DNA of 64,000 bases from Octopus vulgaris (Eukaryota), in assembly GCA_951406725.2 (NCBI GenBank), contig OX597826.1:28396001-28460000 (forward strand), in the 5' to 3' direction. Shown here piece by piece: positions 1 to 64,000 of the stretch. The notes beneath the pieces are model-generated. The model saw only the letters and a list, made by a program, of their open reading frames with translations. It searched no databases and was not told the DNA's origin. Each line of letters opens with the position of its first letter. The stretch's first letter is position 1. The position numbers and the translations under genes were made by a program.

Positions 1-45
1 ATATGATTGAACGCCACGCATCCTTTTCCAAAATTTATATATATA

Positions 46-557
46 CTAGCAGTATCGCCCGGCGTTGCTCGGGTTTGTAAGGGAAATAACTATATAAGCA
101 TTTTTAGAGAGTTACTTCCCTTATAGATGCCAATTCGGGCTTTCTTAGCCATTTTTGTTTTGGTGTCTTCAAGCCATGAAGTCGTTGTTCTAAAAGAACG
201 CTGGTCTCCTTCACAACGCATTACGACGTTGATTTCTTTACACTCACTTCCCCACAGCTTCACGAGGGAGGGAAGGGGGAGAAGCAAACAGGTGCAGCTG
301 TGAGCGTGGACGCCAACTCCGCCGCCATCGACACACGATGCATTTTATGCATTAAAATGGAATAAAAAATGATGTTAAATTATTTTTAAAATCGTAGACT
401 CATCGTTGACGCGCGCTAATAGTCAGACGGGCTCGATATGAATCACGACTATAAGATACCCGAATTTGGTTAAACTGCACCGCAAAATGTGGGAGGAGTT
501 AGGAATCTAAATCGAAGGGGACAGACACTCACACAACTAGAGTTTTATATATATAGA
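46..557 (-). mobile_element. Non-autonomous Helitron
   Basis: Minus strand begins TC (TCTATATATATAAAA) and ends CTAG (plus 46-49), with a subterminal GC hairpin CCCG...CGGG (58-73). Inserted between A and T inside a TA tract with no TSD. Confidence 0.75.
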
Positions 558-1042
558 TATATATATATAAACAAGATGGAAAACGAAGGCAAATATCGGT
601 AAATTTTAAGAAAGATGAAATACAAGAACACACAACCGTATGAGTTAGTTTTGTTGCCAATTAACAACAAAAGCTGGCGTGTGATTATGACGCTAATTAG
701 ATGTTAGCTGATGACGTCACACTAGTTTGAGATTAAATCGATAATTTGTGGTGGGGGGAGAGGTATTGCGTAAATTGTTTTAAAAAAATACCAAAAAAAA
801 AAAGCGTTGAAAGTAAACAGTTTTGGCTCAAATTAAAATTTCTGAAAGAAATATTTTTTATTATGTTTTTGTTGCTGTTGTTGCATTCGTTGTTGTTACT
901 GACGTTGATGAATAGCCACAAATCAACGTTGATCAAGCAAACCGGTGATCAAAGGCATTCCAGTCATGACCATCCTGTCTTTCAGGGATCTTTATATGTG
1001 TGTATATGTGTGTGTGTACATATGCATGTAATGCATCTTCTA

Positions 1043-1222
1043 ATTGTTTGTCATTTGACTGCGGCCATGCTGGGATATTGTCTTGAAAGGGTCTAGTCGA
1101 AGAAATCGGCCCCTGTGCTTATTTTTAAGTATGGTACTTATTTTACCGTTACCCTTTTGCCGAACCGCTAAGTTAGGGCGACGTACTGAGATCAGCACTG
1201 GTTGTCATGCTATAGTGGGGAT
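1043..1222 (-). mobile_element. SINE family A, 3' fragment
   Basis: Matches the tail of the full copies (cagtcatttgactgcggccatgctgg...ttttgccgaaccgctaagtta). Confidence 0.7.
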
Positions 1223-1444
1223 CACATACGAATATATGTAATATATTTACAGACGCGCGCGCGCACACACACACGTCTGTGTGTCTATATTTATGCATTC
1301 ACAAATTGATAGAATCGTTATAATGTTGAATAAACTACCGCACCGTTTTTTATTTCGACTCTCTATGCTCAAATGACGCTGAAATCAAGTTTGCCTTTCA
1401 TTCTTCCGGGGTCCGACAAAAGCCTATCAATCCAGTGAAGGAGA

Positions 1445-1630
1445 TTGACAGAACTTTTGGGAACCAGCGTACCAAAGAACAGACCCGACGTTTTCTCTGC
1501 ATGTCGTACAAGATGACTAAAAGACGTTGTGGTAGGATTTGCTCTCCGACCTCGTAGAACCCTCAACAGCAAAAAGTTACCCACACAGATCCAAAGGCTG
1601 GAGGGTTGTCACCGGAGTGGTGCAGAGGTA
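1445..1630 (+). mobile_element. Interspersed repeat; second copy inverted at ~57065-57255
   Basis: Both loci share tgactaaaaga.gttgtggtaggatttgc.ctccgacct...ggagtggtgca. Confidence 0.6.
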
Positions 1631-3854
1631 TCATCTGCCAAGAGGTATCACCGATAAATGTACAGTGCAGCCCCATGCCTGACCTGATCTGGGTGAGAGG
1701 GGGCAATGCCCCTGCGGTACCTCTTGTTTCTTTGAGTTCTGACAGCGCTATCTGCGATGACAGTGGGTCCAAGATGTATATCGGTCCAGGTCGGTGGTGG
1801 CCTTTTCCTTAGATAAATTCTGGTCCTATGGAGAGGGAAAAATTTATGAATGGCCAACTGCTAGAACAACCCTCAGAACACAACAAAAAGACAAAAAAAG
1901 AATAAGAAAGAAAGAAACGCTTGTATAGACTGGCTCACACACGTTAAGATGGTTGCTCAAACTTGACTGACGGAGGGTGTATTCACACACACACACACGC
2001 AAACACACACACACGCAAAACATGAAAGCTTTTAACAAAATAATTTCAGTAAAGGAAACAATGATGATGACGGTAAAGGTGGTGGTGATGATTATGAAAA
2101 CGATGATGATGATGAAGACGATGATGATAGTGATGACGATAAAGATGATGACGAAGGAGGAGGAGGAAGAAAAAGGAAGGGGGAAGGAGATGATGATGAA
2201 GAAAAAAGAGGAGATAAGTTGTAGTAAATAATATCTCCTTGTTACAAAGTGATTTAAACATGTCAGACTTATTTAGTTAGACGCCATCTTTCGCTGTGAA
2301 GACGAAGATGAGGCCAGGAGTGGAGACGTAAAAATGGTTGTTAGCGACGGAAATAATGAATGAAAGATAAGCAGACGATTGTAAGGGAGAGAAAATGTGT
2401 GAGGAACTATGTTTTGAAGTTGTCGTCTGCTTGTTTTTCATGTTAATTCAACCTGTGTGCTTAATTTTTATATGTGTATTGTGTGTGTGTAATATATTTA
2501 GATATGTGTGCATGTATAATTTTTGTATGCGTATGTATATGTCGGCCAAACTGTTTTTATCTATTATCCGACATATGTCTGTATATGTGCGCATAAATAT
2601 ATGTGCATATATATATATATATATGTATGTGTGTGTATAGCGCGAAGGAAAAATATTTGTTTATATATATATATATATATATTGAATGGATTTATATATA
2701 GGTATATATGAGTGTCTCTACGTGCGTTTGTGTGTGTGTACGCTTATAACATGCATGATTGCAATTATGTATTTTGCGCAAGTGTGTGTCTATTGGTGTT
2801 GTTTTGTCCATCCTTACAGCACCGTCCCAGAAACCCGAGTTTGAAGCAGTTAATGCTCGACGTAAAATTTTTTAATGTTGATCTCTTGAGAAAGAAAATT
2901 TTTGAAGAAAATGTTGACCAGTGGGAGTTTTGTGGAAGAAAGATTGGACAAAAAATTAACTACGATCTTTAATACACAAACCGATTGACGAGAAGGTGAG
3001 ACTTTTGTTGGCGTTGTTCTCGTTGTTGTCGTTGTTCATGTCTTGTTGTTGTCGGTTATGTCTGACGAATCAAATCTTCTATTGTCAAACAAGTTCATTC
3101 TAGAATTACATTATCCAGTATCACCACCAGTTTTATATCATTACGGCGTTAGCGTAACAGCTCATGTCTTACTGGGTACGATGAAAGGGGGACACTTCTT
3201 GATGTCTTTCTGTGAAAGGGACATAACGTATATTTTCCTTCTGAAGACAAGAGAGCATCTTGAGCAAACGTTAACAAATACACTAGGCTCCCAAGTAAAG
3301 CCCTCAAAATTCGGCGAAATAGGTGGATGTGAATTACATGCCTTCAGCCCTTATGACGGTCAATGAGGGCTCCAGCAATTTGTTATCTCCGGCCTATAAA
3401 ATTGGTCTTCCGTCGGTTACTACGGCAAGTGTTACAGTTGACCCGATAAGCGGAGCAGACGGCCCATGAAATTAACGTGCAAGTGGTTGAGCACTTGACA
3501 GACACGCGTTCCCTTAAAGCAGTTCTCAGGGAGATTCAGTAGGTTGTTCCGTTGATCGGAGCAACTGAAACACACGTTGTCCTAACCGATGGAAAGCCAT
3601 TTTTTTTTCTCTTTTATGTTCTGAGTCCAATCATGCCATACACTAACTGTGTTTCATACTCTCACCTGGGGCTTTAGGTATTTTTAGTAGAGTACAATAT
3701 GCTGCAGTCATTCGGGCCAGGCTACCAATTTAAGGATATCTTACTCCATACCTCCTTCCCATCAGTTTCTGAAGCCTTTTAACTAATAATGATGGGCGCT
3801 GCCTATCCTTATGACTAAAATATATTTTTAAATAGCGGAAGAATGTGCTGTTGG

Positions 3855-4055
3855 AGGTCGTTAAAAAGGCATTTCCTAAAGTCTCATTTAGATTTCATTC
3901 AAGAAAATTCTGGTGGTGTGAACGATGAGTAAGAAGAACGGTTCCATCAAGATATTCTTGTGACGGAAACACTATACCAACCATATTGGAATAAAGGCTT
4001 CTATTGTCTGAGGCTGTTTCGCAACAACCCAGACCGAATCTATGAGTGAAAATTC
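3855..4055 (+). pseudogene. Decayed C-terminal fragment of a DNA-transposase-like protein
   Basis: Frame reads RSLKRHFLKSHLDFIQENSGGVNDE*EERFHQDILVTETLYQPYWNKGFYCLRL. This matches a widespread invertebrate transposase motif SLKxHFLxSHLDFFPENLGAVSDEHGERFHQDI..ME.RYQ..W. In-frame stops are present; superfamily not assigned. Confidence 0.65.
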
Positions 4056-4350
4056 ATATTCACACCATGGATAATGTAGAATTCTTTAATTACGTGTTTA
4101 TCTAATTGTAATTATGAGGGAATAAAATGAGGTTAAAATTAATTATGAATTAATTAAGGGTTTCGGTTCAAACTATAAACACTTTTGTATATTCTTATAA
4201 TATTATTAAAAGGGTGTTCTGTATGTGTATGTGTGTGTGTGTCTGTATGTGTGTGTATGTGCGAATGCACTAACATATATATCATATAGTTGCGTGCATG
4301 TGAGTGTAAGTACATTTACGTATGGATGTGTGTAAAATATATACGTTAAT

Positions 4351-4416
<66 letters not shown>

Positions 4417-4868
4417 CACAAATATATGTATACATACAAATATATGTGTTTGTATGTATGTTTATGCATATAAATTTGTGTAGCCGTACAGTGCAATTTA
4501 AATCTTAAATTGAGCGACAAATAGCCAGTATTTAAAACTGCATGTGTATTAGAATCGTTCTGAAATTGGGTTTTAGTGTTACCAAGAATATATATAGAAA
4601 ATAAAGCAAATCATTAGAGATGGCTAACAAGATATTTAGTTACACCGTCTTACGTACGTTTCATTAACATAAAGTGATTTGGGGTTACATAATGTAAAGT
4701 ACTTATTCAGGGTTTAATGACAAATCGTCAGAGACGCATAACTATTATACGCAAAATTTACATGACTATTTTCATTGTCTTGATTAATAATCACCATGCG
4801 TTAATGAACTATGTAAGATAGTGTAAACAAATATCGTACAAACAACCTGTCATGTTTTGTTGTTGTTG

Positions 4869-4913
<45 letters not shown>

Positions 4914-4915
<2 letters not shown>

Positions 4916-5126
4916 CGCGCTGAAAAGTTCCTGGCTTTGGGTAAAAAAAACAACAGCAGAAATCAGTTAATTATGATTTTATTCAACATATTCCCCTCTG
5001 AGATTCACACAAGTATTGCGGTGGTTCTGCAGTTTTTCTAAGCCCTGTAAAAGAACTGGGAACGCTGGACCTCCAACCAAGCCTTTCGCGACACCCTTAA
5101 AGCCAGGAACTTTTCAGCACCCCTCA
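4914..5126 (+). mobile_element. Tc1/mariner-type MITE
   Basis: TIRs gctgaaaagttcctggcttt / aaagccaggaacttttcagc with TA flanks; three copies in the window. Confidence 0.75.
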
Positions 5127-5353
5127 TATTTATAGATCCATATATATGTATACACATATATATGAATTTGAACATACACGTACAGACAGGCATATACATA
5201 AATGTGCATATGTATGTATGTGTAAATGTGTGTATGTGTGTGTTTATGGAGGAATGTGCTAACGTCGACTTACTGATATATAACCAAGTTCCTCTTTAAG
5301 AATTTCATACAGAACCTTACTTCACTCGCTTCCAATATATAGCAAATATATAC

Positions 5354-5760
5354 GGCGGTGAACTGGCAGAGACGTTAGCACGCCGGGCAAAATGCTTAGC
5401 AGTATTTCGTCTGCCACTACGTTCTGAGTTCAAATTCCGCCGAGGTCGACTTTGCCTTTCATCCTTTTGGGGTCGATTAAATAAGTACCAGTTACGCACT
5501 GGGGTCGATATAATCGACTTAATCCGTTTGTCTGTCCTTGTTTGTCACTTCTGTGTTTAGCTCCTTGTGGGTAGTAAAAAAAATAGGTATTTCGTCTGCC
5601 ATTACATTCTGAGTTCAACTTCCATCGAGGTAGACTTAATCGCCCATCCTTGCAGGGAGGGCGATTAAAATAAGTACCAGATACACACTGGGGTCGATGT
5701 AATCGACTTAATTCCCTCCCCACGTAACTGCCCCTGTGACAAAAGATTTGAAATCATTAT
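5354..5760 (+). mobile_element. SINE family B (tRNA-derived head), dimer-like unit with (ATT)n tail
   Basis: Head ggcggtgaactggcagagacgttagcac, B-box-like gagttcaaattcc, core gtcgactttgcctttcatcc; more than 10 copies in the window. Confidence 0.8.
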
Positions 5761-5765
5761 TATTA

Positions 5766-5821
<56 letters not shown>

Positions 5822-6984
5822 AAGTAACAGAGTCGATTTGTTCGACTCAACATTTTAAGCCAGTGCCCCAGCATGGTCGCAGTCTAAAACAAAGTAAATT
5901 ATATAAATTAAATAAAGTCCACTCTTTGCCACATTTTCTGTCTAACGTGTCTGCAATTTGAGCGGGATTTGGCTTCTGTTTTTAGCAACCACGAGGTGGG
6001 GCGTTCCTTCGCCAGTCAACATGGAGGCAGTCTGGCTGATTCTGTCTTCGGAAATGTCAGAATCAATTAGAAATATAAACCATTCCTTCGAACTCCCAAT
6101 GGACCACAGTCCTCTGCGGACGTGGTATCATCTACAACTCATCTCCCACCCACCCACCCGTTTTGTTGATTTTGTAATTATTGTTGATGCTATTTTGCTG
6201 TTGATGTTTAACTCTAGGTCGGCTCTAAGCGAGTAGATAAATCTATGATCAACGGCATTCCATCCGTGACCATCCCGTTTTCATGGGACGCACTATCAAT
6301 ATATTAATATCCAACGTGTTCCTTTTTAAAACGGTGGGGGTTGTGTTTTGAGAAAGATTTCGGTGCTATTTCTAGCGAAATCGAATGACCATATAGAGAC
6401 CCCTGTTTTGAGTTGTTTACTTGGGGTGTTTATTGTTGTTGTTGCTGTTGTTGTTGTTGCTGCTGTTGTTGTTGTTTGGATGTTATTGGCGGTTGGTGTT
6501 ATAACTGTTTTTGTTGTTGCTGTTGTTGGACATGATGGTGGTGGTTGTTGTTGTTGTTTTAATAGTAATGGTTGCTGTTCATGTTGTACTTGCTGGGCGT
6601 GGTGGTGGTGGTGATGCTGGAGAAGGCGGAAGTGGGGAGGAATTGGTGATGGTCGGGGCGCAGCGAGGGCGCTTGAGGCGGGACGGGGGCGTGATGATGA
6701 TGATGATGGTGGTGGTGGTGGCGGTGCTGGTGTGGCTGTTGTTCTTGTTGTTTTCTTGTGTAGATTTTATTAAATAAAGGATTTAGAAAGTCTCCAGGTA
6801 TTAAACCAGGCGCCATCAACTGCAACAGCGTCTCTCTCCTTCTCTTCTTTTCTCCTCTCGTTCTTTCACTTTCCTCATATCTGTTTCTCTCTTTCTCTCT
6901 TTCTCTCCCTCAATATTAGCATAACTGCCGTCTTCAATCCATCACCATTACCACAATCAACATAATTCTTCTTCTTCTTCTTCT

Positions 6985-7031
<47 letters not shown>

Positions 7032-7091
7032 TTCTTCTTCTTCTCCTCCTATTGTTACTACTACTGATGATGATGTTGATGATAATCATAA

Positions 7092-7304
7092 TTCTTTCTA
7101 CTACAGGCACAAGGACTCAAATTTAGGCGACGATAGCGGGCTAGTGGACTGCATCAACCCCCAGTACTTATTTTATCGACACAGGAACGATGGAAGGCAA
7201 GGTCAACCTCAACGGAATCTGAACTCAGAACGTAAAAAAGACGGACGAAATGCCGCCAAACATTTTACCCGGCATGCTAACGACTCCACCAGCTCACCGC
7301 CTTA
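7092..7304 (-). mobile_element. SINE family B
   Basis: Reverse complement of the family B consensus, ending ccagctcaccgcc. Confidence 0.75.
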
Positions 7305-7914
7305 AAAACCTGCCAGGATAAAGAACAAAATATTAAGAGCTACCCAAATATAAGCGAAGAAAATCGATTAGCCCAAGTTAGCTTCAGCTTCATATTTCCG
7401 GGGTCAACATTCCTACAAACTCCCTACAGAATTCAGGAGTCGGGGGATGCGATTTCATCTTGAATAAACCCCATCACCCCAACGAACTTGTAGCCTCAGT
7501 GCTTATGTTAGAAACGATTATAGATGAACCTATTCGGGTTTCTCTTGAAAAGGAAAATAAGGGTAACGAAGGGAGTACTGCCTTCTAGCCAGTTTGCTGA
7601 AAGGTGGATGAAAGTGGTGAGAATGGTGCGGGTGAACGGGCCTGCCGTGAGCATACGCCTGTAGTTGGAAAAAGGAAAGGGAAAAAGGAACCTGTCCCAA
7701 AAAGTCAGGGTACCTCTGGATTTATTATGGGGTTTTTCCATGAGCAGCCCTCGAACGACTCCTCCCTATTAAGGATCACACATTGGTTTACACATAAACC
7801 CACACAACACACATTCACATATGCATTCTTTGTTTTGCCCCTCACTGTCCATAATGGTTTTCTTAATGTAAACCCTTGTGGTTAATAAAGAAATCATTAT
7901 TATTTTTTTTTTAT

Positions 7915-8457
7915 TGAGTGAGAGAGCTGTGCATACCATCAAAGTGACACTGGGGTAAAATATACGAAGCCCAGTATACCCATTATGACTACTAGTCTCA
8001 TAAGAGTACACCAGGCAAACATATGTGCGCGGCGTGGTGATCTCATATCAAGATAAACATCGCATGACCTTGCAGGTTAGATTTTCTTCAGGTCGAGTAG
8101 CCCATCCCGCTCAAATGGTCCCTGAATAAGGGCTGTTTAAAGATGTTGAACGAAACATCCATGTTTCTAAGGGTGAATTATTCAAACCCCACAAAATTCC
8201 TCTCGACACATGACTATGATGCTCCCCAACAACTTCTGCTCGTGATCAGAGATGCACATAGGGACAGAGCTGCCACTAAGGGACATGCTCCACTAGTTAA
8301 GGTCAAACAACTGACAAGCAAATCTGTGGTATTGAGCAGAATATATTAGTTGTAGCCCATCTTTTATACCAAGACAAGGTATGTACATGATAACACTTCC
8401 AATCAGTTAAGATCAGAAGCTATGAGATCCACTGATTGCACTGCATCAGGGCATTTA
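7915..8457 (-). mobile_element. Interspersed repeat family E (probable non-LTR retrotransposon 3' end)
   Basis: Near-identical segments at 13402-13668 and 43185-43506; abuts A/TAA-rich tails. Class is inferred. Confidence 0.65.
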
Positions 8458-8458
8458 T

Positions 8459-8507
<49 letters not shown>

Positions 8508-8616
8508 GAGGTGACGAAGTGAGAGAATTGTTAGTACACCGGACAAATGCATCGCAGCATTTTGCCCGATTCCACCTTGCCAATCCATTCAACTAGTAAA
8601 AATAAAGAATCATATA

Positions 8617-8779
8617 GGCGTAGGAGTGGCTGTGTGGTAAGCACCTTGCTTACAAACCACATTGTTCTGGGTTCAGTCCCACTGTGTGGCACCTTGGGCA
8701 AGTATCTTCTGCTATTGCATCGGGCCGACCAAAGCCTTGTGAGTGGATTTGGTTGACGGAAACTGAAAGAAGCCATTCG

Positions 8780-8835
<56 letters not shown>

Positions 8836-9003
8836 TGTGTTTACAATGCTGGTGTGTTTACGTCCCCGTAACTTAGCTGTTCGGCAAAAGAGACCGATAG
8901 AATAAGTACTAGGCTGACAAAGAATAAGTCTTGGGGGCGATGTGCTCGACTAAAGGCGGTGCTCCAGCATGGCCACAGTCAAATGACTGAAACAAGTAAA
9001 AGA
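8617..9003 (+). mobile_element. SINE family A (tRNA-derived head, internal (TA)n(TG)n tract)
   Basis: Head ggcgtaggagtggctgtgtggtaag, B box gggttcagtccc, core ccttgggcaagt, tail gactgaaacaagtaaaaga. Confidence 0.85.
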
Positions 9004-9350
9004 GTAATCCTGCGACGGACCGGCGTCCTGTCCAGAGAGGAACCTATACGCTAGAGAAACCGGATCAAAAGGATAAGATAAGAACCAATTGAGCGCTGAG
9101 GTAGATGCAATCGAGTAGATCCGTTTATAGTTCAAATTCCTCCGAGGTCGACTTTACCTTTAATTCCTTCGGCGTCGATAAAATACGTACCAGTTGTGTA
9201 CTGGGGTCGATGTAATCTCGTTAGTTTTTGACCACACGGAGAATCGCCAAAAAATTTTGCAGCCACGTTGGTATGGGTGAGGAAAGTTGTAAAACACAGT
9301 CCTCATTATTTACATTTGACAGATATTTGTCCTAATCTTATTTGTTGTTA

Positions 9351-9394
9351 ACACAACGTTTCGGCTGATATACCCTCCAGCCTTCTTCAGGTGT
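9351..9394 (-). ncRNA. Minimal type I hammerhead ribozyme motif
   Basis: acac-CUGAAGA-a-ggcug(gaggguauau)cagcc-GAAA-cg-UU-gugu; stem I acac/gugu, palindromic AACGUU stem III region. Confidence 0.65.
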
Positions 9395-9579
9395 CTTGCG
9401 GAAATTTCAAACCTGGGTTCTTATTCTTAAGATATTTTTCGATGTTGTTATTATTACTATCATTATTCAGGTCACTTGGAATCGAACTCGGAATCTTGGA
9501 GTTAGTAGTCCGCGCTCTTGACCACTATGCCATATATGCCCGTGAGCAATTATGGAGTGAATTTTAGGGCTTATAGATC

Positions 9580-9628
<49 letters not shown>

Positions 9629-9790
9629 TACAACAACAACAACAATAATAATAACATCGAAAAAATACCTTAGGAATGAGAACCCATGTTCGAAATTTCC
9701 CCAAGACACCTGATGAAGGCTGGAGGGTATATCAGCCGAAGCGTTGTGTAAAACAACAAACAAGATAAGGACAAATATCTGTCAAACACA

Positions 9791-10180
9791 GGTGCAGGAG
9801 TGGCTGTTGGATAAGTATCTTGCTTACCAACCACATGGTTCTGGGTTCAGTCCCACTGCGTTGTACCTTGGGCCCGTGTCTTCTACTATAGCCGACCAAA
9901 GCCTTGTGAGTGGATTTGTAGACGGAAACTGAAAGAAGCCAGTCATGTATATGTGTGTGTGTGAATGTGTGTGTGTGTGTTTGTCTCCCCAACATCGCTT
10001 GACAACCGATGCTGGTGTGTTTACGTCCCTGTCACTTAGCGGTTCGACAAAAGAGACCGATAGGATAAGTACTAGGCTTCCAAAGAATAAGGCCTGGGGT
10101 CGATTTGATTTGACTAAAGGCGGTGCTCCACCATGGCCGCAGTCAAGTGACTGAAACAAGTAAAAGAATAAAAGAATAAA
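9791..10180 (+). mobile_element. SINE family A, full length, nested in the inverted-arm element
   Basis: Complete head-core-tail; the host arm resumes at 10181. Confidence 0.85.
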
Positions 10181-10544
10181 TATAAATAATGTACATATTT
10201 CCTCATCTCTTAAATATAGAACTGTGACACAGTTCTCATTTCTTCAAGGATCAGTGCTACGCGCAACTTTAAAATTCAGATCTCTTCTTGGCACACGAAT
10301 TTATTTTCTATCACGTATTTTACAAACCATTTTCCTTTTTAATAATAATTTTCTTATTGGTTTTGCTTTTGCCCAAGCAGAATTAGTCCCTGGTGGTATT
10401 TACTACCCACACAAACCACTACTAATAACAATAAACTCTACTATCCGTTATTGCTCAGGAATTACCAACATCTTCAGATTCTAGTAGTGTTACCCACTTG
10501 GCTAGTCCACATTATGGAGTAAAAAGCATAGAGACGGGTTCCCG

Positions 10545-10730
10545 GTTTCTCTGGAGTATAGGTTTCTCTCTGGACAGGATTATTTTTTTTTAAACCTGTA
10601 GAATGGATTGGAGCAGCCTGAAATGAAGTGTTTTGCCCAAGAACACAACGCATCGCCAGGCCCAGGAATCGAAACCACAATCTTGCGATCATGAGTCGAA
10701 CACTTTAACTACTAATCCACGCGCCTCCAC
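10545..10730 (-). mobile_element. SINE family D (tRNA-derived)
   Basis: Minus head ggaggcgcgtggattagtagttaaag, B box gtttcgattcc, core gttgtgttcttgggcaaaacacttcatttca; homologous to 58553-58776. Confidence 0.75.
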
Positions 10731-10834
10731 GGTGTTACCCACACAGACATCACTAATTCCATTAGATTGTAACGATGTTCATTGCCCACAATGACTTCAA
10801 CTAATTACTTTAAATGTCCATAATAACTACTTAC

Positions 10835-11032
10835 ACTTTTACATGTTTCAGTCATATGACTGTGGCCATGCTGGAGCACCACCTTTTAGTCGAGCAAATC
10901 GACCCCAGGACTTATTCTTTGTCAGCTTAGTATTTATTCTATCGGTTTCTTTTGCCGAACCGCTAAGTTACAGGGACGTAAACACACCAGCATCGGCTGT
11001 CATGTTTGGGGGGGACAAACACAGACGCACAA

Positions 11033-11107
<75 letters not shown>

Positions 11108-11265
11108 CAACGGGCTTCTTTCAGTTTCCGTCTACCAAATCCACTCACAAGGCTTTGGTCGGCCCGAGGCTATAGTGGAAGACACTTGCCCAAGATTCCA
11201 CGCAGTGGGACTGAACCCGGAACCATGTGGTTGGTAAGCAAGCTACTTACCACACAGCCACTCCT
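10835..11265 (-). mobile_element. SINE family A, full length
   Basis: Reverse complement of the family A consensus. Confidence 0.85.
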
Positions 11266-11821
11266 AGCATTCTGTGCTGCTTATTAGCTACACACACCAT
11301 TATTAACATCTTCGGGTTCGAGTGGTGTGGCTCACATAGACATCCCTTTTTACAGGGTTCTTCAACAATGTTTTGTTCATGGAGCCCCTTTTATTCCTAA
11401 TTTACTCGGACACGCCCTCGTAGCCACTCGATGATTGAAAAATAACCCATTCTATTTTTACAATTAAGTATCATTAGGACAAATTTATTGTACATAGATT
11501 TTAACAACAAAATCTTACATGAACCCCAAGGAATCATAAAGACCTTGAGTGATGACCACAGCTTTAGAAGTATTTATTACCCACAGAAACCTTGAGTAAT
11601 ATCCTTAGATGCCTACTGTGACCATCACTATTGACCTCCAACACTAGAGAGTTCAGTCTGTTGTTTACACTGTCCACCATCTTAGACCTTTGTGGTGCTT
11701 ATTGCCTATACTGGCTATAACAGATTAACTTAAACTCTAGGGAGTTTATGGCCGACCGCCAAACGATCCTGCGTCCCCATAGCTTGTCTAATACCCATTG
11801 TTTCTAACGAAGGCACTAAAC

Positions 11822-12114
11822 CGGTGATTCTCAACCATTTTTTTTTTGTCTATGGATCCCTTTTATTTCTGTTTTACTTGGGTGGGGACCCCCTTAGCCA
11901 TTCGATGTCTTAATCCGATTGTATTTTTATTATTAAATATTATTTAGGAATTGTATAAAAAATTTGTTGGAATATTTTGTGTACTACAGAAATATAACCA
12001 ATTGGTTGCACATAAATTTTAACGACAAAATCTCCCTTAGGGTCATATGGAACTCCAATGGCCAATTGAACCCCCCTCACCAAGGGTTATATGAACCCCG
12101 GTTGTGAACCACTG
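11822..12114. mobile_element. hAT (Charlie-like) MITE; older relative at ~11353-11560
   Basis: TIRs cggtgattctcaacc / ggttgtgaaccactg; imperfect 8-bp TSD cactaaac / gactaaat. Confidence 0.6.
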
Positions 12115-12818
12115 GACTAAATCGTAATTCATTTTAGTCGGGTAGAGTTAGAGGGATTAAATCAGCACTTAACTGGAAATTTCATTGATCTCGCACAGTT
12201 TACGTTGGTGGGATTTGAACTCAAAGCCTAAAGAGCGTTGATACATAGATCATCAGTAATTTTTCTCGATTCCGTATTCGTTCTGAATCTCTACTATATG
12301 AGTTCAAATCTTGCTGAGCTCAGTTTCTCAATTTTTAGCATCCTTCTTATCATCCTTTTGGGTGGAGTCGATAAATAAAGTACCACTTGAATACTGTGGG
12401 GGAGGGGTCAGTTTCTCTCTCACTGCTACATTGCACTGCTAGAGGATGACTAGAAAACGACGCACGCCGTACCATTCTCCAGGAAGTGAGAGGACCTAAA
12501 TAAGGATCAGGCACTCTCTTCTCAAAGACAAGTCGAAATATTACTGCAAGTGACCCAGGACAGATACAAAGACAAACAGACAAACAAATAGATGTACAGA
12601 TCAATAAGGAATGGAAATGAAGAATTAAGAATAAGCAGAACTCATGTGATATTTACAATGGACCCTTTGACAAAGACAAAAGTTTGCAAAGGACCATTTT
12701 TGTACATCTTTTACAGCTAAAGGACTGAGCTATTTCATTAGTACCAGTTGCAAACTGGAGTCGGTTAACCACCACACACTCCTTAAAAGTTGAAGGATTT
12801 GTGCTTAAATTATTATTA

Positions 12819-12873
<55 letters not shown>

Positions 12874-12902
12874 CATTTTTATCATTTTTATTATTATTGT
12901 TA

Positions 12903-13117
12903 AGTCGGTGAGCTGGCAGAATCGTTAGCACGCCGGACGAAAGGCTTAGCAGTATTTCACCCGTCACTGCGTTCTGAGTTCAAATTCCGTCGAGGTCGAC
13001 TTTGCCTTTCATCCTTTCGGGGGTCGATTAAAACAAGTATCAGATACGCACTGGGGTCGATGTAATCGACGAGTCCCCTCATCCAAAATTCCAGGCCTTT
13101 TGCTTAGAGTAGAAGGG

Positions 13118-13165
<48 letters not shown>

Positions 13166-13666
13166 ATGGTGAGCTGGTCGAATGGCTACCACAGCGGACA
13201 AAATATATAGTGGTGTTTCTTGCGGCTTTACGCCCTGAGTTCAAATTCCGCCGAGATAGACTTTACCGTTCATCCTTTCATGGTCGATAAAATAAATAAC
13301 AGTCGAGAACTAGGGTTAATGTAATTGAGTAATCCCCCTCCACCAACATCTCAGGCTTTGTGCCTATAGCAGAAAGGATTATTATTATTATTATTATTGC
13401 GTGAGAGAGCAGTTCATGCCATCAAAGTGACACTGGGGTAAAATATACGAAGCCCAATATACCCATCATGACTACCTGTCTGATAAGGGTACACCAGGCA
13501 CATGCATCACAACCATATGTGCGCGACATGGTGATCTCATATCAAGATAAACAGCACATGACCTTGCAGGTGGGGCCCAGTTAGAATTTTCTTCAGGTTG
13601 AGTAGCCCATCCCGCTCAAACGGTCCCTGAATAAGGGTCGTTTAAGGATGTTGAAAGAACCACCAA

Positions 13667-13717
<51 letters not shown>

Positions 13718-13935
13718 AGGTGGCGAGCTGGCTGAGTCGTTAGCACGCCGGGCGAAAGGCTTAGCGGTAATGTCTGTCTTAACGTTCTGAATTCAAATTC
13801 CGCCGAGGTCGACTTTGCCTTTCACCCTTTCGGGGGTCGATTAAATAAGTACCAGTTACGCATTGGGGTCGATGTAATCGATTTAATCCCTTCCCCCAAA
13901 ATTTGAAGCCTTGTGCTTCCAGTAGAAAGAACTAT
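12903..13935 (+). mobile_element. Cluster of three SINE B copies (12903-13120, 13165-13380, 13718-13935) and a family E fragment, separated by (ATT)n
   Basis: Repeated ggtgagctggcagaatcgttagcacgccgg heads and (ATT)n tails. Confidence 0.8.
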
Positions 13936-13949
13936 TATTATTATGATTA

Positions 13950-14390
13950 ATGTCGTTGCTGTTGCTGTTAGGCTATTGCATGCTAATTAAGTTTACTGGG
14001 ATGTTATCGGGAAGTCCGATGACAAATCATCTCAACTCACAAGAATCCTTTTCACGATTGCACCAAAATAGTGGATAGCACTCTGTTGCAAGTCGACAAT
14101 ACGTATCTCACTTCCAATATCCTTCAACATATTAGGTAACATTTTGAGTGTTGTGCCATATACACCAACTACCATAGGAGTATTTATTACTGTTATCTTC
14201 CGCAATCTCATCTCTCAACTTTTTCATTTATTTGGTAACCACTGTAGTCACATGGTACTGAAAAATCTATGATTTTACACGTTTTTGTTTTCGGTCTTCT
14301 TGCTACAATAAAATGATCACAAAATCTAGTATCAATTATTCACTATCACAACTCTGATCTGTGTTCATACTAATTCTCCACAAACTCCGC
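13950..14390 (-). pseudogene. 3' fragment of an R4/Dong-type non-LTR retrotransposon (restriction-like endonuclease)
   Basis: Minus frames read CDHFIVARRP-KTKTCKIIDFSVPCD and TPMVVGVYGTTLKMLPNMLKDIGSEIRIVDLQQSAIHYFGAIVKRILVS*. These match the RLE motif RRPD..DK...C.IID..VP.D and the P.VIGALG C-terminus. Confidence 0.7.
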
Positions 14391-14995
14391 TAACGCAACA
14401 ACCCACTCTTTAATCGACACAGTCATACATGCACTTATATTCTTTTTGCGCTAGCTTACTGCACTCACTAAGGAGATGTTAAATATTTTCTTCTCCTTCT
14501 CCGCTGATACTCAGTCTGTGACTGAGTCTTATCAGAACAGTGACCTAGCAAAGACATTAGGGCAGCGGACAAAACGATTTACAACGTTTGTTCCGCGTCT
14601 TTATATTTTGTCGACGAGGTTGATTTTGCTTTTCTTTATTTCGGTCTCAATAACACACCGGGGTTGATGTAATCCCCATGATACTATTCCATTACACTTA
14701 ATAATAATAATATTGATAATAATAGATACAAAAATATAGTGAAATAACAAGACCAACGAGTAAGGATATATGTTTAAAAATGTTTTAAAATGAAAAGTTA
14801 TATTACATAAGTGATAATGATGATAATAATAATAGTAATCAAAATTATTGCACTCCAAATAATAGTAATAATAATAAACTTTCCTCCAGTAATTTATATA
14901 TTCCGTAATCTCGACCAAATGCTTTGAGTATCATGCAAAATAAAAATAAGAAGCGGGAAGAAAAAGAGCTTAGAGAGGCCTCAAACCAGAACCAA

Positions 14996-15055
<60 letters not shown>

Positions 15056-15177
15056 CACGCACACATTTCCGTACTTATTCAAACACGTAAAAGTTAAAAC
15101 CATGTGTGTTAGAATGCAGGACAATTCTCCGAGAAAAATAGAGACTTTTATAATATAAATTAGTACAGTATTCATGC

Positions 15178-15228
<51 letters not shown>

Positions 15229-15383
15229 AAACCGAACACCCATATATAAGATGTGTGTTGTTAGTTCGTGGTCGGCTGCGTTTTTAGGCGTAAGAGAATA
15301 TATTCCTAATGCTCCTAGTGTTAAAACACCTTGAAAATAAGTCAAAGGCAAGCGAGACAACTCGCATCAGGTTCCTTTTCGGA

Positions 15384-15430
15384 GCGACACACATCGAGGT
15401 TTCGTCATTGTTGTGACTTTTCAATGCCGC
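15384..15430 (-). ncRNA. Decayed hammerhead-like motif (U3-A8 core variant)
   Basis: gcggca-UUGAAAA-guca(caacaa)ugac-GAAA-ccucgaug-UG-ugucgc; stems I and II pair, but the cleavage position is G (predicted inactive). Confidence 0.45.
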
Positions 15431-16150
15431 GTACCGAACAAGGCCTGCTGCAAGCTATATCGCTGAAGATGACTATATGCTAAATGATTTGAAAAAATAT
15501 CTGCTGGCATGTCCCAACGTTTCACACCATATATATTATTCAATAACTGCTTGACTCAGCTCCATGCGACTTAAAGTTTCGTAAGCTCATAAAACGAACC
15601 AATCAAGTCCGGTATCCAGAGAAGATCCGCTTCTCGAGGCACCCGATGAGGTAGTCTCGTTCTCCATGCCTACGGAATTTCAAGTTTCATGGAGTTTTGT
15701 CAAACTGTTATTAAATAATATACTACACATGTACTGAATGCCACTTTCTATCGTTCATCCGCTCACTCATACATGTGTGTGTGAGTGAGAGAGAGAGAGG
15801 GAGAGAGAGAGAGAGAGAGAGAGAGGGAAGAGAGAGAGGGAGGGAGAGAGAGAGCAAATGCATACACACCTGCATTTACACCTGTACCTATGGGCGCGTA
15901 TAGACGTGCTGTTATCTGTTATGCAAATGAATATACATTTATTTCTATGTGTACGTAGTTTTTCTTTTACTTGTTTCAGTCATTTGACTGCGACCATGCT
16001 GGAGCAATGCCTTGGAAACGTGTACATGTTTTTTTAAATAGTACATATACAAGTGTTTATATGTATGAATGTATGGATCTATATATGTATTAATCTACAT
16101 GAATTTACGTATAGCTTTTGTGCATGACTATATATATATATATATATATA

Positions 16151-16372
16151 TAAAAGAGTATGGGAAATTGTTCGTTCACAGAATTAGTTTATTATTTTAT
16201 ACAGCGTATCACACTGACCTATACGTGTTTCTGTTGCACCGATAATAATGCAGGGTTGCCTCTGCAACTGTGAGTGGTCGATACAACGGAAACACGTGTA
16301 GGTCATTATGATATGCTGTATAAAATTATAAAATAAATTTTGTGGATGAACAAGTCTCCATATTCTTTATTA
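16151..16372. repeat. Long imperfect inverted repeat (~90-bp arms) next to (TA)n
   Basis: ttttatacagcgtatcacactgacctatacgtgtttc pairs with gaaacacgtgtaggtcattatgatatgctgtataaaa; pairing extends outward. Confidence 0.8.
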
Positions 16373-17031
16373 TTAATAATAATAATATATACCCCAGACA
16401 ATTTTTCATCCAGTGAAGCGAACACGGAATTATCCATCGGAAGAATTCACGGAGTGACTAGCAATAAAGAGTAGCAACAGACGTTAAATACAGATCGAAG
16501 TGGTTATCCGTTAACTGGAACTCAACTGAGAGCCAATACGGTACCCGCCCGGATAATATATCTCTCCAAACAATTTGAATTCACACGCACACACACATAT
16601 ATAATACAAACCTCACACACACACACATTAATATGTATGTACATATACTTGTAATGTTATCAGCATCTGATGAGAAAAGAAAAAACAGAACCCAATATTG
16701 TTTTACAGTGGACATGTATATATAAACCGCATACAACAGGGGTTTATATACATAAAAATTGCTCAACATATACTCATTATATAATTCATACAGATGACAC
16801 TGTAGAAACTGTGCTGTAATGGACGAATAACTAATTAATCTATTATACTGTTTAATGCACAAACACACAAATATATGTTAACCCAAAATAAGATGACAAC
16901 AGAATTTGTAAAGTTCTCTCGTATTGTTGCAAAATTAAACGTTTACTCTGACTTTATGTGAGGGACGCAAAAGAAATTACGGGCACTCTCCCATCTATAC
17001 TGACTTATGGATGATGATAATAATAATAATG

Positions 17032-17067
<36 letters not shown>

Positions 17068-17099
17068 GTAAGAATCATGATAATGATGATGACAATGAT

Positions 17100-17302
17100 A
17101 ATTTGTGTACCTGGCATATCACTCAGACTGCTGGATACTAGAAGAGACCACGTATTGTTGGCATGCAACAAGGTGCCATCTTGTATAGCATTTTCAAGAA
17201 TCCTTAGAATGAATCCGCTGATCCGATCCGAGGAGACTCGTTGCCACGAAACCTCAGGATAATACCTCCGCTAATCACAGTAACAAAGTAGTATGTAATA
17301 GC

Positions 17303-17303
<1 letters not shown>
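17100..17303 (+). mobile_element. Short 3' end of an R4/Dong-type LINE embedded in (TAA)n
   Basis: Reads RIVGMQQGAILYS, homologous to RIVDLQQSAIHY at ~14070-14105; (TAA)n on both sides. Confidence 0.55.
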
Positions 17304-17354
<51 letters not shown>

Positions 17355-17999
17355 GTTATGTTTGAATACTCTTCCCGGACGTGTGTAAATATAAAAATAT
17401 TTTACATATGCATCCATGTGTGTGTATGTGTGAGAATAAATATGTATGTATGTATATATATATATATGCATGTATGTATAATATGTGTATTTAAATGTAT
17501 GCTCATATATACGTATGTGTATAGTACGTATATGTATGCATGTGCATGTAATGCAATTGTATATATATATGTCTATATATATATATATATATATATATGA
17601 TCACTTTTCTCGCCATTCAACATGATTATTTGTTTCCACATATCTTCTACGTTCTCTTTCCATCTTAGGAAAAAGTTTATTCGATAATTACAGAGAGCAG
17701 CAGCAGCGGCAGCAACAGCAGTAACAGCAGCAGCAGAAACTGCCATAGTTGTAAAGGGGATAATGGTGGTGGTAGATGTGGTAGTGGTGAAAATGGCAGT
17801 AAATCGTATAACTTTTTCTCTATTCGACTCACAAGTACACATACATACGCACACGTGTACGATTATAATAAGAATAAGAATAGAAGTTATACCTTACTTT
17901 AAAAGGCATCGCCTTTGCTTTTTACGATTAGTATCAAGCAGCGCGATATTGATTACCTATATGTAACGCTTAATATCTCTATGGGGTTCTGTTGTACAT

Positions 18000-18800
18000 T
18001 CCACAAACCTAATAGACTTTCAACTTTCATAAGTCAGTTCTAACTGCTCTAGGAATATAAAAAAAACCTTAGAAACGCAAGTCGAAGTTTTCGAGCATTT
18101 CTAGCAAGGAGGTATTTTCTGAACCATTCTTCCTATTACAAGGATGTGTTAGCTAGAAGTAAGTTCAGGTTTCGTTGATGTAGGATTAGAAGTAGCTGTA
18201 TTACATGGTTTAACCTACTCTGCAATGTAACTGTGACAACACACTTTGCAAGATTTTTTTTTCGCATTGTGATGTATGCATTTCCACGTCACCATAGATA
18301 CTGCAAATTTATATACAGAAATGCAACAAAATTTTTATGTTCTGCAACGCTTGGAGTACAGCGTTGATTAACATAGGTAAGATAGAAAAAAAAAACAAAA
18401 GTAAAATATAATGACCAGGTTATTGATTACAGACACTAATTATAGAATCATTACCGCGAGAAATTGCCCTTCCGAAATAAGTGTTAGACCAAGAAAAAAA
18501 GTTGAGCATAACTGTTCTATAAAAGTCGTAGATTTCCAAAGCGTTATGCAACTTTAGCTACCAAAATATTTAAAAGCAGGTACGACATGCATTGAAACTC
18601 TTTTCCTAATATAGCTAAATGACTTCGTTGTCGGCCAATGTTCGGTTGTTGAAGAGAGTTGAAATGGAGTTGAAATGGAGTAGTATAGGGAAAGAGAAAG
18701 TAGATACCAGGGATTTTCGATAGTGTGATGAATGCAATGAACTTTCACTTCGTTAAGGAGAAATTCGTTGATATGCATTTCAGAGAGAGCAGACATTTGT
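18000..18800 (-). pseudogene. Possible highly decayed Penelope-like RT/thumb fragment
   Basis: Weak, frameshifted resemblance (SALSE..., FSYIRKRVSM, YL....PKRC, SQCEK) to PLE reverse transcriptase segments. Confidence 0.3.
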
Positions 18801-18858
18801 GGGTTTAATGATGTAATCTATAAACGCGTATACACGCGCATGAACTCTGCATCACTCC

Positions 18859-18909
<51 letters not shown>

Positions 18910-18953
18910 GTGTGTGTGTGTTATAAGGTACACATATAAAAATATATATGCTG

Positions 18954-19001
<48 letters not shown>

Positions 19002-19396
19002 GTCCACTTTAAAAATCTTGCAGAGTGCATACATATCTATATACATTAAACACACAACAGTTTATATATATATATATAATTGATTGTAATATGAACGAAC
19101 ATTTTATAAACCGCGATTCAACTGTAATACCAGTAGATGTGAGTATAAGACCAGAATGCAATCTGATTTAGAATACCAACGCAGGGAGCTTGTCTGATTT
19201 AGTTCACTTTGAAAACGTTGTAAGTGATGGACCCTTGATGAAATTGCAGAGACTAGGATGATAATTGCATACAGAGCAATGCGCAGTTGGTGCAGTACAA
19301 AACATATGTCGGTGATTGTTATATATGCTATAGAAAACTCTTTTGCTAAAACGTTTTGGATGAGAATAAATCTCCACTCTCCTCTTCTTTTTCAAT

Positions 19397-19475
<79 letters not shown>

Positions 19476-19477
<2 letters not shown>

Positions 19478-19750
19478 AGGCGCAATGACCAGTGGTTAGG
19501 GCAGCAGACTCGCGGTCGTAGAATCGCGGTTTCGATTCCCAGACCAGGGGTTGTGAGTGTTTATTGAGCGAAAACACCTAAAAAGTTCCACGAGGCTCCG
19601 ACAGGGGGTGGTGGCGATCCCTGCTGTACTCTTTCGCCACAACTTTCTCTCTTTCTCCTGTTGGCCTGCTCGCTTAGCCAGCGGGGTGGCATCATTTGAA
19701 GGCTAAAACAATGCGAAGAGCATTGTGACCAGCGATATGTCGGTCACGTG

Positions 19751-19757
<7 letters not shown>
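19476..19757 (+). mobile_element. SINE family C (tRNA-Arg-like head)
   Basis: ggaggcgcaatgaccagtggttagggc, anticodon-like arm gac-tcgcg-gtc, B box ggtttcgattccc; 3' half shared with 62455-62570. Confidence 0.75.
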
Positions 19758-19809
<52 letters not shown>

Positions 19810-20471
19810 TATCCATTATATAGAATATATGATATTTACATTACATATGTAATATATATGATAAATACATACTTCAAATATATTTACGCACACACAAACA
19901 CATTCTCTTATGAATCTCTTGAAAACATCTAACCCAAGTCATTGCAGTACTTGGTCCTTCCTCTAGATAAGATGCGTTGGACCTTTCCAATATCCGATAG
20001 AGCTGCTGTATGTATCTTTATATTTAGATATTCTCAGTTCTTCTGGTTACCAGCTGCCTTTTCTCAATGAAGTCAAATCATACCGCTTTTACTTGTTTCA
20101 CACCGCTGTTGACACCAATAATCTCTCAATGGGAATGAAAAATAAATTAAAAGAGCAACAGAAGATTGAGAGAGAAAGAGAGAGACAGACTGAAAGACTA
20201 TCCTCTAGTCAGCCTTTTGTGTCACCGCCTACAAATATCTTTCATGTGAGATGCCGTCACTTACCCTCCCACGTTATATGATGTCGGTGTTGGGGATTTG
20301 GTCTCAGTGTTCAGAATACGGTTTTTTGCAGGATAAGTCGATCTGCTGGAGATTTCCTATACCATGCTAAATAAATAATACACAGGAATGTGAAAATCTT
20401 GAAATACAGGATATACACAAATGGAACATAACTTAACAGATACTGTCTGGTAATTGCAATGCGTTCTGAGA

Positions 20472-20509
<38 letters not shown>

Positions 20510-20599
20510 TCGGTAAATTCAGTAATTTTATTCGGAGAGCAAAATGGTATTCGAATTCAAAGCCAATCAATTCTATCAATCTGAGTATTTTTTTTTCTT

Positions 20600-20887
20600 C
20601 TTTTTAATCTTGAAACAAGAAAATCAAAAACTGCACAAAATAATGACGGACAATCTATCGCCGGAGTTAAAATTTTACATCGCAGAAAAGAAAGAGGAAA
20701 AGAATAGAACAAGATTTGAACGCTGTACAAATGAATAACAAACTCTCAAAACCGTGTATTGCTAAAGGTGTTTCGTCCGTAATCTGTTTCTTAGAATTAT
20801 TCTTTTATATTCGAAACAGTGCCATCATTTCATCGTCAATTCATTTTGCGATTCCTCCATTTTTGAAAGTAACTCTGAATTTATTTA

Positions 20888-20890
<3 letters not shown>
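20600..20890 (-). mobile_element. 3' end of a Penelope-like element (end of GIY-YIG ORF plus pseudo-LTR)
   Basis: Minus reads NSELLSK / WRNRKMN* (cf. RSELISKCRHR), followed by a decayed UUGACGA...GAAA motif; lies between TA tracts. Confidence 0.4.
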
Positions 20891-20929
<39 letters not shown>

Positions 20930-21231
20930 AAGTAAATTTTTTATTAATACTAATACGCGTTTCCTTGGATTTCTTTCTCATTCTTAAAAGAATGGAACAC
21001 AAGCGCTTGGATTCTGAGGCTTTCAAGACGACAAAAAAGAAAGCCATATTACTCTGATGGAGACATCCTTGTCGTCTGGATTACCGCTCCCAGTCATGGG
21101 AGTCACAAAGACTCGAGCCAACCCGACGCCACTAGGCCCAGAAGATTTCCCCGGTGCAACAAATGGACTACTGGGAGAGGCTAAAAGAGCTGGGGTTCCA
21201 AACCCTGAAGAAATGACACGGAAGATAAAGA

Positions 21232-21295
<64 letters not shown>

Positions 21296-21652
21296 CACAG
21301 ATTCTGAAGGGTCAAGCGCCTAACTTTGAGATTGAAAACTATACTAATTGCCGGACTGGACGCCACTGCATAGTACTATAGCTCTCATTCTCTCTAACCA
21401 GAAACCTAATGTTGCAACAGTTTAGGGTTTGGAACTATTTCATTCCGAGTTATATTTCCATACAACGTCTTAATCACTGAATGTTGTCCAGAAAAAAATC
21501 ACTCTTTTCTGTCACTGGGACAACCGCATCGCAACCCCTTTTCCTTAACATGCTCTTCGCGCTTCTTACAACGCACGCTCACACATATTATTTTGAGCAT
21601 ATCAATCACTTGCTACTCTGAGTTTCGCCCGTGAGTACTCAAGGTCTTTTAA

Positions 21653-21700
21653 CTTGCCCGAAGAACCTGTGCATCCACAAGCGAAACCCAGAATAGCAAG
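21653..21700 (+). ncRNA. Decayed hammerhead-like motif with upstream inverted partial copy (21609-21628)
   Basis: cuugc-CCGAAGA-...ugug(cauc)caca...-GAAA-cccagaa-UA-gcaag; perfect 5-bp stem I, U4C core change. Confidence 0.45.
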
Positions 21701-21745
21701 ACACTGACCGACTCATGGTACTCATTACTCATATCTCCGATAGTG

Positions 21746-21829
<84 letters not shown>

Positions 21830-22269
21830 AGGGCACCTTAAATTACAAGTAAAATTTTGAAATATACATCGATTTAAATTTTGATTAAATGTCACCAATA
21901 CACAGCGGTTATTAGCCAATATATTTTATTATATAGTGTGCTTAAGGGTCGCTGACTTAAAATAAAAAAATAAAACTCCTTTTCAGTGATGTTATTTTAT
22001 ATGAAATAAACGTTATTGAAAGGCATAGTAAGCTCAGAAAATACTGTAAGAGACATACTTGCAGTATATTCTCCAGGCCACTGCAGTACCTGAACTTCCC
22101 ACTTGCCAGCAAGAATTTATGCTACAGGCTGGAATTCTGTGACATAGTTTGAATAAAAATGCACGCGCTTTGTATCCCGTTAGATAGGTGTGTGTGTGTG
22201 TATGTTATATATTGTATGTGTGTATGTATTTATATGTTATATGTTAAAGTACATCTGCAGTGCTAATAC

Positions 22270-24112
22270 GTATAAATTATGAATGATAGAGGTCATGGCA
22301 ATAAAACTATTCTAGTTTCTATAATTTTTAACACTAAGCACAACAACACATGGTTTTCCCAGTGGAATAATAATGTCAGTGATCAAGTGATCCAGTGACA
22401 CAAATAACAAGCAGCGTTATAAATTTATACAGTTTGATATAACAGAGTTGTACCCGTCTATAACTAAATAACTTCTTGTAAAAAAATTTAGAATTCAGTA
22501 GTTTTATTCTCAATATTAGGAAATATTTCCAAGTTTATCATAAGTATTTTAAGATTAAACGTAATGACTAGGGTTTTTTTTTTTTGAGGTTGGCATGGCA
22601 TCATTCGATGGGTCTGAGATTTCTGTATTGATAAGGTTGCGCATCTTGCATTTACTTCGAAAGCTTTACAGTGTCCGGCTTCTACCGTGATGATGGGCTA
22701 TTCATTTCTCGAAGTATTAATGACACAATGGATATTTTGTGGAAAGATTTTGATCAATATATTTAAAGAGATCAGCTTAAAGACCGCAGCTGATACCAAT
22801 CTAAATCGAGCTAAATATAGTTTATAATTGAGATATAATATAGATATTACAAAAATATTACTGTTATTGTACACCTAACGAGAAATTGCATTATATCAAT
22901 ATAAATAACAGTCATCTGCCTATAAACTTTTGAAACTTAAGTAACATTATTGATACGTGCGTATCCAGAAATCCCCTGACGAGGGATCCTCTAACTACAC
23001 AGCTCATTATTACAATGGTACATTAAAGGATCGTGACTTGAAAGATGCATTTCATGTAGAATATTCATAAACGCAAAAAAGGAAACGAAATAGTATACAG
23101 TACAATACTTCGTGTATATTAAATGTTTGCTCAAAGGTTTTTCTAAACTTTGTAAGTATTAAGATCTTTAAAAGAGACAGCATCTTGGCAAACTACAAGT
23201 GAATAACAAAAATTTGCTGTTTCGTAACCAATATAAATAGAAAACCTTCCGGTACGGACACGCGAAGAATTCTTATTTGATTGCAACAACCCTAATAATA
23301 CCTGTCCACGCAAGGGTATATTTCTTTCTAAAACATCAATTTATTCAGTTAAGCTCACTCTTGTATATAACAACAGAACAGATAGCAAAGGAGGACTGAA
23401 TGAAAATCCCAATAAAACCACGTTTATCGTATTCGTACAGACGCCTCTCTCCGAATATATCTGGAGTTGAAAGGATGAAAATATTAACAATTCCAAGTTC
23501 AAGGGGAACTTTTCAGAGATTACCTTCTCGAAAAAATACGATCTTCCTTTCTCGGTGAAATAGAGCATCTTTTGCAATTTAGAACAATTCTTGTAGACAC
23601 TTCAGTCGCAATTTATTGAATTTCCAACGCAAATGCATAAAAGTAGTTCCCCCAGAATGTATCAGCAATATTTGAAACATAGTAGCAATAGCGATTTTTT
23701 TATTCATCAATACTAAATCTTCATTGACAATGGTCGCCTTGCCTGTTCTCGTGTGTTTTATGCATTTAGTATCGAAGATACGAAAAAACATCGTGCATTA
23801 TAAATTTTTTTTTAATGTTTGACAAACAAACAAACTTTGATGACTATTCACGTTTCGATGTGTTTAAGAATAGTTATATATATTGTCACGTTGCTTGCCT
23901 TCTTTAATCGTTTAAATAATCATTACCGAGAATATCAGAGTTACGATTCACAAGACTCAACTTCGAATGAAATATTCACACTCTACTGTATATATTCCTA
24001 TAATCCATCCATCCATTTCCATGAACTTGCGCTATTTCGCTTGATATCAAGTTACATAACGCTGGCGTGAATAAATATGCTACGGAAACACGTGTAATCA
24101 TATGCGCAAAAA
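22270..24112 (+). pseudogene. Decayed Penelope-like retroelement (RT + Cys-linker + GIY-YIG endonuclease), Naiad-type
   Basis: Collinear motifs across frameshifts: KFIQFDITELYPSIT (~22425-22470), FEVGMASFDGSEISVL (22583-22630), GFYRDDGL (22677-22700), KIFKRDSILANYK*ITKI (23161-23214), DCNNPNNTCPRKGIFLSKTSIY (23279-23345), TPLSEYIWS*KDENI (23441-23485). Confidence 0.8.
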
Positions 24113-24126
24113 CCCATTCCACACAC

Positions 24127-24186
<60 letters not shown>

Positions 24187-24188
<2 letters not shown>

Positions 24189-24565
24189 AGGATACATGGC
24201 TGTGTGGTAAGAGGTTTGCTTACCAACCACATGGTTTCGGATTCAGTCCCACTGCGTGGCACCTTGAGCAAGAGTCTTCAACTATAGCCTAAGTTCCGCC
24301 AGAGACTTCTGAATGATTTTAATATATGAAACCTGAAACACCGTATGCGTGTGTGTGCGTACGCGCGTTTGAGCTTTCCTCCACCACCGCATCATAACCG
24401 ATGTTGGTGTGTTCACGTTTCCTTGACCTAACCGTTCGACAAGAGAGATCGATAGAATAAGTAGCAGGGTAAAAAAAAGTACTTTGGTCGATTTATTCGA
24501 CAAGAATTTCTTCAAAGCGATGCCCCAGCATGGCCACAGTCTAATGTCTGAAACAAGTAAAAGAT
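24187..24565 (+). mobile_element. SINE family A, diverged
   Basis: Head, core and tail all recognisable. Confidence 0.8.
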
Positions 24566-24571
24566 ATATAA

Positions 24572-24610
<39 letters not shown>

Positions 24611-24633
24611 TTATATAGAAGGAGCTTCTACAG

Positions 24634-24709
<76 letters not shown>

Positions 24710-24955
24710 GTACGTAAACATATGCATATATGTGAATAAGAACTATTCTTTTATGCGTTTCAACACAAAGGCTGTGGCCATGCTGGAGCTTATGACTGTC
24801 TTTAGGAAAATTCGGCACCATCACTACTACCATTGCCATCACAACCACTGTCATCATCACCACTACAACGATTATACACCAAAGATACAGGATCATATTT
24901 TCTATTGACTTAACACAAACCCATGGTATCATGTGATTCGAATCAGTATATTACT

Positions 24956-25024
<69 letters not shown>

Positions 25025-25306
25025 CAAGGATATTTTTTTTTAAATAGAGATAACAAACGAAAAATTTGACAAAAACAAAACACGGGAAATTTGCAGCTAA
25101 TTCCTCATCAGTAAGCTTCCAAGAGATCTTAGTAGTTTCACGCCATTATCGTTGAGACTACTCTTTCATATACACGCACAAGTGGGGTTTAAACTTCACA
25201 ACAGCTGTCTCGGCAGCATTTTATTGATACACTCATCGATTACACCGTGGCAAAAGTCTGCTATCATGTTGATATACCTAGATTCTAGCGAAGCGAATTC
25301 TGAAAC

Positions 25307-25367
<61 letters not shown>

Positions 25368-25617
25368 GTTTTATCAAGTGAAGGCAGAAGTGGCAAAAGA
25401 TTATTTTCTTATGAGATACTTTCATTTGTGTACGTGTGTGATGGGGACGATGAGGTAGAAAGGTTCTTTATTGTCTCGTTATTTATTGCTTTTAAGGGAC
25501 AGAATAATATTTAAAGGGGGCAAATAAGGTATGTGTGTGAAGCAGTGAAGTGTCATTGCATATATAATACATCCATTCTTGTGTGTGTGTTTCACTATTT
25601 CAGTAGACACTCTAACA

Positions 25618-25895
25618 CAGTGTTACACAAAGTGGTGGTCCACGAACCGGTGCCGGTACGCGGCGAGTTTCCAGAGAAGAAACATTTATAAAATGCTTAT
25701 GTAATATTGTATTATTTAGTTACAAAATGAATATAAGATTTTTTTTTTAATTGTCACTTTTCATTATATTTATTATATATATTGTTTTCGGTATGAATTA
25801 ATATTACTAAGAAATATTACCGGTCCCTGGCACACTCGAAAAAGTTTTTAAAAAAAACTGTCGGTACGTCACATTAGATAGTTTGAGAAACACTG
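25618..25895. mobile_element. hAT (Charlie-like) MITE with perfect 8-bp TSD
   Basis: TIRs CAGTGTTACACAAAGT / AGTTTGAGAAACACTG; TSD CTCTAACA at 25610-25617 and 25896-25903. Confidence 0.85.
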
Positions 25896-26811
25896 CTCTA
25901 ACAGACGCATAAGTGTGCGCATGCGTGTGTGAATGTGCATGTGTTTAGGGAATATGTACATATGTATTAGACAAAGAAAATATGTGTGAAATTTTAGCAA
26001 TACACACACACACACACACGCAGACATATTGTAAAGATAAACGTGAACACTACCACGCTTTCAATTACACACATATATAGAATTATATACATATAATGTA
26101 GACGCACACACACGCATATGTATGTATATTTGCACACATAGATACTAGACAGATTTATGAGTACATATATGCATACTTATCGACGTGCTTGTAATATTCA
26201 GATATACTGTTGTGACACGCGTCTCAGTATATATACATCAGTCTCAAACCGTAGGTTTCGTATAGTAACTATATGTAAGAAAATAGATACAACTAAGACG
26301 GAATGATAACAGACTGTCGTGTTGTGTGTGTGATGGATAGTTGATTGTAATGCCTCTCTAAAATATGATTTATTTCCATTTGTCACCTCATTGTCCAAGG
26401 AGTGAGTTTAGAGAGACTGAGGGTAATTACATATATATAATGTGTGTGTGTACGTACCTTTAAACTAGAAAAAAAAAAAAAAAACGACTTAGAATTTAAG
26501 CGCGCTATGAAAGAGGTGTTGTAGCAAAATTTGTATCGTTAACATTTTCGTTGCTCTCACTACTACCACGGTAGTTTTCACCAGAGTTATTATAACTTTA
26601 ACGGAATTTGTTCCAGTACGTTAGGCTACGAGTTCAAACGTCACCAAGGTCAGCTTTGCTTTTCATCACCTATATAGTGATAAAATACTAATGTATCAGT
26701 CAAATAATGGAGTAGATTTAATTGCTTGATCCCTATTCTCAAATTTGTGCCTTGTGCTTATATTTAAAATTATTAACTCACCATTTTATTAACAGAACCA
26801 GCACGTGCGCG

Positions 26812-26873
<62 letters not shown>

Positions 26874-27314
26874 CATGTATGTATGTATGTATACAAGCCA
26901 TAAAAGAGTCTAGAGGTATGACAAGTGAATATATTTATTCAACCACTTGTTATTCTTAGGATTACGGCCGTTTCACATCCTTCATCATGTTATAATAATT
27001 TCAATGTATTACGAAACGGCCGTGATCCAAAGAGTAACAAAGTGGTAGGTAAAATGTATTTATCTGTCATACTTCCTGAGTTTTTAAGGTTTATATATTC
27101 CTCGTAAAAAATTCCCATCGATCGGATCTCCTGCTTTTCAGCTGCAGAGAACAGTGCATTACTCCACCGTATTGGATTACTACATGGTATGATAGCCGGG
27201 TCCACCAGAGGAGCTTTCTGATTCCCACAGGATTCTGTAGAATCCCATTATATTGCACTATAAGTTTATATATGCATGTTTGTGTGTGTGTAATATACGT
27301 ACATATATATATAT

Positions 27315-27505
27315 AAATATTAGTTGAAATTTACAGAAACGCGAAAGACGAAGACAGGTGTATAAACAACAAGCAGGTGTATTAGTTTGACGCTCGAGAA
27401 GGCGAGAAAGTCTTTTATGTTTCGGGCCAATGCTCTTCAACAGAAAGGAACACGAGGAAATAAACAGAGAGAATAAAAAAAAGAAACACTTTTGGAGTTA
27501 GCGGT
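27315..27505 (-). mobile_element. Short TA-embedded repeat with hammerhead-like core (27412-27447)
   Basis: cuuu-CUGUUGA-a-gagc(auug)gccc-GAAA-ca-UA-aaag; homologous to 30381-30535 on the plus strand. Confidence 0.6.
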
Positions 27506-28039
27506 CACGTGTATTACTTCATTTCTATTCTTTGTGAAACAACCACAAAGAAGCTCCTAGATGGTTAATCGCTAAGGTACTTAAGTTTTCTATCTTCGAT
27601 CGCATTATTTAAATAGCGCTGGTTCTAAATTCCATAGACAAATCAATCTGTAGAGATAAACTAAAACACAATTAAATCGCACTGCTAATACAAAAAAGGT
27701 AGGACGCAGTATTCACTTTTAACCTACTTCGTATGGTTGCATAACTAGATACGGTCTCCCTACCAGCCATTAATATGTACCAGTTTCCAGGACTGTGAAT
27801 AATATGTAAATTGGTCTATCCAATAATGTTACACTGCTTTTTAAACAATGTGTACATGGATGGTTAAGTTGTTGGATGTGAGACTGAAGAAGGAGCAATA
27901 ACTCCCGAAATATGCATATACACCAATTAGCCATTTCTCTATCTTCGATCGCTTAGTTGACATGGCTCTAAATTCTATAAAATAACTGTAAAGGTAACTT
28001 ATAAGAAATTTTATATAGTTGACTGACTTACTTCGTAAT

Positions 28040-28590
28040 ATTCTTTTCTACTCTAGGCACAAAGGCCAAAATTTTGGGGGATGGGGTCAGTCGATTCAAT
28101 CGACGCCAGTACACAACTGGTACTTAATTTATCAACGCCGAAGGGATGAAAGGCAAAGTCGACCTCGCCGGAATTTGAACTCAGAACGTAGCGGCAGACG
28201 AAATACCTATTTCTTTACTACCCACAAGGGGCTAAACACAGAGAGGACAAACAAGGACAGACAAACGGATTAAGTCGATTATATCGACCCTAGTGCGTAA
28301 CTGGTACTTATCTAATAGGCCCCGAAAGGATGAAAGGCTAAGTCAACCTGGGCGGAATTTGAACTCAGAACGTAGCGGCAGACGAAATACCGCTAAGCAT
28401 TTCGCTCGGCGTGCTAACGATTCTGCCAGCTCACCGCCTTAATTTTCTTCTCTACGCACACGGCCTAAAATTTTGGGGGAGGAGGCCAGTCGATTAGATC
28501 GACCCTAGTACGAAACTGGTACTTAATTTATCGACCCTGAAAGGCAAAGTCGACCTCGGCAGAATTTGAACTCAGAACGTAGCGGCAACT
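28040..28590 (-). mobile_element. Tandem array of three SINE B units
   Basis: Three repeats of gaaaggcaaagtcgacctcggcggaatttgaactcagaacgtagcggca. Confidence 0.8.
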
Positions 28591-28734
28591 TGGGCCCATA
28601 TTTCATGCTTTAATGCACTAAAATCTCTTTTTTCTGAATATTAGTTGTTAAAATTAGGGCGTGTCTAATATGCCCATGATACTTTTATGCAATCAAGTAC
28701 GGTTCAAAAGACGTTGAAGAAGCTTACATTTCAA

Positions 28735-29040
28735 ATCATTATCGTACTCGTCGTTTAAAGTCCGCTTTCTATGTTGACATGGGTTGGACGGTTTTAATGA
28801 GAGCTAGCAAGCCAGAAGGCTGCACCAGGCTCCAATCTGATCTGGCAAAGTTTCTACAGATGGATGCCCTTCCTAACGCCAACCACTCTGAGAATGTAGT
28901 GGGTGCTTTTCACGTACCACCGGCACGGGAGCCACTCAGGTGGTACTGGCATCGACTACGCTTGAATGGTTCTTTCTACGTACCACAGGCCGAGAGCCAG
29001 TCAGACGGCACTGGCAATATTAATTATACTATATCGTTGG
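28735..29040 (-). mobile_element. Repeat family H (retroposon 3' part with (GAT)n tail)
   Basis: Shares catgggttggacggttt...gatgccc.t.ctaa.gccaacca with 55005-55405 and partly with 30610-30690. Confidence 0.65.
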
Positions 29041-30380
29041 CTCTCATGTTGTTGCTTATATAGCTTAGCTCCAGGTCAAGCAAACTTCTAATCGGAGAAG
29101 TTACTGTCGTGACCATCTTGTCATTTTGTATATCCACGACAACATTGCTAAGTCGGCAAGGAGCTCAACAATGAACCAGGCTGTTGTTTCTAGGAAGTGG
29201 AGTGACCATAGACTCTTTCTTGTTTTGTTGGCTATAGAAGTAGTAAAGTTTGAGTCAAGTATCAATGTGGGACTTGAACTTGTGAATTGATGTAATGGAG
29301 AGGAATATGCATTTACATTATGCCTGAGCTAAAAGTTTTTTTGAGAAGAGAGATGTACAACGTCAGTATATAAATGGTATTTCATCTCTGAATTACAAAA
29401 TCCTAAATGGGGAAATACAAGAAAGCGACATGAAGATGGTCCACAGAAACTAAAGAAGTGGCAGAGCCGAGACCAAGGGACAACTATATAATCCATTGTC
29501 AAAGACCGAGACTGGTGGAGTTGACTTGGTGGTGGTGTTGTATGGCTCCACAAGGATGAAGTTAAAGGATTAAAAAGAATGGAGAAATCCAGCTTGTTTT
29601 ATAGGGTTTGGACAGAGAGAGGGAGAGAAAGAAAACGAATGAGAAAGAGCTGCAAAGAGAGCAAGTGTGAGAGAAAGGAACTGTGTGAGAGAGAAAGAGA
29701 AAGAGAGAGAAGGAAAGAAAGGGAAAAAGAGGAGAAGAAGAATGAAAGAAAGCAGGAGAGAGACAGAGAGAGAGAGCGAGATGAAATTAAAAGTGATCTT
29801 TGACCATTAACAAGACAATTACTGGTATGCGAAAAGATCAGAAATGGAATCAACTAAATCAAAGCCCTATCCCCAATATATACCTGGTACTTACTTTGAT
29901 CAAGGATTCCATCCAGGGACACTAGAAACTAGTAATGGAAACAAATAGTTTCAGTTCAATATTCTATGGTTTCATTAATCATCTTAATAACTTTTCAGTA
30001 ATAGTCAGTTAATTAGGTTCTTTTCTGTGACTCCATCTTTGGGGGTGGAGGTGGAAAAGGGGCGAGGAGCAATAGGGTAATTACTAATTCATTTACAATA
30101 CTTCATTCAGGTGGATGCTGGTTCCCGCGGATGTAATACAAGAATGTAAGACAACAGTATGTGTGTGTATAGAAAGGGTTCATAGATTATCTTTACAGCT
30201 ATATTGTACTGTATTGTCTAAATGCGTTGTGTGCAATCAAGGGAGCCCATGCGGAAGTGTTCTGATGTATCTAATAAAATTTTATTTGTTTACCATTAAG
30301 TTATCTTTATTTTTCATTTTTCAATTGTAAAAGGTAATTTATGGGCACCCTGTATCTGTGTATATATATATATATATATC

Positions 30381-30532
30381 GTTAGCCACTACACACATTT
30401 TTTTTCTTTCCTTGCTTTTTCTGTAGAAGAGCGTAGGCTCGAAATGTAAAAGACTTTTTCTATTCCTGAGCGTTATACTAATACATCTGTTTGTTTTGTA
30501 CACCACCTGCCTTCGTCTTTTTCGTAAACTCT

Positions 30533-30535
<3 letters not shown>
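30381..30535 (+). mobile_element. Short TA-embedded repeat with hammerhead-like core (30417-30452)
   Basis: uuuu-CUGUAGA-a-gagc(guag)gcuc-GAAA-ug-UA-aaag; (TA)n on both sides. Confidence 0.6.
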
Positions 30536-30595
<60 letters not shown>

Positions 30596-30699
30596 CAAAC
30601 ACACATAAACGGACATCGTCATCATATGTCTGTTCTGAGTATGGGCGTGGGTTGGACGGTTTGACAAGAGTTAGCAAACCAAAGGTTGGAGTCAAGCTG

Positions 30700-31285
30700 T
30701 TGTCAACTTCGCCCGGCATGCTAACGATTCCGACAGCTCACCACCACAATAACGGTTTCAAATTTTGGCACAAAGGCCAGGAATTTCGGTGTTCGTACCT
30801 TTTCTGCGGACCTCAAAAAAGGATGAAAGGCAAAGTCGACCTTGATAGAATTTGAACTCAGAATGTAAAGACGAACTCTTTATAAAATAACTTTTTTATA
30901 GGTACGTGGCCTGAAATTTAGGGTGGAGGCTTAGTCAGTTATATAGGCCCCAGAACTTGACTGGTGCTTCTTTTATTGACTCCAAAAATGATGAAAGGCA
31001 AAGTCGACCTCGGAGAAATTTGAACTCAAAACATATACACGGACAAAATGCTACAATGCATTTTACCTGGCGTGCTAACGATTCTGCCAGCTCACCGATT
31101 TGATAATAATACTTACTACTATAGATCCAAGGCCTGAATTCAACTGGTACTTGATTTCATCGACCCCGAAAGGATGAAAGGAAAAGTTGACTGCGGCGGA
31201 ATTTGAGCTCAGAACACAGCGGCAGACGAAATACCGCTAAGAATTTCGCCCACCGTGCTAACGAATCTGCCAGCTCGCGCGCCTT
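30700..31285 (-). mobile_element. Tandem/fragmented SINE B cluster
   Basis: Three repeats of gatgaaaggcaaagtcgac...gaactcagaa. Confidence 0.75.
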
Positions 31286-31671
31286 TCACCATCTTGATAA
31301 TGATAAAACGAAGAAAAAAATATTACATGTTGTGGGATAGCAATTTTCCAGTGAGTGAAAGACCACATCGACAATGTAGCGTTTGAAAGTAGTAGTAGCA
31401 GCAGCAGCAGTAGTAGTAGTAGTAGTAGACATGGCGATGAATTGTATTTGAAATACGAAATGAAAGAGATAAGGAGGAAGATACAAAAGATGCGGTGAGG
31501 TCGATACTAAGTTTGGATTTCAGAACACATTATGAAACATGGAAGCATCACCAATCAGAAGTTGTCTGTGAAAATTAATATTGACACTTTGGAGATGAAA
31601 CTTACAGCTGCTTCTAAAGATGAGAACCAGCCCTGGGTCCATATATTTATGTCCGGGGACACAAACACAAA

Positions 31672-32415
<744 letters not shown>

Positions 32416-32420
32416 TGTGT

Positions 32421-32725
32421 GAAGGCGCATGCCTTAATAGTTAGAGCGTCGAACTTACGATCGCGAGGTAGTGAGTTCGAATCCCGGACCGGGCTGCGTG
32501 TTGTGTTGTTGAGCAAGACACTTTATTTCACGTTGCTCCAGTTCACTCAGCTGTAGAAATAAGTTGCGACGTCACTGGTGCCAAGCTGTATCCCTTGGAT
32601 AACACTGGTGACGTGGAGAGGGGAGGCCGGTATGCATGGGGGACTGCTGGTCTTCCATAAAAAATCTTGCCTGAGAGGGTAGCTTTCTAGGTGCAAGCCC
32701 ATGGTCAGTCATGACCGAAAGGGGT
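32421..32725 (+). mobile_element. SINE family D-related (tRNA-derived)
   Basis: B box gagttcgaatccc; core gttgtgttgttgagcaagacactttatttcacgttgctccag. Confidence 0.75.
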
Positions 32726-32874
32726 TTCAGATATCAGAGGTTGAATAATATGCTGTATATTAAATGTGAAAAACATTTTTACAAACCATTGCTCAGTTTC
32801 ACGTGCATTACCAAACGTCACGTGAAACTAAATACAAAGTCCGTGAAGATATTTTCAGCTACAACAAAACTGTA

Positions 32875-33263
32875 TACAATATATATAGATATATTCATAG
32901 ATATATACGTATATATACATATATAGATATACATACATATATACGTATATATACATATATAGATATACATACATATATACGTATATATACATATATAGAT
33001 ATACATACATATATAGACATATATACATACATATATAGACATATATACATACATATGTATATACATATGTATATATATACACACGCATATAATATATATA
33101 AATACACAAAAATATATATACACAAGTATATATATATATGCACACAAATACATAGATACACATCTATGCACACACACATATCTGGGGGTAGGGCTTTGAT
33201 TTAGTTGATTCCACAAGTATATATATATATATATGCACACAAATACATAGATACACATCTATG

Positions 33264-33297
<34 letters not shown>

Positions 33298-34190
33298 CAG
33301 ACATACACATATCTATATATATATATTTGATACATATGTCTATACACACACATATATATATATATATATACACATAAATATAATTATATATATAGAATAT
33401 ACACGTACATATATATATATATTTACATCACTATACATATACACATATATATATACAGATATACTTACATGTACATATGCATATATATATACACACATAT
33501 ATAGACATACATATCTATGAATACGTATACACATATATACGTACATGCACATATCTATGCACATGCATAATTGTGATTACATATGCAAATACATATATAT
33601 GTATATGCATGCATATATATAAATACATATATACATACAAACAGATACACATTACACACATATATAGACATATATACATAAGCAAGCATATACATATATA
33701 TGTACATGCATATAAACACACATATACATATATGTACATATACACACACATATATATACATACATATGTATATACATATATATACATACATGCATATATA
33801 TAAAAAATACATACATATATGTATACATATATATGAAAAATACATACATATATGTATACATATATATAAAAAATACATACATATATGTATACATATATAT
33901 AAAAAATACATACATATATATGTATATATATATACATATTTGTATATATATATACATATTTGTATATATATACATATTTGTATATATATACATATATATA
34001 CACACACACACACATATATCCACACATATATATATATCCACATACACATATATCCACACACATATATATATCCACATACATATATATTTATAGACATATA
34101 TACGTACACATATGTATAATATACATATATATACACACAGATATACATAGATATGATACTTATACATTATATATATATATATATATACAT
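32875..34190. repeat. Degenerate (TA/CA)n low-complexity tract with local minisatellite units
   Basis: Seen directly; e.g. repeated atatatacgtatatatacatatatagatatacatac and aaaaaatacatacatatatgtatacatatat units. Confidence 0.9.
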
Positions 34191-34191
34191 A

Positions 34192-34584
34192 GGCGCAGGA
34201 GTGGCTGTGTGGTAAGTAGCTTGCTAACCAACCACATGGTTCTGGGTTCAGTCCCACTGCGTGGCATCTTGGGCAAGTGTCTTCTGCTATAGCCCCGGGC
34301 CGACCAATGCCTTGTGAGTGGATTTGGTAGACGGAAACTGAAAGAAGCCTGTCGTATATATGTATGTGTATGTGTGTTTGTGTGTCTGTGTTTGTCCCCC
34401 TAGCATCGCTTGACAACCGATGCTGGTGTGTTTATGTCCCCGTCACTTAGCGGTTCGGCAAAAGACACCGATAGAATAAGTACTAGGCTTACAAAGAATA
34501 AGTCCCGGGGTCGATTTGCTCGATTAAAGGTGGTGCTCCAGCATGGCCGCAGTCAAATGACTGAAACAAGTAAAAGTAAAGTAA
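34192..34584 (+). mobile_element. SINE family A, full length, close to consensus
   Basis: ggcgcaggagtggctgtgtggtaag ... gactgaaacaagtaaaagtaaagta. Confidence 0.9.
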
Positions 34585-34764
34585 GTAACATGCATAAAAA
34601 TGTATTATATACAATTGGTCCTACTTTTGAAATTTAAAATTTAGTTCAAGGAATTTCTTCTATAAGAAGAATCATGTTTTTATTTCTTTAAGAAATATTG
34701 TTGAATTCCGTTTGATTATTTATTAAAAATATGTATTTATTTAACTATTATTGTTATTAGTGTT

Positions 34765-34870
34765 GACCTGAAGAGTGACTATACCTTTAAATTGAATTGT
34801 TTTTGGATCGATTAAATTTAACTTCAATTGTAATTCGAATTGAAGATATAGCCACGAAACGTACGTAGTC
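34765..34870 (+). ncRNA. Type I hammerhead motif with greatly extended stem II
   Basis: gac-CUGAAGA-gugacuaua...(~63 nt)...uauagccac-GAAA-cguacg-UA-guc; palindromic ACGUACGU stem III, GUA triplet. Confidence 0.65.
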
Positions 34871-35027
34871 TATTTGTTAATTATATAGTGTTTCAATTAT
34901 ATACCAGTTATTATTATCTATTTTATTCTGGTCTAGGTAAATATTTTATTATATATTTTATTTTTTCTATATGGTTCGATTTACGTCTATCAATGTTTGA
35001 ATTACATAATAGTGGGTTTTATTATAA

Positions 35028-35849
35028 TTCATATATACATATATATGCACATACATATATATACATATATATATGTGAACATATATATATATATATACAT
35101 ATATATGTGAACATATATATATATATATGTATATATGAATGAGAAAAAACCATATATATATGTTCATATATATATATATATATATGTTCATATATATATA
35201 TATATATACATACACATACATACATATATATACTTATATATATAATATATACACCTATATATTATGTATATATACATATATACAATATATACACCTATAT
35301 ATTATGTATATATACATATATACAATATATACACATATATATACAAATATGCACATATATATAGATATATACATACACAGGCATATACATATGTATATAT
35401 ATATACATATACATGCAAAGATATATACATACACACATATGTATACACATACATACATATGTACACACATATGCATATATTCATATACATACACATATAC
35501 ATATATGCATATATATACATATACACAAATATATATATATACACACACACATACATACAGATGTATTCATGTGTATGTATATATATATATAGACATATTC
35601 ATGTGCATATATATACACATACATATATATATATATTCATATATATATACACATACATATACTCATATATACACACATATATATTAACATATACATATAT
35701 ATACACACACACATAAAGACATATACATGTATATACACACATATAGACATACATATACACATCTATACATATATATACACACATTGATATATACATATAT
35801 ATAAATGCACACATATATACATACATATATATACATTCATATATATATG

Positions 35850-35881
<32 letters not shown>

Positions 35882-36130
35882 CATACACATATATATACAT
35901 ATATACAGAGATATATATACATACATATATACATTTACATACACGTATAGATATGTACATACAAATAGAAATATAATATATATACATATATATTCATTTA
36001 CATATATAGATACATATAGATATATACACACGCATATATATACATATAGATATAGATATACGGGTATACAGATAGATATACATATATACAGATATAAATA
36101 TCTATCTATATATATATACATATATAGACA
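35028..36130. repeat. Degenerate (TA/CA)n low-complexity tract
   Basis: Seen directly. Confidence 0.9.
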
Positions 36131-36799
36131 TACGAGGGGTGTTGGAAAAGTCGTCAGCCTCATAAAGAAAAAACATTGTACACAACTTCTGATGAAGGTT
36201 GAACATTTCATGGCTGAAAACTTTCTATATATATGTATCTATACACACATATGGTATTTATACACAACAGAATATATATTTTTTTGAAGATATCTGCCCA
36301 TTCCCTATCTTCCTGGCACCTCTATCTCCCTAAAATACATGGCCGATAAAATGTTTGAACAAATCCTCATATACAGAGTTAAGATGTTAGGAAAGTCTCT
36401 ACGGTGTGTCTGTATTTTACCAGAGATACAAAAACTAAACTTATTTGCAACAAAAAATAAATAAGACGAATAAATTTTTGGTGCACACCATTATTATGAT
36501 GGCAGAGTCAAAGACCCAGGGGAAACATCAGAAAGGAAAGTGAAAAAGAATATCTGAATATGACCACTTGCCCCAAAACTGTGGGCCCCGTTTTGTGTGA
36601 AAATTATTAATAGTTATATTTTTCTCACAGTTGGAACTTTTGGTATTCTAGCAACAATAAGCTACTCAAAGGAATTGAGAGACTGGAATTGAGACTTGGA
36701 TAGCGGAAACTGGAAGGAAAAGGAAAATAACCATCCGTTATTTTCCAAGAATCCTTTGCAATTTTCTGGAGAGTTGAGAAGTGTTCTCATCAATTAACA

Positions 36800-37647
36800 G
36801 AATTATCAAACATACAAGACCTTGTTCAATGTTGAACTCAGTTATGAAAATGATAATAACAATAATAATTATAACAAGAATTATAATAAATATTAATAAT
36901 AATAATAATAATAATGCCAAAATTCTTTTTTTTATATATTTATATAATAATGAATCAAAGGGATAAAGGAAAAAAAAAGGAAACCAAAATATATATAAAA
37001 AAAAATAAAGAAAAAAAGAACAAGTACAGGAAACAAACAAAAAAAACATACCCTTCCGCCCCCGTCCGAGTGCCCTCCCACCACCACCCATATATTCTGA
37101 CTCCATCCTTCTCCCCCATTTAAACAAATTAGAACAAAAAAAAAAAGCAACATGTTTTATTTTTTACAACTTCACCCCATCCCTCACACTTTTTCACAAA
37201 ACAAACCATTTTTTGTGGGTTGGAGGAAAAAAATTGGGGTTTTTTTCTTTTGAAATTTTTTTTTCTCCATTCTTCTTCGTGTTGATTTTTTCCTCAATCA
37301 CTAGCAATAACAACAACAACAATAATAATTATTATTATTATAATCATCATCATTATCATCATCATCATCATAATTATTGAAACATGTTTTTCTTTTTATT
37401 TATGTGTTTATAACATTGTTTAAAGTTTGAAAGTGGAAAAAAAATTCCTTTTTAAATTTTATTGTTTTCTTTTCCTTTTTTCACTTATTTTATATATATG
37501 TGTGTGTGTACACATATATACATATATATGCATGTATATATATAAACACACACACAGGTATGTACATATATTTATGTATGTGTACTTATATATATATTTA
37601 CATGTATGTGTGTATTTTATATATATATATATATATGCACGTGTGTA

Positions 37648-37693
<46 letters not shown>

Positions 37694-37737
37694 GACATAT
37701 ATCCACATGTATATATATATATATAACCACACACGCG

Positions 37738-37775
<38 letters not shown>

Positions 37776-38981
37776 TACATGGAAGATTCCATATTTTGCA
37801 GGAGAAAATCTTTTGTTTTCTACCCACAAATTATTTTTGTATTCTTCCAAAGTTTACAAATTTTCACCATTCTCAAAGAAATTTCTTTCTGTAATATTCT
37901 TCAACAAGTTTTGTTGCCTGTGTGTGCGTATATATATATATATATATATATATACATTATACATTTTATTAATTATTCTTCGTATACATAATTTCTTCAT
38001 ACAAATATTTGTATAATTTTTGTATACTACATGTGTGTGTGAATGTATATGTGTGTATATATATATATATATACATACATACACACACCCCTACACATGT
38101 ATATATATATATATATACTCAGACACACACATATATATGTATTGAGAAACATCTTTTACATTTATTATCATCATCATCACCATTATCATTATTATGAATA
38201 ACAATAATATTTAAATTTCTTAAATTATTATACAATATTTTAATAACTCTACCCCAAATCTTTTATAGAATTATTTCGGTATTTCTCCTGTCTTTCAACA
38301 ATTTATTTGTCTCTCATTCTTTTGAAATGTTTTTGGTTTGGCCAAGTTATGTGTGAGGAGAAGGGGTGGGGGGCGAATAGTTTGGTAGTTGTTTTTTATG
38401 TTTGTTGATTCCTTTTTCTTTCTTTTCATTTTTTATTGTTTTAAGGAATTTTAAGATATTTTCACTGCTTTATTTTATTTTTTTTTACCCTTCTTTTTTG
38501 AAAAAAGAAAAAAACTTTTTTTTTTCTCTTACATATATCTCTTTCTTTCTTATTCGTCACGGAATATATTTTTGAGACTCTTTTATCTACAAGAGTTGCT
38601 TTCAATTTGAGAATTTTTTTGAAAATGTGCATGTGATGCGAGAATGTTTCGCTTCTTAAGTCTTTTACGCTTGAAATTACTTTTCTTTTGTCATAATCGA
38701 AATTAGAAAAAAAAAACCTCTTTCATTCCACCTGACCATGTGACAAGCATGATTAATTAATCAATGAAATCTGATAGACCAAATTGTCTGATTGGTACCC
38801 AAAATGAAATGAATCTTGTCTTGTTATCCATCGTCACATTTTTTTTTCCTTTACAAATCACTATTATTGTTTATTATTGTTATTATTATAAATTTATTAT
38901 TATTATTACCATTATCATTATTATAATAATTATTATTATTATTGTAAATTTGTTTCCACGTTAACCCAACCCAATTTTTTT
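36800..38981 (-). other. Probable long U-rich 3' UTR of the mastermind-like gene
   Basis: Directly follows the stop, is very U-rich on the minus strand and has no recognisable SINEs. AATAAA candidates (plus TTTATT) lie near 37156-37161, 37395-37400 and 37458-37463. The end point is uncertain. Confidence 0.45.
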
Positions 38982-39259
38982 TTATTTGCCAAGTATCTCA
39001 TCTAACAAGTTAAAGTCCGCCGTATTTGAACTCTGAATGCTATCGAAAATGTCCGCGTTACTCGTGTTGGCGCTATCCAAAAAGTTCATAAAGTCCTCCT
39101 GCGTGGTTGTGGCCGGGTAGCCGTTTTGGTGGGTATTAACGGGACCCGACACTGCAAAACCCGCTCCAGAGCCGAGACTGTAAGGAGACGAAGACGCTGG
39201 CGTACAGTGCATCAGGGTAGGTCTCACACCCATTCGTTGTGACATCTGTATGCTTTGTT

Positions 39260-39290
<31 letters not shown>

Positions 39291-41927
39291 TTGTTGCTGC
39301 TGCTGCTGTTGTTGGACTTGCAGCAGCTGTGAATTCTGGTGTAACATTGCCGCCTGCCCGGGCAAACCATCCAGTTGTGACTGGTGCATGTGAGACACAT
39401 GCTGTCCAGGCGGCATACCACCAGGATTTGTATAACCACCATACTGCTGCATCATACCAGGGCCTGCTGTTGCTAGGTGCATGCGTGACATTGCAATGGA
39501 ACCGTTGTTTGCACCAGCCATCCGTGCACCAGGCTGACCTTGCATCATTGGCCGAGGCCAGTCTCCGGAACTTCGTGGGCGTGATATGTTCAGCCCGTCA
39601 GGTCCGACGTTCACGTTAGGCGGTCGCTGGTTCCGCATGATCGAGCTTTTATATGTGGGTGTCAACGGTCGTTGCGATCGACTGGTGACAGAACCACCCA
39701 CTGGAGTCTGTGTAGGGGCTTGTGTTGTGTACGGTGAGTGTCTTGTCAATGAGGGGCTAGGGTAGTTAGATACAGGGGCTTGGGAGGTGTTAGCCGATGG
39801 CATAACAGAGGTGGTCATCTGCTGTACAGCGGTAACTTGTGCTGAATGTAAGAGGCCAGCTTGGCTAGAATTAGCTTCCGTCTTACCTGGCACACTATAC
39901 CCAGGTTGTATCGTGCTGCTTGTTTGGTTAATCATGTTTTGCATTGTCTGTAAAGGGTTCGTGCCATTTGTACCAAACGACGTGGTGCCATTCGTGCTAG
40001 TTTGTTGCAGCTTGTAGTCAGGGGGTGGCGGTCGACTCATGTACTGTTGCATTTGGGTAGGGCAGGGTGGACCACCGGCGTTCTGCTGCTGCTGCTGTTG
40101 CTGTTGCTGCTGCTGCTGTTGCTGCTCTAGCATAGATTCGCGAGATTTCGTTTGGCACACGTGTTCAGCATGCACTTTGTCGTGCATGATGCTCATCTGT
40201 TCAGTCATGTATTGGCTTTGGGCCATCGCACCTGGGTTGAGAGACAGCGATTGCTGCTGACTCATTGATATCTGTTGAGGGGCCTGTTGCATCTGCAGCT
40301 GTTGGGTCTGTGACATTTGCATCCGGTGTGCACCATGCGATACTTGCATCTGTTGTGTTTGTGTTATTTGCATGGGCTGTGGACCTTGATTTTGGTTGAA
40401 GTGCGCTCGCACTTGATCCTGCAACTGTTGCAGTGACGATGGCGAAGGGCCACCCTGAGCCGAAGTTACCTGCACCCCCATTGGATCGGGATAGTGAGAC
40501 AACGGTTTGGTAGCCCCAAAAGGTAACGACATATCAGTCTTGCCTGGCATCGGCTGTGGATAGCCCGGAGGTACTGGCTGACCTCGCAGCTGGTTTAAAT
40601 GAGGAGGCGGCTGTTGACCATAAGCATAGGAGTTTTGGCCTGGCATGCCCGGCGGTGCCTGACCGAAACCCGCATATCCGTTGCCTCGGCCAAACTGGTC
40701 TATGTCGGAACCTGGGTCACCAAACGGCCCGAGGGATGGGGACTTCATCGCGTACGTCTGGTTCTGGTGCTGAGCAGCCATCTGCTTCAGAGTCTCGGCA
40801 GCGGGACCGGTGTCCGAGAGGACGTGGGGTTGGTGGGATCCACGAAACGTTTGGATCGGTGTTGGGGTACGTACACCACCCATGTTCTGGTTGGTGTCGT
40901 ACAGAGAATTGAGAGGGTTGCTACCAGGTGGCGGAGTATCTACAAACGGTGGACCTTTCGGCGGAAGACTAGGAGAACTTGTAGTTAAAGGACCAAACAT
41001 ATTTAGTGTATCATCTCGGTTCTCCTTGTCAAGATAGACTTCTTCAAAATCGTCCAATCCTTTGAAATCTTCCTTGTCAAGGTTCTCCAAAATGCTTTGC
41101 AAAACCTCAGGATCTAGGTTCAAATTGCTGATGATGTTGTCGGACAAACTGTTGTTGTTGTTGTTGTTGTTGTGATTGTTATTGTTGATGGTATTGTTGT
41201 TGTGATTATGATTGTTGTTGTTGTTGTTGTTGTGACCGGTATTCTGTTGTTGCTGTGCTCCTAGACACTGGCTCTCGTCGCAAGGTTCTTGCTTGCATTC
41301 AACGCTTGTCTGGATGCTGCTTGACTGCGGGGAGCCATCGTTTGTGGACCCATATTGGGTTTTCACACTGGTCACTGTAACGTTGGTGTGGATGGTCTGA
41401 GGGTGTTCAGTAGGGTTGTTGATCTGCTGGACAATTTTCACTGACAAGCTTGACAAAGGATTGTTATCGACGCTGGTCGCAGAACTGTTGCTGTTCTGCT
41501 GCTGCTGCTGTTGTTGCTGTTGTTGCGACTGTGGCGTCGTTTGAGGTGGAGGTGCTTGCGGCTGCTGTTGCTGCTGAGGTTGCTGCTGTTGCTGGTGGTG
41601 GTGGTGATGGTGATGCTGAGCGTGTTGGTGCTGTTGATGGTGATGCTGTTGTTGCTGCTGCTGTGACTGCTGCTGCTGTTGGTTGTGTTGAAGGTTTGGA
41701 TGATGGGAAGAAGAGGAAGAGGAGGATGATACTGCAACTGCTGCAGCTGCTGCTGCTGCAGCTGCCGCGGCCGCTGCTGCTGCTGACGGGTCGTCGTAGG
41801 TATAACCACTGGCTGCTGCCGCTGCTGCTGCTGCTGCACTTGTGCTGCTGCTCACATCACCTGCGTTAGGTAGGGAAGAGGCTGCCTCACTAACTGCTCG
41901 GTTCTCCTTTTTCGATTTTAGTTTTGA
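38982..41927 (-). CDS. mam: Terminal coding exon (981 aa + stop) of a Mastermind/MAML-like Notch transcriptional co-activator; 5' exon(s) with the basic CSL/NICD-binding domain not found in window
   Basis: The 957-aa ORF extends in frame to an acceptor ttatatttttcag|TCA (CAG at plus 41928-41930), phase 0, starting SKLKSKKENRAV. It contains VECKQEP, an acidic NLNLDPEVLQSILENLDKEDFKGLDDFEE block like the first MAML acidic domain, PAAETLKQMAAQHQ like insect Mastermind, poly-Q/H/A/N runs, and a C-terminal acidic tail FMNFLDS...FNLLDEILGK* like the MAML LDEILG end. Recognised by motif memory only. Confidence 0.85.
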
Positions 41928-42028
41928 CTGAAAAATATAAAAAGTAAAAATACAAAATTAGAGATTCCATCACAAATATTATAATAATAAAAATAATAAC
42001 AACAACAACAATAGTAATAATAATAATG

Positions 42029-42302
42029 CAGTTCAATATTTAAGAGATGAGGAATTACGTACATTACTTACATTTCACACATATTTGTCCTCATCTTGTT
42101 TGTTGTTAACACAACGTTTCAGCTGATATACCCTACAGCCTTCATCAGGTGTCTTGGTGAAATTTCAAACCTGGGTTCTGATTCCTAAGGCATTTTTTGA
42201 TGTTGTTGTTATTATTATTCAGGTCACTGCCTGGAATTGAACTCGGAATGTTGGGTTTAGTATCCCATGCTCTTAACCACTATGCCATATGCCCATGGGC
42301 AT

Positions 42303-42338
<36 letters not shown>

Positions 42339-42480
42339 TCGAAAAATACCCGAGGAATGAGAACTCTGGTTCGAATTTTCACCAAGACACCTGATGAAGG
42401 CTGGCGGGTATATCAGCCAAAACGTTGTTTTAACAACAGACATGATGAGGACAAATATCCGTCAAATGTAAATAATGTAT
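42029..42480. mobile_element. Inverted-arm element with central tRNA-like head and a hammerhead motif in each arm (copy 2)
   Basis: 42060-42205 is the reverse complement of 42334-42480. The core 42219-42305 has minus-strand A box TGGCATAGTGG and B box GAGTTCAATTCC. Flanked by (TAA)n. Confidence 0.85.
42109..42152 (-). ncRNA. Minimal type I hammerhead ribozyme motif
   Basis: acac-CUGAUGA-a-ggcug(uaggguauau)cagcu-GAAA-cg-UU-gugu. Confidence 0.65.
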
Positions 42481-42489
42481 AATAATAAT

Positions 42490-42807
42490 GGTTAAAAATT
42501 TTTCCACAATGGCAACAATTTAGAGGGAGGAGACTTGTCGATTACATTGACACCAATGTTTCACTGGTACTTAATTCATCGAACCCCAAAATGATGAAAG
42601 GCAAAGTTGACCTGGGCAGAATTTGAACATTAAGATAATAATAATAATAATCCTTTCTACTATAGGCACAAGGCCCGAAATTTGTGGCAGGGTGTTAGTC
42701 AATAACATAAACTCTGGAGGAATTTGAACTGCAGAATGTAAAGATGGACAAAGTACCACTAAGCATTTCCTCCAGCTGGTTAACGATTCTGCCAGCTCAA
42801 TGCCTTA
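42490..42807 (-). mobile_element. SINE family B fragments
   Basis: gatgaaaggcaaagttgacctgggcagaatttgaac ... acgattctgccagctca. Confidence 0.7.
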
Positions 42808-42821
42808 ATAATAATAATGAC

Positions 42822-43182
42822 AACAAGAGAGCACAAACCTTCACCAAAGCAACACGAATATCCTCTCAACGATTAGCCAGAGATGATTTTTAAAATGAGA
42901 ATATCTGAAATAAAGTTGACTGCTCTCACAAACGAGAATACTAAAAAATGAACCCGGCTGCTCTCAAAAATTAAGTAAAAAATAACAGGAAAAATAATCC
43001 AGAATCCTTGTCCGGTTCCAGATCAATCCCAAAATCTAATCAGTTCATGCCAGTCATGTGGCCAAACATCCCTAAAAGTTTCATTCAAATCCATCCAGTG
43101 GTTCTTGAGATATCTTGTCTGCGGACAAACAAACAAACACAACTGAAAACAATACCTCCACCTTAGCTAAGGTGGAGGTAAT
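42822..43182 (+). mobile_element. Helentron-associated (HINE/DINE-like) non-autonomous element
   Basis: 5' acaagag...accttcacc subterminal motif, (ACAA)n near the 3' end, and a perfect 28-bp terminal palindrome tacctccaccttagctaaggtggaggta (43153-43180). Confidence 0.6.
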
Positions 43183-43184
43183 AA

Positions 43185-43506
43185 TCCTGCTCAAAAGGTC
43201 CCTGAATAAGGGATGTTTAAAGACGTTGAACAAAACAAGTTTCCAAAGGTGAATTATCCAAACCTCCAAGAATTCCTTTCAACACTCGGCTATGATGCTC
43301 CCCCACTACTTCTGCTCGTGGTCAGAGATGCACATATCATTAGCCACCAAGGGACAGCTCAACTGGTTAAGGTCAAACAACTGACAAGCAAATCTGTGGT
43401 ATTGAGCAGAATATTTGCTGTAGCCCATCTTTTGTACCAAGACAAAATATTGTCCATGATAGCACATTCAATCAGTTAAGATTAGAAGCCATGACAGCCA
43501 CTGCCT
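43185..43506 (-). mobile_element. Repeat family E fragment
   Basis: Homologous to 8105-8435. Confidence 0.7.
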
Positions 43507-44369
43507 ATTATTACTATCATTACTATTATTTGCATTAGTAAAAAAGAGGGCAAACTTGATTGACATCATTTCTTTGAGATGGTGCTCCAGCATGACCACA
43601 GTCAACTAACACTTGTGAGAGTCACCCATAGGCACATTCCAGTTTGTAACCCACAGGAGCTCTGTCCCCTACCACCGCCACACGGGCATCTCAACCCAAC
43701 CATCTCTCTTCCGAGGTTGGTTTCTTTGACTAAACCTTCTCAAGCAGTGCAGCTCCTGCATGGCCACACTCCGATGAGTAAAATAAGTAAATAAATTAAA
43801 AAGAAAAAAAAAGAAGACGAGATGATTATGTGTGAGGTTACTATGAGATGGTGGTGGTGGTGGTGATGCTTTGGTGGGGAAGATGGTGGAGACAGTAAGA
43901 ATAGCTGCAAATCTTTTCACCAGCTGACCGAGAGAATATGATTGTGTGATGTCTTTTTAAAGAAAAGCTGGAGTTTAACTGGTGTTATGTCACACACACA
44001 AATACATACACCCACGCATACATAGGCCTGTGCGTGTGTGTGTTGCAAGATTTGTTGAAGTGCTGCATCATCTGTCTCCTACTACAGCTTGAAAGACTGG
44101 TACAGTGTTCCATTTTTGCAACACTGACCGATTAGCTGACCGAGCGAGAGAGAGAGAGAGAGAGAGAGAGAAATGGAATTATATAATATACATAACTCTG
44201 TTTGTCTCTCTCTCTCTCTCTCTCTAAACACACGCACACACACACACACACATACATATAAAGGGAGATAGTACATAGTAAAAAGAGAGGGAGGTAAATG
44301 TGGGGTTAGTTAATCAGATAAGCAGGTAGGGACATAGAAGAATATATAAGCAGATAGGTGAACAAACAG

Positions 44370-44640
44370 TCAGACAGATAGAGATAGACATAGATAGATA
44401 GATAGACAGACAGATAGATAGACAGAGATAGATATAGATATAGATATAAATATATATACATATATAGATAGATAGACAGACAGACAGGTGATAGAGATAG
44501 ATAGATAGGTAGATAGACAGACAGAGATAGACAAATAGATATAGACAGATAGATAGATACATAGATCGATTGACAGACAGAGATAGACAAATAGATATAG
44601 ACAGACAGATAGATAAACAAATAGATAGATAAATAAATAT
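44370..44640. repeat. (GATA/GACA)n compound microsatellite
   Basis: Seen directly. Confidence 0.9.
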
Positions 44641-44654
44641 GAATATATATACAC

Positions 44655-45052
44655 TCTTTTACTCGTTTCAGTCATTTTGACTGTGGCCATGCTGGAGCAC
44701 CGCCTTTAGTCGAACAAATCAACCCCAGGACTTATTCTTTGTAAGCCTAGTACTTAGTCTATCAGTCTCTTTTTGCCAAACCACTAAGTTATGGGTATGT
44801 AAACATACCAGCATTGGTTGTCAAGCAATATTGGGGGAACAAACATAGATACAAACATACACACACACATACTTATATATACATATATACGATGGGCTTC
44901 TTCCAGTTTCCGTCTACCAAATCCACTTACAAGGCTTTGGTCGGCCCGAGGCTATAGTAGGAGACACTTGCCCAAGGTGCCACACAGTGGGACTGAACCC
45001 GGAACCATGTGGTTGGTAAGCAAGCTCCTTACCACACAGCCACTCCTGCGCC
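44655..45052 (-). mobile_element. SINE family A, full length
   Basis: Reverse complement of the consensus. Confidence 0.85.
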
Positions 45053-45660
45053 TAGATAGAGATAGATAGATAGATAAAAAGATAGATATATAGATAGAAA
45101 AATAGATGGATGGATAAATAGATAGATAAATATATAGCTAGATATAGATAGATAGGTAAAACTGTTAAAGAGATTGATAGATGGGCAGATGAATATCAGG
45201 GTGATGGATAGGTAGATAACCATATACATACATAACCATATATATATGTATGTATATACTGAGATAAATACATGGATATATAAAGATATACAGATGAGTA
45301 GGCAAATTATATTGGCAGACAAAAGCAGGTACATGAATATATAGAAAACTAAATGGATAGCTACTGATTTACAAGAATGAGTGAGGAAAACACCTCATCA
45401 AAAACAGATTTTTTTAAAACAATTAATGAACAAATTAATCCAATGAAATTATGTATGCTGTTACTGTTGCTGTATCCAACATGCAGATTATCAAACGAAT
45501 AACCATTTATCATATATTCAAACAAAAGAAGAAGATTAGACTACTTCTGATAATTTCCTGATACAGGTAGATTGGGGTTTCTGGAATTTTTGGTGCCAAA
45601 GCCTTCCTGGGTTACTGATTTTTCTGAATCAGGGTGGCCCCCTTGGTCAATAGACTTTAA

Positions 45661-45863
45661 CCCTTTAGCACTCAGATTACTGTCAAATGTAATGCTTATT
45701 TATTCACATAGGCATTATTTCATAGTTTTAGGGTTTTGATGCTGTGGCTTTTTATTTATAAAATGACATTGTAGGGTAAGTGTGAGAGTAGGATCTACTT
45801 GGTTTGAAAAGAAAGCAAACAGAATATTTTGGCTGGATATGGCCGGTTTAAAAAGCTAAACGA
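45661..45863. mobile_element. piggyBac-like MITE
   Basis: TTAA on both sides (45657-45660, 45864-45867); ends ccctttagc / gctaaacga. Confidence 0.55.
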
Positions 45864-45869
45864 TTAAAT

Positions 45870-46240
45870 TTTCTACAATAGGCACAAGGCGCAAAATTTT
45901 GGGGAGTGTCCCAGTCGATTAGATCAACCCCAGTACACAACTGGTACTTAATTTATCGATCCCTGAAAGGATGAAAAGCAAAGTTGACTTCAGCAGGATT
46001 TGAACTCAGAGCGCAAACACAGATGAAATACCACTAAGCATTTTGCCCAGCGTGCTAACATTTCTGCCAGCTTGCCACCTTAAACTGAATATTAAATTTA
46101 CTGGGGTGGCTGTGTGGTACAGAGGTTTGCTTCCTGACCACATAGTTTTGGGGTTCAGCCCACAGTGTGGCTGCTTGGGAAAGTGTCTCCTATTATATAT
46201 AGCCTTGGGCTAACCAAAACTTTGGATTTGGTAAACAAGC
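45870..46240. mobile_element. SINE B (minus, 45870-46082) head-to-head with a 5' part of SINE A (plus, 46103-46240)
   Basis: Similarity to the other copies. Confidence 0.75.
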
Positions 46241-46874
46241 TCATATGTATATCACCTATGCTACTATGGAAGGTGGATGTTAAACAATGATTTTATATAT
46301 ATATATATATATATAATGTATCGTTGCTATTATGATAAACTTTTGTATGTCCAAATTTAGCCAAATGTGTTTTTTCAATATTTATTTTTGCTTGCAAATA
46401 GCCAGTTCTTTTTGGTCAAAATTATCGTATCTCCAGCTGCTTCAGATGCAAAGATACAAAAAAAAAAATGATCAAAGTGTAGTACAAAGGTTTTTCTATG
46501 GAATGGTGAAACTATTTTGGGATTTTCTGAAAAAGCAACATTTTAGACTTACAACACTTTTGCATAATAGCAACAATATATATATATATATATATTTATA
46601 TGTATAATTTTCAAGAGTCAAGAGTATCAGGTACTCAAATAGTAAACCACAAAAGTCAGCTCGGTAATGGGATTATCATGTACAAACAATATTTAAGGAC
46701 AAATATGTACTAAAGTGAACGCAGATTTGTACTCTGGTTATGCATACATTTGCAAATGGCTGACTGAATACACAATGGGTTATCGAGGTCACATATAGAT
46801 ACACTCACTGCACTTATTGCCCCACTCCTGCAATTCATTTGGATTTAGAGAGTGTATATATATATATATATATG

Positions 46875-47040
46875 TACCGTTGGCGATTTTATTTCCTCCG
46901 TCTTCCCTTCTCTTCTGACGAAGAGCTCCGCTCGAAACATTAAACCCTCTTTCTTTCCTGGGCGTCCAATAATACTATATTTGTTCCACGTCCTCGCGTT
47001 GTGTTTTCTGTTTGTGTTTTCATGTTTGGATTAACTTTAT
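46875..47040 (+). mobile_element. Short TA-embedded repeat with hammerhead core (46911-46945)
   Basis: CUGACGA-a-gagc(ucc)gcuc-GAAA-cau-UA-aacc; stem I reduced to 2 bp; TA tracts on both sides. Confidence 0.55.
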
Positions 47041-47049
47041 ATATATATA

Positions 47050-47770
47050 GGAGCACTCCATCAGTTGCAACGAGGGTCTCAGCTGATACGATCAACAGAA
47101 CAGCTTTGCTCGTGAAATTAACGTTGCAAGTGGCTGACCACTCCACAAACACGTGTACCCTTAACGTAGTTCTCGGGGAGATTCAGCGTGACACAGAGTG
47201 TTACAAGGCTGGCCCTTTGAAATACAGGTACTACTCATTTTTGCCAGCTAAGTGGACTGGAGCAACGTGAAATAAAGTGTCTTGCTCAAGGTCACAACGC
47301 ACCGTCGGGAATTGAACTCACGACCTTATGAGCCGATTTTGTTTGTGTGTGTGTCTTTGTGCTTGCCTCGCCTCCACTGTTTGACAACCAGTGTTGGTAT
47401 ATTTACATCCCTGTAACTTAGCCGTTCAGCAAAAGAGACCGATAGAGTATGCACTAAGCTTACGAAGAATAAGTCCTGGGTTGATTTCTTTGATTAAAAA
47501 AAAAAAATCCTTTTAAGGCGGTGCCCCAGCATGACCACAGCCAACTAAAAGAATAAAAGAATATATCATACATACACACATAAACATGTGCATGCTTGCA
47601 TTAGTCCCACCATGGTCACCACTTAACAACCGGTCTTGGTTTGTTGACATTCTCGTAACTTAGCAGTTTGGAAAAAGGAAACCAACAGAATGAATACTGA
47701 GGTAGATTTGCTCATGACAAAGTGATGCCCCAGCATGGCCACAGTTCAATGACTGAAACAAGTAAAAGAT
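47050..47770. mobile_element. SINE D-related copy (minus, 47050-47330) followed by two SINE A tails (plus)
   Basis: Similarity to 3405-3540, 32421-32560 and the family A tail. Confidence 0.7.
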
Positions 47771-48374
47771 CTAATATAGGTATTTATATATTAGTCCAAA
47801 CTGTACAAGATTATTAATACTGTACGTGCAAGATACCAGTTAACTAATCTGGTGGCTGCTGGAATTTGAAATTCTTGCTTAAGAATTACTACAGATTATA
47901 AGAGGTTCTGGACTGTTAGTGCCAGGAAAGTTGGTGCTGTAGCCATATATTTAATCAGATCAGACAAGAATTCATTCTGGTATATATATTTTTTGGCACC
48001 AAGAGGATTTGAACTCAGAACGTGTATGGATATAACTAAATATCACAAAGAATTGTTTGACCAACTATGTATCAATTAATCTAAGTTCTAATTATTCTGC
48101 TGCTATATTGATCATTATGGATTCAAAGTTACACTATGGCAGATTTAGAATATATGTATCAACAAATATTGAAAAAATGTGTGTGGACATATACATTTAA
48201 TATAATACACACATAATGCATATATAGCTATAATTACAAATATGTAAACACACACACGCTTACATATATACGTTACATATACACACACATATAAGACTTC
48301 CTGCCATACATACAGAGTAAAATGAGAGATGAGAAGAGGCGTAAACGAGAAAAAAAAAAAAGACTTCGGATAAT

Positions 48375-48725
48375 GACATTGACGGCAGAAGACAATGACG
48401 TCGACAACAAATGACGATGACGTCGACAGCAGATGACGATGATGACAACGGCAAAAGACGATGACGACATCAGCACTAGACGATGTCGACAACGGCAGCA
48501 GACGATGCCAAACTAGGAAACGACGACAATGGATGACGAACTAAGCGAGCTAAAACAAGATGACGACCGATGACAGCAGACGATAACGACAACGAATGAT
48601 AGATATTTATAAATGAAAATTATATGGAAGGTGAGAGCTGACAAATGAAGTAGACTATAAACAAAACGACAACCACGGATAATGACGGACAATCACGGAC
48701 GGTGACGACGACATCGCAGACAACA
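48375..48725. repeat. Degenerate (GAC/GAT)n tract
   Basis: Seen directly. Confidence 0.7.
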
Positions 48726-50514
48726 GATAAACAGGCAGGCAGGTTATAAGGTAAAAGGGTTTGATAAAAATGATAAATAAGTAGCTTTTTTTTTTCAAAA
48801 AAATAATAATAATAATTATAAATAAAGGTGAGGTAAGGCTGACAAGGCAGGCAGCAATGGCGGCCTAATTCATTCATAGAAACAGTGGAGTCTTGACATA
48901 TTTACCTTAGAGTAAAGAAATAGCCCTTATCATTTTAGACAAGGCTAAGAAGAAAGAAGAAGTCGATGGACCAAGCTGGGATTGGGGGACGGTCGGGTAA
49001 CGGAAACCATGTCCTAAAAAATAGAGAAATCCCAATCAACCTTGAGGGAAAAACGTTATAAATTAGGAGAAACGGGCGATGGTGGTGGGGAGACGGTCGT
49101 AAGGGGTCAGTTGTGGAGATTTCGGAATGGATGATACTAGAGGGAGTAATCGGGGAAATATGAGGGAAAGGAAACACGGGACGGAAAGAGAAAGAAAAAA
49201 AAAACGAGCACTAAGAAAATATATATATAGAGAGAGAGGGGGTGATTAAGAGAGAGTGAGAGGAGCAGTAAGAGTTATTGAGAGAAAGAGAGAGGTAGGG
49301 GGGTCAATGAAGAGAGGGAATGTGGAAAGAAAGACGAGAAGGCTTTATCTGACTCTAGATAAGTTATACAAAGTTGTCGTATATGGAATTTTGAAATTGA
49401 ATGCACACACAAACACGTACGCGTACACACATATATATGTATGTATGTGCATCTTTCTGAATTTATATATACACATATATATATATATCATACACACACT
49501 CACATGTATACGTAAATATAGTACACACGTATGTATACATAAGTATCGTATGCAAATATGTATGTACGAATATATATATATATACACACACACGAATAGA
49601 TTATAAATATAGATATTTGTATATACATATATAATTATGTTTATGTTTGTGAGTATGTCTGGATATATGCGCTTGTGAATGATGCAACAACCTCAAATGA
49701 CTAAGACCATTTATACACAATACATTTGGCTGGAAAGTAAAACTTTATAAATACAGACCAACTGACGATGCCACACAAGTTTTGAAACTTGTTGGTCGAT
49801 GTTTATTTTTCAGAAGAAATCGGCAACTTTGGCCCCACAGATTGCACGTACACAGAGAAAAATTTACACAAGAATATCAAGGGGGTTCTAGAGCAAATTC
49901 AATCGATTGGTCACTTTCTACCAAAATCTGTGACGTCACGGCTTTAGTCGTTACCATCGATGCTGTTACTATTTGACGGGTGCTTTATTTTATCAATTTC
50001 GAGAGGATGAAAGGCAAGGTTGACCGCGAACGATGAAAATCAAGAAGAAATACCGCAGGTTATTTGGTCTATTTAGTGATTCGAAAAAGTAACCTCGAGG
50101 AAATTAGTTGCAGAAGCGATTAAGCACCAGTGGGTATGAAAGGTCAATATGATCAGCTAAGCCCTTGATAGCGGTGTTCCAGCATGGCTGCAATCCAAAG
50201 ACTGAATCCGGTACGGCAGATGCATTTCCCAGTTGTGAGCGTAGATATTACAGACATATTTATAATGTGCATACATATATACATATTTTCTAAGAACATT
50301 AAGAAACATAGGACTGGAATGAACAGCGATTGTAAAATGTCCAGAGAGGCCCTTCACTCAGCCAATAAGTTTATTTCTAAAGCTATATATATATACACAC
50401 ACACACAAACACACAAGTAGTATGCATTTTAAAAAATTAAATTCAAATACTTATTCGTCAAATTGGATTATATCAAATCATATAATTACATATACAATCG
50501 CAATTTTTTTCCAG

Positions 50515-50567
50515 TCACAGCTGTCTGACGAGCGTAAACGTGAAACTCTGCGTAACAGTTTTTGTGA
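50515..50567 (+). ncRNA. Type I hammerhead ribozyme motif
   Basis: ucacag-cugu-CUGACGA-gcg(uaaa)cgu-GAAA-c(ucugc)g-UA-acag-uuuuu-guga; all core nucleotides intact, GUA triplet. Confidence 0.7.
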
Positions 50568-50615
50568 TGTTTTTACAGCTTTAATACAAAAGTATACTAT
50601 ATACATATACACACG

Positions 50616-50652
<37 letters not shown>

Positions 50653-50680
50653 CGCTAGGTCTAGGTCTTTATTTACTATA

Positions 50681-51458
50681 CTCTTTTACTCGTTTCAGTC
50701 ATTTGACTGCAGCCATGCTGGAGCACCGCGTTTAGTCGAGGAAATAGACCCCAGGACTTATTCTTTGTAAGCCTAGTACTTGTCCTATCGGTCTCTTTTG
50801 CCGAACCTCTAGATGACGGGGCCGTAAACACATCAGCATCGGTTGCCAAGCGATGTTGGGGGGGGGGGGGGTCAAACACAGACACAAATATATATATATA
50901 TATATATATGAGGGTCTAATAAATTGTATTTAAAACGAACCTCTGCCGATGATTTATAGATGTCTATGTAAGTAAAATTACATATTACATTAGTAATGAA
51001 ACAATTGTTCAGGGTAAATCTATTTTTTCGTTATATTTCACTTTCCTTTCGTTAAATGTAATGTTATTTCTCCTTGGAAACATCTTTTCTGTGGCTATAC
51101 TAGGAACGGAGCTATTTTTAGCACTAGAGCTATCCACATAGTGGTAACTCTCTCATAATTTATGTATAAATTTGTATTATCTCCCTAGTTTTATGTGCTA
51201 AGCCACTTGGTGTTAAATTGATGGTGTTATTAAATTAATATCTAATTTTTCATCCTCATTTATAAATTTATATGTATATATATATATACATATACTTATA
51301 TACGACGGGCTTCTTTCAGTTTCCGTCTACCAAATCCACTCACAAGGCTTTGGTTGGCCCGAGGCTATAGTAGAAGACATATAGAAGGTGCCACGCGGTG
51401 AAATTGAATCAGGAACCATGTGGTTGGTAAGCATGCTACTTACCACACAGCCACTCCT
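50681..51458 (-). mobile_element. SINE family A split by a ~370-bp insertion in its internal TA tract
   Basis: Tail at 50681-50885, head/core at 51301-51458, unrelated AT-rich insert ~50908-51275. Confidence 0.8.
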
Positions 51459-51942
51459 ATTTCAATATAATGAAGATGGGTTTATGAACGAAAGAAGTGT
51501 CCACTGATTTCAGAGCACAGTCGTTAAAATTACGTTAAACTTCAATTCTATGGCTACTTTATTGCAACAAATAAAACAATATGATATTGGATGAAGCTGA
51601 TAACTGGCTACGATGAAGAATGAGAGCTTTATATGAGAAGAATGCAAGAAGCAAACAATATCACTAATATGTTAAAACCTCTACAGCTGTTCCAACAACC
51701 ATAAATATATACAATTATATAATTGTTAATAAGAGTAATAATATCAATAATCATCGATAACAGTTATTATATAACAATTAAGAATCGTTAGTGTATAATT
51801 AATAATAGTTAACAATCGTTATAATAAGAATAATTTTGGCACAAGACCAGCAATTACGAGGGAGAGGAAGTCGATTACATTGACCCCTGTACTCAACTGG
51901 TATTTATATATACACATTCCCACACACACACACAAACATATA

Positions 51943-52160
51943 GGAGCGGGTGCTGAAAAGTTCCTGGTTTTGGGTAAAAGAAAGTACAAGAGAATCAGTT
52001 AATTATGATTTCATTCCACATATTCTCCTCTCAGATGGACGCACTTCTTGCAGCGGTCCTTCATATTTTCTAAGCCCAGTAAAAGAACTCGGAATGTTGG
52101 GCCTCCAGCCAGGCGTTTCGCGACACCCTTAAAGTCAGGAACTTTCCAGCCACCCCCTCG
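51943..52160 (+). mobile_element. Tc1/mariner-type MITE
   Basis: Same family as 4914-5126. Confidence 0.75.
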
Positions 52161-53494
52161 CACATAAGTCTTGGTTATCCAGCAAGTGCGAAACTCAGAG
52201 CAGACTGCTGACATTGGATGTAATGGAGATGCACATCCGCTTCAACCAACGCAATGAACACGATCCATGATGTTTCAACTACGCAAAATATATTTTAATA
52301 TACTTAATAACTTTTACATTATGATGTGTGCGTGCGTGCACATATACATACATACATTTATATATATATACATACGCCCGGATACAAACGCGGAAGTGGT
52401 GTTCAAATGTATAATTGACAGTGACGTTTGAAACAATACATCGTATTATACAAACACACCAATAAGTGTGCGTGTGCGAATGTATATATTTACGTGTCAG
52501 TATATACATACATAAGCACGTCCGCGTATATAAAAATGTGTATATATGAACGCGTATGTGTGTGTTATTGTATACATAAAACAAACATACATACACACTG
52601 ATTGACTGTTCTATATTGTTGTTAACACACGTACATTTTTACTCACACCCGCCCCAGTTTGTCTTTTACTCTCGTGACAATTATACACCACCAATCAACA
52701 AGACAACTTTTTCTAAATGTCAACCAATCGTAATTAAGAATTCCTCAAACTAATCCAGCCGACCAATTATCTCTCCCCACACCCTCCATTCCACCACACA
52801 TGCAAGTTTGAATGTAATCCTACCTTCACACAATATATTCACTCTAACTACGCATCCTTTTTTGCTTTTATAAATATATAAATATAGAAAAACACACGAC
52901 TGTTCCCAACCCCGGTTGCGTCATTTCTGAAGATGGTCATACGCGCGTTCAAAAGCTGAATCAAGTGAAGCCATCTTTTCCCAGTGTAGTCAGCATCAGA
53001 ACAATGTAAGAATGCACTTGGTGGAGAATATGAATAATTCCAATATCAAGATTTGTTTTGATGGCTTTTTCAACAGGCACAGTGTGCCCAGCCACGCGTC
53101 GACTTATATTTTGAGAGAAATTGGCAAGATGGGAAACTATACAGAATCCAGTTCGACAGCTAGGAACCGTAATTCAAGAACACAGCCTTTCACACATGCA
53201 GCGTCACGCTTATTGTGTCCGAGAGATATGTTAATGATACACGAGTCTGTGGATTATTACTCAGCCGCTCATACGCTAACTCAATGAGAGTAACTGAATG
53301 ATCACCGTGGGAACCGACGGAGATCCAGCCATCCAGGGGTTTTCCATACTTGACACAATTAACAAATGCTGTACCCGATTCCCCTCCATTGCTAGCACTT
53401 ACACGGGTATCCAAATGCAGTGAAATTCTGATTAACTCAAAAACCAGTGTCGAGCATAAATTCCACCCGCATCAAATTTTCGTTTTATCCTTTC

Positions 53495-53805
53495 ATGGTC
53501 GACTTTGCCCCTCATCCTTTCGGGGTCGATTAAATAAGTACCAGTTACGCACTGGGGTCGATATAATCGACTTAATCCGTTTGTCCTCTCTGTGTTTAGC
53601 CCCTAGTGGGTAGTAAAGAAATAGGTATTTCGTCGGTCTTCACGTTTTGAGTTCAAACTCCACCGTGGTTGACTTGGCCTTTCATCCTTTCGGAGTCGAT
53701 AAATTAAGTACCAGTCAAGTACTGGGGATCGATGTGATCAACTAACCCTACCCCCCATCCCCCCCAAAAAAAATTTCAGGCCTTGTGCCTATAGTAGAAA
53801 GGATT
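53495..53805 (+). mobile_element. SINE family B dimer-like unit
   Basis: Same internal junction as 5354-5760. Confidence 0.8.
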
Positions 53806-54321
53806 ATTATTATTATTATTGGCGGAATTTTCTGGAATTTTTTTTTTTTTTTGCTATTGTTACATCTTTGGTTGTTTTTTGTTAACGCTTTGTTTATTTG
53901 CTTCTATTTTTCATAGTGAATTGCCGTCAATGTCTTGGGCCGTTGAGGCCAATAAAGAAACGATTATTATTTTTATTATTATTCAGCTTAAGTCGATCTC
54001 ATCAGACTAATTGCTAAGACAAAAACAAATAAACAAAAGGAAAGTGAAAACAGAAAATAAATAAAATAAAATAACGATTGATAAAAACGTGCGGAATAAC
54101 AATAGTTTCTACATCTCGATGTTTTGTGGTCTGGTCTTGTAACGTTCCTAGATGCTGTCTAGCGGACATACGTACGGACACATGCATACATACATACATA
54201 CATACATACATACATACATTACATACATACATGTGACATATATATGCGTGTATTTATGAATATATAAACAAATTGAAGACTGCCACGAGTGGGTTCTGTA
54301 GTGTGTATATATATATGCTTG

Positions 54322-54371
<50 letters not shown>

Positions 54372-55004
54372 CACATAGACACTCACAGACATATATATAT
54401 ATACACACAGACACACATACGTATACATGAAGATACGCACATACATACAGACATATATACATATGTATATATGTGTACATATATGTATATGTTTCATATA
54501 CATATAGGCATATACACACACAAACATATATATATAGACATACACATACGCATATATTTTTGGTTTGTGATGTTAATTAGAAAAATAGCATCTAATTATC
54601 GCGTGAGTTTGGTTTTCCAATATAAAAACTGAACGCTGTCCAACTTATAGCACATCCTACCACCACTACTACTGCTACTAGTAGTAGTAGTGGTAACTAT
54701 TTGGAAATAGTAATACACTCAGAGGGGGTGGGTTGAGTATAGGATTAATTATAATGGATGAAAAGGTACCAAGAATGGTACTTCAATGTATTATTGCAGT
54801 TTAAGATAGGGGATTACAGTATGGGTGATGGTGGCGTGGTGTTTACTTACCATTGTTACCATATGTGTACAACAAAAGTACAAGTGTGTGATAGGGGCGA
54901 GGTGATGGACCTTAACCCCATTGAAAGGTGAAACCTGCAATAACGTCGTTGTCCAGAAGTATTTTATTTGGGCCCCTAATAGCTGATGTTGCTTAATTGT
55001 CATA

Positions 55005-55405
55005 CATCATCATCATCGTTATCATCTAACACCCATTTTCTATACTGTCATGGGTTGGACGGTTTGACAGAAGGTGACAAGGCCTGGAGCCGCACCACGG
55101 TCCATCGTCTGTTTTTGTAAGCTTTCTACAGCTAGATGCCCTTTCTAATGCCAACCATTTTACAGATTGTACTGGGTGTGGCACTAACACTAGCACCAAT
55201 GCCGTTTACATGGCACCAGCATCAGTGCTTTTTGCGTGGCACCAGCGGCAGTGCCTTTTACGTGACACCAACACCGCTGCTTTTTATGTGGCACCAGCAC
55301 CATGCTTTTTACGTGGCACAAGTCGCAGTGCCTTTTATGTACCACAAGCATTAATACTTAATACGTGGAACCAGCACCGGTACTTTGCAGGTGGCACCAG
55401 CACCG
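55005..55405 (-). mobile_element. Repeat family H with internal ~24-27-bp tandem units
   Basis: Repeated tgc(c/t)ttttacgtggcaccagca units at 55195-55405. Confidence 0.7.
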
Positions 55406-55866
55406 ACGACTCGTCTCCATATACCTTAAAGCTTTGTGAGCGTGTAGGACAGGTCCATCTCATCAGCTATTCAAAAGAAGTATGCACTCTGCTTCCAAAC
55501 ATCCGATGGTCGTGTCATACCTGCAGTGTCACACTTATTAAAAACATGTGATTCCAAACAAATTGGTTAAGTGCTACTTTGTGTGCGTACGTGCGTGCCA
55601 CGCGCGCGTTGATGTAATAAAAATTTCATAATCTTTGGAAAGAACGTAAAATAATTCCCCTTTTGGGATAGTGGTTCTCGAAGCTCATCACATGCAGCTA
55701 TAAAGAATAGCTGTATGTGATGATCTTCGAGAACCACTATTCCAACAAAGATGTATGGGTGTGTGCGCACCATATGATGATCAATCGATATATATATATA
55801 TATGTAGGTCCCGGGTTGAGTCGGGGTTAACCACAGTAAATAAGGTACTCAATACATGGCAGAGTA

Positions 55867-55989
55867 AATTAATTTTATAGAAGGAGCTTCTACAGGACTA
55901 GACCTGTTTCATTCAACTGAAATCATCAGGAAGCCTGATGATTTCATTTGAATGAAACAGTTCTAGTCCTGTAGAAGCTGCTTCAATAA

Positions 55990-55997
<8 letters not shown>
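55867..55997. repeat. Near-perfect 64-bp inverted repeat (3-nt loop) made of two back-to-back hammerhead cores
   Basis: Left arm 55867-55930, loop aag, right arm 55934-55997. Each arm reads outward CUGAUGA-uuuca..ugaau-GAAA-cag.-UC-uagucc. A related fragment lies at 24614-24638. Confidence 0.85.
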
Positions 55998-56027
<30 letters not shown>

Positions 56028-56315
56028 GTTTATGTTTATATATATGTATGTAGACACACACAGACACAATTTTGAAATTGCAGAGATATTCTCAGTTGGT
56101 TGAGGTTTCCCAACTTATTACCATTAAGAACACAAGGACCCAACCACCACCCGATACTATACTAATCGTAACTATATATTTTTGCACACGGGAGTATTTT
56201 CCCCTGGGGTACATACCCTCATCTCTACTACTGACAACCCAATCCATTAAAGCCAACACCAAACCGTTTAACGTAACCAGCTATATAACACTGACCCATT
56301 TTATAAAAAGCAAGC

Positions 56316-56514
56316 CCATAAATCAACCAGCGCCACATATCACTGAGCTTTTCTTCTTTTTTCTAAAAGTCAAGGCAGCTCATAAATCACGATATTAAAC
56401 ATGCAGCCAGCCATCTGTCAATCAATCATACCATTGGGTTTGGTTTGCTTTAAATGCCAAAGGCAGCCAGTCAGCCTTAGTGGGAAATCCAGCCGAGCTT
56501 TTAGAGCGTGAGAA
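56316..56514. promoter_or_regulatory. Candidate intronic enhancer (Pbx-Hox and Pbx-Meis/Prep motifs plus CSL-like sites)
   Basis: Minus TGATTTATGG (56316-56325), TGATTTATGA (56380-56389), TGATTGATTGACAG (56415-56428); plus GTGGGAA (56480-56486) and CGTGAGAA (56507-56514). Confidence 0.35.
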
Positions 56515-57854
56515 GAATTAGTTCAGGTGGTATAAACGCCCAATGCTCGCTTAGCATGCAAGAACCACTAGGAACGATATCCGGGTCCTCTACGTCATAA
56601 TTTTAAGGTGGAGACATGGTTAAGAAGTTTGCTTCCGTGCCACATGGTTCTAGGTTCAGGCCCACTATCCGGTACCTTGGGTAAGAGTGAATGTAAGACA
56701 GAAACTGAAAGAAGCCCATCGTATATGCGTGTCTGAGTGTGTGTATTTTAGTTTCTCATAGTCCAGCGTCCTGGTTTTTAAATACATCTAACGTTATGAA
56801 ATGAGCCCGAAAGATTACTTAGAGTTACAGTGACGTGATATAAACCTGCCAATTTAATGTATCTTAAGGCATGAAACTATTAGTAGCTCTTTTGTAATTG
56901 TCTACTTAAAAGGATAGTTATCTCTCACTGGATGGAGAACATTTTTTTGTTGATCCTACCTATAATGGAACTGTATATATATAAAAGTATAGGGGCATTC
57001 GTTGCAACTGTGCACCGCTGGATCCAACAATTTGTAGTCGATTTCCTTCTCTTGGTCGATGACGGCTTTGCACCACTCAGGCGACGACCCTCTAACCCAC
57101 GGGTCTGTTTGAGTAGTTGCTGCTGATGAGGGTTTCACAAGGTCGGAGTGCAAATCCTACCACAACCTCTTTTAGTCACCTTTTACAATACACAGACGAA
57201 ACGATGTGTCTATCCTTTGGCATGCCGGTTCCCACAGAACGCAACGTGTGTGTCCTTGCCTGGATATCGCGTGATAGTTATAAATGGGTGTCACCATCAT
57301 ACAAGCAGTATAATTTGTTTCCAATTTTGTACAAAAACCTGTCGGGCCAGCGGCGAAATAACACCTTGCTTGGAAACACATGGCGGTTGGCAACATGTGG
57401 GGCACCCATCCGTTTAAAATCTGCATCATATAAACTCATCCGACCCAAGCAAACATGGAAAAGAGGACGCTGAAATAGCTATACCATTTGCCAAAACTAT
57501 CTAACTATCAGGAATCCTAATGACCTCAGTCAGACCATCTAGCTTACCCCTAATACTTAACCCTATCATGCATACTTTTTATATCACAGTTAATACATCA
57601 ACTAAAACTTCATCGCAATGCATGGCGGTAAATTCACCGACACAGTTTCTATTGGCCAAGTATACATCGTTATACATTTAAAGCTGTTCCCAATTGACTA
57701 AATGCATTAAATATTGTTTATACTTTTTATATACAGAGTAAATATATTGTGTTTAAAGTTATTATTCGCATAGTAACTCAGTGGTTAAGCATTATTTACA
57801 ATGAAAAAAAAATGGGAAAAAAGATATCCAAAGAGAAAAGGAATCGAAAAATAA

Positions 57855-57950
57855 GAAACCTTCATCCAATGATCTGGAAATTGGTAGAAATCTTGAAAAG
57901 AGCAGAAACGAGGTAACAATCATACAACATGTTACCGGTGCCTGTCCAGG
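57855..57950 (+). pseudogene. Possible MULE-type transposase C-terminal remnant
   Basis: HPMIWKLVEILKR / EVTIIQHVTG resembles HPNIWKFIEVLKKE..EVKIIQ..AG. Confidence 0.35.
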
Positions 57951-58380
57951 AATTCCATATTACAAGCAAAAATATAAAGAAGGTACAGTATGAATTAATC
58001 TTATCGATAATCCTTTTGTCCTTCCATCTTCTTCCCGCTTCAATTCTTTGGGAGAATCATGGGGGCAGAGCCGTCAGGCACCCCCAACAATAAGAAGGTC
58101 CATCATTACAATATCCGGTTGAATCCTCAAGTGTGACTTAATTACGACTATGGATGTCATCCAACCATCTCGTTCTTGGCTTACCTCTGGGTCTCCTGCC
58201 GGTCGATTCGGCTTGAATAATCATATCACCGATGAATAATAAAATCCCAAAAGAGTATGGATGAATACTTCTTTAAAAATGCATTATTATCTTTTTAGAA
58301 TTTTCCGTATCAATTTGTGTTTGTGTGTGTGTGTGTGTGAATTCATTTTCAAAGGTAATTTTGATCTGATTTGATTTACA

Positions 58381-59098
<718 letters not shown>

Positions 59099-59434
59099 TA
59101 ACAAATAAAAGTTAATTATTTAAAATTTCTGTTTTGTTATTAATGAAATGAGATGAATTCATCCTTCAACGTTTTTTTATTTATTTCACAGACATCCATT
59201 AACTACAGCTATGCTATCCAAGCTATTTAGCTCCACAAATCTAGATAACTACAGCATACCAGCTAATTATCCATCCATTGCAAGCATTAATTGAAAAGTT
59301 AACTAAAAATAATTACGCGGCAGGAGAAAGAAAACAAAAATATTAGTCATTTGTATTGAAGCTTCTATATACGTCTAACCATCGACTTAGCAGCATCAAA
59401 TATTAAAATATTAACAGTGTGGTTCCTTCATAAA

Positions 59435-59480
59435 TACTTCTCTGATGAGGACGTAATAAAGCCGAAACATGTCAGAAGTA
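59435..59480 (+). ncRNA. Canonical minimal type I hammerhead ribozyme motif
   Basis: uacuucu-CUGAUGA-gg(acguaauaaag)cc-GAAA-caug-UC-agaagua; perfect 7-bp stem I, palindromic ACAUGU stem III, GUC triplet. Confidence 0.8.
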
Positions 59481-59667
59481 TGTGGCCGTTTGGACTTCTA
59501 GAAATGAGAGCTAAATCTCCATCAAAATCTGCTTTCCTAAAAAGGAAGGAGACCATGAATACGAATCTAGTTTCCTGAATACAACTCTTTGCTTAAAAAA
59601 ATATGGGCTGGTCATAACTGGAATAACTAATAAGTCTACACAATCAAGGCTCATAAACAGCAAAGTA

Positions 59668-59850
59668 CAAGGGGATACTGAAAAGCTCCCGGCTTTAAGG
59701 GCGTCGCGAAAGACCTGGTTGGAGGCCCAATCTCCCGAGTTCTTTTACAGGGCTTAGAAAAACTGAAGGACCTTGTAATAATCAAATCATAATTAACTGA
59801 TCTTCTGTATTTTCTTTTACTCAAAGCCAAGAACTTGTCAGCACCCCTCG
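59668..59850 (-). mobile_element. Tc1/mariner-type MITE (internally deleted)
   Basis: Same TIRs as 4914-5126, TA flanks. Confidence 0.75.
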
Positions 59851-59893
59851 TATATGCACACATCTTTCTCCATCGTTTCTCTCTTTTCTCTAT

Positions 59894-59932
59894 ATATTCT
59901 GACAAAGGACAACTTATCCGAAACGTTGATAT
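59894..59932 (+). ncRNA. Decayed hammerhead-like motif
   Basis: auauu-CUGACAA-a-gga(caacuua)ucc-GAAA-cg-UU-gauau; G8A change without a compensating C3U. Confidence 0.45.
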
Positions 59933-60026
59933 TTCTTCATTTTCTTTACATAGTATTTAATTGCATTCGATTTTGTTATTTGCGTTTCAAGAGACTACTA
60001 AACTCATAAATTTACCTTTGTGTTTG

Positions 60027-60119
<93 letters not shown>

Positions 60120-60241
60120 GGGAGCTGGGTAGATAGCCAATTACCAAAAGGAGAAACGACCAGCCAAACATGCAAGCAACTGACCAACAATCATCTGTAC
60201 AAACCAAATAAACGGCAGTAACCAAGCAAGCAACCAACACA

Positions 60242-60292
<51 letters not shown>
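60027..60292. repeat. (GATA)n-(GA)n and (CCAG)n microsatellites
   Basis: Seen directly. Confidence 0.9.
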
Positions 60293-60418
60293 ACCGACCA
60301 ACATGTAATATAACTTAACTTTTTCACATAACTGACTCAGTAAAACAACCTTGTAGTCTCAGTCCAAGGTCTCTTTTTTCTATGACACCAGCACCACCAC
60401 CACGAACACCACCATCTG

Positions 60419-60464
<46 letters not shown>

Positions 60465-61104
60465 ACATATAAACACGCAATGACAGTTACCACCATAACT
60501 GCCACAATTATGACAAATGACACTACTACTACTACTACTGCTGCCATATTATCATACAGAGTAGGCCATTGTTTTTACAACACTCCTTTAACAACAATAT
60601 AATCTAGTCAAGGCCAAGTTTATGTACACAAACACACACACGAACACACGTACATACACACTCACACACATACATGAATATACATAGATATGTACCTACA
60701 TTCATGTATACCGACAGACAGACACACACACACACACACACACACCTATGTCAAGTTCAGAAAATACTATTCCTGGGTCTGCTCATCTTCCACTGTGTAA
60801 GCCTCTCTTCCTCTACTACGAACAATAATACTACCGCTACAGCCAAAACCACCACCACCCCCACCCCCACCACCCCCACCGCTACTGCAAACACCAACAT
60901 CAACCACAATTCCAACACAGGACAGCATCAATATCGTACCAAACTGCTAGAAACTGATTCCAAAACAGAGATCACTCCTCCCCAAGTAACTTTAGTGCTA
61001 GTACCACTTCCATCCACCAGCTTCAACACAAACTACGATGGTGGATGGGGGTGGAGAATATCTGTTGTAATGGGGTCTCTGAGTAGTAGTAGTAGTGGTG
61101 GTGG

Positions 61105-61328
61105 TTTCAAATTTTGGCACAAGGCCAGCAATTTGGAAGGAGGGAGTAAGTTGATTGCACTGACCCCAGTGATGAACTGGTACTTATTTTATTGAACCCC
61201 CCACTTCCTGCCGACTCCCACCGAAAGGATGAAAGGCAAAGTTGACGTCAGTGGAATTTGAACTCAGAATGTTAAGACGAATGAAATGCCACTAAACATT
61301 CGACCCGGCATGCTAACGATTCTGCCAT
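61105..61328 (-). mobile_element. SINE family B
   Basis: Similarity to the consensus. Confidence 0.75.
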
Positions 61329-61798
61329 ATCATCAGTCAAAAGAGCAGTCAAATCTCTCTCAAATCACACACCACTACTGTTTAAAAGGAAGGACATATC
61401 AGATTATTGAAGTATTAGATAAACTATGTCTGAATAAAAGCAGGGATGGTCATGACCGGAACACCTTTAATCATAGATTTGCTCAGTCAGATGTGCCTTG
61501 AGGCTAACCCACAACAACAACGACAGTATTAATCAATGAGGGAACCTCTACATTGTCTTTGAAACAGCTAGAAAGAGCAGTCAAATGCCTATTACTGTCT
61601 TACATTAAAAGGAAAGATGCATAGGGTTTATTTAGTCTGAAAAAGAGAAGATGGCCACGACTGGATTGCCTTGAATAATATTAACAATTATTTATTTAAA
61701 TAAGCAGAAGGAAAAAAAAATTGAAGAAATATTAAAAGAAAAAAGAAAATAATTCTTTTAATGCAAAAAATAATAAAATGAAAAGAAAAGAAAATATA

Positions 61799-62214
61799 GG
61801 CTCTGGCATGGTTTTGTGGTAAGAAGCTTGCTTCCCAACCACATGGTTCTGGGTTCAGTCCCATTGCATGGTACTAACAGCAAGTGTCTTCTACTACAAC
61901 CTTGGGCTGACCAAAACCTTTTGAGTGGATCTAACAGATGGAAACTGAAAGAAGCTTTTTTTGTGTGTGTGTGTGTGTATGTATATGTGTATGTGTGTCA
62001 TTGTGTTCCCATCACCACATGACAGCCAGTGTTGGTTTGTGTATGTCCCCATAACTTAGTGGTTCAGCAATAGAGAGTGACAGAATAAGTACCAGGCTTA
62101 CAAAAAAAAAAAATAAATAAAAGATAAACAGTGTGGGGGGAGAGGGGTTGATCCATTCTTTAAGGCAGTGCTCCAGCATGGCCACAGCCTAAATGACTGA
62201 AACAAGACAAAAGA
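61799..62214 (+). mobile_element. SINE family A, diverged
   Basis: Head, core and tail present. Confidence 0.8.
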
Positions 62215-62454
62215 TGACCGAAATGAAATTATCAAAATGCATGAGGAAAACAAGACCGAAACACATAAAATATTGCCCTCCACAATTATTTTCCCCATTA
62301 AATTCCAACGTAATCATCACCAACATCATCTGAAAGGGATCTCTAGATTTTGTTGAAAAATAAACTCACTTTCCTGAAAGTTATGAGGAAAGAATATCGG
62401 GGGAAGGGGCAGAGAGGAGAACGCTACATCTCTGTAGTTGTGCCCAATTGATGA

Positions 62455-62715
62455 GATCACATGACTGGCCAGGCTATCAGATGTTGTCGCATATTGCTGG
62501 TCACAATGCGTTTTTGCTCATTGTTTTAGCCTTCAAATGATGCCACCCCGCTGGCTAGGTGAGCAGGCCAGCATCCCCCCCCCCCACCATTGATCGAACA
62601 GGGGACTGGAGCAACATGAAATGAAGGGTTTTGCTCAAGAACACAATGCACTGCCCATTCAGGGAATTGAACCCCCAGTCTAGCGATCCCAGACTAACCA
62701 GTAGGCTATGTGCCT
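62455..62715 (-). mobile_element. Mosaic SINE: family D head/core with family C tail
   Basis: 62455-62570 matches 19660-19755; 62600-62715 matches 58650-58776. Confidence 0.65.
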
Positions 62716-63841
62716 AGTACTAGGCTGTCCAACTGATGTAAGTAAACTAAAAGCAAATTTTCTTATTCAACTTTATATTTCTTCAACACCACCCAATGAA
62801 TATGAAAGGATACTAGGATCAACATAATTTGGTTGATGCTGGATAAAGATTATAATTTGTGGAAAGCAGCATTACAAATATTTGGACAACTTTTATAATT
62901 TCTAGAACTATAAACAAACGCTAAACTACCTCACAGTAAAGTGAAGAGTTGCAGTGATCAAGATTCATGTCTTTAAAATATTCAGTATTAAAAGAAGCTA
63001 CTACAAAACTGCATTTTGATAAAAATATATCAAAACAGGGATTGATAAAAATATTCCACACAGTTTAGTCATTAATAATTGCTTCCTTTTTAGTAAAAGT
63101 AACACAAATCTATCTAAATAAGCAGTTTTTCCAATAATATATACATAAACATGCATCTATGTATATATGTAAAGGTACATGTATATATATGTAATTTGTG
63201 AGTATAGAAAAACAGACACACACGAGCATATGTGTGTGTATAGATAAATCTAAGTAACAAGCGATGCCTTCATTCATAACCTGATCAATTATCAATAGAC
63301 CCCCCCAAAAAAAAAGGGGGGGGGTGTAAAAGGAAAAAATAATTCCTATCAAATCAAACCAAACAGAGAACACCAAAAGAAAAGCAAGAAGCAAGTCTGA
63401 TTGAAACTTGCCAAAAATAATAAAACCAATAAAACTAATAAATAAACAAATGAATGAATATATAGATAATTAAAAAATTACAAACGAGATAAATAAATAA
63501 AAAAAATAACAAAGAAAAGCCAAACAATGATTATAATTGCCTAAAAACACATCAATTATAATTATGAACTAATTGACTTAGTGTCAAATGTTGATTTTGG
63601 ACACACACACACATATTTATGAAAAACAACAATAACAACAGGTGCTCTAATTATCTCAGGAACCTATAGAAAGTATTGTTACTTATTAAGGTGAAACATC
63701 TTCAAGAATTGTAACACAAAAACATACAGTAGTTTGAATATTTGGATATGTATGTGTGTTTGTGTGTGTGAGTGTTTGCATCCATCTATATATATATATA
63801 TCCACATATACACGGATATATATACATATCTCCACACATAC

Positions 63842-63890
<49 letters not shown>

Positions 63891-64000
63891 CACACATACA
63901 CGGATATATATATACATATCTCCACGCATACACAGATATATATATATATATATATATATACATACATACACAGACACATATCACACATACATATGCATAC

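Follow-up and report, generated by a model that had tools for sequence, protein, structure and literature searches.

SINE-like double-hammerhead repeats of the octopus genome as short head-to-head insertions of a Penelope-like element with a likely tRNA-type promoter

Two mirror-image insertions in the window

The window, a stretch of 64,000 nucleotides from Octopus vulgaris (contig OX597826.1, positions 28,396,001 to 28,460,000), holds two copies of a repeat in which a tRNA-like core lies between two arms of opposite orientation (Table 1). The repeat is no chance likeness: an arm search gave 1890 candidates, 40 of which were scored, and the four arms of the two copies proved mutually 85-90% alike. 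The sequence-only reading had given both copies one layout of arm, linker, core, linker and inverted arm. This layout is real, but the copies are mirror images rather than identical, with the complete, tail-bearing arm on the left in copy 2 and on the right in copy 1. The A and B boxes reported on the minus strand of copy 2 are indeed present in the sequence, as are a hammerhead motif, by inspection, in every arm of both copies and the two broken GAAA sites (GAAG at 9738-9741 and AAAA at 42419-42422). The description of the copies as tRNA-headed does not hold for copy 1: another 40 nt precede its core there, taken from the 3' UTR and stop codon (9571-9573) of the parent element described below. 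In the primary arm of copy 2, the place of the start codon (42180-42182) reads ATC, and the intact hammerhead motif is predicted to cut after GUU. The target-site duplication of this copy is weak evidence on its own, since it sits inside a TAA run.

Table 1. Features of the two insertions, in positions of the window
Feature	Position	Strand	Remarks
Copy 1 left target-site duplication	9294..9304	+	11 bp, 1 mismatch to 10227-10237
Copy 1 inverted tail-less arm	9305..9446	-	hammerhead core intact
Copy 1 tRNA-like core with 40 nt of parental 3' UTR/stop codon	9469..9580	-	+1 at 9541
Copy 1 primary tail-bearing arm	9655..10224	+	pieces 9655-9787 and 10176-10224, split by later insertion
Unrelated 388-bp interspersed repeat within copy 1	9788..10175	+	foreign to the element; no other window copy adjoins an arm
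Copy 2 left target-site duplication	42018..42028	+	11 bp; same letters at 42480-42490
Copy 2 primary arm	42029..42204	-	ORF-start part of pseudo-LTR, complete with tail
Copy 2 tail	about 42029-42060	-	within primary arm
Copy 2 minimal type I hammerhead motif	42108..42153	-	core intact; inside reading frame
Copy 2 (AAT/AAC)n linker	42205..42220	-	belongs to the element's 5' leader
Copy 2 tRNA-like core	42221..42294	-	+1 at 42294; A box 42287-42277; B box 42244-42233
Copy 2 head-to-head junction	42285..42307	.	near-palindrome around tRNA start
Copy 2 (TAA)n linker of inverted segment	42308..42337	+	
Copy 2 inverted tail-less arm	42338..42479	+	ATG 42357-42359
Copy 2 inverted-arm hammerhead	42386-42431	+	AAAA replaces GAAA
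Copy 2 right target-site duplication	42480..42490	+	

The interspersed repeat that splits the primary arm of copy 1 must be younger than that insertion. It belongs to a repeat of about 390 bp that is abundant in the window (9788-10175, 34191-34576, 44655-45053, 8616-9007 and 10836-11265) and is probably a SINE, with a tRNA-like start and an internal (TG)n. The minus strand at 38982-41957 carries a 991-codon stop-free frame with runs of Q, A, H and N and no Pfam match, which looks like the long final exon of a mastermind-like transcription co-activator. Copy 2 lies about 100 bp upstream of the likely splice acceptor of this frame, where its inverted arms would form double-stranded RNA and offer a possible editing substrate. 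Tandem arrays of 26-bp and 22/44-bp units occupy 55188-55404 and 48373-48507.

An autonomous parent element

Both window copies are truncated insertions of an autonomous element, placed in the Penelope/Poseidon type by its similarity to an Anolis protein and its domain order, and they do not represent a separate SINE. The parent was traced by walking upstream from one of the first 30 loci (L025), where endonuclease-like coding sequence stands directly upstream of the core. Its unit of about 2.6 kb reads arm (ORF start, hammerhead, tail), reverse transcriptase, GIY-YIG-type end, stop codon, about 30 nt, tRNA-like core, (AAT)n and arm. An autonomous Penelope-like element (PLE) that shares the arm, as sought in the earlier reading, thus exists, with a reverse transcriptase (RT) and a GIY-YIG-type end and with core and arm as integral parts of the unit.

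The RT domain matches PF00078 (E 2e-10; above the Pfam cut-off in L061 and L063), and the single ORF is colinear with P0001, an intact relative of 847 aa, from residue 18 to 846; every parent copy seen carries stops or frameshifts. With a query of the RT only, the core stood directly behind the ORF in all 16 of the 30 loci that reached the ORF end, and of 30 loci found with a query of the N-terminal ORF only, 20 have an arm that passes directly into the coding sequence. The arm translation matches residues 18-63 of P0001, which places the hammerhead inside the reading frame. Relatives number 46, with lengths of 664-1044 aa, and include the Anolis protein of 836 aa, most of whose length can be aligned with the parent at 33-43% identity. 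For the C-terminus, alignment with the matching part of the Anolis protein gives 28% (E 3e-17), the octopus copies give no Pfam GIY-YIG match, and the relative P0043 matches PF01541; the end is called GIY-YIG-type by alignment to these relatives. All 30 of the 30 loci examined for a second Poseidon family in the octopus genome turned out to belong to the parent's family, as did the top loci of a further search, and a metagenome scan yielded no confirmed relative.

The arm itself is, as had been proposed, a Penelope pseudo-LTR (pLTR) with a minimal type I hammerhead motif, recognised by inspection. It forms a partial tandem that overlaps the ORF start, as is characteristic of PLEs, and its insertions show the 5' truncation, inverted 5' copy and one-sided tail of this class.

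Insertion pattern across the genome

The family is abundant: a 24-nt tail word has 4478 exact matches in the octopus genome and a 20-nt A-box word 3068, each against none for its reversed control. At 6-7% divergence, the 4478 exact 24-mers correspond to a rough estimate of tens of thousands of copies. The insertion set comprised the first 100 of the 4478 tail matches, taken from contig C1 in the order of the genome. An inverted arm lies within 1.2 kb in 66 of these 100 insertions, direct arm repeats occur in few, and in most insertions nothing but the end repeat is left, as a head-to-head pair within a single target duplication of 7-14 bp. The tail measures 25-33 nt and is found at one end only, and 58 of the 66 inverted arms, which lack it, end at arm positions 133-143 of 168. 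Duplications of at least 7 bp flank 36 of these 58 units, compared with 53 of 3306 mismatched pairs. Break points and junctions vary from insertion to insertion.

The inverted pLTR that the sequence-only reading had named as a trait of PLEs is frequent here, and the accessible text of a published paper describes inverted 5' copies and tails of 30-40 bp as standard PLE features (PMC8557442). Pairs of hammerheads on opposite strands, 100-700 bp apart, have likewise been reported as truncated PLEs, according to the available part of another report (PMC4209133). As such, the double-hammerhead, inverted-arm layout was already known.

Inverted arms within a flanking duplication might also suggest a MITE-like DNA transposon with long terminal inverted repeats. 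The flanking duplications vary in length (7-14 bp), however, and the termini are unequal, with a tail on one side only, so that neither equal terminal inverted repeats nor a duplication of fixed length is found; interiors differ in every copy, 34 of the 100 insertions lack an inverted arm, and the arm encodes the beginning of an RT protein. This origin is hardly credible. Non-LTR retrozymes were also rejected, as the units are mostly inverted pairs or singles and not head-to-tail, non-coding hammerhead monomers.

Little sign of a separate lineage behind the short copies

A closer rival is a separate, non-autonomous lineage of tRNA-headed SINEs, transcribed by Pol III from short masters and mobilised in trans by the Penelope protein. 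Short tRNA-started copies far exceed those linked to the ORF (53 versus 17), each short copy includes A and B boxes, arm and tail, and non-autonomous derivatives of PLEs are known, as far as the available texts go (PMC8557442; 10.64898/2026.07.22.740005). The core, however, is native to the autonomous element. Among 30 loci anchored on the A box, 25 have an arm downstream and 16 have both arms, so that there is no evident sign of cores existing independently of the element.

Subfamily structure points the same way. Three linked variants (linkage p down to 1e-10) define two subfamilies, and both occur in the 37 ORF-linked and the 83 short units, a modest sample drawn from differently biased searches. 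Of 28 frequent variants, not one is confined to short units. Subfamily frequencies are slightly skewed between the classes, as this rival would allow: the minor subfamily is somewhat commoner among ORF-linked units (14 of 37 versus 15 of 83, p 0.036; the best of 28 tests gave p 0.007, uncorrected). The junctions vary between insertions, which indicates that new insertions do not arise by copying a ready-made double-armed unit. In addition, the template of the Anolis element PAc needs 172 nt of ORF, with copying starting at 111-118, in the accessible part of its description (PMC11167929); by analogy, copies that end in the tail would be unusable as templates.

The copies thus have the A/B-box head of a tRNA-derived SINE, whereas the head is present in the autonomous partner and private lineage changes are absent. 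A separate lineage is quite improbable, and the proposal of a distinct non-autonomous family with a tRNA head and a borrowed PLE tail falls, given that the core is integral to the parent, haplotypes are shared, break points vary and the proposed asymmetry of hammerhead decay is absent. Since the core is tied to the element, the subfamilies are shared and the junctions vary, the repeat is not filed as a SINE family.

Hammerhead motifs

The earlier reading had also suggested, from the two window copies, that the hammerhead downstream of the core is preserved while its partner decays. In 132 arms from the 100 insertions, this asymmetry disappears: an intact 11-nt core occurs in 42 of the 84 arms that follow a tRNA-like core and in 27 of the 48 others (p 0.59), and GAAA is kept in 69 of 84 versus 38 of 48 (p 0.82). 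Nor is the hammerhead core better kept than its neighbours (0.076 versus 0.074 non-majority, p 0.47), although equal variation is expected for dead copies. The free hammerhead position N7 is one of the three subfamily markers, but this is a weak sign, because it is also a codon change. An Rfam search of 41900-42600 gave no hammerhead or tRNA match up to E 10, and folding gave no significant z-scores, with helices I and II as the best fold in one of four arms.

The plus strand of the window carries five further hammerhead-like motifs unrelated to the arm (59442, 49762, 46915, 50525 and 36189), with helix I clearly recognisable at 59442 and 49762. They are probably scraps of other Penelope-like families; a genome search with the 59442 site found three weak matches only.

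The tRNA-like stretch and the 5' wall

The core resembles tRNA-Arg(TCG) best in three of five copies and equally well in one, among 11 sampled tRNAs that form an incomplete set. ARAGORN found no tRNA within the 64-kb window. The 5' ends of insertions pile up at this stretch. Among 70 segments that reach +10 of the core, 53 stop within -7..+10 and 17 continue, and in an A-box-anchored set, which shares a few loci with the first, 34 of 38 segments stop at the tRNA start; further upstream, the end rate is about 0.002 per nt. Apparent ends at -14..-20 are fold-backs at the palindrome. The true wall lies at about -5 to -7, which is 12-14 nt ahead of the A box, the distance expected for a Pol III start. 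The p-values for these ends are overstated, because a primary segment and the inverted segment of its own insertion do not count as independent observations. Four ORF-leading pseudo-LTRs, among 23 rows, reach the core, with starts at +1, +4 and +37 and one that runs through. The 17 segments that pass the tRNA start indicate that read-through RNA is also copied.

These ends could also arise in an ordinary PLE that is transcribed by Pol II and carries the remnant of a SINE head in its 3' UTR, if the palindrome or RNA structure stalled the RT or favoured head-to-head joining. Several observations suit this explanation: a near-perfect palindrome at -7..+5 is used by many junctions and could itself attract them; the ends coincide with it, spread over about 17 nt, and 17 of 70 segments pass through; and the core of the window copy lacks a tRNA-like fold (z 0.09). 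Known PLE promoters lie in the pLTR, according to the accessible text (PMC8557442), so that an RNA start here is expected with either polymerase. The position of the wall ahead of the A box argues against it, as do several ends that join flanking DNA or the arm directly, without the palindrome (e.g. L220, L251 and L205). Structure would furthermore be expected to stop the RT at its 3' side, and TTTT is depleted across the whole unit relative to other PLEs. An element of this kind is an unlikely but serious alternative. The short units are best explained as head-to-head insertions of an autonomous PLE whose end repeat includes a tRNA-like stretch that probably serves as its own Pol III promoter. 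The suggestion that the core is driven by Pol III is thereby retained as a probable promoter, but detached from any separate family.

RNA reads do not bear on this choice. Three raw RNA runs, sampled at about 6 in 100 of each, cover an example locus (L257) at equal depth in both directions; 75-80% of the reads run on into unlike sequence, and depth drops toward the 5' end of the ORF, as copy number does. No read start was seen at the tRNA of this locus in the three sampled runs, and the data are uninformative on Pol III. Elsewhere in the genome, one locus (L161, G000:C12:25267077-25270148) holds seven tRNA-Cys-like genes within 3 kb, two of them with altered anticodons.

Missing terminators

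In 2620 sense-strand columns built from 166 segments, no TTTT is common to at least 20% of copies, while majority A-runs number 30. Codon resampling of the parent predicts 3.4 TTTT, with a probability of 0.034 for none; GGGG is likewise absent from the sense strand, with a codon expectation of only 0.64. Three other octopus PLE ORFs contain 18 TTTT in 6588 nt (p 0.002 per length, 0.03 by T-run extension). Other PLE ORFs of the genome carry 1.8-3.5 TTTT per kb, 0.7-1.4 times their own codon null, compared with 0.39 in the decayed copies of the parent family. No A or B box lies within 900 nt of the three control ORFs, which are 25-31% identical to the parent and apparently Neptune-type, distant and not Poseidon families.

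Only L382, L383 and L389 were counted, because L379-L388 are two families and one ORF was taken per family; L390, a simple-repeat frame, was dropped, and L389 matches the parent in base composition. The two families of L379-L388 (e.g. G000:C13:13587200-13593400) are young, C-rich and Penelope-like, 97-99% alike within and about 70% between them. With stop-free frames of 615-891 codons, an RT match and a weak GIY-YIG match, they were likely active recently.

Known systems and significance

The closest known system is PAc of Anolis carolinensis. According to the available passages of its description, it shares with the octopus element a single ORF with RT followed by a GIY-YIG-type end, a hammerhead that overlaps the beginning of the ORF, a tail produced by two internal end points, and AT-rich targets (PMC11167929). 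These passages make no mention of a promoter like that of the octopus pLTR, with its tRNA-like A/B-box stretch and its (AAT)n leader, and the octopus element differs further in its 5' ends piled at that stretch and in the absence of sense-strand TTTT. The truncated-PLE hammerhead pairs share two minimal motifs, 100-700 bp apart on opposite strands, with a short helix I, a palindromic helix III and a long helix II whose 5' base is unpaired (PMC4209133); unlike in the octopus element, no tRNA-like part is reported in the accessible text on these or on other PLEs (PMC4209133, PMC8557442).

A tRNA-type Pol III promoter beside a type I hammerhead, in a short repeat, does recur in Sm-alpha and Sj-alpha of Schistosoma, which the available text presents as non-coding tandem monomers cut by the ribozyme (PMC6765202, PMC4918200), whereas the octopus units are inverted parts of a coding PLE. 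The accessible part of a study of TRIMp3 elements (Cassandra, Helenus and Ajax) describes a Pol III promoter derived from a small RNA within a terminal repeat, proposes that it arose by SINE insertion and argues that the autonomous partners need Pol II (PMC10886601). These are non-autonomous LTR elements of 0.3-1.3 kb, in contrast to the autonomous, non-LTR octopus PLE. Retrozymes have been described as PLE derivatives in the portion available of a further report (10.64898/2026.07.22.740005), and an octopus repeat annotation lists Penelope and SINE families without such detail in its accessible text (PMC13282606).

The unusual part is thus the tRNA-like stretch in the pseudo-LTR, with 5' ends piled there and no conserved TTTT. 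No autonomous PLE with a tRNA-derived promoter was found in the open literature searched, and it is quite possible that the short form already carries a name, for instance as an octopus SINE or a Repbase/Dfam entry. Ohshima and Okada reportedly described tRNA-derived octopus SINEs in 1994 (OK, OR1 and OR2, of tRNA-Arg origin). These possibly have the same kind of head, given the best match to Arg(TCG).

The textbook split assigns coding retrotransposons to Pol II and only short, non-coding passengers to Pol III. A coding PLE transcribed from a tRNA promoter would break this split and raise the question of how uncapped RNA is translated; one element would be its own LINE and its own SINE, and its example could explain the origin of Sm-alpha and other Pol III hammerhead repeats from PLEs. 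The two fixed 3' ends, variable target duplications and sharp 5' wall furthermore form an in vivo record for the internal-initiation mechanism. They also carry a warning, as such PLE scraps would be annotated as SINEs or MITEs.

A proposed route to the short units

The observed anatomy, two 3' end points, target duplications, 5' wall and depletion of terminators are best explained by a model in which a Pol III promoter, once captured by the pseudo-LTR, drives transcription of the element. Pol III would start about 5-7 nt ahead of the tRNA +1 and, meeting no TTTT, could read into and perhaps through the ORF. The protein would bind the RNA of the ORF start, and the RT-endonuclease would cut both DNA strands with a stagger. 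Subsequently, reverse transcription may begin at two internal RNA sites 25-33 nt apart; a two-site internal start of this kind is described in vitro, for PAc only, in the accessible text (PMC11167929). Both cDNAs, copied from the first pLTR of the RNA, would reach its end at the tRNA start within about 290 nt and would be joined head to head via microhomology or the palindrome, yielding SINE-like double-hammerhead units. Longer copies would result where the second pLTR of a full or read-through RNA is used. The hammerheads of inserted copies would then decay neutrally.

In its boldest form, the model has the element capture a tRNA promoter and purge all Pol III terminators, so that Pol III transcribes the entire 2.9-kb message, which is translated nonetheless. 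This version is tentative, possible rather than probable: the lack of TTTT across the ORF is the only hint that Pol III also makes the translated message. Counted against the Pol III reading are the need for uncapped RNA to be translated and the internal promoter of the Penelope studied so far, which resembles TATA-less LINE promoters in the available part of that work (PMC2377424).

The insertions show one further regularity. A third preferred break appears in 10 of 100 primary arms, which begin at arm 123-124 (L126-L155 and L186-L255), and close to the second end point there are often repeats of a short AAATAATGT-type unit. Both the third break and the AAATAATGT-type repeats may mark slippage on the template as reverse transcription begins.
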